The notes below the pieces were generated by a model, which did no database searches, was not told where the DNA came from, and saw nothing but the letters and a program-made list of their open reading frames with translations. A stretch of 64,000 nucleotides of DNA. It comes from Terriglobia bacterium. GTDB lineage: Bacteria > Acidobacteriota > Terriglobia > 2-12-FULL-54-10. The stretch spans positions 1,920,001 to 1,984,000 of the forward strand of contig CAXVYR010000004.1 of the NCBI GenBank assembly GCA_963666975.2. Direction: 5' to 3'. A program made the translations under genes and the position numbers. Shown piece by piece: positions 1-64,000 of this stretch (positions within the stretch are counted from its first letter, which is position 1; every line of letters begins with the position of its first letter).

Positions 1-1356
1 GCCGCGCGGCGCCGCCGTGCAGACAATCCGAAAAGCGTTTTCGCCGGATTCCATCGGAGGAAGGGCCTGGGGCGCCTCCGCAGAAGGCTCCACGGCAGCC
101 AGATGGCCGAGGATATCGTAGATGATACCTTCCGTCCGCGCGGCGGGCGTCTGGAAGTCCCCGCACAAGAATTGCAGTTGGGCGTCCACCTCGTGGAAAT
201 GCCAGGCCAGGCAGGCGCAGAACTCTACGGCGACCTCGAATTGCCGGAGAGCCGTCTCGTCCAGCGACCCGATACGCCGGTCGAAGATCAATTGCAGGCG
301 GCGCTCGTCTTCCCGTGCGAACTCCCGCACCTTCAAGCCGCCGGTGCGGGCCGAGGCCTTCCAGTCCACGTGCCGTGCGCTGTCGGTGGACAGCATATCG
401 CGGATGCTGTACAGGTCGTGCCCACGGCCCCGCTCGAAGGCTTCGATCTCCCCGCTCAGCATCGGGAGAATCTCATAGAACTCTTCGGTCGGCTCCACGG
501 CGGGATAGACCCACAGATCGTGCGAGACCGGCAAGCGCAGCTTCTTTTCGAGAAATCCAAAGGGAAAGCGGGTGCCGAGCGAGAACCCCTTCTCCCGATA
601 CAGTCCTCGTTGCGGGAAGTTTAATTCCACCGGCTGAGTGACTGCACGGGCGGCCGGCAAGAAAGAAAAATAGATAGGTCGCCTTAGAATTTTGCGGCCC
701 GGATCATCTGTTGAAGCCAGATGGGAAGTAGAACTGCCGGGCTCCGGAGAGGACCGCTTTCGTTTCCGCTTCTTTTTCTTTCCGGAATCACCGCCCCCGG
801 TCAGGGTAATCGAGAAGGAAGGGATGAGCTTCTTTTGATTTCTCAGTGTGATGCGCGCCGGAACGGGCCGCCGCGCAAAGACGTGATCCGGCAGCATCAC
901 CTCCAGCCCGACGCCCGTCAGCACCGCCATGGAAAGAAATCCTGACATCAGGATCGCCGCCAGCAGGCTGGCCAGGACCATATACAACAGGTTGTTTCCC
1001 GTATTGAGCCCGGCAATCGCCAGGACCAATATGAGGACGATGAAGGCGATCCCCTCCCGCGTCAGCTTGTAGTCGATGCTGACACGCAACCATCGCAGGC
1101 TGCTGCGCCGTGCCAGGTAGGGGACGGCGGTGATGGCGACGTATCCGGCCAGCAACAATGCCAGCGTGGCGCTGACGGCGGTGGCAACCAGCCGGCCGTC
1201 TTCCCGAAAAATGCGGGAGTAAATCGCCAGCAGGAACGCCACGCCCAAAGCCGCCAGGGAAAAGGCAAACTTCTTCCACCCGGGGCGGTCCAGCCGCTCC
1301 AGATAGCCTCGGTAGATATTTCTTAGCAGGCCGTGCGCAGGATTGCGTTCCACCAT
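1..1356 (-). CDS. DUF58 domain membrane protein (runs off the left edge of the window)
   Basis: Translated by hand; absent from the ORF track because there is no stop in the window. MVERNPAHG..., TM segments, AGLNTGNNLLY, TRFPFGFLEK, RHVDWKASARTGGLKVREF are typical DUF58 motifs. Confidence 0.85.
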   Translation of the reverse strand, partial: MVERNPAHGLLRNIYRGYLERLDRPGWKKFAFSLAALGVAFLLAIYSRIFREDGRLVATAVSATLALLLAGYVAITAVPYLARRSSLRWLRVSIDYKLTREGIAFIVLILVLAIAGLNTGNNLLYMVLASLLAAILMSGFLSMAVLTGVGLEVMLPDHVFARRPVPARITLRNQKKLIPSFSITLTGGGDSGKKKKRKRKRSSPEPGSSTSHLASTDDPGRKILRRPIYFSFLPAARAVTQPVELNFPQRGLYREKGFSLGTRFPFGFLEKKLRLPVSHDLWVYPAVEPTEEFYEILPMLSGEIEAFERGRGHDLYSIRDMLSTDSARHVDWKASARTGGLKVREFAREDERRLQLIFDRRIGSLDETALRQFEVAVEFCACLAWHFHEVDAQLQFLCGDFQTPAARTEGIIYDILGHLAAVEPSAEAPQALPPMESGENAFRIVCTAAPRG

Positions 1357-1426
1357 AAAAGCATACCACCGGAGTGTGACGAGGGGAGCAACTAGACCAT
1401 GATTATTGCTGTAACCCACGCTGCGG

Positions 1427-1477
1427 TGTCATTCCGAGCCCTTCGGCTGCGCTCAGGACAGGCTCCGCGAGGAATCT
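1427..1477. repeat. Palindromic intergenic repeat GTCATTCCGAGC...GCGAGGAATCT with an internal 24-bp unit CCTTCGGCTGCGCTCAGGACAGGC
   Basis: Read directly; relatives of the 24-bp unit occur at 12089-12184. Confidence 0.6.
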
Positions 1478-1578
1478 GCTTGTCAATCGCAACGACATAT
1501 TTGACAAGCCGGAGGGTTTTTTCAACAAGCTTCCGATAGGTTGAATCCACCCGAAAAGTCTCTGCAAGGATTTTGATC

Positions 1579-3027
1579 GAGGGTGTCCCATACATAGTTG
1601 AAGGTTGAACGGCGGTTCGGCCCGAATCGAATAGAATCGGGCCAAGCCTAAATCCTATAGAAGGAGAACCGCCGAATGAAGGGAAAATATCACGTTTTGG
1701 AACTGGGTTCCAAGGGAGCCGAAGAAACCATCCAGAAGTTTTGCCAAACCAACGGACAGATGCTGTTGCCGGTGGTGGATCTGATCACGGAGGCGCGTCT
1801 GGCGGTGGATGAGGTGATTGATCGGGCCGGGCGAGGTTTGATTGAAACGATTCTGAGCATGAGCGCAGAGCAAATCGCGGGGCCAAAGAGTCCCGGGAAG
1901 GCGAGCGGAGAGGTGCGCTGGCATGGCCGGCAATTGGGGAGGGTGAAACTGGCCGATCGCCAGCTGCGGGTGGAGCGGCCCCGGCTGCGCCGGAAGGGCG
2001 GAGGGGAAGAAGCGGTGCCGGCCTACGAAGCACTGCGGAAAAGCGAGAAGACGGGCGAGGAGATGTTCGAGGCACTGTTGAAAGGGGTTTCGACGCGGAA
2101 CTACCGCGAGGTGATCCCGGAGATGGCCAACAGCGCTGGGGTGTCGAAGTCTCAGGTGAGCCGGGAAGCGGCCGAGCAAGGAGCGCGGCGGCTGGAAGAA
2201 CTGTTGGCGCGGCGCTGGGAGGAGGTCGAGATTCTGGTGATTTACCTGGACGGAATGCGGTTCGGCTCCCACCACGTCATCAGCGCCGTGGGCGTGGACA
2301 TCGAGGGCCGCAAGCATGTGCTGGGGATTCAACTGGGCGCGACCGAAAACGCCGCTGCGGTGAAAGACCTTCTCACCCGCCTGCGCCAGCAAGGTCTGCG
2401 CACGGATCAGCGCTATCTGTTTGTGATCGACGGCGCCAAAGCGCTCCGCGCGGGGATCGAGGAAGTATTCGGCAGCAATCAGCTGGTGCAGCGTTGCCGT
2501 ACTCATAAGCTGCGCAACGTGGCTGAGCGGTTACCAAAGGGCGACAAAATGCTGGCGAATCAGGTGCGGTCGCTGATGCGCGCCGCCTGGCGATTGCCCC
2601 AAGCCGAGGAAGGCATCGTGCGCATAAAGAAGCTCGCTGGGATGATCGAGTGCGATCATCCGGCAGCAGCCGCCAGCTTGCGCGAAGGGTTGGAGGAGAC
2701 CTTTACGATCAATCGAGCCGACGTTCCTCCCAGCCTCCACCGCTGCCTGGCAACCACGAACCTCATCGAGAGCCCGCAGTCGGGCGTGCGGAAAAAGACT
2801 GGCAATGTTTGCCGCTGGCGCGACGGCGAGATGACGTTGCGCTGGGTGGCAGGAGCGTTTCTGCTGACCGAGAAGAATTTCCGGAAGATCATGGGTTATC
2901 ACGATCTCTGGGCTTTGGCATCGATTCTCGGCCGAAGTCCAAACGCTGCTTCCTCTCACAAGGAGAAAGTGGCGTAATATGAACTCAACCCGCCGTCCCA
3001 ACCTGCAACTGAGTTTGGGACACCTTC
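1579..3027 (+). mobile_element. IS256-family insertion sequence, copy 1 (1449 bp)
   Basis: Imperfect 22-bp IRs GAGGGTGTCCCATACATAGTTG / CAACTGAGTTTGGGACACCTTC; 8-bp target duplication TTTTGATC (1571-1578, 3028-3035); near-identical copy at 50588-52036. Confidence 0.95.
1676..2977 (+). CDS. IS256-family (mutator-type) DDE transposase
   Basis: 433 aa; GVSTR, YLDG, VIDGAKAL, QRCRTHK, TTNLIES motifs. Confidence 0.95.
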   Translation: MKGKYHVLELGSKGAEETIQKFCQTNGQMLLPVVDLITEARLAVDEVIDRAGRGLIETILSMSAEQIAGPKSPGKASGEVRWHGRQLGRVKLADRQLRVERPRLRRKGGGEEAVPAYEALRKSEKTGEEMFEALLKGVSTRNYREVIPEMANSAGVSKSQVSREAAEQGARRLEELLARRWEEVEILVIYLDGMRFGSHHVISAVGVDIEGRKHVLGIQLGATENAAAVKDLLTRLRQQGLRTDQRYLFVIDGAKALRAGIEEVFGSNQLVQRCRTHKLRNVAERLPKGDKMLANQVRSLMRAAWRLPQAEEGIVRIKKLAGMIECDHPAAAASLREGLEETFTINRADVPPSLHRCLATTNLIESPQSGVRKKTGNVCRWRDGEMTLRWVAGAFLLTEKNFRKIMGYHDLWALASILGRSPNAASSHKEKVA

Positions 3028-3138
3028 TTTTGATCCCTCCGATGTGTTGAATTACAATCCCAACATGGTGACGGAGCCATTTGGGCCGAAAAGAAACCCT
3101 TTTATCACATTTCCCGATTGTGAGACACTAAACGCCGT

Positions 3139-4539
3139 ATGCAAGCTCAACTGAAGCGCTTCTGCGTTGTCGGCCTTCATGACCGACGAACCATTGACGT
3201 CCACATTGAGGATAATAAGCTAATTCTGGTCGGCGAAAACGGCACAGGGAAGAGCACGTTTGCCAACCTGATTTACTTTTTCCTCACTAGACAATGGCGC
3301 CGCTTGCACGAGTATCGCTTTGAAGTCATAGAAGCTTCGCTTGGCGATGTGTTTTTTTCTGTCACCCCTAGTGAAATGGATGCTTACTTCGCCGCTCGAA
3401 AGGAATCTACCGCTCAGAGAAGGTATTTGACTCCATGGCGCCGATCATTTATAAGGCGGATACAAGACTACTCTCTCCAGGAACTGGAGCATGATCAGAG
3501 CCTGATTCGCACGTTCGCTGAGGAAATGGACGTTTCACTAAGCGCAGTAAGAGAATTGATTGACAGCTACTTGGACGACGTAAAAAAGGAACCTACAAAG
3601 CTTCAACAGACCGAAGAAAAGCTTTCGTCGATCATTAAAAGCCAGCTTCTATACCTGCCAACCTACAGGCGAATTGAACAAGAGCTGAGGTCGATTTTTC
3701 GCGGGCTTGACATCGAATCAGATATCAAAAAGTTCCGTATGCGGCTATCTGCGCGGCGCGAAGGCGCTCCGTTTATAGAGCTTGTTGAATTCGGCATGGA
3801 AGACGTAGAGCAGATGATTACAAATAGAATGAGTCAGATCAAGGAAAGTGTCCGAAATGGTTTGGGTAACCTGACGGGCACGTACTTGCGTGAAGTCATT
3901 CGCGGTGTGCACACAAAAGTAGATGTGGTACGTGTTCGAGATATTGATTCAAAGACATTGGACGCAATCTTTGAGCGCATAGACGAAGCAACGCTGCCTG
4001 CGGAGGACAAAGGTCAGCTGAAAGAGAAAGTTGCGACTATTTCGGCGAGACGTGAAATTCATGATCAAGATAAGGTTATCGCCCACTTCCTAGTGAAATT
4101 AGTTGAGCTTTACAAAGATCAGCAACTAAGTGAGAGGGACGTACGGGACTTCGTTGCGCTGTGTAATCAGTATCTGACAGGGAAGGAGATGGTCTACGAT
4201 AATACAAAATATACAATATTCATTCGGCTTGAAATGCAGGATGGCCAGTCTCAAGAACCACTCAAAATGAAACTGCTTTCCTCCGGAGAGAAGCAGATCG
4301 TCTCTCTCTTTGCTCATCTTTATCTCTCAGGAGAGAAGAGCTTTAACGTAGTGATCGATGAACCAGAGTTGTCCCTCTCCGTTCCTTGGCAGCGCAGGTT
4401 CTTGCCGGACATCCTAAAAACAGAATTGTGTCACGGCCTTATAGCTGTGACGCATTCACCTTTCGTGTGGGATAACGAGTTAGAGCCATATGTAAGATCG
4501 CTGGCCGAGTTTACCAAACCTTATCATGAGTCTCATTGA
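3139..4539 (+). CDS. ABC-type/AAA ATPase, PARIS AriA-like
   Basis: Walker A GENGTGKS, long helical insert, signature LSSGEKQ, Walker B VVIDEPE, H-loop VTHSPF; overlaps the downstream DUF4435-like gene; GC visibly lower than the flanks. Confidence 0.8.
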   Translation: MQAQLKRFCVVGLHDRRTIDVHIEDNKLILVGENGTGKSTFANLIYFFLTRQWRRLHEYRFEVIEASLGDVFFSVTPSEMDAYFAARKESTAQRRYLTPWRRSFIRRIQDYSLQELEHDQSLIRTFAEEMDVSLSAVRELIDSYLDDVKKEPTKLQQTEEKLSSIIKSQLLYLPTYRRIEQELRSIFRGLDIESDIKKFRMRLSARREGAPFIELVEFGMEDVEQMITNRMSQIKESVRNGLGNLTGTYLREVIRGVHTKVDVVRVRDIDSKTLDAIFERIDEATLPAEDKGQLKEKVATISARREIHDQDKVIAHFLVKLVELYKDQQLSERDVRDFVALCNQYLTGKEMVYDNTKYTIFIRLEMQDGQSQEPLKMKLLSSGEKQIVSLFAHLYLSGEKSFNVVIDEPELSLSVPWQRRFLPDILKTELCHGLIAVTHSPFVWDNELEPYVRSLAEFTKPYHESH

Positions 4540-5549
4540 CGATCTCCGGCAATCAAGGTCAAGCCGAGTATCAGTACTCCACGAGTTTTGGACTCAGTAT
4601 GATCCTGGCCAAAAGAGAGTACACGTCTTCTTTGAGGGCCACGATGATCTTGCATTTTACAGACCCTTCATCGAGCAACAAATGGCTGTCGGGGGTCGGC
4701 TTGTTCCGTACCGCTGCGGTGGGAAGCGGGGTGTTTACGAGGCATTTGACGGGATTACACAGCGGAACCCTGCTATTAGGGGTGTTCTGTTTTTTGTTGA
4801 TTAAGGATGTTGATGATATTTTGGGGAAGCCATGGCCAACAGATCCACGGATTTTTGTTACAGATGTGTACTCAATTGAAAACTATCTAGTATCGCGGGA
4901 CAGTTTTATACGTTTTTGCCAAGAGGCCGTTCGTTTAGGTGATGTCGGGTTTCAGCTGCATAGTCCGCTACTGGATCGATTTGACGAACAACTTAGTCGC
5001 TTTCAGCGCCTCATCATCCCCCTTATGGCATGGGTTGTTACGATGCGAAGGGAGGGCCAGAGGCCTATTTTGACAAACATCAACCTCGGCGAGTTTTTTG
5101 AGATTGATGTCGAATGTTCGGTTCGCCTTAGGCCGTGCAAGGGGGTTGAATATTTGAACCGTGTCGCTGGTGTCAGATGGCCTAGAGATTATTGGCGGCG
5201 GGTTTTGTCAACGTCTAGGGAACTGAACAGGATGCCTCCCAAGAGGGTGATACGAGGGAAGTTCGAAGCATGGTTTTTTGTGGAGTTTTGGAAGAAATCA
5301 ATACGCAAAATTCAAGAATTGGCAAGGGAAGGCAATGCAAGAGCAACCATTCGGCTGCAACTTGAGCATGCAAATTTCATTGTGGTCTTAGCAGGAAGAA
5401 TGAACGTTCCGCGTTCCCTGGAGTTATTTCTGGTGCAAAATCTTCGAGTGCCGGCTACACCCGAAGCAAGTGTGCCAGTAGAAGCGGCGGTTGTCGGTGG
5501 CTGGGCAGCCAAAGTACTGCGATCCATAAGACGGTTTTTTTCAGGGTGA
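4526..5549 (+). pseudogene. DUF4435/TOPRIM-like nuclease, PARIS AriB-like, split by a +1 frameshift at about 4801
   Basis: ORFs 4526-4804 (FFEGHDD) and 4536-5549 (KDVDD, YSIENYL, IRGK) join as VDKDVDD (340 aa) if one T of GATTAAG is removed. Confidence 0.75.
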
Positions 5550-5722
5550 AGCTTTCGATTTGCGAAGCATGCTGTTAATTTCAAATGCGGTATTAGGTGC
5601 ACACGAGAGCTGAAGTCGATGTGCAAAAACCATGTAGTTTTGCTTGGAAGGAACTGTTTGGCTTGTCGCTTTAGGTTTTCAATCGATTCCGTGGCTACTC
5701 CCCCGTGGGAGCTTTTGGCACA

Positions 5723-7717
5723 CTACCGGGCAGCGAGGCTGGGGCTGTCTTCAGACCGTGCGACCTTCACGCCGCTGAGGCTGTCCGCATACTCCTCGAT
5801 CCCGGCGTAGAGCGCCTCGGCGATCTTCTGCCGGTGCTCGTCGGTGCGCAGCAGCTTTTCGTCCTGCGGGTTGCTGAGGAAGGCCACTTCGGCAAGCACG
5901 GAAGGCATGTTGGCGCCGATGAGAACCACGAAGGGAGCTTTCTTCACCCCTCGATTTTTCATCCGCTGCGTGCCGTTGCCGATATTTTTCCACAACGCCG
6001 ACTGGACGCGAATGGCAAACTCCTTGGACTCGCCCATCTTTTCCTGCTGCGCGATCCTTTGCACCAGGTCCTGCAACTGGTAGATCGATTCCTGTGAAAC
6101 CGCGTTTTCCCGCGCGGCCACTTCCAAGGCCTCCGCGTCGGTGGTGAAATTCAAATAGTAGGTTTCAATGCCCCGCGCGCTCCGGCTCCGGCTGGAGTTG
6201 GCGTGGATGGAGATGAACAGGTCGGCTCGTTTTTCGTTTGCGATAGCGGTCCGCGTTTCCAGCGGAACGAAGCTGTCGTCCTCGCGCGTGTAGAGGACCT
6301 CGCTGCCCAGGCGCTCGACGATCAGCGGCCCAAGCCGCTGGGCTACATCAAGGACCAGTTCTTTCTCTTGCAGGCCGGAAGGGCCGATCGTGCCCGTGTC
6401 ACGCCCTCCGTGTCCCGGATCGATTGTGATCCTGGCGATCTTCAGCCCCAGGGCGCGGATCAGCGAATGGGAGCCGTCGCCGTTGGGCTTCGCCGTCTGG
6501 ATTTTTCCAAAAACCGGCTCTGCCGTGGCCACAGCATTTTCGGACGCTCCGGCAGGCGCTGCCGTCTCCGCCGCCGAGGCGAAAAGTTCCTCCCGGATTT
6601 CTTCCGAAGAAGCAACGCCGTCGCTGCGGGCATTGCCGCCCGGCCCGGCAAGCGGCGTTTGCGCCTGAGCATCAGCTATCTGAACATCTGCCACCTGAAC
6701 ATCAGGCAGGCCGTTCCCTTGACCCCCTTGGCTCCCTTCGCCGTGGATGTCAACCACTAGGCGATAGGGGTTCGGCAACTCAAAGACGGAATAGTCGGTG
6801 ATATTGCCCAAGTCCAGAACCACGCGGGAAACGCCCGTGCGATTGGGAGCGATCCGCACCTGCTTCAACAATCCGTAATCCACAGGAAAACTCTTGCCGG
6901 AAACGGCCGGATCGATTTCGGTATCCTGCAGATCGAAATAGATCCTGTCCGGGTTGACCAGCCTGCCGATCCGGTACTTCACTTTCTCTTCCACGTCAAT
7001 CACGACGCGCGTGTAATCGGGCGTGGCCCAGTGACGGATGTTGGTCACCAGCGGCCTGCCGCTCGAACTTTTGCGGCGGCTGCCTCCGCTGGCAAAATTC
7101 CTGGCTACGGAAACCGCCTGTTCCCGGGTGGCCAGCCCTTGCTTGATTGCGCGGACGGCCTCGCGGGCCTGCTGAACCATCTGGTGCCGGGGATATCTTT
7201 TCAGGTACAGCTCGAACTGTTGCAGCGCTTCTTCCGGCTGCCCTAACTCTTCCCGGTAAATCCGGCCGATGGTCAAAAGGGCGTTGTGGCGATAACGGCT
7301 GTGAGGATACTCCTCCAGCAGATATTCATAGGCGCCGATCGCGGAATGGAGGTATTTTTTGTTGTCCAGCCGCCGGGCCATCTCCTCATAGATTTCACCC
7401 ATCACCGTCAGGCTCTTGGCATTGTTCTGATAGGTGGGCGCAGCGTAATAGACGCGGCGGAAAGCGCGGATCACCCCTTCATAGTCCTTCTGGCTGCGTT
7501 TTTCTACAGGCTTCTCTAGCAGGGCTTCCTGAGCCTTTGTTGCCCTCTCAAAGTAAACCTTGGCCTGCTGAATTTTCTGGGCCGTGGTGTGCGCCAACCC
7601 GGACAACGGAGCAAGAAAAAGCCCCGCTAGCAAAAGGACCCGCAACACGGAAAGCCTCGCGTGGCGGAGGCTCCCTCCAGGCAAGCAAAAACTTCGGGTT
7701 GGGTTCAGATGCGTCAT
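5723..7717 (-). CDS. N-acetylmuramoyl-L-alanine amidase (TPR-like + AMIN + Amidase_3)
   Basis: IDPGHGGRD, EKELVL, FISIHAN, SVLAEVAFLSN; AMIN-like YTRVVID...RLVVD; N-terminal signal sequence. Confidence 0.92.
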   Translation of the reverse strand: MTHLNPTRSFCLPGGSLRHARLSVLRVLLLAGLFLAPLSGLAHTTAQKIQQAKVYFERATKAQEALLEKPVEKRSQKDYEGVIRAFRRVYYAAPTYQNNAKSLTVMGEIYEEMARRLDNKKYLHSAIGAYEYLLEEYPHSRYRHNALLTIGRIYREELGQPEEALQQFELYLKRYPRHQMVQQAREAVRAIKQGLATREQAVSVARNFASGGSRRKSSSGRPLVTNIRHWATPDYTRVVIDVEEKVKYRIGRLVNPDRIYFDLQDTEIDPAVSGKSFPVDYGLLKQVRIAPNRTGVSRVVLDLGNITDYSVFELPNPYRLVVDIHGEGSQGGQGNGLPDVQVADVQIADAQAQTPLAGPGGNARSDGVASSEEIREELFASAAETAAPAGASENAVATAEPVFGKIQTAKPNGDGSHSLIRALGLKIARITIDPGHGGRDTGTIGPSGLQEKELVLDVAQRLGPLIVERLGSEVLYTREDDSFVPLETRTAIANEKRADLFISIHANSSRSRSARGIETYYLNFTTDAEALEVAARENAVSQESIYQLQDLVQRIAQQEKMGESKEFAIRVQSALWKNIGNGTQRMKNRGVKKAPFVVLIGANMPSVLAEVAFLSNPQDEKLLRTDEHRQKIAEALYAGIEEYADSLSGVKVARSEDSPSLAAR

Positions 7718-7726
7718 CCGATGCGT

Positions 7727-8416
7727 CTAAGGAATATCCGTATTGCTGAAATGCACGATTCCCCTGCTGTCCACAAACTTCATAATTTCCGGCGCCCCGC
7801 GGTTCTGCCGATCCAGCGGATAGATTTGGGAGATCTTACGCAAGTAATTGCGCGTCTCGCGGAAGGGGGGCACGCCGTTATACCGGCTGACCGCGTTTTC
7901 GCCGGCGTTGTAGGCCGCCAATGCCAGCTCCAGGTCTCCGTCGTACAGGTCCATCAGATGCTTCAAATAACGGATTCCGCCTTCCAGGTTCGCTCGCGGA
8001 TCAAAGGCGTCCCGAACGCCGAACCGCCGCGCCGTGGCAGGAATCAATTGCATCAATCCCTGCGCGCCACGGGAGGAAACCGCATACGGGTTGTAGTTGG
8101 ATTCCACGCGGACAATGGCACGGACCAAATCAGGATCAACCTGATGCCGGCTGGCCGACCGTTGGATCAATTGGTCCAGGTCCGACTGATCTGCCGTACG
8201 AGCTTGGCCGGAAGTCGCCGGAGTCTGCTGGGGGGTGGAAGGATTCCGTGCTTGGTTGACGAACACGACCCGCCCGCGCGAATCGAGATAGGCCGCGATG
8301 CGGTCGGCAGCGTGCGCCGCCGGGAGAAAAGCACATCCCATGCCGACGAGCGCTGCCGGCAAACCGATCAGAAATCTTATGCTGGTCTTCTTGCTGTTGG
8401 TCTGGACAAGCGCCAT
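7727..8416 (-). CDS. Lytic transglycosylase (SLT domain)
   Basis: VESNYNP, GAQGLMQL, AAYNAG, ETRNY motifs. Confidence 0.92.
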   Translation of the reverse strand: MALVQTNSKKTSIRFLIGLPAALVGMGCAFLPAAHAADRIAAYLDSRGRVVFVNQARNPSTPQQTPATSGQARTADQSDLDQLIQRSASRHQVDPDLVRAIVRVESNYNPYAVSSRGAQGLMQLIPATARRFGVRDAFDPRANLEGGIRYLKHLMDLYDGDLELALAAYNAGENAVSRYNGVPPFRETRNYLRKISQIYPLDRQNRGAPEIMKFVDSRGIVHFSNTDIP

Positions 8417-8523
8417 GCGAACCTTTTTTCCTCAATAACTGCCTGTCGTGTTTCCTGTGCCCGTCAGAGGGGAGCCGGACCCGCTTCCGCGCCGCTCCCC
8501 AAAGGCGCACGAAACGCTTAAAA

Positions 8524-11388
8524 TTATAGCATCGCGCCAACAATGTCATACACTTCGTCCAGAACGGAATCGAGCTCCGTTACACTTTTGCCACCGGCTT
8601 CCGCGATGTCGGGACGGCCTCCGCCGGTGCCGCCGAGTTTCCGCGCCACGGCCTGCGCGATCTTGCCGGCGTGCAAGCGAGACGTCAGGTCCTTGGTGAG
8701 CGCCGCGATCAGCGCCACCTTCCCCTCCGAGACGGTCGCCAGGACGACCACTCCGGATTGCAGCCTTTGGCGCAGAAAGTCCGCCATAGACCGCATTTGA
8801 CTGCGTTCCAGCGCCTCCAAGCGCAGCGAGAGAACCTTCACTTGCTTGACGGACCGGATGCGGGCTTCGAGATCCGTTAGCTGCGCCTGCGCCATCTTCA
8901 GCTTCAGCGACTCCACCTGCTTTTCCAGGTTCCGCTCCGACTCGGCCAGCTTCTCCACTTTCTCCACCATCTCCACCAAATCCGCAGCCGAACTCTTCAC
9001 CACCGTGGCCACCCAATGTACCATCGCGGTCACGGCTTGAAATTGCTCCAGAGCCTTTTCTCCGGTCACCGCTTCCAGGCGGCGGACGCCCGCCGAGATG
9101 CTGCCTTCGGCGGTGATCTTGAACAGGCCGATGTCGCCCGTGCGGCTGACGTGCGTGCCGCCGCAGAGTTCTTTGCTGAAACCGTGCACGGAAACCACTC
9201 GGACCTTGTCCTGGTATTTCTCCCCGAACAGCGCCATGGCCCCGGTTTCGACTGCCTGTTCCAAATCCATGACGTCGGTCTCGACTGCCGAGTTTTTCAG
9301 GACCTCGGCGTTGACCAAACGCTCAATCTCCACCAGTTCGTTCTCCTCGACCGAGGTGAAGTGGGCGAAGTCAAAGCGCAGCCGCGACGGCTCCACCACC
9401 GACCCGGCCTGTTTCACGTGCGTTCCCAGCACCTCGCGCAGCGCGGCGTGGAGCAGATGCGTCGCCGTATGGTTCCGCATCGTGGCGTGGCGATTCTCGG
9501 TCCGGACCACTGCCGTCAGGCGGTCTCCTACGCGGAGGGACGCGCGGCTGGTGATCCGGTGAGTGATGATGCCAGAGAAAAGAATGCGGTCCGCTTCGGG
9601 AACAATTGTTCCGTCGTCGAGAACGCGGTTTGCCATGACTCCGGAGACCGGCTTCTGCGTGTCCTCAACCACCGCCGCCTCTTCTCCTATCTGGTCTTCT
9701 TTGGTCCCCTCGGCGAACAGCAACCCGGTGTCGCCCACCTGCCCTCCGGATTCCGCGTAAAAAGGCGTATGGTCGAGCACTAATTCGGCACGAGTCCCGG
9801 CGGGTATTTCGTCGACCAGCTCTGAGTTTGCCACCAGCGCCAGAACCTCGCAGTCGTACGAAGTAGTTTGCTGATACCCATCAAACTTGGTGAAGCCTCT
9901 TGCGAGCACGCTGCCATATACAGATGGAAATATTTGCTTCGCAACGCCTTTCCAGCTTGCCCGCGCCCGCTCCCGCTGGCGCTCCATCTCCTCATCAAAT
10001 CCTGCCCTATCGAGTTTCAGACCCTCCTCGTTGGCTAACTCCTCCATCAAATCCCAGGGCATCCCATAGGTGTCGTAAAGCTGAAACAGTTTCTCCCCAG
10101 GCAGTATGAGTCCATTCTTGTAGGGAAGGAGCGATGGCCAGTCTTCGGGCAGAATGTTAGGAATCGCTCTGACCCGTTGCGAGGCTTCTTCACTCACGAG
10201 TTCTTTCCACCGCTTCAAGGCATCATCCATACTGAGAGCGAAGCGCTGCTCCTCGGATTTCACCACCGCTGCAACCCGCTGGGTAGATTCGAGCAATTCG
10301 GGATAAGAATCCGACATTATCTCAGCGACTTTGCCAGTCATCTTGTAAAGGAACGGCCCGTCAAGCATCAGCATCTTGCCGTGCCGGGCAGCGCGGCGGA
10401 GAATCTTGCGCAGCACGTATCCGCGCCCTTCGTTGGCCGGATGCACTCCGTCGTGAACCAGGAACGCTGCCGCGCGGCTATGGTCCGCAAGAATCCGCAG
10501 GGAAACATCGGCGGCAGGTTTTTTTCCATAGGAGGTGCCCGCCATCTCTGCGGCGCGCTCGATGAGCGGATACAGCAGGTCTGTCTCAAAGTTGCTGATC
10601 TTCCCCTGAACGATGGCGGCCATGCGCTCCAGGCCCATTCCGGTGTCAATGGAAGGTTGTGGCAGAGATTCCCGTCTGAGACATTCCGAAGAATGCCTGT
10701 GCTGGGCTCGCTCTTCTGAGGTCTTGAAACCCGCTCTTTCCTTCACGCAAAATCGGTTGAACTGCATGAAGACCAAGTTCCATATCTCGACGTACCGCCC
10801 GCATTCGCACGGGAAGGCGCAGTCGGCGTGCCCCTGCTCGCTCGCCGCCGGGCCCTGGTCGTAATGAATCTCCGAGCAGGGACCGCAGGGGCCGGTGTCG
10901 CCCATCGACCAGAAGTTGTCAGCCTCGTCCATGCGAAAAACCCGGTCGGCGGCAACCCCGGCAGTGCCGGTCCAGAGCTTCTCGGCTTCGTCGTCCTCGC
11001 GGAAGACCGTAACGTACAGCTTCTCCTTCGGGAGGCCGAACTCCCGGGTTACCAACTCCCAGGCGTATTGAATCGCGTCCTGTTTGAAGTAGTCCCCGAA
11101 AGAGAAGTTGCCGAGCATCTCGAAGAAGGTGTGATGCCGCCGGGTGCGTCCCACGTTTTCGAGGTCGTTGTGTTTCCCCCCGGCGCGCACGCACTTCTGC
11201 GAGGAAGCGGCGCGGGAGTAGTCGCGCTGTTCCAGCCCCAGAAAGACCTCTTTGAACTGGTTCATGCCGGCGTTGGTGAATAGCAGTGTGGGATCGTTCA
11301 CAGGCACGAGCGAAGAGCTGGGGACGACGCGGTGCCCGCGCGCGGCAAAGTAATCCAAAAATTTCTTGCGTATCTCGCTACCGGTCAA
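8524..11388 (-). CDS. alaS: Alanine--tRNA ligase
   Basis: DPTLLFTNAGMNQFK, HHTFFEMLGNFSFGDYFK, IDTGMGLER, NHTATH, ELCGGTH, GGGGRPD; probable TTG start at 11388. Confidence 0.97.
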   Translation of the reverse strand: MTGSEIRKKFLDYFAARGHRVVPSSSLVPVNDPTLLFTNAGMNQFKEVFLGLEQRDYSRAASSQKCVRAGGKHNDLENVGRTRRHHTFFEMLGNFSFGDYFKQDAIQYAWELVTREFGLPKEKLYVTVFREDDEAEKLWTGTAGVAADRVFRMDEADNFWSMGDTGPCGPCSEIHYDQGPAASEQGHADCAFPCECGRYVEIWNLVFMQFNRFCVKERAGFKTSEERAQHRHSSECLRRESLPQPSIDTGMGLERMAAIVQGKISNFETDLLYPLIERAAEMAGTSYGKKPAADVSLRILADHSRAAAFLVHDGVHPANEGRGYVLRKILRRAARHGKMLMLDGPFLYKMTGKVAEIMSDSYPELLESTQRVAAVVKSEEQRFALSMDDALKRWKELVSEEASQRVRAIPNILPEDWPSLLPYKNGLILPGEKLFQLYDTYGMPWDLMEELANEEGLKLDRAGFDEEMERQRERARASWKGVAKQIFPSVYGSVLARGFTKFDGYQQTTSYDCEVLALVANSELVDEIPAGTRAELVLDHTPFYAESGGQVGDTGLLFAEGTKEDQIGEEAAVVEDTQKPVSGVMANRVLDDGTIVPEADRILFSGIITHRITSRASLRVGDRLTAVVRTENRHATMRNHTATHLLHAALREVLGTHVKQAGSVVEPSRLRFDFAHFTSVEENELVEIERLVNAEVLKNSAVETDVMDLEQAVETGAMALFGEKYQDKVRVVSVHGFSKELCGGTHVSRTGDIGLFKITAEGSISAGVRRLEAVTGEKALEQFQAVTAMVHWVATVVKSSAADLVEMVEKVEKLAESERNLEKQVESLKLKMAQAQLTDLEARIRSVKQVKVLSLRLEALERSQMRSMADFLRQRLQSGVVVLATVSEGKVALIAALTKDLTSRLHAGKIAQAVARKLGGTGGGRPDIAEAGGKSVTELDSVLDEVYDIVGAML

Positions 11389-11968
11389 TTTCAGCCTCGG
11401 GTTCGGGCATCTCCGCGAGGGATTCGAGCAGCTCATCCCATTTTTCCCAATCCGCCGGATCCGTTTTCGGACGGCTCTGGGAGAGGGAGGCTCGAAGCAT
11501 CCTCTTCAACTCGCGAACAATTGTGTCAGATGCAAAACCGGCCCGCAAGAGCCGCCGGTGGATGGAGACCACCGCAGAGGGTCTGGAAAACGGCCGGGAA
11601 GGGCGGAGCTTGCGCGCGATATGACGGCGCAACAGATCGCTTTCCTCCACTGCCTCAAACCCGCGCCCGACCGCCTCGCGGGCGATCTCCGGGGAGACAC
11701 CCCGGCGCTCCAAATCCTGACGCACCCGCGCCGGGCCTTGCAGTTCATTTTCCAGGCGCGCCGAGACGAACCAGCGCGCGAAGCGGGCGTCGTCGAGATA
11801 CCCGTTTTCGCGAAGCCGCCGCAGGACGGTTCCGATAACTGTTTTGCTCGCCTTGCGTTTTTCAAGCAACGACCGAATCTCGGCGGTGGAGCGCGCGCTG
11901 CGCGCCAGCGCCTTCACGGCTACTTCATAAAGTTTCTCGTCAGTTGTGTTGGAATCGTGGGTAGCCAC
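11378..11968 (-). CDS. recX: Regulatory protein RecX
   Basis: ARSTAEIR, GYLDDARFA, GPARVRQDLERRG, LLRAGF; lies directly upstream of alaS; start uncertain (GTG at 11968). Confidence 0.85.
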   Translation of the reverse strand: MATHDSNTTDEKLYEVAVKALARSARSTAEIRSLLEKRKASKTVIGTVLRRLRENGYLDDARFARWFVSARLENELQGPARVRQDLERRGVSPEIAREAVGRGFEAVEESDLLRRHIARKLRPSRPFSRPSAVVSIHRRLLRAGFASDTIVRELKRMLRASLSQSRPKTDPADWEKWDELLESLAEMPEPEAEIDR

Positions 11969-12027
11969 GGCAAACTTGTAACTCAATTTGCAGTGGGTTT
12001 GCAAATCCGGAAAAAGCCCGCGGTGAG
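11961..12027. repeat. GTAG-headed palindromic repeat (GTAGCCACGG...GCCGTGGG family), degenerate
   Basis: Aligns over about 65 bp with 24464-24530; related doublet at 18120-18194. Confidence 0.65.
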
Positions 12028-12072
12028 ATCATCCCTTTCGAGTCTGTGTGAAAACTACGGCAAAGACAAAGC

Positions 12073-12196
12073 AATCCGAGCCGCGACCCCTTCGGCAACC
12101 CCTCGGCTTCGCTCGGGACATGGCTCCCTGCGACTTCTCCCTCGACTTCGCTCGGGACTTCGCTCAGGGCAGGCAGGGCAGGCTGTGAGGGAGCGG
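12073..12196. repeat. REP-like unit (type A) interrupted by nested mini-repeats
   Basis: AATCCGAGCCGCGACC [about 96-bp insert] GTGAGGGAGCGG; the halves match the intact copy at 22327-22351. Confidence 0.8.
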
Positions 12197-12218
12197 GTAA
12201 ATGGTGTTTTTCAACCTC

Positions 12219-13347
12219 TTAATTCTCAAACCCTTCGATGGCGGCCTCCATCTCGTCGCGCGCCGTGTCTGTAGTCGACCGGATGCCCTGCAAACGGAGC
12301 TTGAAGTCGTCCGGATTGCTGGCGTTCTGCAGCGCATCTTCGTAGGACACCAAGCCTTTGGTATGCAGATCATAGATCGACTGGTCGAAGGTCTGCATTC
12401 CGTACTGCGAGGTGCCCGCGCTGATCGCGTCGCGAATCATGCGGGTCTTTTCCGGGTTGACGATGCAGTCCCGGACAAAAGCGGTTGCGATCAGCACCTC
12501 CACGGCGGGAACGCGGCCGAGTCCGTCGCTTTTGCGCAGCAGCCGCTGTGAGATGATCGCCTTCAGCGTGCTGGCCATCTGCAAACGGATCTGCTTTTGC
12601 TCCGGGGGCGGAAACACCGCAATGATGCGCTGGATAGTCTCGGTGGCGTCCAGGGTATGCAACGTGGAGAAGACCATGTGGCCGGTCTCGGCAGCCAGCA
12701 GCGCGGTGCTGATGGTTTCCAAGTCTCTCATTTCGCCGACCAGGATGACGTCCGGGTCCTGGCGCAAGGCCGCCCGCAGGGCGACGGAAAAGTTGTGCGT
12801 GTCCACCTCCACCTCGCGCTGGTTCACAAACCCTTTTTTGTCGCGATGGAGGAACTCGATGGGGTCTTCGATCGTGATGATATGGTCGGTCCGCTGGGAG
12901 TTGATCCGGTCGATCATCGCCGCCAGCGTGGTGGATTTGCCGCTCCCGGTCGTTCCGGTGACCAGCACCATGCCTCGCCGCTCTTCGCAAACCCTGGAAA
13001 TCACCTTGGGGCAGGTACAACTCCTCCAAAGTGCGAATCTTGGTGGGCACGACACGGAGAACCATGCCGACGTTGCCGCGCTGCTGGAAAATGTTCACAC
13101 GAAACCTTCCCAGGCCCGCCACGCCATAGGCCAGGTCCAGCTCGGCGCTCTCTTTGAACTTTTGTTTCTGCCGGTTCGACATTATGCTGAAGGCCATGTT
13201 CAGCATCTGTTCCGGTGTAACGCGGCTGAACTCATTCAGGGGGAGCAACTCTCCGTCGATCCGCAGGTAGGGGAAGTTGCCTACTTTTATATGGAGGTCG
13301 GAAGCCTTGCGCTCCACAGCAATCCGCAGCAGATCATCTATTTGCAT
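12219..13347 (-). CDS. pilT: Type IV pilus retraction ATPase PilT/PilU family (apparent +1 frameshift at G4, 13008-13011)
   Basis: ASDLHIKVG, RFRVNIF in one frame; GTTGSGKST, TIEDPIE, ALRQDPD, AETGH, GMQTFD in the other; removing one base gives LPKVISRV. Confidence 0.88.
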
Positions 13348-13560
13348 GCTATTCTCTCTAATGAGGTTTTCACTGGAAAATTGGAGCATAAATGCAGGAC
13401 AGTGTCAATCGAAGCGCTGCCTGGAGAACTGGAAAGGGAACTGTCCCTTCAGCATCTCTCCTGAACCACGCCCATCTCTCGAACCACGCCCAGCCGGCCC
13501 TGTTTTTGGAACGTTGTTTCCATCTCACTGTTTTTGAATCGGGGGCGGGCCGCGCAGGTT

Positions 13561-13589
13561 TTGACATCGGGCGTCTCCTGCCCTAATAT
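13561..13589 (+). promoter_or_regulatory. Sigma70-type promoter of serA
   Basis: TTGACA-17 bp-TAATAT, about 130 bp upstream of the start codon. Confidence 0.65.
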
Positions 13590-13716
13590 CGTCTCTCTTC
13601 GATAATAATTTCTAAACCCCGCCGGAAGGCGGAATGGGAAACAGCCAGTTCGGACTGCCCGGCCGAAGCGAGAGGCCCCAGGAAAAGCAGGAAAAGTAAA
13701 GTAAGGCGCCCCCCCG

Positions 13717-15384
13717 ATGGAAAAAATGATGAAAATTGTGATCGCAGAAAAAGTCTCCCGGCGGGGTATTGACCTGCTGAAGGCCGAGCGGAAATGGAAG
13801 GTGGTGGAATTGGACTCCGCCCGGGAAAAGCTGCCTCGGGAGCTGCGGGACGCCAACGCCCTCATCATCCGCAGCGCGGTGCAGGTGAACCGGCAACTGC
13901 TGGAATGCGCCCCGAGATTGCAGGTGATCGGCCGGGCCGGCATCGGGGTGGATAACGTGGACATCGAGGCAGCCACAAAAAAAGGCGTAATGGTGATGAA
14001 CACCCCCGGCGGCAACGCCGTCAGCGTGGCCGAGCACACCCTGGCCCTGATGCTGGCGATGGCCCGCTCCATCCCCCGCGCTAACGAGTCCATGCACGCG
14101 GGCCGCTGGGAAAAGAAGCTCTTTGAAGGGCGCGAGTTGCGCGGCAAGGTTTTGGGCATCCTGGGGCTGGGCCGCATCGGCGTGGAAATCGTCAAGCGAG
14201 CGCGGGCCTTTGAGGTGGAGATCCTCGCCTACGATCCCTACGTTCCCTCCCTGGTCGCGCGCGACCTGAACATCCCGCTGGTTCCCCTCAACGAGCTGCT
14301 GGGCCGCTCCGACTACCTCACGCTGCATGTCCCCCTTACGGCGGAGACCGAGAATATTCTGGGCCGGGCAGCGCTGCGCCACGTGAAACGGGGCGTGCGC
14401 ATCCTCAATTGCGCGCGCGGGGAGTTGGTGGATGAAGAGGCGCTGGCCGAAGCCATTCGCAGCGGGCATGTCGCCGGAGCCGCTTTGGATGTCTATCGGC
14501 AGGAACCGCCGCGCAATTCCCCGTTGCTGGCGCTGCCGCAGGTGGTCCTCACCCCCCATATCGCCGGCTCCACGGCCGAGGCGCAGGAGATTGTGGGGCA
14601 CCGCATTGCCGAGCAGGTGCGAGACTATCTGAAACACTCCATCATTCAAAACGCCGTCAACGTGCCGTCGGTTTCCGTGGAAGAATACCGGCACTTGCAG
14701 CCGTACCTGGAACTGGCGGAACGGCTGGGGTTGTTCCTGGCGCAGCTTGCCACCGGGAGCACGGCCAGCGTGCTGATCCACTACTCCGGCAAACTGGCTC
14801 AGATGAATACCAACATGGTGCGCAATGCCGTCCTGAAAGGCCTGCTGAATCGCGTGCTGGATGAGAAGGCGAACATCGTCAACTCGGTGGCCATCGCCGA
14901 GGAACGGGGAATCCACATTTCCGAGACGCGCAGCCAGCGGACGCAGTTCATAGACTCCATCCGGGTCACGGTAAAAACCAACGGGCACGAATCCAAAAAG
15001 AACGAATCCCGCGAGCAAGAATCCATGGTCGAGGGCACGGTGCTGCACGGCACCCGGCCTCGCGTGCTGGTCCTGGATCACATCAACGTGGAGTGCCCGC
15101 TGGAAGGCAACCTGGTCGTTCTGAAGAACCGGGATGTTCCCGGAGTAGTGGGAAACATCGGCAGGATTTTGGGACGGCGGAAGATCAACATTGCCAACTT
15201 TTCCCTCGGCCGGAGGCATCCAGGCGGAGCCGAGCGAGCCAAAGCTTCCCGAAAGCCCGCCGAGGCGCTGGCCGTGGTTCACGTGGATCAGAAAGTTCCC
15301 GATGCGGTTTTGAAGGAGCTGGGGCAAATCCCGGCCATGACTTTTGTGAGGGCGGTGGAGTTCGACGCCCCTCCCAGGGGTTGA
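13717..15384 (+). CDS. serA: D-3-phosphoglycerate dehydrogenase (type I, ASB+ACT)
   Basis: RAGIGVDNVD, GLGRIG, NCARG, TPHIAGST, C-terminal DVPGVVG...NIANF. Confidence 0.95.
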   Translation: MEKMMKIVIAEKVSRRGIDLLKAERKWKVVELDSAREKLPRELRDANALIIRSAVQVNRQLLECAPRLQVIGRAGIGVDNVDIEAATKKGVMVMNTPGGNAVSVAEHTLALMLAMARSIPRANESMHAGRWEKKLFEGRELRGKVLGILGLGRIGVEIVKRARAFEVEILAYDPYVPSLVARDLNIPLVPLNELLGRSDYLTLHVPLTAETENILGRAALRHVKRGVRILNCARGELVDEEALAEAIRSGHVAGAALDVYRQEPPRNSPLLALPQVVLTPHIAGSTAEAQEIVGHRIAEQVRDYLKHSIIQNAVNVPSVSVEEYRHLQPYLELAERLGLFLAQLATGSTASVLIHYSGKLAQMNTNMVRNAVLKGLLNRVLDEKANIVNSVAIAEERGIHISETRSQRTQFIDSIRVTVKTNGHESKKNESREQESMVEGTVLHGTRPRVLVLDHINVECPLEGNLVVLKNRDVPGVVGNIGRILGRRKINIANFSLGRRHPGGAERAKASRKPAEALAVVHVDQKVPDAVLKELGQIPAMTFVRAVEFDAPPRG

Positions 15385-15510
15385 GGGGCCTGACCGGCCC
15401 CAAGACAATAAATAATCTGAATTTGCAAAAAAATCAGAGTAACTGCATCGGCCCTGCGGTGTATACTAGGCTGATTTTTCCCGTACATTTTTTCAAACTG
15501 AAGGAGGCGT

Positions 15511-15816
15511 ATGGCTGCGGCAAGGATGACTCAAGCGCAACTGATCCGGCATTTGGCTGATCGCTGCGAAGTAAATAACAAGGTGTCTCGCGGATTTCTG
15601 GAGGAGTTGGCAAAAACCGCCCTGCAAGAGACCAAGAAAAACGGTGTCTTCGTAATCCCCGGCATCGGACGGCTGGTAAAGTCCAACCGCAAAGCGCGCA
15701 TGGGAAGAAATCCCGCCACCGGGGAAGCGATCAAGATTCCGGCCAAGACAGTGGTCAAATTCCGGGTCGCAAAGGCTGCCAAGGACTCCATCGCGCCGGG
15801 CAAAGGGAAGAAGTAG
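15511..15816 (+). CDS. HU-family DNA-binding protein
   Basis: RKARMGRNPATGEAIKIPAK; AGGAGG RBS. Confidence 0.93.
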   Translation: MAAARMTQAQLIRHLADRCEVNNKVSRGFLEELAKTALQETKKNGVFVIPGIGRLVKSNRKARMGRNPATGEAIKIPAKTVVKFRVAKAAKDSIAPGKGKK

Positions 15817-15919
15817 ATTTCCCCCAGGAAGGAGGAGCGCCGAGGCAGCGCAGGAGAACCGCCCGCGCCGCGCCCCTCCCCGGGAAATCGCCTTTCCGCT
15901 CTTTTCCCTCAAAAAGCGA

Positions 15920-15974
15920 TTGACAAGGATGCGGGGAATGTGTAATTATTCATTGTTGTGAATAATTATACATA
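15920..15974 (+). promoter_or_regulatory. argF promoter (-35 TTGACA) with two tandem ARG boxes
   Basis: AATGTGTAATTATTCATT (15937-15954) and TGTGAATAATTATACATA (15957-15974), 2 bp apart, fit the ArgR consensus TGAAT-N4-ATTCA. Confidence 0.8.
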
Positions 15975-16017
15975 TCCGAAATCGCCCCTCTCTTCCGGGA
16001 CCGCCGGGGCTCAGGCG

Positions 16018-16986
16018 ATGCCCGCCCGGCTGCCCTTTGCCGCCTCGGACCTGGTCTTCGACAACGACCTGGGCATCGCCGATGTGCAAGCGGTGCTGGC
16101 CGTGGCCGGCCAGATGCAGCAGCAACCGGAGCGCTACCGCCAGGTCTTGGCCGGGAAAATGCTAGCGCTGCTGTTCGAGAAGCCCAGCCTGCGGACACGC
16201 GTCACTTTTGAAGTGGCCATGAAGAGCATGGGAGGCGATGCGGTCTTTATCGACTGCCAAAACGAGCCCCTGGGACAACGCGAATCGATTCCCGACGTAG
16301 CCCGGAATCTGGACCGCTGGGTGGATGCCATCGCCGCACGCACCTTTCGGCAAGCAACCGTGAATGAGCTGGCCGAATGGGCTTCCGTTCCGGTCATCAA
16401 TGCGCTCTCGGACCAAGCGCATCCCTGCCAGGCGCTGGCCGACATGCTGACGCTGAAAAATATCTTCGGGCAGCTGGAGGGCTTGCAGCTCGCATACGTA
16501 GGCGACGGCAACAACGTAGCCCACTCCCTGCTCCTGACAGGAACCAAGCTGGGCCTGGATGTCGCGGTCGCCACGCCTGCTTCCTGCGAGCCGGACCCGG
16601 ACATCGTCGCCATGGCGCGGGAGACCGCCGCTGAGACGGGAGCGGTCGTTCACATCTTAAATGATCCGGCAGAGGCTGCCGCCGGGGCCCACGCTATTTA
16701 CACGGATGTGTGGACCAGCATGGGATCAGAGCACGAAGCCGCAAGCCGCCGGGAGCGCTTTCGCCCCTATCAAGTGACCGAACAACTATTCCAAGCCGCC
16801 CGTCCCCAGGCCGTCTTCATGCACTGTCTCCCGGCACATCGGGGAGAGGAAGTGGAGGCAGCGGTGATGGAGTCGCCCCGCTCGGTGGTTTTCGACCAAG
16901 CTGAAAACCGCCTGCACGCTCAGAAGGCGCTCCTGTGGCTTCTGCTGGCCAATTCCTCTGGCCGCCAATCCGAGCCGCGACAGTAA
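16018..16986 (+). CDS. argF: Ornithine carbamoyltransferase
   Basis: FEKPSLRTR, HPCQALAD, DVWTSMG, HCLPAHRGEEV. ATG 16018 preferred because GTG 15958 lies inside the operator. Confidence 0.95.
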   Translation: MPARLPFAASDLVFDNDLGIADVQAVLAVAGQMQQQPERYRQVLAGKMLALLFEKPSLRTRVTFEVAMKSMGGDAVFIDCQNEPLGQRESIPDVARNLDRWVDAIAARTFRQATVNELAEWASVPVINALSDQAHPCQALADMLTLKNIFGQLEGLQLAYVGDGNNVAHSLLLTGTKLGLDVAVATPASCEPDPDIVAMARETAAETGAVVHILNDPAEAAAGAHAIYTDVWTSMGSEHEAASRRERFRPYQVTEQLFQAARPQAVFMHCLPAHRGEEVEAAVMESPRSVVFDQAENRLHAQKALLWLLLANSSGRQSEPRQ

Positions 16987-17077
16987 TGGAGCGGTCACCT
17001 TGCTGTTGCTGGTACAAGACAGGGGCAAAGGCACGAATGATTAGAGGGCTGCTTGACCGGTCAGGGTACTTCGGATT

Positions 17078-17719
17078 GTGGCGACACTGAAAGATCGAAT
17101 CGTCGGTCTATTGCGCGAGACGCCCGGTCTCACCGACCGTGAGATCACTGACCGCCTAATGGGTCCAAACGTAGGGCAACAGGCTGTTAATCAAGCCGCA
17201 CGGGCGCTAGCTGCTTCTGGGAAACTTATTCGCCGCGAGCGGAACAACGGTAAGTTGGGGAATTATATGAGTGAGCCTTCCGGGGAGGAGAGCAATCCCA
17301 CAATTATCGACACGGCACAAGGCGAACCAGTCGCGCTATCCGAGGATGACATCAAGCTGAAGCTACAGAAATGGCTCCAAAGCAAGGGCTGGAAGGTGGA
17401 CGTCCAATGGGGTCGGAATCGCGGTATCGACGGTGAAGCCACGCGGGACGAAGTTCGATGGGTCATCGAGGCGAAAGGTTGCGGCTCACGGACTCAGATG
17501 CAACGAAATTACTTCCTTGAGGTTCTCGGCGCGTTACTCGGGCGAATGGATGATCCCTACGCGCGCTACAGCATCGCCTTGCCGGACTTGAAACGGTTCC
17601 GCAACCTATGGCAAAGCCTGCCGGAATTGGCCAAGTTGCGCACCGGAATCTCAGCGCTGTTTGTCGATCCATTTGGCTCAGTGGAAGAAGTGAAAAGCGG
17701 TAATGGGCCAGCGGTCTAG
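17078..17719 (+). CDS. wHTH + PD-(D/E)XK nuclease-like protein
   Basis: N-terminal HTH (PGLTDREI...VNQAARAL); SEDDIK, GID...VIEAKG catalytic-type motif; lower GC. Confidence 0.65.
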   Translation: MATLKDRIVGLLRETPGLTDREITDRLMGPNVGQQAVNQAARALAASGKLIRRERNNGKLGNYMSEPSGEESNPTIIDTAQGEPVALSEDDIKLKLQKWLQSKGWKVDVQWGRNRGIDGEATRDEVRWVIEAKGCGSRTQMQRNYFLEVLGALLGRMDDPYARYSIALPDLKRFRNLWQSLPELAKLRTGISALFVDPFGSVEEVKSGNGPAV

Positions 17720-17928
17720 GGCTTTGCACCCGACGGCCTCCGACGCAATCACGAGCGGACGCCGGTGAACGTCGCCATTGGGCACGGATGCCCTATGTCG
17801 TTCTTCGCGGAGGGGAATGAAGTTTGAGCTGGTTGGTTCAATAGCAGACATCGAAGTCATCGCCGCCGTCGAATCGCCATATCGGGAAGCAGCACAACGC
17901 CTTCGCGGTGGAGCTATAATCATTAGTC

Positions 17929-18123
17929 ATGAGCCGTGATCTGAAGGAACTGTTTCGGGAGGCGGGCAAGTTGCCGGAGCGGGATCGAGCGGCGCTGGCT
18001 GGCTTGCTCATCGAGTCCCTCGAACCGGCCCCGGAGCCGGACGTGGAAGCGGCCTGGTCCCAGGAGATCGCGCGGCGCGTGGCGGAACTTCACCGTTGCC
18101 GTAGAGCACATTCGCCGAGGTAG
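17929..18123 (+). pseudogene. Addiction-module antitoxin (TIGR02574-like), C-terminus disrupted, no toxin follows
   Basis: LPERDRAALAGLLIESL...VEAAWSQEIARR; runs into a repeat cluster. Confidence 0.7.
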
Positions 18124-18278
18124 CCACGGCACGCTTTCTGTGCCGTGGGCCTTTCCGAAACGAACCCACGGCATAAAGAACATGCCGTGGCTACCTCGGA
18201 CGCCGATATACGAAACATGAAAATAGTGTAGCGCCACCGTTTCGGCGGCTCGGTGGGCCGGTCGGAGGCCGACACTAC
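18120..18278. repeat. Cluster of GTAG-headed inverted REP-like doublets
   Basis: GTAGCCACGGCAC..GTGCCGTGGG / CCCACGGCAT..ATGCCGTGGCTAC (18120-18194); GTAGCGCC...GCCGACACTAC (18228-18278). Confidence 0.7.
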
Positions 18279-18299
18279 AACGGAGATACAATCAAGCTC

Positions 18300-19613
18300 A
18301 TGGCCCAAGAGAAAATTCCCTCAGCAAATTCGAAACCGAAAAAAGTTGTGCTGGCGTATTCCGGGGGCCTGGATACCTCCATCATTATTCCCTGGCTGCG
18401 GGAGAACTATGGCTGCGAGGTGATCGCCATGGTGGGCGACATCGGCCAGGGCGACGATATGACCGAGGTCGCTCACAAGGCCGAAGCCAGCGGCGCCTCC
18501 AAGGTTTTGGTCGAGGATTTGCGCGAGCAGTTCGTCACGGAATTTCTATGGAAGCTGGTGCGCTCCGGCGCGGTCTACGAGCATAAGTACCTGCTGGGGA
18601 CCTCCATTGCCCGCCCGCTGCTGGCGCGCCGCCAAGCGGAGATTGCCCTGCAAGAAGGCGCCGACGCCCTGGCCCACGGTTGTACCGGCAAAGGGAACGA
18701 CCAGGTTCGCTTTGAGCTCACCTACAAGGCGTTTGCGCCTCAGCTTCCGGTGATTGCTCCGTGGCGGGAGTGGACCATCCGCACACGGGAGGAGGCCTTG
18801 GACTACGCCCGCGAGCATCAGATTCCAGTCGAGGCCAGCCTGGGGAAGCTTTACAGCCGCGACCGCAACCTTTGGCATTTGAGCCATGAGGGCGGCGTTT
18901 TGGAAGACCCTGCCACGCCCGTCCCCGAGGATGTCTGGCAACTGACACGCAGCCCGCAGCAGGCCCCGGAAGCGGCAGACGAGGTTCAGATCGGCTTTGA
19001 AAAAGGCGTGCCGGTGGTGGTCAACGGTTCCCGCCTGTCTCCGGTTGAGATCGTCGAGACGCTGAACCGCATCGGCGGCGAGCATGGCATCGGCCGGATC
19101 GATCTGGTGGAAAATCGCTTCGTGGGCATGAAATCGCGGGGCGCGTATGAGACACCGGGCGGAACGCTGATCGTGCTGGCCCACCGGGAGCTGGAAGCAC
19201 TGTGCCTGGACAGCGAGACGACCCACTACAAACAGCACGTGGCGCTCGACTATGCGGAGCTTGTCTACAACGGATTCTGGTACACGCCGCTGCGGGAGGC
19301 GCTGGACGCATTCTTCGGCCAGACGCAAACGGCCGTCACCGGGGAGGTGCGCCTGAAACTCTACCGCGGAAACGTGGAGGTGGTGGGCCGCAGCTCTCCC
19401 TGCTCGCTCTACGCGGAGGAGATCGCCAGCTTCACCATGGGCGATTCCTACAACCAGAAGGACGCCGAAGGCTTCATCAACTTGGTGGGCCTTCCCTTCC
19501 GGGTGCGTGCCTCGGTTTCATCGCGTTTTTCGGCGGCGGCGCCGGAAGCTTCGGCGGTTCCCGGAAGCGCGCGGAACATTTCAACTCGCAAGCCAACTCG
19601 CAAGGAGCGCTAA
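18300..19613 (+). CDS. argG: Argininosuccinate synthase
   Basis: [40 protein letters not shown]. Confidence 0.97.
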
Positions 19614-19684
19614 TATTGCCGGCGGCAGTTCATTCGACGAGTTCCTGCGAAACCTTTTCTTCCGTTCTTCCGTAAACAGCAGCA

Positions 19685-21091
19685 ATGAAGAAACCTCCAA
19701 AACAACCGTACCGGCTGTGGGGCGGACGATTTGAGAAAGGTGCCGGAGAGCAGATGGAAACCTTCTCCCGCTCGCTGCAGTTTGATTACCGCCTCGCCCA
19801 TGCGGACATTCGGGGAACCAAAGCCTACGTCGGAGAACTCCAGCGCCTTGGGATTTTTTCGCGGCCCGAGGCGGAGAAGATATCGAAAAGCCTGGACGCG
19901 ATTGCCACCGAAGCCGCAGCCGCCGGGAAGAAATATTTCGAAGGAGCCGCCGAAGAAGACATCCACACCTTCCTGCTCGGTAAACTGCGGGAGAGGACGG
20001 GCGAGCTGGCCGACAAGGTGCATACCGGCCGCAGCCGCAACGAACAGGTGGCGCTCGATTTTCGTCTATGGCTCAAGGACGCTATCGGAGCTTCGCAATT
20101 GGCGCTGAAAACCCTGCTGGGGGCGCTGCTGGAGATGGCGGAGAAGCACTCGTCGGTAATCCTGCCGGGCTACACCCACATGCGGCGCGCCCAGCCGCTG
20201 CTCTGGCCGCACTACCTGCTGGCTTATTTCGAGATGTTCTCCCGCGACTATCAGCGCATGGGAAGGTGCTTTGAAAGCGCCGACGTGATGCCGCTCGGAA
20301 GCGGCGCGCTGGCCGGCGGCGGCCTGCCGATGGACCGCCAGAAGCTCGCGAAGGAACTGGGCTTCGCGCGGGTTTCCCGCAACAGTCTCGATGCGGTCAG
20401 CGACCGCGACTTCGCCTTGGAATTTCTCTTTGCCGCCAGCCTCTGCTTCCTCCACCTGAGCCGTCTGGCCGAGGACTGGATTCTGTACTCCTCCGAAGAG
20501 TTCGGTTTTCTGGAGATGGGCGACGAGGTCTCAACCGGCAGCAGTTTGATGCCTCAGAAGAAAAATCCCGATTCGCTGGAATTGATCCGGGGTAAGACAG
20601 GACGTGTGTTGGGACACTTAGTGGCTCTGGCAACTACGTTAAAGGCCCAGCCGCTGGCCTACAACCGTGACCTGCAAGAAGACAAAGAGCCCGTTTTCGA
20701 TGCTGCCGAACAGTTGGAACCGGCCTTGCGGCTGGCCGCACAAGTGGTGGAGACAACCACGCTCCGCCCGGAAACAATGAGAAAAGCGTCGGCGGAGGGC
20801 TGGCTCTGCGCAACTGATTTGGCGGAGTTTCTCTCCACGAAGGGCGTGGCTTTCCACAAGGCCCATGAAATTGTGGGAAAGCTGGTGCTCGACAGCGTCC
20901 GTGCCGGGAAACAGTCCGAGAGTTGCTCGCTCGAACAGTTGCAACGCTACTCACCGGCCTTTGACGAGCGGGCGCTGCCGCTGCTCGCTCCCGAGGCGGG
21001 CATTGCCAGACGAACCGTGCCCGGCGGCACCGCTTCCGCCAGTGTCAGCCAAGCGTTGAAAGAAGCCCGCGCCTGGCTGAAGGCTAAATAA
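19685..21091 (+). CDS. argH: Argininosuccinate lyase
   Basis: LWGGRF, HTGRSRNEQ, GYTH, GSSLMPQKKNPD, YNRDLQEDKE. Confidence 0.97.
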   Translation: MKKPPKQPYRLWGGRFEKGAGEQMETFSRSLQFDYRLAHADIRGTKAYVGELQRLGIFSRPEAEKISKSLDAIATEAAAAGKKYFEGAAEEDIHTFLLGKLRERTGELADKVHTGRSRNEQVALDFRLWLKDAIGASQLALKTLLGALLEMAEKHSSVILPGYTHMRRAQPLLWPHYLLAYFEMFSRDYQRMGRCFESADVMPLGSGALAGGGLPMDRQKLAKELGFARVSRNSLDAVSDRDFALEFLFAASLCFLHLSRLAEDWILYSSEEFGFLEMGDEVSTGSSLMPQKKNPDSLELIRGKTGRVLGHLVALATTLKAQPLAYNRDLQEDKEPVFDAAEQLEPALRLAAQVVETTTLRPETMRKASAEGWLCATDLAEFLSTKGVAFHKAHEIVGKLVLDSVRAGKQSESCSLEQLQRYSPAFDERALPLLAPEAGIARRTVPGGTASASVSQALKEARAWLKAK

Positions 21092-21199
21092 AAACATCCT
21101 CAACCATCCTGCAACCCCAAGCCAAATCAACTCAAAAAGCTGCAAACCTTAAATAGTTCCGCAAGCAGAGGTGGCGCATCGAGCCGTGCGCTATCCGAT

Positions 21200-22318
21200 T
21201 CATGGCTGGAGACTATATCGTGTCCCGGCCTTCTCGCGGTGGCGTTCCAGGGCCAGCTCGATGAGGCGGTCGATGAGACGAGGGTAGGTGAGGCCGCTGG
21301 CCTCCCACATCCGGGGATACATGCTGATGGAGGTGAAGCCCGGAATGGTGTTGATCTCGTTCAGGTAGATTTTTCCGCTGCCTTTCGCCAGAAAGAAATC
21401 CACGCGCGCCATGCCGGAGCACTCCGCTGTCTGGAATGCTTCTACGGCCAGCCGCCTGACCTGCTTCGTTTGTGCCGGGCGCAGCGGCGCTAGCACGATC
21501 AGCCGCGCGGTGTCTTCCAGGTACTTGGCCTCGTAATCGTAGAACTCGCCCGCAGGAACAATCTCACCGGGAACCGACGCAATGGGGTTGTCATTGCCGA
21601 GCACCGCACATTCGATTTCCCGCCCCTGGATGGCCCGCTCCACCAGCACCTTGCGGTCATAGGCGGCTGCGGTTTCTAGTGCCTTAACCAGCTCTTTTCG
21701 GTTGCGGGCTTTGCTGACGCCCACCGAAGAGCCGAGATTAGCCGGCTTGACAAATACCGGGTATCGAAACTTCTTCTCGATAGCCTGGAGGCTCCGGCGG
21801 GGAGAAGCTTCAAAATCGGGGCGTCGAACTACAAGGTAAGGCACGATGGGCAATCCGCGCTCGCGGAACAGCCGCTTCATGACATCCTTGTCCATACCCA
21901 CAGCAGAACCCAGCACGCCCGCGCCCACGTAGGGAATGCCGGCCAGTTCCAGCAGCCCCTGAATGGTGCCGTCCTCGCCGAAGGTGCCGTGCAGGACCGG
22001 AAAGATCACGTCCAGTCGGCCCAGGCTTCCCTTCGCGCCGGAACCGGGAATCGGGATGAGTTGCGCGCCTCCCTGCGGGTTCGCCGCCGGAAGAACCTCC
22101 CGGCCCCTGTTAAGGATTGCTGGGAGCGCAGCGCCCTTGCTGAAAGCGCCGGTCGGGGGGCCCGCTCGCCAGCGGCCTTGCTTGGTGATTCCGATGGGTA
22201 TGATCTCGTATTTGTCGCGGTCTGCGGCGCTGATGATATTCCGCGCCGATTGGAGCGAGACTTCATGCTCGGCCGAGCGGCCTCCGAAAAGAATTCCGAC
22301 TCTGAGTTTCCTGGCCAT
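21200..22318 (-). CDS. ddl: D-alanine--D-alanine ligase
   Basis: [39 protein letters not shown]. Confidence 0.96.
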
Positions 22319-22326
22319 ATCCTAAT

Positions 22327-22385
22327 CCGAGCCGCGACCGTGAGGGAGCGGACACATTAACCGCTTGCTCACGCGCGCGGCTCCG
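22327..22385. repeat. Inverted REP doublet (type A forward, type B reverse)
   Basis: CCGAGCCGCGACCGTGAGGGAGCGG, 9-bp spacer, CCGCTTGCTCACGCGCGCGGCTCCG. Confidence 0.85.
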
Positions 22386-22412
22386 AACCACAAATGCACT
22401 CATTCCACAGAA

Positions 22413-22904
22413 TCAACCGGCCTTCCACGAAATCAGCCGCCGAGGTGAGATTTTGATGACGGGCTTGTCTTCGAGTTGCATCTTGAGGTATGGCGCATAT
22501 TTGCGCCGCAACAAGCCGATGGCGGCCCGTTGCTCCTTGCCTACCGGGAGCAGTTCGGCGATGCCCTCGACCAAAATGTAGGAAAGCCTGCTCCAGTTCT
22601 CCTCGTAGTGATCCACCACCAGCGAGACCTGCGGATTGGCCTCGATATTCCTCAATCGCCGCAAACGAGCCGCGGGTACCCGCTTGGGCTTTTCATCGAC
22701 GACCGAATAAATGCTCCCCTGGCCGCAGGCAAAGCAGACGGGCACCACCAGCGGTTTGCCTGCCGCGTCGGCGGTCGCCAGATGCGCCACCCGGAAGCGA
22801 TTGACCCGGACCAAACCAATCTTTGTCACTGCCTGCGGCATTTTTCGTTTAACCGGAACTTTTCGGCGTTTGGATTTCAGGAAAGCCATTGTGCGTCTCA
22901 ACAA
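22413..22904 (-). CDS. PPOX-class (putative F420-dependent, TIGR03668/Rv0121-like) oxidoreductase
   Basis: VAHLATADA, VPVCF, DEKPK, RLRNIEANPQVSLVVDHYEENWSRL; true start may be downstream. Confidence 0.8.
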   Translation of the reverse strand: MLRRTMAFLKSKRRKVPVKRKMPQAVTKIGLVRVNRFRVAHLATADAAGKPLVVPVCFACGQGSIYSVVDEKPKRVPAARLRRLRNIEANPQVSLVVDHYEENWSRLSYILVEGIAELLPVGKEQRAAIGLLRRKYAPYLKMQLEDKPVIKISPRRLISWKAG

Positions 22905-22931
22905 CGGAAGGGAAAGCGGGCGGTCATCCCC

Positions 22932-23838
22932 CTACAGGATTTTCTTGCCCAGCGCCGAAAGCGCCAGTTCCACTCCCAGCGCCGCCGTCTTGTTAGCCAC
23001 GTCGATTACCGGATTGATCTCCACGATTTCAAGCGACAGCATCCGCCCGGCATCGGCCACCATCTCCATCACCAAATGCGCCTCCCGGTAAGTGGATCCT
23101 CCCCGCACGGGGGTCCCCACACCAGGAGCCTCGGAAGGGTCCAGAAAATCCATGTCCAGCGAAACCGCAAACCCGGCGGTATCACGGTCGGCAATCGCAA
23201 TGGCTTCCTCCATCACCCGCCGCACGCCGCGTTCGTCAATGTCGCGCATGGTGTAAACGGTCAGGCCGCATTCGCTCACCGCGCGCCTCTCGGCGGCGTC
23301 AATATTCCGCACTCCTACCAGAACCGCATTGCGGGGTGAGACCGCCGGGGCGGCGAAGACGTGAGTTAATTCCCGTGGCCCGAAGCCCAGGCAGCAGGCT
23401 AGCGGCATGCCGTGAATATTTCCGCTGGGCGATGTCTCCGGCGTGTTCATGTCCGAGTGCGCGTCCACCCAGATCAGGCCCGTTTGTTTTCCCTGCCGCC
23501 GATAGTACTCTGAGACGCCCGCCACTGTCCCGACGGCGATCGAGTGGTCGCCTCCCAGAACCAGAGGCAGGCAGCCTTCCTCCAGCGCTTCCAACACCCA
23601 GGCGGCGTGGCGGCGGCAGGTGTCGGCGATCTCGGCCAGGTATTTGGCTCGCCCGTCTCCGCAGGACTGCATCTCCCGAATGGGGACCGCCAAATTTCCG
23701 GCGTCTTCCACCTGATAGCCCAGCTCCTCAACGCGCGCATTCAGGGCCCGCCACGCGCAGGGCCGAAGGCCCCATGTCCACGCCCCGGCGCTGCTGGCCC
23801 AGGTCTAGCGGAACGCCGATGATGTGAATCTTGCGCAT
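22932..23838 (-). CDS. rocF: Arginase (apparent +1 frameshift at about 23744-23746)
   Basis: Hand-translated N-terminus [28 protein letters not shown] joins the ORF carrying [25 protein letters not shown] and GTP. Confidence 0.88.
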
Positions 23839-23863
23839 GGTGAAAACAGAAGTCAGGAGTCAG

Positions 23864-24450
23864 AATCCGAGCCGCGACCGCGAGGGAGCGGGGGCTCCCT
23901 TATCACCCCTCGTACCACGCTGCCATCGGTTCGCCTTGCCCATGCACTACGTATTCCACCGCCGCTGCCACGTGCTTCGGCTGCCAAAGATACCGAGTGC
24001 TGCCATGGCGAGTCCAGCGCTTCCGCGACCCGTCCTGAGAATCAGGACCGCTCAGGGCGCGGCTGGCATAAGCCTTGAGTTCCAGCAAAATTCTCTCGGG
24101 AGCTTGCTCTGCCGCCACGACGATGTGGACGTGAGAGGATCGGACGTGCGCTGCGAACAGCCTCCAATTGCGATGCGCACAATGTTGCTGGAGCGCCCGC
24201 AACACGATTTTCCTCCGAGCACGATCCAGTGTATAAGGCCTTTGCTGCATTTTGCGCTGATCAGTTATAACCCATCCACGTTTCGGCGGGAGAAACGGAG
24301 TGCGGGGGACGCTGTTGCGCCGGTCAACAGAACCCTCTTCGTCACCGTGCAGCCTCGCGCCGTAACACGTAAACGTAATCAAATAGGCCAGCGGAGTTCC
24401 CGGGCACATAAAGTATCAGCCACCGCTCCCTTGCGGTCGCGGCTCGGATT
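23864..24450 (-). mobile_element. REPtron-like locus: HUH/Y1 nuclease gene flanked by 28-bp inverted REP-like repeats
   Basis: AATCCGAGCCGCGACCGCGAGGGAGCGG (23864-23891) and its inverse (24423-24450); one mismatch, in the loop. Confidence 0.8.
23903..24409 (-). CDS. Y1/HUH transposase-like protein (RAYT/TnpA-REP-like)
   Basis: YLITFTCYG, HUH motif SHVHIVV, LKAYASR, W..H, C-terminal EYVVHGQ with candidate catalytic Tyr; 168 aa. Confidence 0.8.
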   Translation of the reverse strand: MCPGTPLAYLITFTCYGARLHGDEEGSVDRRNSVPRTPFLPPKRGWVITDQRKMQQRPYTLDRARRKIVLRALQQHCAHRNWRLFAAHVRSSHVHIVVAAEQAPERILLELKAYASRALSGPDSQDGSRKRWTRHGSTRYLWQPKHVAAAVEYVVHGQGEPMAAWYEG

Positions 24451-24463
24451 GGAAGGATCACTG

Positions 24464-24530
24464 GTAGCCACGATAAATTGGCGGTTTCAATTTGCCGTGG
24501 GGTTGTAAATTCGGAGAAAGGCCCACGGCG
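24464..24530. repeat. GTAG-headed palindromic repeat adjacent to the Y1 locus
   Basis: GTAGCCACGATAAATTG..CAATTTGCCGTGGG..CCCACGGC; homologous to 11961-12027. Confidence 0.65.
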
Positions 24531-24595
24531 AGCGATTTCCCATTTCTAACTCTGTGTCTCTGTGACTCTATGGCTGACTCCTTTCGTCGCGCGGA

Positions 24596-25957
24596 TCAGG
24601 GCCGCATCCGGTGCAGCATGCGGGGAAAGGCGATGGTCTCCCGAACGTGCTCCAGGCCGCAGATCCATGCCACCACTCGCTCGATCCCCATTCCGAAACC
24701 GGCATGGGGGACCGAGCCGTACTTGCGGAGGTCCTCATACCAGTCGAAGGTCTCCTCCGGGAGGTTCTGCTCCTGAATCCGGCGGCGGAGCAGATTGCGG
24801 TCCGAGATGCGCTGGCCGCCGCCGATGATCTCGCCGTAACCTTCGGGGGCCAGCACGTCCACGCCCAGGGCCACTTCCGGTCGGCTGGCATCCGGCTCCA
24901 TATAGAACGCCTTGATGGCAGCCGGGAAGCGATGCACCATCACGGGCTTGGAAAACTCCTCGCTCAGCAACGTTTCGTCGGTTCCGCCAAAGTCTCCGCC
25001 CCACTGAAAGTCGCTCCCCTTGCGCTTTAATATTTCCACCGCTTCATCGTAGGAGATGCGCGGGAAGGGAGCCTCGACCTGCTCCAGGCGCGAAATGTCG
25101 CGTTCCAGCGTTTCCAGCTCCCGCCGCCGGTTGGCGAGTACGCGCTGAACGACAAAGGTGACGAACCGCTCGGCCAGCTCCATGGCGTCTTCCAGGGTAG
25201 CGAAGGCCATCTCCGGCTCCACCATCCAAAACTCCATCAGGTGGCGGCGGGTCTTGGACTTTTCCGCCCGGAAGGTGGGGCCGAAACAATAGACCTTCCC
25301 GAAAGCGGCTGCCGTAGCTTCGCTGTAAAGCTGCCCGGACTGGGTGAGGAAAGCCTTGTCGTCGAAATATTGCGTCTCAAAGAGCGTCGTGGTGCCTTCG
25401 CAAGCCGCCGGAGTCAGAATCGGGGTGTCAACCAGAATGAAGCCCTCTCCGTCCAGGTAATCCCGGCAGGCCTTGCTGATCTCATGGCGGATGCGCAGGA
25501 TGGCGTTCTGCCGCTGGGAGCGCAGCCAGAGGTGCCGGTGGTTCATCAGGAACTCGACGCCATGCTCCTTGGGCGTGATCGGGAACGGCTCCTCGACAGG
25601 GACCCCCTGCACGAGCTCCAGTTGTGTCACGTCCATCTCGTATCCGCCCACGGCGCGGCTGTCGGCGCGAACCGTGCCGCGGACAATCACCGAAGATTCC
25701 TGCGTCAACTCTCGGGTCAGCGCGAACACTTCCGGCGCGACCGCCTTTTTCGCCACAATGCCCTGCAACAATCCGGTCCCGTCCCGGAAAATCGGAAACA
25801 GAAGCTTGCCCGACTGGCGCAGGTTGTAGAGCCACCCTTGCACCGTCACCTCTTGGCCTGCAAAGCGGGAGATGTTCTCGATGGAGACCACCGGCGGCAG
25901 GTCTTTCCCTTCTTCCGGCCCTTCCGCCGGTATGGCCGCGCCGTTCTCCTCCGTCAT
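24596..25957 (-). CDS. asnS: Asparagine--tRNA ligase
   Basis: OB fold (RDGTG), [47 protein letters not shown]. Confidence 0.96.
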
Positions 25958-26140
25958 GGTTTGACCTCCTCCAGCATTCGCTCCAATCTCCCGCAGATTT
26001 CAGCCTCTTTGCCCAGGCTGGCGGAAAGCTTTTCCGTGCTGTGAGCCGCGCTCCCGGCTTCCAGCAAAAGCGGCGGCGAGAGCCTTCCTTCAGAAAAGCT
26101 GTGTGGAGATGGCTCTTTGCATAAAGACTACGGGGCAAAT

Positions 26141-26530
26141 TCACAAAGGGTTTCCATCCGGCAACGCTTCCCGCACACGGTCCAGCACCACTTCCGCCAT
26201 GGCGGGCGAGCTTTCGAGCGACGCTCCCGCCAGAATCTCCACCTGGGGAAACAAAGCGCGTTGCCGGTCGATCAACCGCGGCAGGTCCTTACGGACGTGG
26301 ACGCCCATGACCAAAAAATACGGGATCACCACGATGCGGTCCGCTCCCGCAGCGACCGATTTCGCAATGGCGGCTCCCATGTCCGGTTGCGTCATCTCCA
26401 GAAAAGCGCAACTGGCCGGGCAGCCGGCGCGGCGGGAGACCTCTTCGGCCAGCCGGGCGACCCCTTGGTTGGCCTCCGGGACAGAGGAGCCGTGCGCAAA
26501 GACAATAATCGCCGTGCTAGCGCCTTTCAT
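26141..26530 (-). CDS. CbiX/SirB-family short chelatase
   Basis: AHGS, AFLE, PYFLVMGVHVRKDLP. Confidence 0.85.
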   Translation of the reverse strand: MKGASTAIIVFAHGSSVPEANQGVARLAEEVSRRAGCPASCAFLEMTQPDMGAAIAKSVAAGADRIVVIPYFLVMGVHVRKDLPRLIDRQRALFPQVEILAGASLESSPAMAEVVLDRVREALPDGNPL

Positions 26531-26563
26531 CTGTGGTTTGATCCTGTGGTTTGATCCTGCGAT

Positions 26564-27138
26564 TCAGTCTAACCGCTGCCGGAGGGCTTCCCTGCGCCGC
26601 GCGAAGACGCCCTCTGCCGGAACGGCCGCCGGAACCGGCGGCGCCCCATTCTCGCTAAGCGGTTCCGCGCCTTGCGAGCATCCTAAGCTTTCTTGGCCGG
26701 TGGGCATAGAGGGGGGAACGTAATGGATAAAGGCGCGCATCAGCTGGATTTCGTCGTCTTTCTGGCTGATGTTGTGCAGCAGCAAATCGCGCAAGGAAAC
26801 CATCCCCACCAGTTTTCCGCCGCTGACGGTCGGAAGATGCCGGCAGTTGGCCTGGTTCATCACGCGCATGCAGTCTTCCACCGAAGTCTGGGCATCGACG
26901 ACGACAGGGTTCGGCGTCATCACCTGCTCAACCGGAGTATCCGCCGGAGAGAGTCCTTTGCTGACGACCCGCGTCATCAAATCCCGCTCGGAAAAGATGC
27001 CCACCAGACTTTCCCCTCCAGCACGCTCACGGCCCCCACTTTCATCTGCGTCATGAACTGAACCACATCCAAAACCAGACGTTCTTTTTGGACGGAATGA
27101 ACTTCCGGCCTCTTTACCAGTTCGTGAATCTCTGGCAC
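26564..27138 (-). CDS. CBS-pair protein (apparent -1 frameshift at C4, 27013-27016)
   Basis: GGAGGG RBS + GTG 27138 gives MPEIHELVK...KVGAVSVLEG, continued by LVGIFSERD...VMTPNP...RHLP...GMVSLRD. Confidence 0.8.
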
Positions 27139-27368
27139 AAATCCCTCCGGAAAGCAGCCGATTTAGAAGGGTATCACAAAACCCTTCCGGCGGAATGCCT
27201 CCGCTCATGCGGCATTAGCGTATAGTATCTCCCATTCTCGAAGCTCTCGCAGGGCAAACGCTTATCGCAATGAATTTGCCAGCGGACTTATAGCGCGGCA
27301 GCCTGAACAGACGGTTATTGTACAAACGGCTAGTAAAAAGATGGGCTGCTTGAGATAAATAAAGGCTC

Positions 27369-28505
27369 ATGGTTTCTCCACCTGAACAGTCCCCGGAAAG
27401 GGCGGTCCCGCTCGGGCTTGTGGGGCGGCTTTTTCTTAAGCTGGGATTGGTTGGTTTCGGCGGGCCCCTGGCTCACATCGCTCTGATCCAGGACGAGGTG
27501 GTGGAAAAGCGAAACTGGCTCACCAAAACTCAATTCCTGGACGGCCTGGCTCTCTGCCAAATGCTTCCCGGCCCCGTCTCCACCCAACTGGCTATCTACA
27601 CGGGCCTGCGTCTGAGGGGCTACCGGGGAGCAATGGTCTCCGGCTGCGCCTTCATCCTCCCGGCTTTCTGTCTGCTGCTGATTTTCACATGGGCTTATTT
27701 CCGCTTCGGGGCCATTCCCGCCGTGCAGGGGCTTTTTTACGGCGCCACCCCCGTCATCCTGGCGATGATCCTGGCCACCTCCCACCGCCTGGGCAAGGCG
27801 GCGGTGACCGACCGGCTTTTGCTGGCGATGCTTGTGACCAGCGCCGTCCTGGTGGCCTTTTTCTCCTTCAACATCGTCCTGCTGTTTGCGCTGATGGGGC
27901 TGCTGGGAATTCTTTACTATGGCCCGAAGGGGAAAGGTTCCCATGGCGCCGCCAAACTCCCGGCGATGGTTCCCTTTCCGCTGCTGGCGCAGTTGGGCTG
28001 GTTTTTTCTCAAGGTCGGCTCGCTGATCTTCGGCGGAGGGTTGGTGATCATCCCCTTCATTGAAAGGGAGGTGGTGGAGATTCTGGGATGGTTAACCCAC
28101 AAGGAATTTTTGGACGGGCTGGCTTTGGGACAGATCACCCCCGGCCCTGTGGTCATCACGGCTACCTTCATCGGCTACAAGGTGGCCGGTTTGTCGGGCG
28201 CGATGGTGGCGACAGGAGCAATTTTTCTTCCTTCCTTCCTCTTCATCTTCGCGGGCGCGGCGTACCTGCGAAGAATCGAGAACTCGCCCTACGTTAAGGC
28301 GCTGCTAAAAACCGTCAACGCAGCGGCAGTGGGAGCCATTCTGGGCGCTTTTCTGAGACTCTCCCAGCAATCGTTGTTTCACATTTTCCCTTTCCTTCTG
28401 TTTGCCGCCGCCCTGGCTGGCATCGTGCGTTACAAGGTCGCTTTTCTACGGCTGCTGGCTGCGGGCGCGCTGCTCGGATGGGTGGCGCATTGGGCAGGAA
28501 TATAA
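27369..28505 (+). CDS. chrA: Chromate transporter, CHR family (long chain)
   Basis: Duplicated FLKLGLVGFGG...LPGP and FLKVGSLIFGGG...ITPGP halves. Confidence 0.92.
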   Translation: MVSPPEQSPERAVPLGLVGRLFLKLGLVGFGGPLAHIALIQDEVVEKRNWLTKTQFLDGLALCQMLPGPVSTQLAIYTGLRLRGYRGAMVSGCAFILPAFCLLLIFTWAYFRFGAIPAVQGLFYGATPVILAMILATSHRLGKAAVTDRLLLAMLVTSAVLVAFFSFNIVLLFALMGLLGILYYGPKGKGSHGAAKLPAMVPFPLLAQLGWFFLKVGSLIFGGGLVIIPFIEREVVEILGWLTHKEFLDGLALGQITPGPVVITATFIGYKVAGLSGAMVATGAIFLPSFLFIFAGAAYLRRIENSPYVKALLKTVNAAAVGAILGAFLRLSQQSLFHIFPFLLFAAALAGIVRYKVAFLRLLAAGALLGWVAHWAGI

Positions 28506-28519
28506 CCCCAAAGCTGGGA

Positions 28520-29431
28520 TCAATTGGAATTGCTCCCTGGCGGGGAAGGCCCCTGTTCCAGCCGCACCTCGCTGTCCGGATGTAATCCGATCTTCCCCTC
28601 GGGCAGGAGTTGGTAGGGGAACCCGAGCGGGTCAGCGGGAATTGCTTCGACAAGCCCTCGGGAACCCATCTCAGAAAATGATTGCGGCCAGCGGCCCGTT
28701 TGCTCGCGGAAGGTGTTCGTCCGCCTTTCCAGCTCCTCGATATCGTCCAGCGCCTTCAGCGATTGGAGATGTCCGAGCGCGTTCTGGCGGATGCTTTCAT
28801 CCTCCGTTGACTGATAAATCTCCGTCCAGAGGAAGCGCGAGGTTTCCCGGTTCCCTTGCTTTTCCCGGATCACGGCCTCCATCACCTTCATCCAAGGGGC
28901 TGCGTGGGGATGCATGCCGCCCTCCCGGTAGGCATCGGCGGCCTGTTGATAATCTCTGAGGTGCCAGTAGTAAATGAAACCGAGATCATGCCACAAGCGC
29001 CATTCCTCGGGGTTGGCCGCGATCCCCCGTTGAATCAGGGCAACAGCCTGTTGCGGTTGGCCGGCTCCGCGGGGAGGAGGCTCGGTCAGAAAAATCGCGC
29101 CGAACTTGTAGGCGATCAGCAGGTACGGGTCGAGCGTCACCGTAATATTGAGCAACGGCCCCAGCAGGCTGAAATCCGTCTTGCGGTCGCGGATTCGCCC
29201 GCCGTAGTACTGCACCACGCGGGTCCAATAGATATCCGCCATCAAGCCGTCGTAGCCCAGGCTGAGCTTTTCCAGAACCTCGCCGGAGGAAACCCAAAGC
29301 ATCTCGGGCGTCTCCTGGTATTGGCTCCTATGCCGGTCAATCTCCATCTGCACCCTGGCCGAGGCCGCCCAAACTCCCGCCAGCAGCAGGAGCAGCCCAA
29401 TGACAACCGGCTTGGAAGCGGGACGGCTCAT
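28520..29431 (-). CDS. Membrane-anchored TPR-like protein coupled to an ABC transporter (PilG-like)
   Basis: N-terminal TM, ADIYW, TLDP, TPR-like helices; start overlaps the permease stop. Confidence 0.65.
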   Translation of the reverse strand: MSRPASKPVVIGLLLLLAGVWAASARVQMEIDRHRSQYQETPEMLWVSSGEVLEKLSLGYDGLMADIYWTRVVQYYGGRIRDRKTDFSLLGPLLNITVTLDPYLLIAYKFGAIFLTEPPPRGAGQPQQAVALIQRGIAANPEEWRLWHDLGFIYYWHLRDYQQAADAYREGGMHPHAAPWMKVMEAVIREKQGNRETSRFLWTEIYQSTEDESIRQNALGHLQSLKALDDIEELERRTNTFREQTGRWPQSFSEMGSRGLVEAIPADPLGFPYQLLPEGKIGLHPDSEVRLEQGPSPPGSNSN

Positions 29432-30210
29432 TTCAAATCCCTGCGGGAAAAGATCACCACCGAGCAGCCGAGCAGCACGCTCCCATAACAGAGCGCGTAG
29501 AGCGTATTGAACAGAACCAGGCTAGCCTCGACGGGCCTGCCGTGCGCCACCCATCCGGCAATGTGAAAGTTGCTGAAGTTCGGCAGCAAATAATAGAGAA
29601 CGGAAGTGAAGGCTTCCAGGGAAGGATTCTCGGTGAGCTCTCCAAAGGCGCGGATATCGGAGGAGAAGCTTCCGACCACGAACAGCAGAAAAGTAAAGAT
29701 CGCCGAGAGCACGGGAGTGGAAAAACAGGAAAAAAACAGGCAGACGCCGGTCACGAGCGTCAGCTCGAGCAGTATGAAATAAATGCTGACCCAAATGAAC
29801 TGGTCTTGCGGCTCAAATCGGCGGGTCAGGTAGTACAGGGCCGCCCACAGTCCCGCGCTCATGAAGAGGGTATTGACCAGCAGCGTGAGATTCAATCCCA
29901 CGAACTTCCCCACGACAAACTGCCACCTATGGATCGGCTTGCTCAACAGCGTGTAGAGACTCCGCTTGTCAATTTCCTTATAGACCAAGCCGATCCCCAA
30001 GAAGATAGCGATCAACAGCCCGAAGATCGAAATGGAGGCGAGGCCCAGGTTGATGAGGATCGTTTTCTGAATCCCAATCGAGATCTCGCCAAACAGCAGC
30101 GCGGAAGCGATGAGGATGATGGCAAAGGCGACCAGATTGTAGAGAACCCGGTCGCGCACCGCTTCGCGAAAGGTGTTGAGGGCAATCGTAAACGTCTGTG
30201 AGAGATTCAT
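29428..30210 (-). CDS. ABC-2-type permease (PilI-like)
   Basis: NTFREAVRDR, EIDKRSLYTLLSKPI, six TM segments, FSRRDL. Confidence 0.85.
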   Translation of the reverse strand: MNLSQTFTIALNTFREAVRDRVLYNLVAFAIILIASALLFGEISIGIQKTILINLGLASISIFGLLIAIFLGIGLVYKEIDKRSLYTLLSKPIHRWQFVVGKFVGLNLTLLVNTLFMSAGLWAALYYLTRRFEPQDQFIWVSIYFILLELTLVTGVCLFFSCFSTPVLSAIFTFLLFVVGSFSSDIRAFGELTENPSLEAFTSVLYYLLPNFSNFHIAGWVAHGRPVEASLVLFNTLYALCYGSVLLGCSVVIFSRRDLK

Positions 30211-31280
30211 GGCGCCGTAGCAGAGCCCCGGTGCGCGTCTTGATTTGTATTGGGACCGGGGCCGGAGCTTGCGCTAGGGCCCTGAAACATCTCCATAAAA
30301 TAATCTTCCAGGCTAAAGCGGACCGGGTTCAGTGAAATCAGCCGCAGCCCGTTTCCCGCAAATAACGCCAGCAGGTTCCGGATATTTTCTTCCCGGATCT
30401 CCATACGGTATTGTCCCCCCGAGACGGCCAGGGGCTTGGCCGCCAGGGACTCGACCTTCGGGAGCATCTCCGGCGAGGAGCACTCCAGCACGGCCTCATA
30501 GTCCGCTTCGGAGCCCGCCCCGGAAGCTGACTGCCGCTTTAACAACTCTGAAATTTGCCCCACTCCGACCAGCCTTCCCCGGTTCAGGATCGCCACACGG
30601 TCGCAGAGCGCCTCCGCGTCGGAGAGAATGTGCGTGCTGAAGAAGACCGTTTTTCCCGCCGCCTTGAGATGGAAAATCAGTTCCCGCACTTCCCGCCGTC
30701 CCATCGGGTCCAGTCCCGACATGGGCTCGTCCAAAAGAACGATCTCCGGCTCGTGCAGGATCGCCTGAGCGATTCCAATCCGTTGCAGCATTCCCTTCGA
30801 GAACTTCCGCAGCGGCAGATGACGGAACTCTTCCAGACCGACCTGTTCTAAGACGGCATCCCTCCGGCTCTTGCGCTCGGCGGGCTGGAAAGGAAAGAAG
30901 CGCGCGAAATAGTCCAGCAGTTCCTGAGCGGTGAGGTAATCGTAGAAATAGGGATTCTCCGGAAGGTAGCCCACTTGCCGGAACGTTCCCGGTTCCCCCA
31001 GCGGGCTGCCGAGAATCGTCGCCGTTCCTTCGGTTGGGAAAATCAGGCCGGTCAGGAGCTTCAAAGTGGTTGTCTTGCCCGCGCCATTGGGGCCGAGGAA
31101 CCCAAAGACTTCGCCGCGCTCCACCTGGAGGGAAAGCCGGTCCAGGGCGCGCCTCGGACGCTTGCGCCAGAAGCCGACTGGATAGTCCTTGCTTAGCCCT
31201 GAAATCTCGATGGCCGACATAGCACCGCTCATTATATCGGATAGAACATCGTAGGAAAGGCATTCTTGCCAGTCAACCAA
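30207..31280 (-). CDS. ABC transporter ATP-binding protein (PilH-like)
   Basis: [27 protein letters not shown]; true start probably about 31220-31232. Confidence 0.92.
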
Positions 31281-31330
31281 ATGCGGGTGGGAATGCCTGC
31301 CTCACCGCCGCTGTCGGTTACAATGCCTCT

Positions 31331-32143
31331 GTGGCAAAGCGTCATCAACCGCCTCTGGGACAGGTCTTTTTGACCGACCGCCGCATAGAGGAGCACATCC
31401 TTCGCTCGCTGCATCTAGGGGCTGATGACACGGTACTCGAAATCGGCGCGGGCAAGGGCAACATGACGGAACTGCTGGCCCGGCATGCAGCCTCGGTGCG
31501 GACGGTGGAGGTAGATTCCCGTCTGGTCTCTTTGCTGCGCGAAAAATTCGCCGACAACGACCGCGTCGAGGTGCTCGCAGCCGACATCCTCAAGCTCCCC
31601 CTAGACAGCATAGCCGGCTCGGTCAACCGGCAGCGCATCAGAGTCTTCGGCAACCTGCCTTACTACATCACCTCGGCTTGCCTGATGCATCTGTTTCAGT
31701 ATCACCGCTGGATCGAGGAGATCGTCGTCATGGTGCAGCGAGAGGTCGCCGAGCGCATTGTGGCCTCCCCCGGATCGGGCGACTACGGGTTGCTCTCGAT
31801 CACCTGCCAATACTACACGCAGCCGGAGTTGCTGTTTTCCATTTCTCCGAAGGCTTTTCGTCCCCAACCTAAGGTGCATTCTGCGCTGGTCCGAATGCCG
31901 GTGGCCCCGCAAGGGGATGCTCTCGGAATCAAGGCAGAGGACGAAGCCGCCTTCTGGCGTTTCGTGAAGACGGCCTTTGCGCAAAGGCGAAAAACGCTGT
32001 TCAATAACTTGAAAGCGATCTGCGATGCGGAACCGTTGCGGCGCGCTCTGGAACGGTTGCAGATCGACGCCCGGGCGCGGGCCGAGACCCTGTCCCTGAC
32101 TCAATTCGCATCGCTCCAGAAAGCCCTGCGCAGCGGCGACTAG
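31331..32143 (+). CDS. rsmA: 16S rRNA m6,2A dimethyltransferase
   Basis: LGQVFL, LEIGAGKG, GNLPYYIT, MVQREVAER, FAQRRKTL. Confidence 0.95.
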   Translation: MAKRHQPPLGQVFLTDRRIEEHILRSLHLGADDTVLEIGAGKGNMTELLARHAASVRTVEVDSRLVSLLREKFADNDRVEVLAADILKLPLDSIAGSVNRQRIRVFGNLPYYITSACLMHLFQYHRWIEEIVVMVQREVAERIVASPGSGDYGLLSITCQYYTQPELLFSISPKAFRPQPKVHSALVRMPVAPQGDALGIKAEDEAAFWRFVKTAFAQRRKTLFNNLKAICDAEPLRRALERLQIDARARAETLSLTQFASLQKALRSGD

Positions 32144-32193
32144 ACCAGTTTCCGTGAAGGTATATAGTGAGTCCGGCTATTGACAACCCGATT

Positions 32194-32357
32194 CAGAGCC
32201 GCGCGCGTAAGCAAGCGACGACCAAACGTTGGGCGATTCAGCAGTTTGAGGGGGACGCTCCCTCACGGTCGCGGCTCGGAATGGGCGTGCCGATTGGGCT
32301 GCACTTGCCGAGCCGCGCGCGTTAGCAAGCGGACCCATACACCAGTTTTTCAACAAC
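32194..32357. repeat. REP triplet B(+)/A(-)/B(+), the last unit extended by a GTTTTTCAACAAC tail
   Basis: Units at 32194-32217, 32256-32280 and 32308-32332, between convergent rsmA and purE. Confidence 0.85.
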
Positions 32358-32360
32358 CTC

Positions 32361-32879
32361 TTAGAGCCGAAACTTCCGTTTGAGGCGCTTGCTTTTTTCC
32401 GCCACCGCCCGCGCCATCTCCTGTTTGTGCTGCGCCAAACGGCGGCTGAGGCTCGCATTGGAAGTGGCCAGTATCTGCGTGGCGAAGATGGCGGCGTTCA
32501 CGGCACCCGCCTTGCCCACAGCCATCGTCGCTACGGGAACTCCTCCCGGCATCTGCACGGTGGAAAAAAGCGCATCCGTGCCGCCCAGCGGGGAACTGGC
32601 TATCGGCACCCCGATCACCGGCAGGGTGGTCTCGGCGGCGATCACGCCGGCCAGGTGGGCGGCGCCGCCCGCGCCGACAACAAGCACCTTCAGTCCCCGC
32701 CCCGCAGCACTCCGTGCATAGTCAGCCGTGCGTTCCGGAGAACGATGCGCGCTGGTAATTTCGATATCAAAGGGAACTCCCAGTTGTTGCAGCATGCGGG
32801 CCGTCTCGGTCATGATCGGCAGGTCGGAATCGCTTCCCATTGCGATACCCACCAACGCTTTCTTTTTCGGTTTCGGCAT
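32361..32879 (-). CDS. purE: N5-CAIR mutase
   Basis: [35 protein letters not shown]. Confidence 0.96.
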
Positions 32880-32924
32880 GTTTCTGGTCCTCAGAGCAGA
32901 TGTAGTTTCCCGTTACATTTTCCG

Positions 32925-34217
32925 TTACAAGGGATGAGTTCGCAGCAGTCCTTTGCGGGCAATGTCCCGGCGGAAGTGCATCCCCTCGAAGTGAATTTTA
33001 GAGGCAGCTTCGTAAGCTTTTTGGGTGGCGGTCTTGAGGTCCGGGCCCCGCGCCGTAATTCCCAGCACTCGGCCTCCTGCTGTCACCAGCTTATTGTCCC
33101 GCTGGGCGGTCCCGGCGTGAAACACCTTGGCGCCATTGGCCACTGTCCCGGCCTCTATCTCTTCCAGCCCCGTAATCGGCTTGCCGGTCGAGTACTCGCC
33201 GGGATAACCTCCCGAGGCGGCCACCACGCAGACGCTGGCTCCCGGCTCCCAGGAAAGCATATCTTCGCGCAGGCTGCCGTCGGCGAGCGCCTTCAAGGCC
33301 TCTGCCAGATCGCCTCGCAAGCGGAACAGCAAGGGCTGCGTCTCCGGATCGCCGAAGCGGACATTGTATTCAAGCACCTGGGGTCCGTCTGCGGTAATCA
33401 TCAGCCCGCAATAGAGCACCCCCCGGAAAACAATTCCCTCCGAGCGCATGCCCTCAAGAGTCGGGGAAACGGCCTCGTCCAGAATGCGGCGGTAAAGGTT
33501 TTCGGAAAGGATGCCGTCATCGCTGTAGGCTCCCATGCCGCCGGTGTTGGGACCCCGGTCCTCATCCCAGACCGGCTTGTGGTCTTGCGTCGGGGCCATC
33601 GGGATTACGGTTTTGCCGTCCGTCAACACATGGAAGGAAACTTCCTCGCCCTCCAGTCGCTGCTCCAGCACGACGCGACGCCCGGCTTCGCCGGCCAGTT
33701 GCCCGGAAAAACACGACTGGAGCGCTGCCTCGGTCTGGCTGCGGTCCGAAGCGACCACCACGCCTTTGCCTGCGGCCAGCCCGTCGGCTTTCACTACAGC
33801 GGGCCCGCCCCAGCGGTCCAGATGCGTTCGAGCCGTTGGCAGGTCCTCGCAAACCACAAAGTCGGCGGTCGGTATCCCGTGACGGCGCATGAACTGCTTG
33901 GAGAAAATCTTGCTTCCTTCCAGGCGCGCAGCCGCTTGCACGGGGCCTGCCAGGGACAATCCTCTGGCGAGGAATTCATCGGCAACCCCCGCCACCAGCG
34001 GCGCCTCCGGCCCCGCGACGGTCAGGTCCGCTTGGAGTTCCGACGCCAGTTGGGCCAGTTCCTTGGGACCCATTTGCCGCGCCGGCAGGCAGACTGCTTC
34101 CTGTCGGATGCCTCCGTTGCCGGGAGCGCAAAAGATTTGCTGGACCGCCGGACTTTGCGCCAGCTTCCAGACCAGGGCGTGCTCCCGCCCTCCAGAACCT
34201 ATGACGAGTATTTTCAA
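32925..34217 (-). CDS. purD: Phosphoribosylamine--glycine ligase
   Basis: GSGGREHA, KADGLAAGKGV, GPNTGGMG, EYNVRFGDPE. Confidence 0.97.
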   Translation of the reverse strand: MKILVIGSGGREHALVWKLAQSPAVQQIFCAPGNGGIRQEAVCLPARQMGPKELAQLASELQADLTVAGPEAPLVAGVADEFLARGLSLAGPVQAAARLEGSKIFSKQFMRRHGIPTADFVVCEDLPTARTHLDRWGGPAVVKADGLAAGKGVVVASDRSQTEAALQSCFSGQLAGEAGRRVVLEQRLEGEEVSFHVLTDGKTVIPMAPTQDHKPVWDEDRGPNTGGMGAYSDDGILSENLYRRILDEAVSPTLEGMRSEGIVFRGVLYCGLMITADGPQVLEYNVRFGDPETQPLLFRLRGDLAEALKALADGSLREDMLSWEPGASVCVVAASGGYPGEYSTGKPITGLEEIEAGTVANGAKVFHAGTAQRDNKLVTAGGRVLGITARGPDLKTATQKAYEAASKIHFEGMHFRRDIARKGLLRTHPL

Positions 34218-34288
34218 ATGACGAGTGCTTTCAAAAGATTGCTCCCGAGCCCGGCTTGCTGCCTTTCAGTCCGGTTAAACCGATTCGA

Positions 34289-35383
34289 TCAGTTGCCGAA
34301 GGAGATGCCCAAGGCCTGGGCGGTTTTGACAATTTCACTTTCCGGTTTCACCGTCTTCAGAACCCCCACCGCTTTTTCCAGCGGGGTCGATTGAATGGAA
34401 CTACTCTTCAGGCAAACCATCTTGCCGAAATCGCCACGGGCGACCAGCCCTACGGCCGCGACCCCCAGGCGGCAGCTCAACACGCGGTCAAAGGGCGAAG
34501 GAGAGCCGCCGCGCTGGATGTGCCCCAAGACCGTGACGCGTGTCTCCCGGCGGGTCTGCTGGGCAATCAATTCTCCGATGGCATTGGCCACCGCGCCGCT
34601 CCGGGGCTGGATGCGGCGTTCATTGGTCACATCCGCAAGCGTGCGGCCATCGATCTTGCGGCAGCCTTCGGCCACCACGACGATGCTGAAGTGACGGCCC
34701 GCCTCGGCTCTTTCCTGAATCTTGGCGCAGATCTTATCGAGCGAGAAAGGGATTTCCGGAATCAGGATGACGTGGGCTCCGCCTGCAATGCCGGATTGCA
34801 CGGCGATCCAGCCGGCATCCCGGCCCATCACCTCCACCAGCATGATGCGATGGTGGCTCTCGGCGGTGGTATGAAGCTTGTCGATGGCGTCGGTCACCGT
34901 GTGCAGGGCGGTGTCAAACCCGAAGGTGATCTCCGTTGCTGAAAGATCGTTGTCAATGGTTTTGGGCACGCCCACCAGAGGCACTCCCCGCTGCCATAGC
35001 TCCAGGCCGATCTTCAGAGTGCCGTCTCCCCCCCCCACCACCAGCGCGTCGATGCCCAGCTTGGGGATATTCTCGATGATGCTGGGGGAAATATCCTTCA
35101 CCACGGTCTTGCCGTTCTCCGTGACCGGATAGGCAAACGGGTTGCCTCGGTTGGAGGTTCCCAGGATGGTCCCGCCTCGCGGCAGAATACCCGCGATCTC
35201 GGCGCTGCCGAGCGGGCGAATCTTGTCGGTCCAGACCAGCCCGTCATAGCCATCTTGAATCCCCAGGACTTTCCACCCATGCTCCACGGTCGCCGCCTTC
35301 ACAACCGCGCGAATGACGGCGTTGAGCCCGGGGCAGTCGCCTCCGCCCGTTAAAATTCCGATAGTCTGTATTTTTTTACTCAT
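34289..35383 (-). CDS. pfkA: 6-phosphofructokinase
   Basis: GGGDCPGLN, GGTILGT, GGDGT, PKTIDND, MGR, LGHIQRGG; ATG at 35383. Confidence 0.93.
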   Translation of the reverse strand: MSKKIQTIGILTGGGDCPGLNAVIRAVVKAATVEHGWKVLGIQDGYDGLVWTDKIRPLGSAEIAGILPRGGTILGTSNRGNPFAYPVTENGKTVVKDISPSIIENIPKLGIDALVVGGGDGTLKIGLELWQRGVPLVGVPKTIDNDLSATEITFGFDTALHTVTDAIDKLHTTAESHHRIMLVEVMGRDAGWIAVQSGIAGGAHVILIPEIPFSLDKICAKIQERAEAGRHFSIVVVAEGCRKIDGRTLADVTNERRIQPRSGAVANAIGELIAQQTRRETRVTVLGHIQRGGSPSPFDRVLSCRLGVAAVGLVARGDFGKMVCLKSSSIQSTPLEKAVGVLKTVKPESEIVKTAQALGISFGN

Positions 35384-35716
35384 GGTGTCTCTCGTTCTTG
35401 GGACTCCCATCCTGCAAAACGGACCGGGCACGCACATCCCGGTGAAACCGCCCATCCTCGCTTTCCACGGTCACTCTGGCCGCGGGAACATCGCCGCCAT
35501 CCTGATTCAGCACCCGCCCGCGGATTTAACCCGCTTGCGCCGGCGGGAGCGCAATGAATAAAAGTAAAAAAACAAACACACAACCTTCATCTAACATCTA
35601 AACAAGTCCCCTGATCCCTGGGACGAATAATGCAGCAGATATTATATTCGCAACGCCGCCCGACCGGTAGTCTGGAAGGAAAAAGGAGGCGCAGCTTTCC
35701 GTGTCGCTCCGCCCTG

Positions 35717-36862
35717 TTAGGGATTGAGCATGCCGGATTGGAGGACGCGGCCCTCGCTGTCGAGTGAAACCCGAAAGGTGAATGGAGAGTTGTCCGGCGA
35801 GGACGACCGGAGAAACTGAAGGTCTCTGTACTCAATCACGTGCATTCCGCCTTCCTGGCGGTAACTCACCCACGGGAATCGCGCGAACCAGCGGTAGATT
35901 TTCACCTCCGGCAATGCTTCCGCCGCTTGGAGATACCGGTTACTCTCGGCATGGGGATAGAAGCGGTAAGCGGGTTCACCTGAAGCTGCCAGATCAATTG
36001 TCCCCCTGTAGATTCCCTGGGGAGTCTCAACGAATCCTGCCCATCGAAAAAACGATGGAGGAGCGGGCAGCGCGGCCAGGCGTTGCGCGTCTATGCGTTG
36101 ATTAGCCGCTTGGGGACGTTTCGCGAACTCTTCCACGCGCGCCAGCGCCGCCTGGTGAGCAGCCCAGCACAGCCCAAGGTAAACGGCCAGGCCAGCCGCT
36201 CCGGCAAGGCAATATCGGGAGCGGCGCCACCGAAACCCATGACCCTGGAGCGATGGCATCACAAGCAGGGCCCCAAGCAACACGCTCGCCGCCGGCACGG
36301 TCCATGCGGAAAGCGGCACGCGCATCGCCGCAGCGAACTGAGCGATACCGACTCCAGCGAGGCTGAGAAAAACCCACACTTCAAGACCCCGCCGCCAGGC
36401 TCGCGGACGTTCCGAATACACCCAGGCCGTCAGTTGAGGCAAAAGCACAACCGTGGTTAAGACAAAGTCGAGGATAAAGGTCATGTCCCAGGCGGCCCGA
36501 GCGTTGCTTACCGGCGTCCAGATCATCGTCCCGTAGGAAGTGATGAGGTCCAGCACAATGTGCGACGCGATGCCGATCCCGTAAAAGCAAGTAAACAGCA
36601 GCCATTTTCTCTGGCGGGCCAGCACGCAGGTGAGAACTCCCAACAAAAGGGCAAACACGGGCAGGGCAAGCAAGGAATGGGTGATGCCGCGGTGGTTCTC
36701 CAGCCCGGCCAGCTGATTGCTGTAAAAGAAACGGTCGAATGTGTCGCTGTCGGGGAAGACGGCGCCGAGCGTCACCGCCATCGTGGCGATGCGGCCGTGG
36801 CGTTCGGAAAGGAAGGCCTTGGCCACCAGGGAGCCGGTGATTCCATGTGTGATGGTGTCCAC
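35717..36862 (-). CDS. YdjM-like membrane metal-dependent hydrolase
   Basis: MDTITHG, PDSD, HRGITHS, SHIVLD. Confidence 0.85.
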   Translation of the reverse strand: MDTITHGITGSLVAKAFLSERHGRIATMAVTLGAVFPDSDTFDRFFYSNQLAGLENHRGITHSLLALPVFALLLGVLTCVLARQRKWLLFTCFYGIGIASHIVLDLITSYGTMIWTPVSNARAAWDMTFILDFVLTTVVLLPQLTAWVYSERPRAWRRGLEVWVFLSLAGVGIAQFAAAMRVPLSAWTVPAASVLLGALLVMPSLQGHGFRWRRSRYCLAGAAGLAVYLGLCWAAHQAALARVEEFAKRPQAANQRIDAQRLAALPAPPSFFRWAGFVETPQGIYRGTIDLAASGEPAYRFYPHAESNRYLQAAEALPEVKIYRWFARFPWVSYRQEGGMHVIEYRDLQFLRSSSPDNSPFTFRVSLDSEGRVLQSGMLNP

Positions 36863-36888
36863 AACGGAGCGGGAGGCTGGTACAGAAG

Positions 36889-37164
36889 TTAGCGGAAACG
36901 GTAGACAATCCGTCCGCGCGTCAAATCATAGGGCGAGAGTTCCAGTGTAACCCTGTCTCCCGCCAGAATCCGGATGCGGTTTTTGCGTAGCCTCCCGGCC
37001 AGATGGGCCAGCACGAGCTGCTTTTGCTCGAGTTGCACGCTGAACATGCCGCCGGGAAACTTCTCAAGGACGGTGCCGCCCACCTCGATCCCTTCTTCCT
37101 TGAGGTTTTCATCACTTTCTTTCTTTTCTTTCTGCACTTTCGGTCGGAACCTTCGTTTAGCCAT
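36889..37164 (-). CDS. infA: Translation initiation factor IF-1
   Basis: [37 protein letters not shown]; basic N-terminal extension. Confidence 0.95.
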
Positions 37165-37289
37165 ATGCTCCTTTTTTAAAAATTGGGCCTTTTTGCAGGG
37201 GCAATTCCCTGCCAGTTTACCATTGCCTGGAACACATTCCCTGAAATCTGCCCGGGCGTAAAGCTGATTCTACTGCTCATCGTAACATT

Positions 37290-38123
37290 GTGCCGGTCAT
37301 TGGTCGAGCCCTTCCACTCCTGTGCGAACTGCTCTCACTACTGAAACACGGAAAATTGCCGGCTCCAGCCCTTGCTTTCCAGGCGGGTTTTGAGAAACAA
37401 TCGGGCATGGCCCGCATGGAGAGGCAAAAAAATCCCACGCTCGAACAGATGCAGCAGGCCCAGGCCCAGCACCGGATGGTCATGGAGACCCCGCAAATTC
37501 CTCCCTTTGACCAGGGGAATCTTTCCGCCCTGATGGATTATCTCGAAAAGATAGCGAGCCTGGAAAACCGGCGGCAGAAAGCCAAGATGTCCGGAGACCC
37601 GGAACGCGCTGCCGAATTGCGCGCCAATCAGAAAAAACTGGCTCGCTCCGAACCAGGCCGGCTGATGAGAAAGTTTGAGCTCACCCGTTGGGGAAGGGTG
37701 TTGGCCGGAGCTTTGGCGCAGGGCGCAGTTCTCAGCCTCTTGTTTTCTCTGCTCCTGCTCGCCATTACGGGAGCGTGGGCCTGGTCGCCCTTGTCGCTGG
37801 TGACCATCCCCATCATTTGGGTGGTGCTGATGTGGGGCGTGGCTCCGCCCGTGTTCAGCGCTTCGGGGTCTCCCAAACGAACCCGCAAACTGGCCCGCGC
37901 CCTCAGCAACCGAACGCAAACCGCGGGCGTCTACGCACTGGTGGCCAGACCCTGGCTGACGGCTGTGGTTGTGGAAAGCGCCCCGCCAGATTTGGACCAT
38001 GTACAAGGCACGCAAGGCAAAAAAGAAATAGCTGCGGGCTCTCTTCACAGAGAACCACGCAGCATGATTCAAGCAGTTCAAAAGCTTCTTACGCCTTCTT
38101 GGAAAGCTTCTTTTTCTTCCTAA
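37290..38123 (+). CDS. Hypothetical membrane protein
   Basis: Long ORF with two hydrophobic segments; likely start ATG 37387; 3' end overlaps the PEP-CTERM gene and may be truncated. Confidence 0.45.
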   Translation: MPVIGRALPLLCELLSLLKHGKLPAPALAFQAGFEKQSGMARMERQKNPTLEQMQQAQAQHRMVMETPQIPPFDQGNLSALMDYLEKIASLENRRQKAKMSGDPERAAELRANQKKLARSEPGRLMRKFELTRWGRVLAGALAQGAVLSLLFSLLLLAITGAWAWSPLSLVTIPIIWVVLMWGVAPPVFSASGSPKRTRKLARALSNRTQTAGVYALVARPWLTAVVVESAPPDLDHVQGTQGKKEIAAGSLHREPRSMIQAVQKLLTPSWKASFSS

Positions 38124-38793
38124 TACCAGCCAGTCCTGCCAGCCCGGAGCCGAGGAGCAGCAGGGAAGTAGGCTCGGGGACGGGCTCGAATGCAATACTC
38201 ACATCATCCACGCCCATATTGAAGAAAAACTGATTATCTACCTCGCCGAACCGAAGCGCGAAAGTTCCGCCCGCTCCCACCAAGCTGGTAATATCAAAGA
38301 GGTAATTTGTGTAGTTGTGTGGATCAGGACCGGCGTCAACACCCGCGAAGAAATTTTGCAGAACTCCCGCTCCTGTGTCAAAGGCCCCGGCTCCTGCACT
38401 CAGAATGTCCACCCTGCCATACTGATTTGCTACTCCGCAGTTATAACAAAAATTTGGCGCGCCGAAGATTGGTCCTGCATCTAAATCGTTAACAAACATC
38501 GAGAACGTCAAAATCACGGAATCCGCGAGGCCTGGAACTGTAAAAATCTGACTTAATACATGCTGCCCAGGACCACTCTGATCCGAGACAGCAAACCAGT
38601 TCCCGCTATGCGGCCCTACGGTTAGATTGCCACTCTGGGGTGTGGTTGTCCCAGTATCGGCAAACCAATTACCAGATCCAGCATTATTCACGCCCCACCC
38701 GGCTAAGCTCCCGGATTCGAAACCGCCATTCGTGATCAGCTCGATCGGGTCCGCGTTTGCACTCACGGTGAACATCAGAAATGCCGCGAGCAC
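38089..38793 (-). CDS. PEP-CTERM sorting-signal surface protein
   Basis: C-terminal VPEPTSLLLLGSGLAGLAGIRKKK; ITNGGFE domain start; GGAGG + GTG at 38793 (the ORF extends to 39018). Confidence 0.88.
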   Translation of the reverse strand: MLAAFLMFTVSANADPIELITNGGFESGSLAGWGVNNAGSGNWFADTGTTTPQSGNLTVGPHSGNWFAVSDQSGPGQHVLSQIFTVPGLADSVILTFSMFVNDLDAGPIFGAPNFCYNCGVANQYGRVDILSAGAGAFDTGAGVLQNFFAGVDAGPDPHNYTNYLFDITSLVGAGGTFALRFGEVDNQFFFNMGVDDVSIAFEPVPEPTSLLLLGSGLAGLAGIRKKKKLSKKA

Positions 38794-38842
38794 CTTAATA
38801 CCCTCCAATCTCACCAAAGTAAAGAATCTTGGTTTAGTTTGC

Positions 38843-38857
38843 GCAATCGGATGACCA
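38843..38857 (-). promoter_or_regulatory. Putative sigma54 -24/-12 promoter of the PEP-CTERM gene
   Basis: TGGTCA-TCCGA-TTGC (GG-N10-GC), 50 bp upstream of the proposed start. Confidence 0.45.
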
Positions 38858-39330
38858 AAATGCTGTGCAAATAACGCAATGGTAACAAAGAAGTTATTGA
38901 ACGCCAGAGGGCTCCAACCCAATCTCGCCGACCCAATATAAGGGACAAAACGGTAATCGAATTCCCTTTCACTCGCGAGCAAGTGAGTTTGCGGAAGGGA
39001 AATCCAAATTCCCTTCAATCTCTACTGCCGGTGCACCGACTGGCGGCAGGGCACAATAACGCCTTGCACACAGTCAGCGATTGCCAGGTTTCCCCTGCTT
39101 ACAGTGGACAACGCTTTACGGCCGGGCGCAACGGCGTGGCCGGGCGGGCAGAGTTTTCCTGAGAGGCCTAGGCGAAGAATGGGTTTACAGCGCAGGGCCG
39201 CTTGGGATAGAGTTCCCGGAGCCGGGCTGTCGGATTCGAGGCGGATTATTTGCACCGGATCATCTCTGGAAACAGCTTGAGGACCATAATTTTTGTTTAG
39301 ATACCGCCGGCATCCTATGCTAGGACAACC

Positions 39331-41064
39331 ATGCGCTGGGTGACGCAGGAGCCGGACGCTCTGTCCACCCAAAAGCTTTCTCAACAGCTCGGCATCTCTC
39401 CTTTGCTGGCACGCCTGCTGACCCTGCGCGGACTGGGAGAACCGGAGGCGGCACACCGCTTTTTGCACCCGAGTCTGGACCACCTCCACGACCCGACCCG
39501 AATGCTGGGGATGGAGGCTGCCGTCCGGCGGATCTTTCAGGCCATCGAGCACAAAGAAAAAATCCTCATCTACGGCGACTATGACGTGGACGGCGCGATG
39601 GCGGTCGTTATTCTTCATAGCACGCTGTCGCTGCTGGGAGCCGATGTTCATGACTACATCCCGCACCGCTTCCGCGACGGCTATGGAATGCGCACGGAGG
39701 TGATGGAGCAGGCCCATCAGCAAGGTTTCTCAGTCATCATCAGCGTCGACACCGGCATCCGCGCCCACGCCGTGGTGGAGCGAGCCCGGGAGCTGCACCT
39801 TGATTGCATCATCACGGACCACCATCTTCCGGCCGCTCCCGGCGAGGAGGCCGGAGGCATCCCGCGCGCGCTGGCGGTGCTCAACCCCAAGCAACCCAAC
39901 TGCCCGTACCCGGACAAAAACCTCTGCGGGGCGGGCGTTGCCTTCAAACTGGCCCAGGCGCTGCTGCAGAGCCGTCTTGCGGACTCGGCCCGTCTCGCCC
40001 GCCTCATCTCTTCTCTTCTAAAAATAGTTTGCATCGGGACGATTGCCGATATCGTGCCGCTGGTGGGGGAGAACCGCGTCATCGCGCGTTTGGGCCTGGA
40101 CGGACTGCGCCAGCCCGTCAACCCCGGTCTGAAGGCGCTGATCCAGACTGCGGGCCTGGAAGGCAAAGCCATCACAGCCGGAGACGTGGGGTTCCGCCTG
40201 GCGCCCCGCATCAACGCCGCAGGCCGCATGGAGAGCGCCCAGGAGGTGATTGAGATGTTCACCGTGGCAGGCTCGGAACGCGCACAGCAAGTGGCGCTCA
40301 AGCTGAATCGCCTCAACTCCGAGCGGCAGAACGCGGAAAAGGAAATCATCGCAGACATTGAGCAGCGTCACCGGCAGCAACCGGAAAGCTTCACCGACAC
40401 CTTTCTGGTGCTGGCAGGAGAGGGATGGCACCGGGGCGTGGTCGGCATTGTGGCCAGCCGGATGGTGGACCGCTTTCACAGGCCGGCGCTGGTGATCTCC
40501 TGCGAGAACGGGACCGGCCACGGGTCGGGACGCTCCATCGAGAAGTTTCACCTGCTGGATGCGCTCACCGCATGCGGCGAGCTCTTTGACCGCTTCGGGG
40601 GACACGCCTCCGCCGCCGGCTTTGCCCTGCCCGTGGGGCGGATCGAGGAACTGCGCCGGAGGCTGAACGAGTACGCCGCCGGACGCCTCGGCCCTGATGA
40701 GTTGACGCCGGAGATGAACGTAGACGCTGAAATCCGTTTCGAGGATATTTCTCCGGAGATGATCGAGGAACTGGAGCGGCTGGCCCCCCACGGATATGGA
40801 AATCCCCGGCCTGTCTTTTCCACGCGGGACGCCCGGGTATTGGGCCGTCCGCGCCTGCTGCAAGACAAACACCTCAAGATGCAAGTCGCCCAGCAAGGCC
40901 GCGTTTTGGATGCGATTGGATGGCGCAAGGGGGAATGGCTGGAAAAGCTGACCAACGGTGACTCCAATCTTGATCTGGCCTTCCATCTGGAGCGTAATTA
41001 CTATATGAATCAAGAGAGGCTGCAATTGGAGCTGCTGGACCTGATTACTCGAACCGGCCCCTGA
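39331..41064 (+). CDS. recJ: ssDNA exonuclease RecJ
   Basis: YGDYDVDG, VDTG, TDHH, GTIADIVPL, APRINAAGR, FGGHASAAG. Confidence 0.96.
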   Translation: MRWVTQEPDALSTQKLSQQLGISPLLARLLTLRGLGEPEAAHRFLHPSLDHLHDPTRMLGMEAAVRRIFQAIEHKEKILIYGDYDVDGAMAVVILHSTLSLLGADVHDYIPHRFRDGYGMRTEVMEQAHQQGFSVIISVDTGIRAHAVVERARELHLDCIITDHHLPAAPGEEAGGIPRALAVLNPKQPNCPYPDKNLCGAGVAFKLAQALLQSRLADSARLARLISSLLKIVCIGTIADIVPLVGENRVIARLGLDGLRQPVNPGLKALIQTAGLEGKAITAGDVGFRLAPRINAAGRMESAQEVIEMFTVAGSERAQQVALKLNRLNSERQNAEKEIIADIEQRHRQQPESFTDTFLVLAGEGWHRGVVGIVASRMVDRFHRPALVISCENGTGHGSGRSIEKFHLLDALTACGELFDRFGGHASAAGFALPVGRIEELRRRLNEYAAGRLGPDELTPEMNVDAEIRFEDISPEMIEELERLAPHGYGNPRPVFSTRDARVLGRPRLLQDKHLKMQVAQQGRVLDAIGWRKGEWLEKLTNGDSNLDLAFHLERNYYMNQERLQLELLDLITRTGP

Positions 41065-41161
41065 AAGTTTGCGGATTAAATTCCTGCACGCGGCGTGATA
41101 AGCGAATCACCGCAACGGGCGACCTCAAGCCGGGTTAGAATGAATAGGTGAGGCGTCTGCC

Positions 41162-42226
41162 GTGAAGCATCCCCAAACCCATCGAAGCCCCCGCGTTCTC
41201 TGTTTGAGTTTGTTGCTTCTGTCCAGCGCGGCCTTTTTGGCCAGTGCGGCTTTTTCTCAGCGGACAGATTCTCCATCCGCCGTTCAGCAATCCGCCGTTC
41301 AGCAATCTAATGTTTTGCAATCCCCCGTTCAGCAATCCGATGACGCCGGGGTCATCAAAGTAGATGTGTCCGTCGTGAACGTGCTCTTCACGGTCCGGGA
41401 CGGCAAAGGGCGGCTGATTTCCAACCTGCAAAGGTCGGACTTCGACCTGCGCGAGGACGGCAAGCGGCAGCAGATCCGCTACTTCACGCGGGAGACCAAG
41501 CTCCCGCTGACGCTGGGGCTGCTGGTGGACTCGAGCGTCAGCCAACAACGCTTGATCCCGGAGGAGCGCCGCGCTGCCGCCGCATTCTTCGAGCAGGTGC
41601 TCGGCAAGCAGGACGCGGCTTTCCTGATGAGCTTTGACGTGAACGTGGACCTGCTGCAAGACCTCACCGGCAGCGTGGACTTTTTACGCCGGGCGTTGGG
41701 AGAGATTCAGGTCAACGGGGGAGGCGGCATGCAAGGCCCGTTCCCCAGCGTGCGAGGGGGCGGCACCCATCTCTACGATGCCGTCTATCTGGCCGCCCGC
41801 GAGGTGCTGGCGCCGGAGGTGGGCCGCAAAGCCCTCATCTTGATCAGCGACGGGCAGGACCAGGGCAGCCGCGTGAAACGCGAGGCGGCCATCGAAGCGG
41901 CGCAACGCAACGACGCCATCCTGTACGGGATACTCTTCGTCGACCGCGGTTTTTACGGCCGCGGCAGCTTCGGTTACTCGGGCGAATCCACGCTGAAGAA
42001 GCTGGCGGAAGAAACCGGCGGAAGGGTATTCAACATTCGGAGTGATAAAGACTTGTCAGGAGCCTTCGAGCAGATCTCCAGCGAGCTGCGCAGCCAGTAC
42101 AGCCTGGGATACACCCCCACCAATGCGGCGCGCGACGGAAGCTTTCGGAAAGTCCAGGTGAAAGCAACGCGGCGGGGACTCCGCGTGCAGGCCCGCAAAG
42201 GTTACTACGCCCCGACGGGGGGGTAG
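41162..42226 (+). CDS. Acidobacterial VWFA-related (VWA) secreted protein
   Basis: MIDAS-like DSSVS, GTHLYDAV, ISDGQD, ETGG, LRSQYSLGY, ARKGYY; signal peptide. Confidence 0.88.
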   Translation: MKHPQTHRSPRVLCLSLLLLSSAAFLASAAFSQRTDSPSAVQQSAVQQSNVLQSPVQQSDDAGVIKVDVSVVNVLFTVRDGKGRLISNLQRSDFDLREDGKRQQIRYFTRETKLPLTLGLLVDSSVSQQRLIPEERRAAAAFFEQVLGKQDAAFLMSFDVNVDLLQDLTGSVDFLRRALGEIQVNGGGGMQGPFPSVRGGGTHLYDAVYLAAREVLAPEVGRKALILISDGQDQGSRVKREAAIEAAQRNDAILYGILFVDRGFYGRGSFGYSGESTLKKLAEETGGRVFNIRSDKDLSGAFEQISSELRSQYSLGYTPTNAARDGSFRKVQVKATRRGLRVQARKGYYAPTGG

Positions 42227-42287
42227 GTCTCCGCTCCGTTTCCTCCGCTGTCGCATGCAACCGATCGGCGACAGCTTCCTTTAGGAT

Positions 42288-42337
42288 GTTGTTGAAAAAC
42301 TGGTGTGTGGGTCCGCTTGCTAACGCGCGCGGCTCGG
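42288..42337. repeat. Inverted copy of the 50-bp REP-B + tail element at 32308-32357
   Basis: 49/50 identity by manual alignment. Confidence 0.85.
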
Positions 42338-42382
42338 ATGGATTCACCAACAACCTAACTCTACACAAACTATAAAAATGAT

Positions 42383-42709
42383 CTAGGGCACCAGCACCAC
42401 CTTGCCGAAACTGGCTCGGCTGCTGATCAACTCGTGCGCGGCGCGTGCTTGTTCGAGCGGGAAGCTGTGTCCGACCACGGGACGAATCTTGTCCTGGGAA
42501 AGCAGCTCCATTACCGCCCGCATCGCCTGCTGGATCACGTCCGGACGCGCCACGGTGAGAAAGCCGTAGCTGAACCCAGCCACGCTGATCGCTCTCGCCA
42601 TCAAGTCGGGGACGCGGGCCGCCGCGACCTGGGCAGAGGACGCGCCGTAAACCACCAGCCGTCCCAAGGGCCGCAGGCGTTTCAGGCTCTTATCGAAGAC
42701 CTTTCGCAT
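42383..42709 (-). pseudogene. C-terminal fragment of an NADPH:quinone oxidoreductase (MDR family)
   Basis: LRPLGRLVVYG, FPLEQARAAH, FGKVVL; the N-terminal GroES and Rossmann parts are absent. Confidence 0.8.
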
Positions 42710-42779
42710 TCTATTCTGACTGCTGACTCCTGAATTCCAGGGTTCTGTGCGCTCTATGCCTCTGTGGCCGGGAGTCTTT

Positions 42780-43958
42780 TCAGCGCTCCACGGCCATCGC
42801 CACCGCGTTTCCGCCGCCGAGACAGAGGGCGGCGATGCCGCGCCGGACGTTGCGGGCGATCATTTCATGGAGAAGCGTGGTCAGGATGCGCGCGCCGCTC
42901 GCGCCGATGGGATGGCCCAGCGCCACCGCGCCGCCATTGACGTTGACCTTCTCCGCATCGAGCCGCAGCTCGCGGATCAGCGCCACCGCCTGCACGGCAA
43001 AGGCTTCATTCAGCTCGTACAGGTCCACATCGTCCCGGTTCCATCCCACCTTTTTCAGAAGTTTCTCCACCGCTTCGAGCGGCGCCATCATCACCAGGGC
43101 CGGAGCGATGCCGCTCACCGACTGCCCCCGGATGCGCGCCAAAGGCTGCTTGCCCAATCGGGAAGCCGCTTTTTCCGATGTCACCACCAGGGCCGCCGCG
43201 CCGTCATTCATTCCCGGGGCATTGCCGGCGGTAACGGTCCCATCCTTCTTGAAGGCCGGCTTCAATTTTCGCAGCGTTTCCAGGCTCGCGTCCGGACGCG
43301 GACATTCATCCGTGCTGAACTGGACGGTCTGTCCCTTTTTTTTCGGAATTGTAACGGGAATGATCTGCGACTGAAAACGGCAAGCCTCTATGGCCGCCAC
43401 CGCTTTCCGGTGGCTGTTGAGGGAGTACTCATCCTGCTCTTCGCGCGTGACCCGGTACTTTTCGGCAACCACTTCGCCGGTATTGCCCATGTGCATGTCT
43501 TCAAAGGCGTCCCAGAGGCCATCGTGAACCATGGAGTCCAGGAGCTTCCCGTCGCCCAGGCGAAGCCCTTCCCGTGCTCTGGACAACAGGAGAGGGGCGT
43601 TGGACATGGATTCCATGCCGCCCGCCACGGCAATATCAATGTCGCCCACCTGAATTCCCTGCGCGGCCAGACCCACGGCCTTCAGACCCGACCCGCAAAC
43701 TTTGTTGATGGTCAGCGCGCCCACTTTTTCGGAGAGGCCCGCCCGCAGAGCCGCCTGCCGGGCCGGGTTTTGTCCCTGTCCCGCTGAAACCACATTGCCC
43801 AGGATCGCCTCTTCCACCTGCGCGGGCTCCAACCCTGCGCGCTGGACCGCCTCCTTCACTACAATCGCCCCCAACTCGGTGGCGCGCAACGGCGTCAGCG
43901 ACCCAAGAAACCGCCCAATCGGAGTACGTACCGCGCTTAAAATGACAGGCTGTTCCAT
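42780..43958 (-). CDS. Acetyl-CoA C-acetyltransferase (thiolase)
   Basis: [24 protein letters not shown]. Confidence 0.95.
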
Positions 43959-44082
43959 ACTGACCCTCCTGCGGGAATGCCCAGAACGGATGATTTTAAC
44001 ACACGCAGGCTGGGGACTGCCAAGCTGTGGGTTCGGAAGATGTAGGCCAAAAGCAGCGCGTCGCGGGCAGCCGCAGAGGGCG

Positions 44083-44940
44083 TCAGTCCCTGGCGTAGCG
44101 TTTCTCGGCTTCGTTGTACTCGGGGAAGCCGACGATCTCGCGCAAGTGGGGGAAATCGGCGATGCCCGCAGGACTCTCGCTCCGCTTCAGGGAAGCCAGT
44201 GAGGTTTCCATAGACTGAATGGCGGCGAGCATCAGGGTCAGAGGGTAGAGAACGATCTTGTAACCGATCGCGTGCAGTTGTTTCGGGCTGAGCAGGGGAG
44301 TGTCTCCCTGTTCTACGAGATTAGCCATTTTGGGGCCGGGCACGGCTTTGCAGAATGCGCGCATCTGCTCTTCATTCCGTGGTCCCTCAAGAAACGTGAT
44401 GTCCGCGCCCAGCGACGCAAACGTTGTGGCACGATGAATTGCTTCCTCCAGCCCTTCCGTGGCCAGGGCGTCGGTGCGCGCCATGATGAGGATGTCAGCC
44501 CCGGCTTTTTGCTCGTCCACGGCAGCCTGAATGCGCGCAAAGGCCTCTTCCCTGTTCACCGTCTGTTTGCCGCGAGTGTGTCCGCAGCGTTTGGGCGACA
44601 CCTGATCTTCAATCATCACGCACGCGAAGCCCGCCTGGGCGTAGCCTCGCACCGTGCGCTGCACGTTGAGCGCGTTTCCGTAGCCGGTGTCGCCGTCGCC
44701 GATGACGGGTATGGAGACAGCAGAGCAAATGTTCCGGCCCTGATCCACCATCTCGGCATAGGAGATCAACCCGGTGTCCGGCATTCCGATCCGTGAAGCG
44801 GAGACCGCAAACCCGCCCATGAAGGCGGCCTGAAAGCCTGCCCGCTCGATCAGCTTTGCCGAAAGGGCGTCATAGCAGCCCGGCATTGCCAGGATATCCG
44901 GACCACTGAGCAGCTCTCGCAATCGTTCGGCAGCACTCAT
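44083..44940 (-). CDS. Isocitrate lyase/PEP mutase family (PrpB/dimethylmalate lyase-like)
   Basis: [23 protein letters not shown]. Confidence 0.9.
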
Positions 44941-45005
44941 ATTTCCTCATCGTCAACCCTAGACACTTTCAGAGTTGCTGTAAAGCGCCTTGTTGGTAAA
45001 TCCAT

Positions 45006-45030
45006 CCGAGCCGCGCGCGTAAGTAAGTGG
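45006..45030. repeat. Degenerate REP type B unit
   Basis: CCGAGCCGCGCGCGTAAGTAAGTGG. Confidence 0.7.
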
Positions 45031-45078
45031 ACAACAAAAGCTGGGTTGACCGCTTCCTCGGTGCCTCTGTGGTTGGTT

Positions 45079-46155
45079 TTACTGTAGGTCGCTTCCAAAC
45101 AGTCTGGCCAGTTCATCCTGCTCTGGGAATTCGAGCTTCTGAGTTCTGTTGCCTCGCTGTACTAGGCAGCCCTGTTCCAGGGGAGTGATCTCCGCCACAA
45201 CCGTGGCCGGGATCGATTCGGCCCGGAGAAGTTCGATCACCTCTGCGGCTTTTTCAGCGGGCGTCCCGATCAGCAGCGCGCCGGAGGCCAGCAGGGCTAA
45301 AGGGTCCAGAGTCAGCGCGGAGCACATCTCGCGCGTCTCCGGAAGAACGGGCACATGATCGGCATATACCGCAATGCCGCGCCTGGCCGCCATGGCCATC
45401 TCCAGCAGTCCCGCCAGCACGCCGCCCTCGGTGGGATCGTGCATGGCCTTCACGGCGCCGGTTGCAGCGGCCGCCTGCGCAGCCCGCACCACGCTGATGC
45501 CGGGATCGAACAAAAGCTTTCGCGCGCGGTCCAGCACGTCGGCTGAAATCTTCCCGGACAATTTCGAATGCTTTTCCCGTGCAATTACGGCGCTGCCCTC
45601 GATGGCGACACCTTGCGTGAGCAGAATCACGTCGCCCGGCTTCAGAGAATCTTTACGAAGGAGCTTGGCTTTGTCGGCCACCTCGCCCAGCATCTGGCCG
45701 GCTACGATGGGACGCTCCAGGCCGTGAGTGATCTCGGTATGGCCGCCGCACAACGTCACGCCCAATTGCTTGCAGGCAGCCAGGATATCCTGAAAAATTT
45801 CCTCTACCATGGCCGGCGACGCCGCGCCTTCCGGCAGCAGCAGCGTGGCTAAAAACCACAGCGGCCGCGCTCCCAGAACTGCAATGTCGTTGGCATTGAT
45901 GTGTACCGAGTACCAGCCGATCTTTTCGGCTGCAAAGGTGATGGGGTCCGACTTGGCGACCAGGTAGCGGTCCGGCATCTCGATGACCGCCGCGTCTTCT
46001 CCCACGCGCGCTCCCAAGATGAGACGAGGATTGTTCGAGGGAACCTGTGCCAGCAGACGCGCCAGGTAGTCCGGCGGCAGCTTGCCCACTGGGAATGGGG
46101 GAAGTAGGTCCATTGGATTAGAGGGAACCATACCGGCGGAGGGAGAGTCCAGCAT
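45079..46155 (-). CDS. AIR synthase-related (HypE/PurM-like) protein
   Basis: GEDAA, SDPIT, NANDIA, GGHTE, MHDPTEGG. Confidence 0.85.
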   Translation of the reverse strand: MLDSPSAGMVPSNPMDLLPPFPVGKLPPDYLARLLAQVPSNNPRLILGARVGEDAAVIEMPDRYLVAKSDPITFAAEKIGWYSVHINANDIAVLGARPLWFLATLLLPEGAASPAMVEEIFQDILAACKQLGVTLCGGHTEITHGLERPIVAGQMLGEVADKAKLLRKDSLKPGDVILLTQGVAIEGSAVIAREKHSKLSGKISADVLDRARKLLFDPGISVVRAAQAAAATGAVKAMHDPTEGGVLAGLLEMAMAARRGIAVYADHVPVLPETREMCSALTLDPLALLASGALLIGTPAEKAAEVIELLRAESIPATVVAEITPLEQGCLVQRGNRTQKLEFPEQDELARLFGSDLQ

Positions 46156-46189
46156 TCATTAGGGTGGACAATTTTCTCTGGCTTGGCTC

Positions 46190-46816
46190 TTAGTAACGGC
46201 GCAAGACGCCGATCACACGGCCCTGGATGGCGACCTCGGAGGCCGCCACGCGGATCGGCTCCATCCGCGCATTGGCCGGTTGCAAGCGAATTTGGCCCTG
46301 CGTCTCCCGGTAAAAGCGCTTCAGCGTGCTCTCGCTTCCACCCACCAAGGCCACCACGATGTCGCCATCCTGCGCCTTTGCCGTTTTCTCCACCAGGATG
46401 TAGTCGCCATCCAGAATATGCTCCTCCATCATGGAGTCCCCTTTTACCTGCAATACGAACACGTCTTTCCGGCCGGTAAAGTCACTGAGAGAAACTTTCT
46501 CCGGTTGCTCGAAAGCTTCCACGGGCTGGCCGGCAGCGATGCGTCCTAACAAGGGAAGTTCGGCAGATGCTTGCTCCTGGCGCGCTCGCCGCACCTCTTG
46601 CAGATATTTCGGTCCCGGTTCCAGCGAACGGCTCCGGTTATAGCCACGCCGCAGAAAACCTTTTCGCTCCAGTGTGGAGATATGCTTGTGGACGGTCGCC
46701 AGGGAGCTCAACTTCATTGCCAGCCCAATCTCCTCAAAGCTGGGGCAATATCCGCGTTCGCGCAGAAACTCCGCAATGAAATCCATCACTTGACGCTGCC
46801 TGCGGGTGAGCACCAT
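46190..46816 (-). CDS. lexA: SOS repressor LexA
   Basis: wHTH (PSFEEI), Ala-Gly site IAAG, GDSM Ser, TLKR Lys. Confidence 0.96.
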   Translation of the reverse strand: MVLTRRQRQVMDFIAEFLRERGYCPSFEEIGLAMKLSSLATVHKHISTLERKGFLRRGYNRSRSLEPGPKYLQEVRRARQEQASAELPLLGRIAAGQPVEAFEQPEKVSLSDFTGRKDVFVLQVKGDSMMEEHILDGDYILVEKTAKAQDGDIVVALVGGSESTLKRFYRETQGQIRLQPANARMEPIRVAASEVAIQGRVIGVLRRY

Positions 46817-46880
46817 CCGCGCCGCTCCTCCTGAAAAAAATAGAAAACAGGGCTGCCCTATTGTAGCCCTGATTGCAGGC

Positions 46881-46895
46881 GAATGAAAAGCGAAT
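46881..46895 (-). promoter_or_regulatory. Putative LexA box (ATTC-N7-ATTC) upstream of lexA
   Basis: GAAT-GAAAAGC-GAAT on +; a variant of the GTTC-N7-GTTC direct repeat described for Acidobacterium and alphaproteobacterial LexA. Confidence 0.55.
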
Positions 46896-46990
46896 TCATG
46901 GCGGTTCTATCTTCCCAGCAGGAATCCGGGTGGTGTGGATGTGCAGGGTTCTTTAGATTTGTGCATATTAAATGAGGGATTCACACCCAG

Positions 46991-47226
46991 GAGCTACGGG
47001 ATGAATGCCTGAATGGAGAAATCTTCTGCTCGCTGAAGGAGGCGCAGATTGTGATTGGGCAATGGGGGGAGGAGTACAACACGGTGCGGCCGCACTCGGA
47101 ACTGGACTATAGGCCCACGGCGCCGGGGGCCTATAGTCCAGCCTTCTTCCCAAAACCCATTTCACAGCCGCAAGCTGTGGTGTGAACTCTCTCTCGTTGG
47201 GTTTGGCACAAAAAATCGGTCTGGCC
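46991..47226 (+). mobile_element. IS3-family remnant (integrase C-terminus and right end)
   Basis: Hand translation ELRDECLNGEIFCSLKEAQIVI..W..EYNTVRPHS.LDYRP, homologous to orfB at 54305. Confidence 0.75.
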
Positions 47227-47514
47227 GGGAGGAGGCATCGCTCCACCCGAATCTTTGCAAGACCGCCAAGTCCAATGGCGCGCTAGAGTTCGGGTTTACG
47301 ATTGGCTCCAGCGTGGTGCTTCGGTGTAGCTGCACATTGTCCCCCGCTGGACTTCCGACATGGCGGCGCGGCACGTTGGGTGGACAAACGTTGGGAGGAC
47401 AAACGTTAGGCGAACAGATGACCCGTCTTGCAACCGCCGAAGCGTTTTATATTCGTTGCTAGATTTGCCCGTCGCACGCTTGCCGCACTGTGGTAGGGCG
47501 GAGGAAATTCTTTC

Positions 47515-48714
47515 ATGCGAAAAGGAAGTCATCTTCAGTCATTCAGCCCCGGCTCACTGGCTGTAATCTTGATGCTGGGGGCCATGGCCTGTTCTTCCTC
47601 CGAGACCCCTCCTCCGACGGCTGACGCGCAACCCGGCGGGGCTGCCACACAGGCACAATCAACGACTTCGCAGCAAGGACCCAACGCCGATGGAAAGGCT
47701 GCGTGGGAGGTTGAGTGGGAAAAGACACTTGCAGCTGCACGGCAGGAGGGAAAGGTGGTCCTTTCCGGCCCTCCCGGAGAGTCCTGGCGGAAGGTTTTGA
47801 TGACCTTTGAGCAGGACTTTCCAGAGATCGTTGTGGAGTACACCGGAGGCAATTCCAGGGACTTTTGGCCCCGGATGTTTCGCGAGCGAGAATTGGGCCA
47901 GTATCTTTGGGATTTGCGCGTAGGAGGGCCTGACCCGCAAGTTTACGAGGCCAGAGACAATGGAATACTGGACCCGGTCCGGCCCTTGCTCCTGCTGCCC
48001 GAGGTGACAGAGGATAACAAGTGGTTTGGAGGATTCAACAACCTTTTCGTCGATAAGGAGCAGAAGTACATTGCCGGCTTTTTGGCCTATTCCTCGGCCC
48101 TGGTCTTTGTCAATCGGGACATCATTCCGGAAACAGAATTCCGGTCGGATACGGACCTGATTGACCCGCGATGGAAGGGGAAAATCGTATTACAGGACCC
48201 GCGTGGGGGCGCCGGCTTGGGGAGCATGACGGTCCTGCTAGCGGTGCACGGCGAGCAGTTCGTCCGTGACCTGCTGTCAAACCAAGACGTGGCGGTGACC
48301 GGCGACAACCGCCAGCAGGCGGAATGGATCATTTGAGGCCGCTATCCGATCGGGATCGGGGTGCTCCCTGACCAATTAATGTACTTGAGGCAGAGCGGGT
48401 TGGAATTCAATGTCCAGCGCCTGCGGGAAGGAGCTGCGGGTCTCAGTGTGGGATTCGGCGGCATCCAACTCATGAACCGCGCCCCTCATTCCAATGCCGC
48501 AAAGGTGTATATCAACTGGCTGCTCTCGCAGAAGGCGCAGAACTCAGTGGCTCAGGCCTTGCGATTGAACAGCCGCCGCCTGGATGTGCCCACGGGTAAT
48601 CCGGAAACAGTGATTGATCCGAACCGACTGGAGGACTTTGTCCCGCACCAATACGAGCATTTTCTGCAGCTTCGCCAGCGAAGCGTGGAGTTGACCTCAA
48701 AATTCCTCAATTGA
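47515..48714 (+). pseudogene. ABC substrate-binding lipoprotein with an in-frame TGA at 48334-48336
   Basis: Lipobox-like AMAC, WEKTLAAARQEGKV, DPRWKGKI, APHSNAAKVYINWLLS; the two ORFs are in frame across WII*GRYP. Confidence 0.8.
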
Positions 48715-48847
48715 TGCGTTGGCAAACTGAATTTCCGGGTTAAGATTCTTTCGGCTCGCGAATCAATGGGCCTTCACGGGGAAGCAGGAAACTTGTTTTC
48801 GATCAAGGTGGGACTGCTATAAGGTTTACACATTAGGAGGTGAGGGA

Positions 48848-50347
48848 ATGGCAAAGGCTGTGGGCGAGGCGGTTCGCAAAGACGTGGCATTCAAGGGTGT
48901 GACATTTGACGATATGCGCACATTTATCGCTGCCTGCCAGGAGATCGACAACTGGCAGTTGATCGAAGGAGCTGACTGGGACTGTGAAATTGGGGCTCTG
49001 GTGGAAGCCACCGCCGAGCTCATCCCCGACCCTCCTCTTTTGATCTTCGACAGAATCAAGGGGTATCCGCCCGGTTATAAGGTGGCGAGCCTGCTGACCG
49101 CTTCCCGCAAGCGCGCGGCTCTGGCGTTGGGGCTTCCTACGGACAAGAGCAAGTTGGAGTTGATACGCCTCGCCGCTCGCAAAATTATGGCGGCCCAACC
49201 GATCCCTCCCCTAGAGATTTCAAACGGCCCGGTGATGGAAAACATCCTGTTGGAGGAAAAGGCGGACCTGTTCCAGTTTCCGGCCCCGCGTTTTCACGCC
49301 CAGGATGGAGGGCGCTACATTGGCACCGGCGATGTCATGATCAACCGGGATCCCGATACGGGCTTCCTCAACATGGGGACGTACCGGATGCAGGTGCATG
49401 AGCGGAATCTTTTGGGATTGTGGATGAGCCCGGGGCAGCACGGCAGGTTGGTCTGCCAGCGCTATTGGGACCGGGGGGAAAGTTGCCCTGTGGTGGCGGC
49501 CTTTGGCGTGGATCCCTTGATCTTCATGGCCTCCCATACCAAAATCCCGTGGGGAAAGTCGGAACTGGAGTTTGCGGGCGGGCTGCGAGAGAGGCCCGTC
49601 GAGGTCATTCCAGGGCCGATCACGGGTTTGCCGATTCTGGCCCACGCGGAAATCGCAATCGAGGGGGAGGTGCCCCCACCCAATGTGGAATCCCGCCCGG
49701 AGGGTCCCTTCGGCGAATGGCCCGGGTACTATTCGGGCGGGACCTTGGGTACCGGCGAACCCCAGCCGGTGATCCGGGTGAAGGCGCTGTACCACAGAAA
49801 CCAGCCGATCCTGTTCGATGAGGCTCCCTTATGGGCGGGAGCACCCAAACACGCTCTCCCGATCAACGCGGGAATCCTATGGGACCAGTTAGACAGCGCC
49901 GGGATTCAGGACGTCGTCGGAGTCTTCACCTACACCTGCTTTTTGGTGGTCGTGGCCATCCGGCAGAGATTCGCCGGTCACGCCAAGCAAGCGGGCCACG
50001 CCGCGCTGAGCTGCGCTGCTACGGCGCGTAACGGCCGGTATGTTGTGGTCGTGGACGACGATATTGACCCGACGGACCTGAAGGAAGTGCTGTGGGCGAT
50101 GGAAACCAGGGTGGACCCGGCGCGTGACATCGAGACTGTGGATGGATGCTGGAGCACCCCGCTCGATCCCCGGATGCCTGCGGAGAAACGTGCTTCGGGC
50201 GACCATACCAACAGCCGGGCCATCTTTTATGCGGTGCGCCCCTATGAGTGGCGGGACAAATTCCCCAAGGTGAGCCGGTCCGATCGGGCCCTGCGCCAGC
50301 AGGTCGTTGAGAAATTCCGGTCCTTGTTGCCCTTCCCTCCTCTGTGA
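48848..50347 (+). CDS. UbiD-family (prFMN-dependent) decarboxylase
   Basis: DGGRY, NMGTYRMQ, EGPFGEWPGYY, VVVDDDIDP, VLWAM.TR. Confidence 0.92.
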   Translation: MAKAVGEAVRKDVAFKGVTFDDMRTFIAACQEIDNWQLIEGADWDCEIGALVEATAELIPDPPLLIFDRIKGYPPGYKVASLLTASRKRAALALGLPTDKSKLELIRLAARKIMAAQPIPPLEISNGPVMENILLEEKADLFQFPAPRFHAQDGGRYIGTGDVMINRDPDTGFLNMGTYRMQVHERNLLGLWMSPGQHGRLVCQRYWDRGESCPVVAAFGVDPLIFMASHTKIPWGKSELEFAGGLRERPVEVIPGPITGLPILAHAEIAIEGEVPPPNVESRPEGPFGEWPGYYSGGTLGTGEPQPVIRVKALYHRNQPILFDEAPLWAGAPKHALPINAGILWDQLDSAGIQDVVGVFTYTCFLVVVAIRQRFAGHAKQAGHAALSCAATARNGRYVVVVDDDIDPTDLKEVLWAMETRVDPARDIETVDGCWSTPLDPRMPAEKRASGDHTNSRAIFYAVRPYEWRDKFPKVSRSDRALRQQVVEKFRSLLPFPPL

Positions 50348-50498
50348 AAGGGCTTGCGTAGAGTCGGGAAAAAAGGCCGGCACAGGGTGAGGAACCGGCG
50401 TTGCCGTTGCTCCCCTATCGCGTACCGGGGGCGCGCCACTTTGTCATGGCGGGATTCAGCCTTCGGATCTTCTACTTTTAAGCGGCTGCTGAAAAGCG

Positions 50499-50545
50499 CT
50501 GGGAAACCCTCTACGGTAGCCGTGCGTCTGAAGGCGTACCCTGAC
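50499..50545. repeat. 47-bp repeat with an inverted partner at 53116-53162
   Basis: 42/47 identity by manual alignment. Confidence 0.75.
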
Positions 50546-50587
50546 ACACAGAATTGTCACTCTATGGCGTAATCCTCAATAGGAAAG

Positions 50588-52036
50588 GAGGGTGTCCCAT
50601 ACATAGTTGAAGGTTGAACGGCGGTTCGGCCCGAATCGAATAGAATCGGGCCAAGCCTAAATCCTATAGAAGGAGAACCGCCGAATGAAGGGAAAATATC
50701 ACGTTTTGGAACTGGGTTCCAAGGGAGCCGAAGAAACCATCCAGAAGTTTTGCCAAACCAACGGACAGATGCTGTTGCCGGTGGTGGATCTGATCACGGA
50801 GGCGCGTCTGGCGGTGGATGAGGTGATTGATCGGGCCGGGCGAGGTTTGATTGAAACGATTCTGAGCATGAGCGCAGAGCAAATCGCGGGGCCAAAGAGT
50901 CCCGGGAAGGCGAGCGGAGAGGTGCGCTGGCAGGGCCGGCAATTGGGGAGGGTGAAACTGGCCGATCGCCAGCTGCGGGTGGAGCGGCCCCGGCTGCGCC
51001 GGAAGGGCGGAGGGGAAGAAGCGGTGCCGGCCTACGAAGCACTGCGGAAAAGCGAGAAGACGGGCGAGGAGATGTTCGAGGCACTGTTGAAAGGGGTTTC
51101 GACGCGGAACTACCGCGAGGTGATCCCGGAGATGGCCAACAGCGCTGGGGTGTCGAAGTCTCAGGTGAGCCGGGAAGCGGCCGAGCAAGGAGCGCGGCGG
51201 CTGGAAGAACTGTTGGCGCGGCGCTGGGAGGAGGTCGAGATTCTGGTGATTTACCTGGACGGAATGCGGTTCGGCTCCCACCACGTCATCAGCGCCGTGG
51301 GCGTGGACATCGAGGGCCGCAAGCATGTGCTGGGGATTCAACTGGGCGCGACCGAAAACGCCGCTGCGGTGAAAGACCTTCTCACCCGCCTGCGCCAGCA
51401 AGGTTTGCGCACGGATCAGCGCTATCTGTTTGTGATCGACGGCGCCAAAGCGCTCCGCGCGGGGATCGAGGAAGTATTCGGCAGCAATCAGCTGGTGCAG
51501 CGTTGCCGTACTCATAAGCTGCGCAACGTGGCTGAGCGGTTACCAAAGGGCGACAAAATGCTGGCGAATCAGGTGCGGTCGCTGATGCGCGCCGCCTGGC
51601 GATTGCCCCAAGCCGAGGAAGGCATCGTGCGCATAAAAAAGCTCGCTGGGATGATCGAGTGCGATCATCCGGCAGCAGCCGCCAGCTTGCGCGAAGGGTT
51701 GGAGGAGACCTTTACGATCAATCGAGCCGACGTTCCTCCCAGCCTCCACCGCTGCCTGGCAACCACGAACCTCATCGAGAGCCCGCAGTCGGGCGTGCGG
51801 AAAAAGACTGGCAATGTTTGCCGCTGGCGCGACGGCGAGATGACGTTGCGCTGGGTGGCAGGAGCGTTTCTGCTGACCGAGAAGAATTTCCGGAAGATCA
51901 TGGGTTATCACGATCTCTGGGCTTTGGCATCGATTCTCGGCCGAAGTCCAAACGCTGCTTCCTCTCACAAGGAGGAAGTGGCGTAATATGAACTCAACCC
52001 GCCGTCCCAACCTGCAACTGAGTTTGGGACACCTTC
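50588..52036 (+). mobile_element. IS256-family insertion sequence, copy 2
   Basis: Same IRs as copy 1; 8-bp target duplication TAGGAAAG (50580-50587, 52037-52044). Confidence 0.95.
50685..51986 (+). CDS. IS256-family transposase
   Basis: 433 aa; differs from copy 1 at two residues (H/Q, K/E). Confidence 0.95.
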   Translation: MKGKYHVLELGSKGAEETIQKFCQTNGQMLLPVVDLITEARLAVDEVIDRAGRGLIETILSMSAEQIAGPKSPGKASGEVRWQGRQLGRVKLADRQLRVERPRLRRKGGGEEAVPAYEALRKSEKTGEEMFEALLKGVSTRNYREVIPEMANSAGVSKSQVSREAAEQGARRLEELLARRWEEVEILVIYLDGMRFGSHHVISAVGVDIEGRKHVLGIQLGATENAAAVKDLLTRLRQQGLRTDQRYLFVIDGAKALRAGIEEVFGSNQLVQRCRTHKLRNVAERLPKGDKMLANQVRSLMRAAWRLPQAEEGIVRIKKLAGMIECDHPAAAASLREGLEETFTINRADVPPSLHRCLATTNLIESPQSGVRKKTGNVCRWRDGEMTLRWVAGAFLLTEKNFRKIMGYHDLWALASILGRSPNAASSHKEEVA

Positions 52037-52078
52037 TAGGAAAGACCAGGCAAGCTCATTCTACGAAGGAGGTTCACT

Positions 52079-53077
52079 GTGGTAATTGACATTCACGGTC
52101 ACGTCGTCGCGCCCCCGGAACTGTACGCCTACAGGGCTGGACTCATGGCGGGACGAGGCGCGCATGGAAAGGGTCGGGTGAACATCGACGACGAAAAGTT
52201 GAAAAACGCTGTCTGGTCAGGCGGAGGCGGGGCCCTGAAACATGCGGACGTGCTGTAGGAGGTCGGCACGGATATGCAACTCGTCTCGCCGCGTCCTTAT
52301 CAGATGATGCATAGTGAAAAGCCCGAACGCATTGTGCGGTGGTACACCGAGGCCGTCAATAATGTGATCGCTCAACTGTGCAAAATCTACCCTAAGGTTT
52401 TTCGCGGAGTCGCCGGCTTGCCCCAGAACGCGGGAGTGAGCCCGAAGAACTCGCTCGAAGAGCTCGAGCGCTGCGTGAAAGAGCTGGGATTTGTAGGGTG
52501 CATGCTGAATCCCGACCCGAATGAGGGCGAAGAGACGCCGCCGGGCCTGGGGGATGAGTATTGGTATCCGCTATATGAAAAGTTGGTGGAGCTGGATGTT
52601 CCGGCGCTGGTGCATTCTGCAAGCAGCCGCTCACCCCGGGAGCCTTACAGTCTGCACTTCATCATGGAGGAAACGATCGGTATCATAGCTCTGCTGAACT
52701 CCCGCGTGTTTGAAGACTTTCCGGCGCTGAAGCTGGTGATCTCCCACGGCGGCGGAGCGGTTCCTTACCAGATGGGCCGATTCCGAGCTGCACGGTATCG
52801 GCGGGGGAGCAAGGACCTCTTTGAAGAGAGCATTCGCCGGCTTTACTTTGATACGTGCATTTATACCAAGGAGTCCCTGGACCTTCTATTTAAGGTGGCG
52901 GGGTCGGATCGGTGCCTGTTCGGAACGGAAAGGCCGGGGACAGGAACAGTAGCCGATCCGCAAACGGGCCGCTTTATGGATGATCTGAAGCCGGTCATCG
53001 AAAGCATTGAGTGGCTGACGGAAAAGGACCGGAAAATGATTTTCGAAGAAAATGCCCGAAAGGTGTTTCGGCTTTGA
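52079..53077 (+). pseudogene. Amidohydrolase-2 family enzyme (LigJ/OMA hydratase-like) with an in-frame TAG at 52256-52258
   Basis: GAAGGAGG RBS + GTG gives MVIDIHGH, in frame with ORF 52274-53077 (NPDP, W.PLYEK, HGGGAVPYQMGRF, LFGTE). Confidence 0.8.
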
Positions 53078-53115
53078 ACGATCGAAGATTGCGTGACATG
53101 GTGACGATCCTGCGC

Positions 53116-53162
53116 GTCAGGACGCGCCTTCAGGCGCGCGGCTACCGTAGAGGGTTTCCCAG
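53116..53162. repeat. 47-bp repeat, inverted partner of 50499-50545
   Basis: GTCAGGACGCGCCTTCAGGCGCGCGGCTACCGTAGAGGGTTTCCCAG. Confidence 0.75.
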
Positions 53163-53229
53163 AGCTTTAGCGCTTGCAGGAAGCGCTTTTCCGGGAGTAA
53201 AGGAAAAAAACTAGAAGGGAAGAGGAGCC

Positions 53230-54186
53230 ATGGCGAAGATTGTCCTGGGTCTGGGCACGCCCCACAGCCCGCAGTTGAACATCCCGGCCAGCCGGTGGTC
53301 CTTGCTGGTGGAAAAAGATCGGAAGGATACCCGCATTGACTACGAAGGCCTCGCGCGCCAGGCCAAGCCAGGCATGGAGAAGGAACTCAGCGAACAGAAA
53401 ATGCAGGAGCGGTATGAGGCGATGCAGAAGGCGTTAAACACTCTTCGCCAGACGCTCCACCAGGCCTCTCCGGACGTGATGATCGCTTTGGGGGATGATC
53501 AACACGAGCAATTTCTTGACGACAACATGCCGATGTTCTGCGTTTACCGGGGAAGCTCGCTGACGATTGTGAAACGGCAGGTTCCTTCGGATCGCGCGTG
53601 GCGGCAGGCAGAAGAAGAAGGGCTGTCGGATGCGCCCATGCGCTTTGACGCGCACGCGGAGCTGGCGGATCATTTGATTGCAAGCTTCGTGGAGCAGGGT
53701 TTTGACGTCGCCTGCTCCAATCAACTCCGGGAGGAAGTCGGTCTCGGCCACGCCTTTAGCTTCGTCTATCGGAAACTCCTTCCGGCGGGCAACATTCCGA
53801 TGGTTCCCGTCATGCTGAACACATTTTACCCGCCGAACCAGCCGAGCCCGCGGCGCTGTTACGCCTTCGGGCAGGCGCTGCGAACGGCCATTGAGGCTTG
53901 GGACAGCAACAAGAAGGTGGCTGTGATTACCAGCGGAGGTTTAAGCCACGTGATCATCGACGAGGAGCTGGACCGTACGATGCTGGACGCCCTCCAGCGC
54001 AAAGACCGTGAAAAACTGGGGCTGCTGCCCGTCGAGAAGTTGCGGTTGGGAACATCCGAGATTAGAAACTGGATCGCGACGGCTGGTGCATTGGAGCACC
54101 TGCGGATGGAGCTGATTGATTACATCCCCGCCTACCGCTCCCCGGCAGGGACCGGTTGCGGGATGGCTTTTGTGGAGTGGCGCTGA
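53230..54186 (+). CDS. LigB-class (type II) extradiol ring-cleavage dioxygenase, DesZ/LigB-like
   Basis: GTPHSP, GDDQHEQF, GHAF, PVMLNT, SGGLSH, SEIRNW. Confidence 0.85.
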   Translation: MAKIVLGLGTPHSPQLNIPASRWSLLVEKDRKDTRIDYEGLARQAKPGMEKELSEQKMQERYEAMQKALNTLRQTLHQASPDVMIALGDDQHEQFLDDNMPMFCVYRGSSLTIVKRQVPSDRAWRQAEEEGLSDAPMRFDAHAELADHLIASFVEQGFDVACSNQLREEVGLGHAFSFVYRKLLPAGNIPMVPVMLNTFYPPNQPSPRRCYAFGQALRTAIEAWDSNKKVAVITSGGLSHVIIDEELDRTMLDALQRKDREKLGLLPVEKLRLGTSEIRNWIATAGALEHLRMELIDYIPAYRSPAGTGCGMAFVEWR

Positions 54187-54275
54187 TGGCACCTGTGCTG
54201 CGTTTTGGGATCGTAGGGCTGGGAGTGGCCAGCACGCAGGTCCTCCCCCACATAGCCAGGCACCCCGGCGCGAAA
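54186..54275 (+). pseudogene. N-terminal stub of a Gfo/Idh/MocA oxidoreductase truncated by IS3
   Basis: ATG overlapping the dioxygenase stop; MAPVLRFGIVGLGVASTQVLPHIARHPGAK, then the IS end. Confidence 0.7.
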
Positions 54276-54304
54276 TGACCTGCCCCCGGTTATTGGTCCA
54301 CTAT

Positions 54305-55144
54305 CTATGTTAGACCATACGCCGTTGCAGCCGGGTGGAGCGGAGCGGAACCCGGCAGTAACGGCAGGATCACTTCCGGGGCTGGCGGTCGGTAGCCCAA
54401 CGCGCTGTGCGGGCGAACTTTGTTATACTCCCGCCGCCATCCCTCAATCAACACCTTTGCTTCCCGCAAAGTGTAGAAGATCACTCTATTCAGAAACTCG
54501 TCTCGTAACTTTCCATTAAACGATTCTACATACCCGTTTTCCCATGGGCTCCCAGGCGCGATGAAGAGGGTTTTCACCCCTACCCGCTCCAGCCAGTTCC
54601 GCACCAACCGTGCTGTGAACTCGGACCCATTATCCGAGCGAAGGTAATCGGTAACTCCCCGCTCCACAAACAAGGCTGCCAGCCGTTCCAAAACACTCAT
54701 CGAATCGGCTCGCCGTTCTACGTCGATCGCCAAACACTCTCGCGTGTACTCATCCACCACCGTCAACATCTTCAGTGGACGACCGTCCCGGGTTCGATCT
54801 GCCACAAAATCGTATGCCCAGACATGATCCGGCCAACACGGTCGTAACCGAAGGCACGACCCATCGTTCAACCACAGTCGGCCTCTTCGGGGTTGTTTCT
54901 TCGGCACTTTCAGCCCCTCCTGCCGCCAGATTCTCTCCACACGCTTATGGTTCACTTGCCACCCCTCCCGTCTCAACAGCGCCGTGATCCGCCGGTAGCC
55001 GTAACGGCCGTACTCGCCGGCTAGCTGCAGCGTCCGGGTTACCAGTCTCGGTTCATCCTGTGGTGCCCAGCTTCGACGCCGCTGTGTGGATCGATACTGC
55101 TTCAGCACTCGACACGCCCGCCGCTCCCAAGGTCTGGCAGACAT
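54305..55144 (-). CDS. IS3 OrfB integrase (DDE); 5' part apparently frameshifted
   Basis: YGYRR, WAYDF, DEYTRE, SDNGSEF, PWENGYVESFNG, RPHSAL. Confidence 0.88.
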   Translation of the reverse strand: MSARPWERRACRVLKQYRSTQRRRSWAPQDEPRLVTRTLQLAGEYGRYGYRRITALLRREGWQVNHKRVERIWRQEGLKVPKKQPRRGRLWLNDGSCLRLRPCWPDHVWAYDFVADRTRDGRPLKMLTVVDEYTRECLAIDVERRADSMSVLERLAALFVERGVTDYLRSDNGSEFTARLVRNWLERVGVKTLFIAPGSPWENGYVESFNGKLRDEFLNRVIFYTLREAKVLIEGWRREYNKVRPHSALGYRPPAPEVILPLLPGSAPLHPAATAYGLT

Positions 55145-55174
55145 GCTCCACTGCCTGCCTCCGCCGGCGCGGGC

Positions 55175-55453
55175 TCAGAAGTTTCCCGAGGATGCCTCCT
55201 TCAGTATCGCAAGGTCCAACGCCTGATCCGCTACCAACTTCTTCAGTCGGCCATTCTCCCGTTCCAGTTCCTTCAGACGCCTCACCTGATCAACCCGTAA
55301 GCTCCCGTACTCCTTCCGCCATCGATAATATGTCTGTTCCGTGATTCCCAACTTCCGACAGACCTCTCCGGTTGTCTGGCCCTTAGCCAGTTCCACTTCC
55401 GCCTCTCGTAGATGTCGGATGATCTGTTCGGCTGTATATCGCTTCTTCGGCAT
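55175..55453 (-). CDS. IS3 OrfA (HTH)
   Basis: YTAEQII, CRKLGITEQTYYRWRKEYG, LERENGRLKKLVAD. Confidence 0.9.
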   Translation of the reverse strand: MPKKRYTAEQIIRHLREAEVELAKGQTTGEVCRKLGITEQTYYRWRKEYGSLRVDQVRRLKELERENGRLKKLVADQALDLAILKEASSGNF

Positions 55454-56006
55454 CCTCTCCCCCTTCCTCAGTCCAGTCCGTACCCTAAACTCTAACTTAT
55501 CAACTGGACCAATTTATGGGGGGCAGGTCAGCACCCAGAGGGAGCAGTCGATCCCTGGGGAAGGCGTGATATGACAACAGAACTCAGCCTGCTCAGGGCC
55601 ATGAATATTGGTCTAGCGGGTGGTAATTCAGCTTTTTGTCCTCGACCATCTCCTGAAGAATTGCCTCGATCTTTTCTTCGTACTGCGGATCCCGTGTGTC
55701 CGGCAAGCCCATGGCCTTGTGTTGCTTCTCCATCGTTTGGGTGAGCTTCCTCTGGGCTTTGTCTACAATCCTTTAATCCGGAATTAGTTTTTGGCCTCCC
55801 TGATTTCACTCCCTACTTCGTTTCGCAGGCTACCACCAGCAGGGGGCAGGGGGTAATGGTAGGGGCCGTCATTATGGGACCCCTATCATTTTCGTATTGG
55901 ATAGGTGATGACCAAAAGGAACATCTCCCAGAAGCTGCCCTGGAACCAGAGGGTGCAATATATGGCAGGGCCGGAATTCTGGGGTGTTTCCCTCGGAATG
56001 TTCGAC

Positions 56007-56849
56007 CTACTGGTTTTCTTCCCTATTGGCGGCTCGCTGCTGGATCACGCGGGTCACCGTCTCTCGCTGGTCCTGGAACTGCCTCTGAGCCAAGGCCAGT
56101 TTCTCCTCCAAGTTCCGCATATGACTCTCGAATCCGTTCAGTTGTGTCTTGCGCTTGTCCTGTTCGGCCTTCAACTGGTGGGCCAGAACCTCCGCAGCCT
56201 TCTTTTCCTGCCTCAGCGTCTGGCGGAGGGTAGCCATCTCCTGCCCCCGTGCCTTCGCCTCTTGTTTCTCCTGCTTAAGTGTTTCTTGCAGGTTTTGTGC
56301 GAAAGCCGCTGCCTTGCTCAACTGGATCCGGCCCTGATCTCTTTCAGCTGCTAACAGTCGGATTAAACGAATCGCAGTCTCTCTTTGGTCTTGCAAAGCC
56401 TGCTTTGCTTGAGCTAAGTCCTTTTCTAGCCTGCGGGCGCGTGCTTCGGATTCCTCCCGCTGTGCATGGCTGGAGTCCCGTTCCGCCTTTGGCTGCAGAT
56501 TCTTTTCCTCTGGCTCTTTTTCCCTGTGCTCCTGGATTTCCTCTTCAGCCCTCTTGTCCAGAAACCGCAGCAGCTTCGTCATTCCGACAGGTTCCTTTAA
56601 GAACATCATGGACCAATAATCCTGTTGAACGCGCACCACCATTCCTCTGACCTCGAACACCCCTGGGTAATCCTGAACCTCCAAGCGGGCTGTAATCTCC
56701 TCTCCTTGAATAGGATTGGCCTCGGCACGAATGTGAGCCCCCCATTGTCCAATATCGACTAGCTCACCGGGAGTTTCCATTGACTGCGCTTGGAACAGAA
56801 TCCTCCCAGTCACGGGGTAACGCTTGTAACTTCGTCTCTCGGTGGTCAT
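56007..56849 (-). CDS. PilZ domain + coiled-coil protein
   Basis: ERRSYKR (RxxxR), DIGQWG (DxSxxG variant), GMVVR, followed by long heptad repeats. Confidence 0.75.
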   Translation of the reverse strand: MTTERRSYKRYPVTGRILFQAQSMETPGELVDIGQWGAHIRAEANPIQGEEITARLEVQDYPGVFEVRGMVVRVQQDYWSMMFLKEPVGMTKLLRFLDKRAEEEIQEHREKEPEEKNLQPKAERDSSHAQREESEARARRLEKDLAQAKQALQDQRETAIRLIRLLAAERDQGRIQLSKAAAFAQNLQETLKQEKQEAKARGQEMATLRQTLRQEKKAAEVLAHQLKAEQDKRKTQLNGFESHMRNLEEKLALAQRQFQDQRETVTRVIQQRAANREENQ

Positions 56850-57641
56850 GAGAACATCTTATCGGGTCTGTCCCTGATTTCCTTGCGATTTTTTGCCTGT
56901 CTGCCGTCTGATCGGTGAAAAATTTGGGACAGGTCCCCTATAGCCTTTCTGAATTTCTCTTTACGTCCTCACCCGGTTTGCACATAGCGGCCCTTCTTGT
57001 CGGGGTATTAGCCATCCTCTCGGCCAAGGTGATATCTGAGAGTATCCCTGAAGCCAAAGAGAGCCTGAAATCTAAGAGTGTGAAAAAATTGGACATGTTA
57101 ATTAGCCTAAGCGGACCCCGGCATGGCGACCTCAAATCACCCTTACCGAAGTTTGATGATTAATGCACGACTCCTGACCGTCTACTCCGTTACCCAGCCA
57201 GCCCTTTTTATTTTTGCTGAGACCGGCCAGTAGAGTAAAAGATAGATTAACCGAATCAATTAACGCGCCGCTTGTTCGATACTCGTCAAATCTTCCGCAG
57301 GCAGTGTGGTTCTTCATTCCAGATCAAGAGATCAGACTCTGAACGGCGACATCCGTTTTTTTCTTGGTGACCGGTTCTTCTTCATGGCAAGCGGCCCTCC
57401 ATGACCGTTGACCATTAATGAAGCGAAGAATCTCTGTGGCGTATCGTGCCCGAGTACGCCGTCAACAGACCATTCCGGGCGATGGTCGCCTACTCGGAAA
57501 CAATCGCGATCTGCGGGCCTTCAACGCTCGCCCAACAGCAGCAAGCGATGACCGATGCGGTTCGCGCGGGCCGCCCGGTAGGGGAAGTGATGGCAGGCAT
57601 GGCGTATGAATCCATGCTTCTCCCGAAACAGAAGCCATAAT

Positions 57642-58295
57642 ATGGATGAGTTGGTTACAGCTTTTCAGGAAATTTCTCTCACGGCGGTTTCCGACGCTCT
57701 GGATCGCTGCGGGCTGCATGGAACCTGCCTGGGTATCTCCCCGGTTGCGTTTGGCTGTCAGACGGCGGGACGCGCCTTTACTGTGAAATACCATCCCGTC
57801 GGCGTGGAAAAGGGCACCGTCGGAGACTTTATTAACGATGTGCCCCAGGGCCATGTTGTAGTGCTCGATAATGCAGGCCGTCTCGATTGCACCGTTTGGG
57901 GAGATCTATTAACCCTCGTGGCTCATCGAAAGGGCCTCGCGGGGACTGTGATCGACGGAGTTTGCCGGGATGTAAAGCGCAGCGTGGAAATCGGCTATCC
58001 GATTTTCAGTCGCGGCCGGTTTATGCGCACCGGGAAGGATCGAGTCGAGGTGGCCGGGATCAACGCGCCCGTTGAAATCGGAGGTGTGCAGGTGCGACCT
58101 GGGGACATGATCCTCGGATCCGACGATGGCGTCCTCATCGTACCCCAGGAAAAAGAAGCTGAAATTTTGTCGATTGCGCGGTCGGTCGAAGAAACGGAAG
58201 AAAGGATTCGAACCGAGCTGTTAGAAGGGACCCCGCTGAAGCAGGCGCGCCGGAAGCATGGCTACCATCGACTGCAACGGAGACAAAGTAATTAA
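57642..58295 (+). CDS. RraA-family protein (HMG/CHA aldolase-like)
   Basis: AVSDALD, GRAFTV, VWGDLL, DGVCRD, PGDMILGSDDGV. Confidence 0.88.
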   Translation: MDELVTAFQEISLTAVSDALDRCGLHGTCLGISPVAFGCQTAGRAFTVKYHPVGVEKGTVGDFINDVPQGHVVVLDNAGRLDCTVWGDLLTLVAHRKGLAGTVIDGVCRDVKRSVEIGYPIFSRGRFMRTGKDRVEVAGINAPVEIGGVQVRPGDMILGSDDGVLIVPQEKEAEILSIARSVEETEERIRTELLEGTPLKQARRKHGYHRLQRRQSN

Positions 58296-58344
58296 GAATC
58301 GCGCAAGATAAAGCGGAGGATAGGAAGATCGGAGGAAACTTGAT

Positions 58345-58980
58345 TTGCCTGATGGCGAGAGAGTAATTTCCCGTCCCGATTCCGCGCTGATTCAGCGCGC
58401 CGCGAAATTTTCTACGGCGACACTGGGGGAAGCCACCGGCAAACCGATTGACCTTCCCGTGGCCATCAAGCCGGTTTCACCCAGGATGAGGGCATGCGGC
58501 CCGGCCGTTACGGTCGCCTCTCCTGCTCGGGATAACCTGACGCTTCATCAGGCAATCTACGTTGCGAACCCGGGAGACGTGCTCGTAGTAGAGGTGTCCG
58601 GGCTCTACGAGGCAGGTTATTGGGAGGATATCATGACCCATGCCGCCCTCCATCGCAAGATTGCCGGCTTGGTGATCGATGGGTGTGTGCGGGACAGTGA
58701 CGCCATTGAGGAGGCGGGATTCCCGGTCTTTTCCAGAGGTCTTTGTATTCGCGGCACAGCGAAACGGGGAAAAGGCAAGATGAACCAGCCCATCACGATC
58801 GGCGAGGTCTCGATTAGGCCGGGGGATTTGGTTGTTGGTGACAGGGATGGCGTCGTGGTCATCCCCCAGTCGGAGATACTCGAAGTTTTGGCGGAGGCGG
58901 GAAAGCGCGATCAGAAGGAGAACCGGGTCAAGGACGAGCTGGCGGCAGGCAAAACCACGCTCGAGATCTACGGATGGTGA
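58345..58980 (+). CDS. RraA-family HMG/CHA aldolase (LigK/GalC-like)
   Basis: STATLGEA, GPAVTV, DNLTLHQAI, DGCVRD, PGDLVVGDRDGV; GYWED where WG(D/E) is usual. Confidence 0.85.
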   Translation: MPDGERVISRPDSALIQRAAKFSTATLGEATGKPIDLPVAIKPVSPRMRACGPAVTVASPARDNLTLHQAIYVANPGDVLVVEVSGLYEAGYWEDIMTHAALHRKIAGLVIDGCVRDSDAIEEAGFPVFSRGLCIRGTAKRGKGKMNQPITIGEVSIRPGDLVVGDRDGVVVIPQSEILEVLAEAGKRDQKENRVKDELAAGKTTLEIYGW

Positions 58981-59161
58981 GGAAGCCAGCATGGTGACGC
59001 GTCCTGCTCCTGTATGCGCCGAATCGTTAAGGAGGCTGCTGAAAAGCACCGTAACACCGCTCCCTCACGGGGTCCCCAGCACGCCGCTGTCAGCGTGCTG
59101 GAGTGTCTCACGACCCGCCGCCTACAATAATGCAGTCGTAACTCAACGCAACTCCTCCGGC

Positions 59162-61237
59162 TCAGAACATTTCCGGGAAGGAAAACGTCAGCACGGCGTT
59201 GAGGCGCTTGTCGCTCACAATCAATTCCTTGTGCTTGGGATTGAGCGCAACCCCGCGCGGCATTTGGAGCACTCCTTTGGGGCCTCCAATCCGCCACCGG
59301 GGCGGAACGTCTCCATTGTCCTCAACGCTCCATATGCCGACATAGGCGGTATCGGAGGCCAGCTCTCCCTCGCCCCGGTCGCCGAGAATGATCCACCCGC
59401 GGGGCGGATAGACGGTGAACGGCCCGGAAAGTCTTCGGAAGCCGCTTTTCGGCCCTCCGATGATTGCCTTGGGTTTCACGTTGCCGTTGTCGGTGCGGTT
59501 GAAGATCAGGATGCGGGGCGTCTCCGGTTCGCCGGGCAGCTCGCTCACCACGATCAGCAGGTTATGGACCGGATCCACGGCCACTGCGTTGGTGTCGAGC
59601 AGCGTGTCCAGACCTTGTAATACCCGAATCGGCGCAACGTCGCCGTTGCCGTCCCGGGGATAGACGAGCACTTTGTCCGTTTGGGGGACAAAGATCTCGT
59701 TGTGCACCGGGTCCACGGCCAGCCGGTTGGGATAGGTCAGGCCGGTGCTGGGGCCCTGGATGTAGCGCACCGGCGCTTCCTCCCCACTCGCTCCTCCCCG
59801 GAACGCCAGAATGGCCTGGGGAAACGGCACCGGAAGGAAAAACTCATCATGAACCTCGTCATAGACAATCGAGTGCATCGTCCGGCCCAGCAGCGTCTTC
59901 TGCCCTTCGAGCTTCCGCATCGGCTTCGCTCCCCCATCCGCCAACCTGGCGAATGTCGCAATCTGCGGATGCGCCACTCAGTTCGGCACCAGAATCTCTT
60001 CCCGCTTGCTGTCGTACGCCACCGGATGCGGGTTCCCGATCCCCAGCGCCGGCTCATCCAGCGGCCCGCTCCGGATGATCCGCAGCGGTTCGACGTCGCC
60101 CGAAGCCCCTCTCGGATAAACCGTCGCCGAATGGTTTCCGAAGTTGGCCGCCCATAACTCGTCGTTTTCCAGGTCCAGATACACGCCGGTTGGATTCTTG
60201 AGATGCGTCTTCGGGCCCTGGACCACCCGGATCGGCGCGGCATCACCGTTTGCTGTCGTGCTTAAGATCAATATCGAGTTCCCCATGTCATTAGCCACAT
60301 ACAGCTCCCCGCGCTCCACGTCGATGGCCAGATGCGCCGACCAGTTCATCTGCGTCTTCGGCCCCTCGATCACGCGCAGCGGCGGCGTGTCCCCGCTGGC
60401 ATCCAGCGCATAGACGGTGATCGAGGGCGGTGAAAACTTTCCCGACCCCGGCACCTGTTCCCGCACCGGCCAGTTCTGTTTCCCCTCGGTTCGGTCCGGT
60501 CTGTAAAACGTTCCCCCGGGCCGCTTCTGGTGGGAGTTGCCGTAGTTGCTCACGAACATCACTTTGTTCTTTGTGTCGATGGCGATCCCGTGCGGATCTT
60601 CTAGTTTGGTTCGCTCCCCCTGGAGAAGCCGGAGCGGAGACTCGTCTTTCACGGCCGATTTCCGGAAGACCACGACGGCATTATCATGCTGCTCGGTCAG
60701 GAACATTTCCTGCGCTTCCTCGTCCACCGCGATCCCGAATGTCCCGTGCGGCGTGTACAACTCGCGCGTCGGCGGCACGTTCCCTTTTGCATCCCGGCCA
60801 AAGATCACCAACGTGTCCACCGTGTCGTTGTTTACTCCGTAGATGTCGCCGCTGGCCGGGTCGATGTACAGTCCGCATTGGAACTCGATCTTGGTATTCA
60901 GTCCTCCGATCATCCGCTTCGGCTCGGTCATCGTGGCCGTCGGCGGAGTGTTGTCCAGCCGGTCGTACACCAGAATGTTGAACAGGTTCTCGTCTGTCAG
61001 CACCACCTCGTTGCGGATCGGGTCCACGGCCACCGCGCTGTAGGCCGCATACGGGTCTCGGATCATCCGGACCGGCTTCCGCTGGGGGAAATCTCCTCCC
61101 TGGGACTGGCCGTCCCCCCGCGCCGCCAGCCGCTCCTGCCGGAACGCCATCAGATGACTCGTACTCGCCGGCATCCACTGACACATCTCCCCGTCCATCT
61201 CTCGAATCGGTGTGGGTAGCGGCGTAATGGAAAGCAA
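59162..61237 (-). CDS. NHL/YncE-like double beta-propeller protein with an in-frame TGA at 59978-59980 (candidate selenocysteine)
   Basis: About 12 repeats of the type P.GIAVD...E(L/I)FV.N...I.VY.R.A.G...P.R.I.G..T.L. The two ORFs abut in frame (VPN-TGA-VAHPQ) and split one blade; 691 aa if read through. Confidence 0.75.
59947..59976 (-). promoter_or_regulatory. SECIS-like stem-loop immediately 3' of the in-frame UGA
   Basis: mRNA UGA-G-UGGCGCAUCCGCA-GAU-UGCGACAUUCGCCA: UGGCG/CGCCA, AU/AU and CGCA/UGCG stems with a G-first loop. Confidence 0.5.
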
Positions 61238-61400
61238 TCGAGCCGACCCGGCCCCCCTCGCAGCAAATCCTGCCGGTCTTCCCCTGGGCTCCCGCTGTAT
61301 AGGACAAGTCCTCCGAGGACGCTCAGGTAATGGGGTCTTTTAGCTTGAAACAGGATGGGCCCGGTGCCAAATGATTTGGCACCGAAATATGGCGGAACGT

Positions 61401-61937
61401 TTAGCTATAGGATTGGATCACTTTTCTGACGCTCTTGCGGTGTGCAATCAAGCGCGCTTTTAATTCTTCCATTTCGCGGCTCCCCCCAATCAAGGGCAAT
61501 CTAATCGCGTTAGCACGAAATATCCGCTTGATTCGCTTCAGCATTAGGGTCGCTGGAATGCCCTGCTCATTGTGGCGGGCTGTCTCTTTTGCCAACCGAT
61601 ATACATCGCCAGAGGCTAAGGCCAAAAAATAAGCATGTGCCAACAAGAATTGGTCCACAGCAATCACGGCTGTTCTCTTGTTACCATTGGAAAACGAATG
61701 GTTGGTGACGAGGGAATGGAAAAGGGCTGCGGACTTATCGATAATCGTGCGATGTATGCTCTTGCCAAAGGCAGACTGAAATGGCCTATTTACCGCTGAA
61801 TCAAGAAGACGCACATCCCGATACTCTCCTGGACGGACGGGCTCGTCAAATGGCCAGTATTTCGAGACAAGCTCGTCATGGACCATTTCAACATAGGCCG
61901 TGCTCAACCTTATGTAACGAGCACTATTCCTTGGCAA
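61401..61937 (-). CDS. Doc/Fic-family toxin
   Basis: LLDSAVNRP, Doc-type motif HSFSNGNKRTA. Confidence 0.88.
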   Translation of the reverse strand: MPRNSARYIRLSTAYVEMVHDELVSKYWPFDEPVRPGEYRDVRLLDSAVNRPFQSAFGKSIHRTIIDKSAALFHSLVTNHSFSNGNKRTAVIAVDQFLLAHAYFLALASGDVYRLAKETARHNEQGIPATLMLKRIKRIFRANAIRLPLIGGSREMEELKARLIAHRKSVRKVIQSYS

Positions 61938-62091
61938 GTTTTTTCAGGGCATCGTAATATTTGGCGGCAGAGACCACGACGGCTGGATCAACCCTTGCAC
62001 CAGCCTTAGAGAGCTTCCTGGAGATGCGAGGGGTGTTTTTTTCGATATTGCGGCCAAGGATTTTCACGTTCTGTTTTACCTGTACGGTCAT
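61924..62091 (-). CDS. Small (55 aa) putative antitoxin, not in the ORF track
   Basis: AGGAGG RBS; MTVQVKQNVK...SAAKYYDALKKLAKE*; overlaps the toxin start; C-terminal helix resembles Doc-neutralising antitoxins. Confidence 0.7.
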   Translation of the reverse strand: MTVQVKQNVKILGRNIEKNTPRISRKLSKAGARVDPAVVVSAAKYYDALKKLAKE

Positions 62092-62105
62092 CGCTACCCC
62101 CTCCT

Positions 62106-62136
62106 GATGCTCACAGCATCTCTGAGATGCTCACAG
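62106..62136. promoter_or_regulatory. Overlapping palindromes/direct repeat, probable TA operator
   Basis: GATGCTCACAG x2; palindromes GATGCT-CAC-AGCATC and AGCATCTC-T-GAGATGCT directly upstream of the RBS. Confidence 0.5.
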
Positions 62137-62180
62137 TATACCTGATCGGTAATTCTGGTTCAATACTGAGAAAATGCCCC

Positions 62181-63241
62181 TGTCGTTAGCACATGATATG
62201 TCCGGTGGAAATAGCAAGTGAAGTGTCCGCTTGGAAGGCGGTCTGGGGTAAGAGCATCTATCCAGGAGGTGGAGATGGAGTCATACCCGAGGGCCGCGAT
62301 GGAGCGGGCAATGAAGATACAAGAAGTAATCTTGCGAGCGATAGGGAAGCGGATCAACTGGTGGCAGGCAGCCGAGATCATCGGGATCAGCGACCGGCAG
62401 ATGCGGCGGTGGCGCAGCCGGTAGGAGCAGGACGGCTACGACGGGCTGTTTGACCGGCGGCGGGGGAAACCAAGCCCGCGGCGGGTACCCCTGGGGACGA
62501 TGGAGAAGGTGCGGGGCTGGTAAACAAGAGGCGGAAGCGGGGCCTTCACCGCCAGCGGCGGCCCCGGCGGCCGTTGCCGGGGATGCTGCTGCATCTGGAT
62601 GGGAGCCAGCATCGGTGGTTTGCCGACGATCGCTGGTATGACCTGCTGGTGGTTCTGGATGATGGCAGCAGCGGAATTTACTATGCACAGCTGGTAGAGC
62701 AGGAATCGACGCGGACGGTGCTGGCTGCTCTGCGGGAGCTGGGCATTCAGATGATTCCGGCCTACTCGCCGCAGGCGCGAGGACGTGGCGAGCGGAATTT
62801 CGGGACCTGGCAAGGGCGGCTGCCGCAGGAACTGCGCCTGCGGGGGATCACGACGCTAAGAGGCCGCGAATGAGTTCCTGCGGGAGGGCTATATCGGGGA
62901 GTTCAATCGGCGCTTTGCCGTGCCGGCCGCCCAACAGGGCAGCGCCTTTTTGCCGTCAGCCAGACGGGAGTTAGGCCGCATCTTCTCGATCCAGCACGAA
63001 CGGGTGGTCAATCGGGACAATATGGACCGCACACAGTGGGCCGCTACTCCTCTGTGGGGGTGGCGGTCCGGTGCGGCGGCGGTCGGCGGCGGAGCCCACT
63101 GGCTTCCCGACGACACCATTCGGCGCTCACCTCAGTCGCCCTACGGGCTCCTTCGGTCAGCGCCGAACCACTCTCGGTAGGATCATGAAACCGGACACTT
63201 CACTTGCTACAAATACCGGACATTTCAACTTGCTAACAACA
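62181..63241 (+). mobile_element. Degenerate ISNCY/IS1202-like element with an internally deleted transposase
   Basis: Ends TGTCGTTAGCA / TGCTAACAACA with internal repeated TAGCAAGTGAAGTGTCCG-like boxes; fragments AAEIIGISDRQMRR, LLHLDGS.H.W, AYSPQARGR.ER.FGTWQGRL; stops and frameshifts. Confidence 0.8.
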
Positions 63242-63292
63242 CGACAGGCAGCCCGCAGGCAGGCTGCCTGGATCGTCTTCGATTCGAACGGT

Positions 63293-63343
63293 CAGCCGAT
63301 TACGCTTAGCCGATTACCCTAGCCGATGACACCTAACCAATTA
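63293..63343. repeat. Short tandem repeat of (T)AGCCGATTAC-like units, about 4 copies
   Basis: CAGCCGATTAC, TAGCCGATTAC, TAGCCGATGAC, TAACCAATTAC at 13-14 bp spacing; the last copy overlaps the anti-sigma stop. Confidence 0.55.
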
Positions 63344-63984
63344 CATGGAGAAGCTGAAAGGAAAGAACCGTTCTGCCGGCCACGGGTTTGCCAAATAAAG
63401 TGGCCGGGTCGAACACCGTAAACAGGAGATGGTTGCGAAGATTGCGGATGGCTTGCGGATCGTCGCTCCCTGCGACAACGTGGTAGTCAGCCACGCGGCC
63501 GTCGTGACTAATCAAGACCTCCACCACGAGCCCTTCCAAAGCGCTGCTGAACTCGAAGGGAGCGCTGCTTCGGAGTCGGGGAGATGTCCCTGAGGTTCAG
63601 CGGCACATCGTCGGAATCCGCCGTCACGGGAGCCGCGAACACGTGAATCAGCGTGCCGAAGATCAGCAGGGCCGAAAGAACCCCTGCCGCGGCCGGGAAA
63701 GCGACCGGAGCCATCAGATTCGCCCATCTCCACCGCCAGCCGGGTTGCTGTGCGCGCCACTTTTCCCGAGAAAGCCGGCGGCGAATCCGAAACCGAAAAT
63801 CGGACGGCAAAGCGGGAGCCGGAAGCTGCTTCAGCAAAGCTCCCACGCCGCGCAACTGCTCCAGTTCCTGCCGGCATTCAAGGCACTTTTCAAGATGACG
63901 GGTCACGGACCCCTGTTGCTGCGGGGAAAGGCATTCCTCCAGGTACGCCGAGAGGAGCTTTTTATTCTTCCAGCAAGCGAGCAT
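63333..63984 (-). CDS. zf-HC2 anti-sigma factor with TM and TonB-C-like periplasmic domain (apparent +1 frameshift at 63588-63590)
   Basis: LSAYLE, HLEKCLEC, TM segment, then VVEVLISHDGRV...FDPATLFGKP in the shifted frame. Confidence 0.8.
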
Positions 63985-64000
63985 GAAACACCCTATTCCG

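Follow-up and report, generated by a model that had tools for sequence, protein, structure and literature searches.

Established bacterial selenoproteins such as SelD, the alpha subunit of formate dehydrogenase, the glycine reductase subunits and the peroxiredoxin- and thioredoxin-like families carry a UGA at a position of a conserved cysteine. Their SECIS element lies inside the open reading frame, the UGA is decoded by the selA/selB/selC/selD system, and selenocysteine (Sec) and Cys are exchanged repeatedly among close relatives. SECIS elements of the E. coli type (fdhF/fdnG) are hairpins in the coding sequence, located shortly 3' of the UGA, with G/U-containing nucleotides in the apical loop. 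NHL propellers are found in TRIM2/TRIM71/Brat, the PknD sensor, NHLRC2 and peptidyl-alpha-hydroxyglycine alpha-amidating lyase (PAL), and none of the solved NHL relatives is a selenoprotein. The family described here resembles the selenoproteins in its UGA at a conserved Cys position, a putative in-ORF SECIS, the decoding genes and the Sec/Cys exchange, and it has the blade repeat and the fold in common with the NHL propellers. Unlike the established selenoproteins, its fold is neither thioredoxin-like nor molybdopterin but a tandem NHL propeller, and it has an N-terminal signal anchor and very many paralogues per genome. Unlike the known NHL propellers, it contains a tandem pair, its relation to solved proteins is very weak (best E 6e-6) and it has an invariant set of its own (H237, D430, R433, Sec/Cys441, R473, H476, Y480, D485).

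The window, a stretch of 64,000 nucleotides from the genome of a Terriglobia bacterium, encodes two reading frames, ORF A and ORF B (Table 1), whose coordinates bear out the claim of the initial annotation that they abut in frame with a TGA as the sole separator. That the GTG of ORF B is not preceded by a Shine-Dalgarno sequence, as had also been stated there, was read directly from the sequence. The read-through frame contains only two TGAs, the internal one (59980-59978) and the terminal stop. A database search revealed 2573 homologues of the read-through protein (P0001) at E<=1e-3, and orthologues with 89-90% identity over ~2.2 kb were found by blastn in two sister genomes (L033 and L032). 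The dN/dS of the gene body was 0.12 against each orthologue (694 codons), the same value as for the orthologue pair. Judged by its sequence, the region 59162-61326 on the reverse strand is one gene of a large family with proteins of ~730-780 aa.

Table 1 Features of the propeller gene and its surroundings in the window (residue numbers refer to the read-through translation P0001; SECIS positions are counted from the U of the UGA).
Feature	Coordinates	Strand	Remarks
ORF A	59978..61237	-	419 aa under table 11, C-terminal EILVPN; CxW-cysteine linker, propeller 1 and propeller 2 up to the second strand of its first blade
ORF B	59162..59977	-	271 aa under table 11, GTG start, VAHPQIATF; remainder of propeller 2, not a gene of its own
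In-frame UGA	59978..59980	-	Residue 441; motif LVPN-U-VAHPQI
True stop, also TGA	59162..59164	-	Homologues finish at the same ...FPE(M/L)F
Body of one gene, presumably read through the TGA	59162..61326	-	Orthologue homology from 61326 to the stop
Putative SECIS helix 1, mini-hairpin	59956..59968	-	+13..+25; CCGC-AGAUU-GCGG
Putative SECIS helix 2, 8-bp hairpin	59935..59955	-	+26..+46; apical loop AGGUU (59943-59947)
Propeller 1, six-bladed NHL	60104..61057	-	Residues ~82-399
Propeller 2	59171..60064	-	Residues ~413-710; six further four-strand groups (DSSP)
N-terminal CxW cysteine codon	61181..61183	-	C40; Cys in 105/115
Replacing segment, 855 nt	61327..62181	-	Orthologue has 378 nt here (blastn synteny break)
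Fic/DOC ORF	61401-61937	-	Within the 855-nt segment; Pfam Fic 57.4 bits
Small ORF upstream of Fic	61924-62091	-	Within the 855-nt segment

The 378 nt of the orthologue comprise its promoter region together with ~44 initial codons that include the start and the signal anchor. By comparison, the window copy lacks these ~44 N-terminal codons including the anchor, and a Fic/Doc cassette is found in their place. The best 19-aa hydropathy window amounted to 0.72 in the window copy, compared to 2.08-2.63 in the seven other full-length paralogues; values of at least 1.6 were found in 72 of the 91 copies overall. The 5' end had been described as devoid of a start or a signal peptide and, indeed, the anchor is present in the seven other full-length paralogues and in both orthologues but absent here. 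Since neither a start nor an anchor can be recognised, the product of the window copy is doubtful, and on balance we think that this copy was recently disabled or is at least non-exported, despite the purifying selection on its body. Less probably, the window copy is still expressed, for example by read-through from the Fic/Doc operon, with the TTG at 61237 or the ATG of MDGEMCQW as start; the selenoprotein would then be cytoplasmic or targeted in some other way. The body is intact, has no further stop and retains the TGA and the 8 pairs of helix 2, and the Fic ORF has the same orientation and lies 75 nt further upstream; however, neither of the two candidate starts has a Shine-Dalgarno sequence and none of the other full-length paralogues or orthologues dispenses with the anchor. 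The dN/dS, although equal to that of the orthologues and in this respect in favour of expression, spans the whole divergence and is blind to a recent loss.

The AlphaFold2 model of the read-through protein (pLDDT 88.1, pTM 0.86) contains twelve four-strand groups, arranged as 6+6. Residues 82..399 of the model were aligned by VIA-align with the NHL domain of TRIM2 (7qrv_A) with a Z of 28.5 and an rmsd of 2.2 A over 250 residues, and with PAL with a Z of 25.9; the Pfam NHL profile PF01436 matched with 38.4 bits (gathering score 20). The family plan is an N-terminal signal anchor, a short CxW linker and two six-bladed NHL-type propellers. Because of the N-terminal anchor, the family protein is expected outside the cytoplasm. 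In the model, Sec441 is placed in the loop that follows strand B in the first blade of propeller 2, with strands 428-430 and 435-440 before and strands 446-451 and 462-465 after residue 441, which agrees with the mid-blade position of the break given in the initial annotation. Searches for a function returned generic folds: Foldseek with the whole model found generic tandem propellers at a TM of ~0.3, which is information at the level of the fold and not of function, VIA-align found generic six-bladed NHL, YWTD and SGL propellers with no function indicated, the PDB profile search gave weak NHL matches only and likewise no function, and no model of NCBIfam came near its cut-off. An assignment as seven-bladed lactonase (PF10282, 30.3 bits vs 21.7) was rejected, since only positions 13-125 of the 344 of the profile were covered and the model has 6+6 blades; the YncE equivalog (NCBIfam NF052280), whose cut-off is 400, was rejected as it scored 17.8 bits. 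Many full-length Cys forms bear database names such as COG3391/YncE-like propeller or lactonase, which are automatic names with no tested function behind them.

The column of the internal TGA is occupied by Cys in 36 of 36 aligned full-length database homologues and by TGA in 147 distinct TGA-bearing relatives (147/147 examined) from many genomes; the TGA is therefore not unique to this assembly, and Cys and TGA alternate at one and the same column. TGA was found there in 9/9 copies of the source genome, in 26/26 loci of the first relatives and in 58/60 further copies, and the genome collection, with 87 sites in 79 loci, had TGA at 76 and TGC/TGT at 11. Exactly one in-frame TGA was present in 148 of ~150 sequences among the matches listed, which stem from 61 genomes, and the break in split forms is always a TGA, never TAA or TAG. 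On a tree of 185 sequences at least 17 changes between Sec and Cys were counted, and the mixed sister groups are well supported. The number of sites with TGA and SECIS amounted to 9 in the source genome and to 16-25 in each of five related Terriglobia bins. In a phylum-wide pattern scan of an even sample of 401 genomes, which divergent Sec forms with more than three mismatches would escape, the exact TGA+SECIS signature was seen in only two genomes, the source genome (9 sites) and G166 (1 site). Outside the family of the window, the exact signature is rare in that sample.

Downstream of the TGA, two hairpins were found that are conserved among 145 relatives. The whole two-hairpin structure had 94.3% of its cells paired, compared to 37-60% when it was slid along the sequences. 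Cells changed on both sides numbered 88, versus 30.5±6.0 after shuffling, and 0/500 shuffles reached 88, although these statistics overstate the significance because the genomes are nearly all metagenome bins and related sequences lack independence. Covariation downstream of the UGA is thereby found. In helix 2, 94.6% of the cells were paired; pair 37-47 is broken in 6/145 sequences and pair 33-51 in 44/145. The latter, formed in A2 by two wobble positions, occurs as CG (28), AU (27), GC (26) and UA (18). The window copy keeps all 8 pairs of helix 2. In helix 1, 93.8% of the cells were paired and two compensatory CG>AU changes were seen at one pair; the window copy forms 3 pairs. Of the hairpin that the initial annotation had placed directly behind the UGA, the apical stem CGCA-GAU-UGCG stood the comparison (93.1% paired), but its outer stem did not: it was paired to 71.6% with no compensatory change in the 145 relatives, only 36 of which can form one of its pairs, and it competes with helix 2 just downstream, which is far better supported (99% paired). 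From the comparison, the main SECIS element is most plausibly the 8-bp hairpin at +26..+46, and only the apical stem of the hairpin first described is conserved.

Furthermore, the synonymous codons that make up the hairpins are fixed in the Sec forms only, as seen in a comparison of 147 Sec with 11 Cys forms: Arg is encoded by AGG in 141/147 Sec versus 1/11 Cys forms and Ala by GCC in 136/147 versus 1/11, and Pro is CCG in 146/147 Sec forms. Of the 12 pairs, Sec forms keep 11.3 on average, whereas Cys forms keep 6-11 (mean 8). The folding energy of the 66-nt region was no better than chance (z -1.06; equalled by 30/200 shuffles), and the energy criterion was dropped in favour of the comparative analysis; an Rfam scan of 59800-60100 gave no relevant family. 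The element has in common with E. coli-type SECIS that a hairpin with a G/U-bearing apex follows soon after the UGA within the ORF. It differs in that there are two hairpins, a mini-hairpin of 3-4 bp at the usual spacing and a better supported one with its loop ~34-38 nt from the UGA.

The source genome encodes the machinery for Sec insertion: a tRNA-Sec with the anticodon tca (72.8 bits) was found along with selB (371.8 bits), selA (563.5 bits) and selD (349.5 bits), all of the latter above their cut-offs. The selD gene itself contains one in-frame TGA, followed by the hairpin GUCCAAA-GGU-UUUGGAC, whose apex A-GGU-U is of the same kind as the loop of helix 2; with ~24-26 nt the selD loop is nearer to the UGA. 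Among 14 family genomes selA exceeded the cut-off in 11, and the remaining three all carry selB. In G001 (95% complete) selA was not found, despite 22 TGA sites there.

The proposal of a UGA-encoded Sec in a family absent from the known lists is supported by the Cys/TGA column, the covariation and the Sec machinery. We consider it highly likely that the locus is one gene in which UGA is read as Sec by the ordinary bacterial route with the help of a two-hairpin element inside the ORF, and that the window copy has lost its start and anchor. SelD would make selenophosphate, SelA would convert Ser-tRNA(Sec), and SelB would bring Sec-tRNA to the ribosome on meeting the mRNA element in the ORF, that is the mini-hairpin at +13..+25 and the 8-bp hairpin at +26..+46 with its A-GG-N-U apical loop. 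The otherwise invariant Cys of L-V-P-N-C-V-A-H-P-Q-I would be encoded by UGA in the lineage of the window and be read as Sec. The actual insertion of selenium is deduced from these features.

Three other explanations were weighed. Decoding of the UGA in another way, by general read-through, by reassignment to Trp or Gly or by insertion of Cys through a Sec-tRNA machinery loaded with sulfur, is very unlikely. In other systems Cys is reported to take the place of Sec when selenium is scarce, which speaks for the last of these variants, but TGA is the ordinary stop of the window gene and its homologues, selA and selB have open frames without an internal TGA, and the Sec system is complete and accompanied by a SECIS-like element. 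That a TGC or TGT codon for Cys simply mutated to TGA, leaving a protein of 419 residues and a dead ORF B, can hardly be maintained: one substitution separates TGA from either Cys codon, the 5' end of the window copy is damaged and decayed family fragments occur in the genome, yet the same codon would have to be hit in 147 distinct copies from many genomes, the downstream frame is open and under purifying selection over the 694 codons, and the RNA constraint at synonymous sites is found in TGA forms only, by which the pseudogene is already contradicted at the level of the family. Equally hard to credit are two separately translated genes whose products assemble into a propeller after translation, a view taken by gene callers and in line with the 2802 database clusters of ~270-aa "hypothetical proteins" matched by ORF B, of which 90 among the best 120 start at the codon directly after the TGA, because the split would separate strand B from strand C within a single blade of the model, the GTG has no Shine-Dalgarno sequence, the codon that follows the TGA corresponds to the conserved Val of C-V-A-H in unsplit Cys homologues and TAA or TAG never takes the place of the TGA.

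Conservation of residues was counted over 115 full-length relatives. The histidines of the DPHG and TMHS motifs were present in 115/115, that of TPHG in 103/115, that of NPHP in 52/115 and that of SAHL in only 12/115; the FQCG position was Cys in 93/115 and Ser in 20. H237 and H476 were conserved in 115/115, H444 in 113/115 and H390 in 108/115, and the invariant D430, R433, R473, H476, Y480 and D485 are near Sec441 in the sequence. Sec441 with these nearby His, Asp, Arg and Tyr residues may have a catalytic redox or metal-ligand role. As a partner thiol, C40 of the CxW motif (105/115) is a better conserved candidate than the Cys of FQCG (93/115); the linker with C40 is disordered in the model (pLDDT <50, residues 27-70).

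The neighbours of the paralogues in the source genome are heterogeneous and include amidohydrolases, TPP enzymes, AsmA, a redoxin, an outer-membrane receptor, a DASS symporter, a sulfite-oxidase-like Mo enzyme with cytochrome c and a transposase; a conserved operon partner was rejected on these grounds. In the 1.5-kb flanks of 102 loci, a TonB-dependent-receptor-like protein adjoins 22 and an amidohydrolase 12, and of the bases of the source genome ~5.5% lie within 1.5 kb of receptor genes and ~8.2% within 1.5 kb of amidohydrolase genes. Of both neighbours the receptor alone looks enriched, which is a hint only since the 102 loci are not independent. We tentatively propose a new class of selenoenzyme with the window gene as its first example. 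It would be a tandem NHL propeller that is anchored in the inner membrane and faces the periplasm, and its catalytic redox or metal centre would be formed by Sec441 and H444 along with further invariant residues (His, Asp, Arg and Tyr), with the CxW Cys maybe as resolving thiol and with substrates arriving via TonB-dependent receptors (22/102 loci). Sec would be ancestral and Cys a repeated secondary replacement. This combined proposal, in contrast to the recoding itself, is doubtful as a whole.

A description of the family was not found in the literature, including the accessible parts of PMC13188914, PMC12013277, PMC2398784, PMC9312934 and PMC1794560, whose supplementary tables may hold it under a generic name, and two selenoproteome reviews, of 2022 and 2026, do not use the words propeller, NHL, YncE, lactonase or Acidobacteri anywhere in their main text. 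The Sec-containing double beta-propeller family of soil and groundwater Acidobacteria is thus apparently undescribed so far. In the accessible part of the deep-Sep paper, the largest bacterial selenoprotein gene sets comprise 39-46 genes and belong to anaerobes of the Desulfobacterota type, and in that of Zhang et al. (2006) Acidobacteria are given 3 families with 4 selenoproteins. These figures compare with 16-25 UGA/SECIS sites per genome for one family in the five related Terriglobia bins. With up to 25 copies in a genome of 3.8 Mb, these Terriglobia would, if the proposal is true, be among the most selenoprotein-rich bacteria known, and such richness would be found in soil and groundwater and not in anaerobic sulfate reducers. 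Known selenoproteomes are dominated by redox proteins with a thioredoxin fold, from which a propeller with an invariant Cys/Sec beside invariant His, Asp, Arg and Tyr differs clearly, and new chemistry may come from this site. The repeated exchange of Sec and Cys provides natural matched pairs for testing the benefit of selenium. Furthermore, gene callers halve every Sec form, and thousands of annotations can be repaired once the family is recognised: among the best 120 of the 2802 clusters (90% identity) matched by ORF B, at least 118 have their first residue at the TGA column or immediately behind it.

The initial annotation had described two ORFs abutting in frame with a TGA alone between them and a downstream GTG lacking a Shine-Dalgarno sequence. 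Both points held when the sequence was inspected: ORF A and ORF B, the two halves called under translation table 11, are separated by that codon only, and no such motif precedes the GTG. The read-through frame contains just two TGAs, at residue 441 and at the terminal stop, and base composition is ordinary (GC 0.58-0.60). The fused protein matched Pfam NHL repeats with 38.4 bits (cut-off 20) and, in part, 'Lactonase' (positions 13-125 of 344); no NCBIfam model came near its cut-off. Long antisense ORFs lie opposite the gene (59415-61219, plus strand, e.g. 59681-60157, 60430-60981 and 60686-61219), as expected in GC-rich coding DNA; at paralogous loci a naive ORF pick yields antisense ORFs longer than the true halves.

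Features of the tandem-propeller gene and of the segment upstream of it (helix positions are relative to the UGA)
Feature	Position	Strand	Remarks
ORF B	59162..59977	-	271 aa; starts GTG GCG CAT CCG (V/M-A-H-P)
In-frame TGA	59980-59978	-	residue 441; between ORF A and ORF B
ORF A	59978..61237	-	419 aa; C-terminal end ...EEILVPN
Helix 1	+13..+25		CCGC-AGAUU-GCGG
Helix 2	+26..+46		NNUUCGCC-AGGNU-GGCGRANN
Fic/DOC-family ORF	61401-61937	-	Pfam Fic 57.4 bits; overlaps the small upstream ORF
Small ORF	61924-62091	-	55 aa; upstream of the Fic/DOC ORF

A catalogue of 5.8 billion proteins, searched with residues 300-600 of the read-through product, yielded 2573 matches at E<=1e-3; most of the best 120 measure 700-770 aa, with identities of up to 67%. 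Thirty-six of these 120 were aligned with the fused protein, and all have Cys in the TGA column, within the nearly invariant motif (I/L)-L-V-P-N-C-V-A-H-P-Q-I. Their C-termini (...FPE(M/L)F) coincide exactly with the second TGA of the window gene, so that TGA serves as a stop at this point and as something else at residue 441. Cys in some homologues and TGA in others at one column, the signature named in the initial annotation, was indeed found, with these 36 Cys proteins on one side and 147 distinct TGA (Sec) forms on the other.

The folding energy of the 66 nt in the window was no better than that of shuffles (z -1.06), and comparative analysis was therefore relied on. The 147 Sec forms hardly vary at synonymous sites in the codons from +12 to +41 (Pro CCG 146, Ala GCG 141, Phe TTC 140, Ala GCC 136, Arg AGG 141, Ala GCG 138), whereas 11 Cys forms encode the same residues by other codons (Arg CGC 6, CGG 1, AGG 1; Ala GCC 1 of 11). 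The bases fixed in this way form two hairpins, helices 1 and 2. In alignment A2, comprising 145 distinct sequences, 94.3% of the cells were paired, compared to 37-60% with the partner slid. The covariation looked for downstream of the UGA was present: both partners had changed in 88 cells, compared to 30.5±6.0 in shuffles, and 0 of 500 shuffles reached 88. These numbers are not probabilities because related sequences are non-independent, a problem that affects neither the slid controls nor the contrast between Sec and Cys forms. The outermost-but-one pair of helix 2, which joins two wobble positions, was CG in 28, AU in 27, GC in 26, UA in 18, GU in 2 and unpaired in 44 sequences, and compensations at inner pairs were rarer (CG>UA 5, GC>CG 2, CG>AU 1). 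Cys forms keep 6-11 of the 12 pairs (mean 8, compared to 11.3 in Sec forms) and have lost the AGG loop. The hairpin first proposed, starting 1 nt after the UGA, survives in part: its apical stem is that of helix 1 (93.1% paired), but its outer stem, with 71.6% pairing and no compensatory changes, is a competitor of helix 2. Rfam held nothing matching the SECIS region.

The genes for Sec incorporation, whose presence had been named as a check, were found in the window's genome: a tRNA-Sec (72.8 bits; called tRNA-SeC, anticodon tca, by ARAGORN), selA (563.5 bits), selB (371.8 bits) and selD (349.5 bits), the three sel genes each over their cut-offs. selA exceeded the cut-off in 11 of 14 genomes of the family; the three without a match were G001 (95% complete, 22 TGA sites), G006 (88%) and G007 (78%). 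selB was over cut-off in all three, and G001 has a tRNA-Sec of 74 bits. The selD of the window's genome (G000:C4:1360322-1361257) is itself a selenoprotein gene with one in-frame TGA at the expected site (...VKAAG-U-ASKLSP). A 7-bp hairpin with a GGU apex (GUCCAAA-GGU-UUUGGAC) starts 14 nt past its UGA, and the apex A-GGU-U is the same as that of helix 2 in the propeller family.

The TGA is not unique to this assembly, but stands at the same column in many other genomes. Nine LVPN-TGA-V-x-HP sites in the window's genome correspond to the window copy, seven further paralogues of full length (58-69% identity) and a remnant with an internal deletion. Among 61 related genomes searched, the protein was found in 12 of 13 of the same family, with 14-21 matches each in most, and all but two of the ~150 matches listed had exactly one in-frame TGA. 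The column was TGA in 58 and TGC in two of 60 further copies fetched (two of the 60 loci did not match the search pattern). A scan with one genome per species found 177 relatives, and the best 80 of these gave 87 sites in 79 loci, 76 with TGA and 11 with TGC/TGT; bins with the TGA form were titled Terriglobia, Solibacteraceae, Bryobacteraceae, Acidobacteria gp5, Candidatus Binatia, Verrucomicrobiia, Planctomycetota, Deltaproteobacteria and Luteitalea. Five related genomes had 25, 22, 19, 18 and 16 sites with the combined TGA and SECIS pattern (<=3 mismatches), and the window's genome had 9; the reversed control pattern occurred at none. In an even phylum sample of 401 genomes the forward pattern matched the window's genome and one other only; the Sec form is thus patchy.

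The two TGC copies (G011:C3:221-2335 and G011:C441:4022-6136; L060 and L061), the only ones found within the window's family, lie on short contigs of a bin that is 84% complete with 2% contamination; they may represent genuine Cys paralogues, or the contigs may be mis-binned. The internally deleted copy (G000:C4:2003617-2005033), ~20 kb past the window end, matches residues 13-174 and 415-712 only and retains TGA and SECIS, a C>U change there being compensated by G>A. The same genome has shorter fragments of the C-terminal part at C1:7731-8132, C3:1088474-1088803 and C3:482019-482201.

Databases store the Sec forms as halves. ORF B matched 2802 clusters at E<=1e-20, named 'hypothetical protein'; among the 120 best, the first codon is the one after the TGA in 90 and lies 1-40 codons farther downstream in 28, while the remaining two are one protein that covers the column, with Cys, and one unclear case. 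The protein atlas also gives Acidobacteriota clusters of 395-504 aa and 273-303 aa. Literature searches and term look-ups in the texts of selenoproteome papers turned up no mention of the family, and we file it as a new family among bacterial selenoproteins with putative Sec.

An unrooted FastTree of 139 Sec and 46 Cys forms (185 sequences), built with the Sec/Cys column masked, needed at least 17 state changes. Mixed Sec/Cys sister groups were well supported: one is a pair of four Cys and four Sec forms (support 100), and in another, branch lengths of 0.03-0.07 separate the Cys proteins P0003-P0006 from Sec forms. Since one SECIS design is common to all Sec forms, repeated replacement of Sec by Cys would be the simpler reading of this unrooted tree.

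An AlphaFold2 model from alignment A1 (pLDDT 88.1, pTM 0.86) has residues 1-70 disordered, followed by twelve four-strand groups. Residues 82-399 superposed on solved six-bladed NHL domains (TRIM2, Z 28.5, rmsd 2.2 A over 250 residues; TRIM71, Z 28.4; PAL, Z 25.9), and the protein is therefore predicted to be a 6+6 tandem propeller; no solved protein was close in sequence (best E 6e-6). In the model, residue 441 comes directly after strand B (435-440) in blade one of propeller 2, at the place where the other blades have their N-x-G-N-(S/H) loops. Over 115 full-length relatives, H237, D430, R433, C/U441, R473, H476, Y480 and D485 were conserved in all, followed by H444 (113), E486 (110), H390 (108), C40 of the CxW linker (105), H185 (103), H484 (98) and C142 of FQCG (93). 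Sec generally replaces a catalytic redox or metal-ligand Cys. By this rule, residue 441 is a candidate catalytic selenol/thiol, possibly a metal ligand together with H444 and other His or a redox partner of C40.

The seven paralogues and both orthologues from sister genomes (89-90% nucleotide identity) start with Met, a basic stretch, a ~20-residue hydrophobic segment and the ...RLLSITPLP...MCQW linker. The signal peptide noted as missing at the 5' end is indeed absent: hydropathy upstream in the window peaks at 0.72, compared to 2.08-2.63 in the paralogues, and is >=1.6 in 72 of the 91 copies whose upstream sequence is long enough. Homology with the orthologue in G001 begins at 61326, ~44 codons inside the orthologous gene, whose preceding 378 nt are replaced by 855 nt in the window (61327-62181) before synteny resumes. 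The Fic/DOC and 55-aa ORFs (61401-62091, minus strand), which look like a toxin-antitoxin cassette, stand exactly where the orthologue has its promoter and first ~44 codons. The remainder of the window gene is intact, and its dN/dS against either orthologue (0.12) equals that of the orthologue pair. Two readings fit, a recent loss or continued use of the copy from a different start; we lean towards recent disablement.

No constant neighbour gene was seen among the family loci. A TonB-dependent-receptor-like outer-membrane protein adjoins 22 of 102 loci (~5.5% of the window's genome lies within 1.5 kb of such a gene) and an amidohydrolase 12 of 102 (~8%). The signal anchor together with the receptor adjacency suggests an enzyme that faces the periplasm and acts on imported substrates. 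G008:C34:1-30775 (L207, L208) has five family copies within ~25 kb, and among them lie genes for three TonB-dependent-receptor-like outer-membrane proteins, an NMT1-like binding protein, a DASS symporter and a molybdopterin oxidoreductase. In the window, two tandem RraA-like/aldolase genes on the plus strand (57606-58295, Pfam RraA-like 121.9 bits; 58345-58980, alike by eye) converge on the propeller gene. Short ORFs at 62181-62992 (e.g. 62218-62424 and 62574-62873), by eye resembling transposase/integrase fragments, recur at the sister genome's locus with 88-92% identity, and the stretch is thus an old remnant. Further upstream, an ORF on the minus strand (63508-63984) that is rich in Cys and His near its N-terminus (...HLEKCLECRQEL...) and includes a hydrophobic stretch resembles, by eye, a candidate zinc-finger anti-sigma factor.
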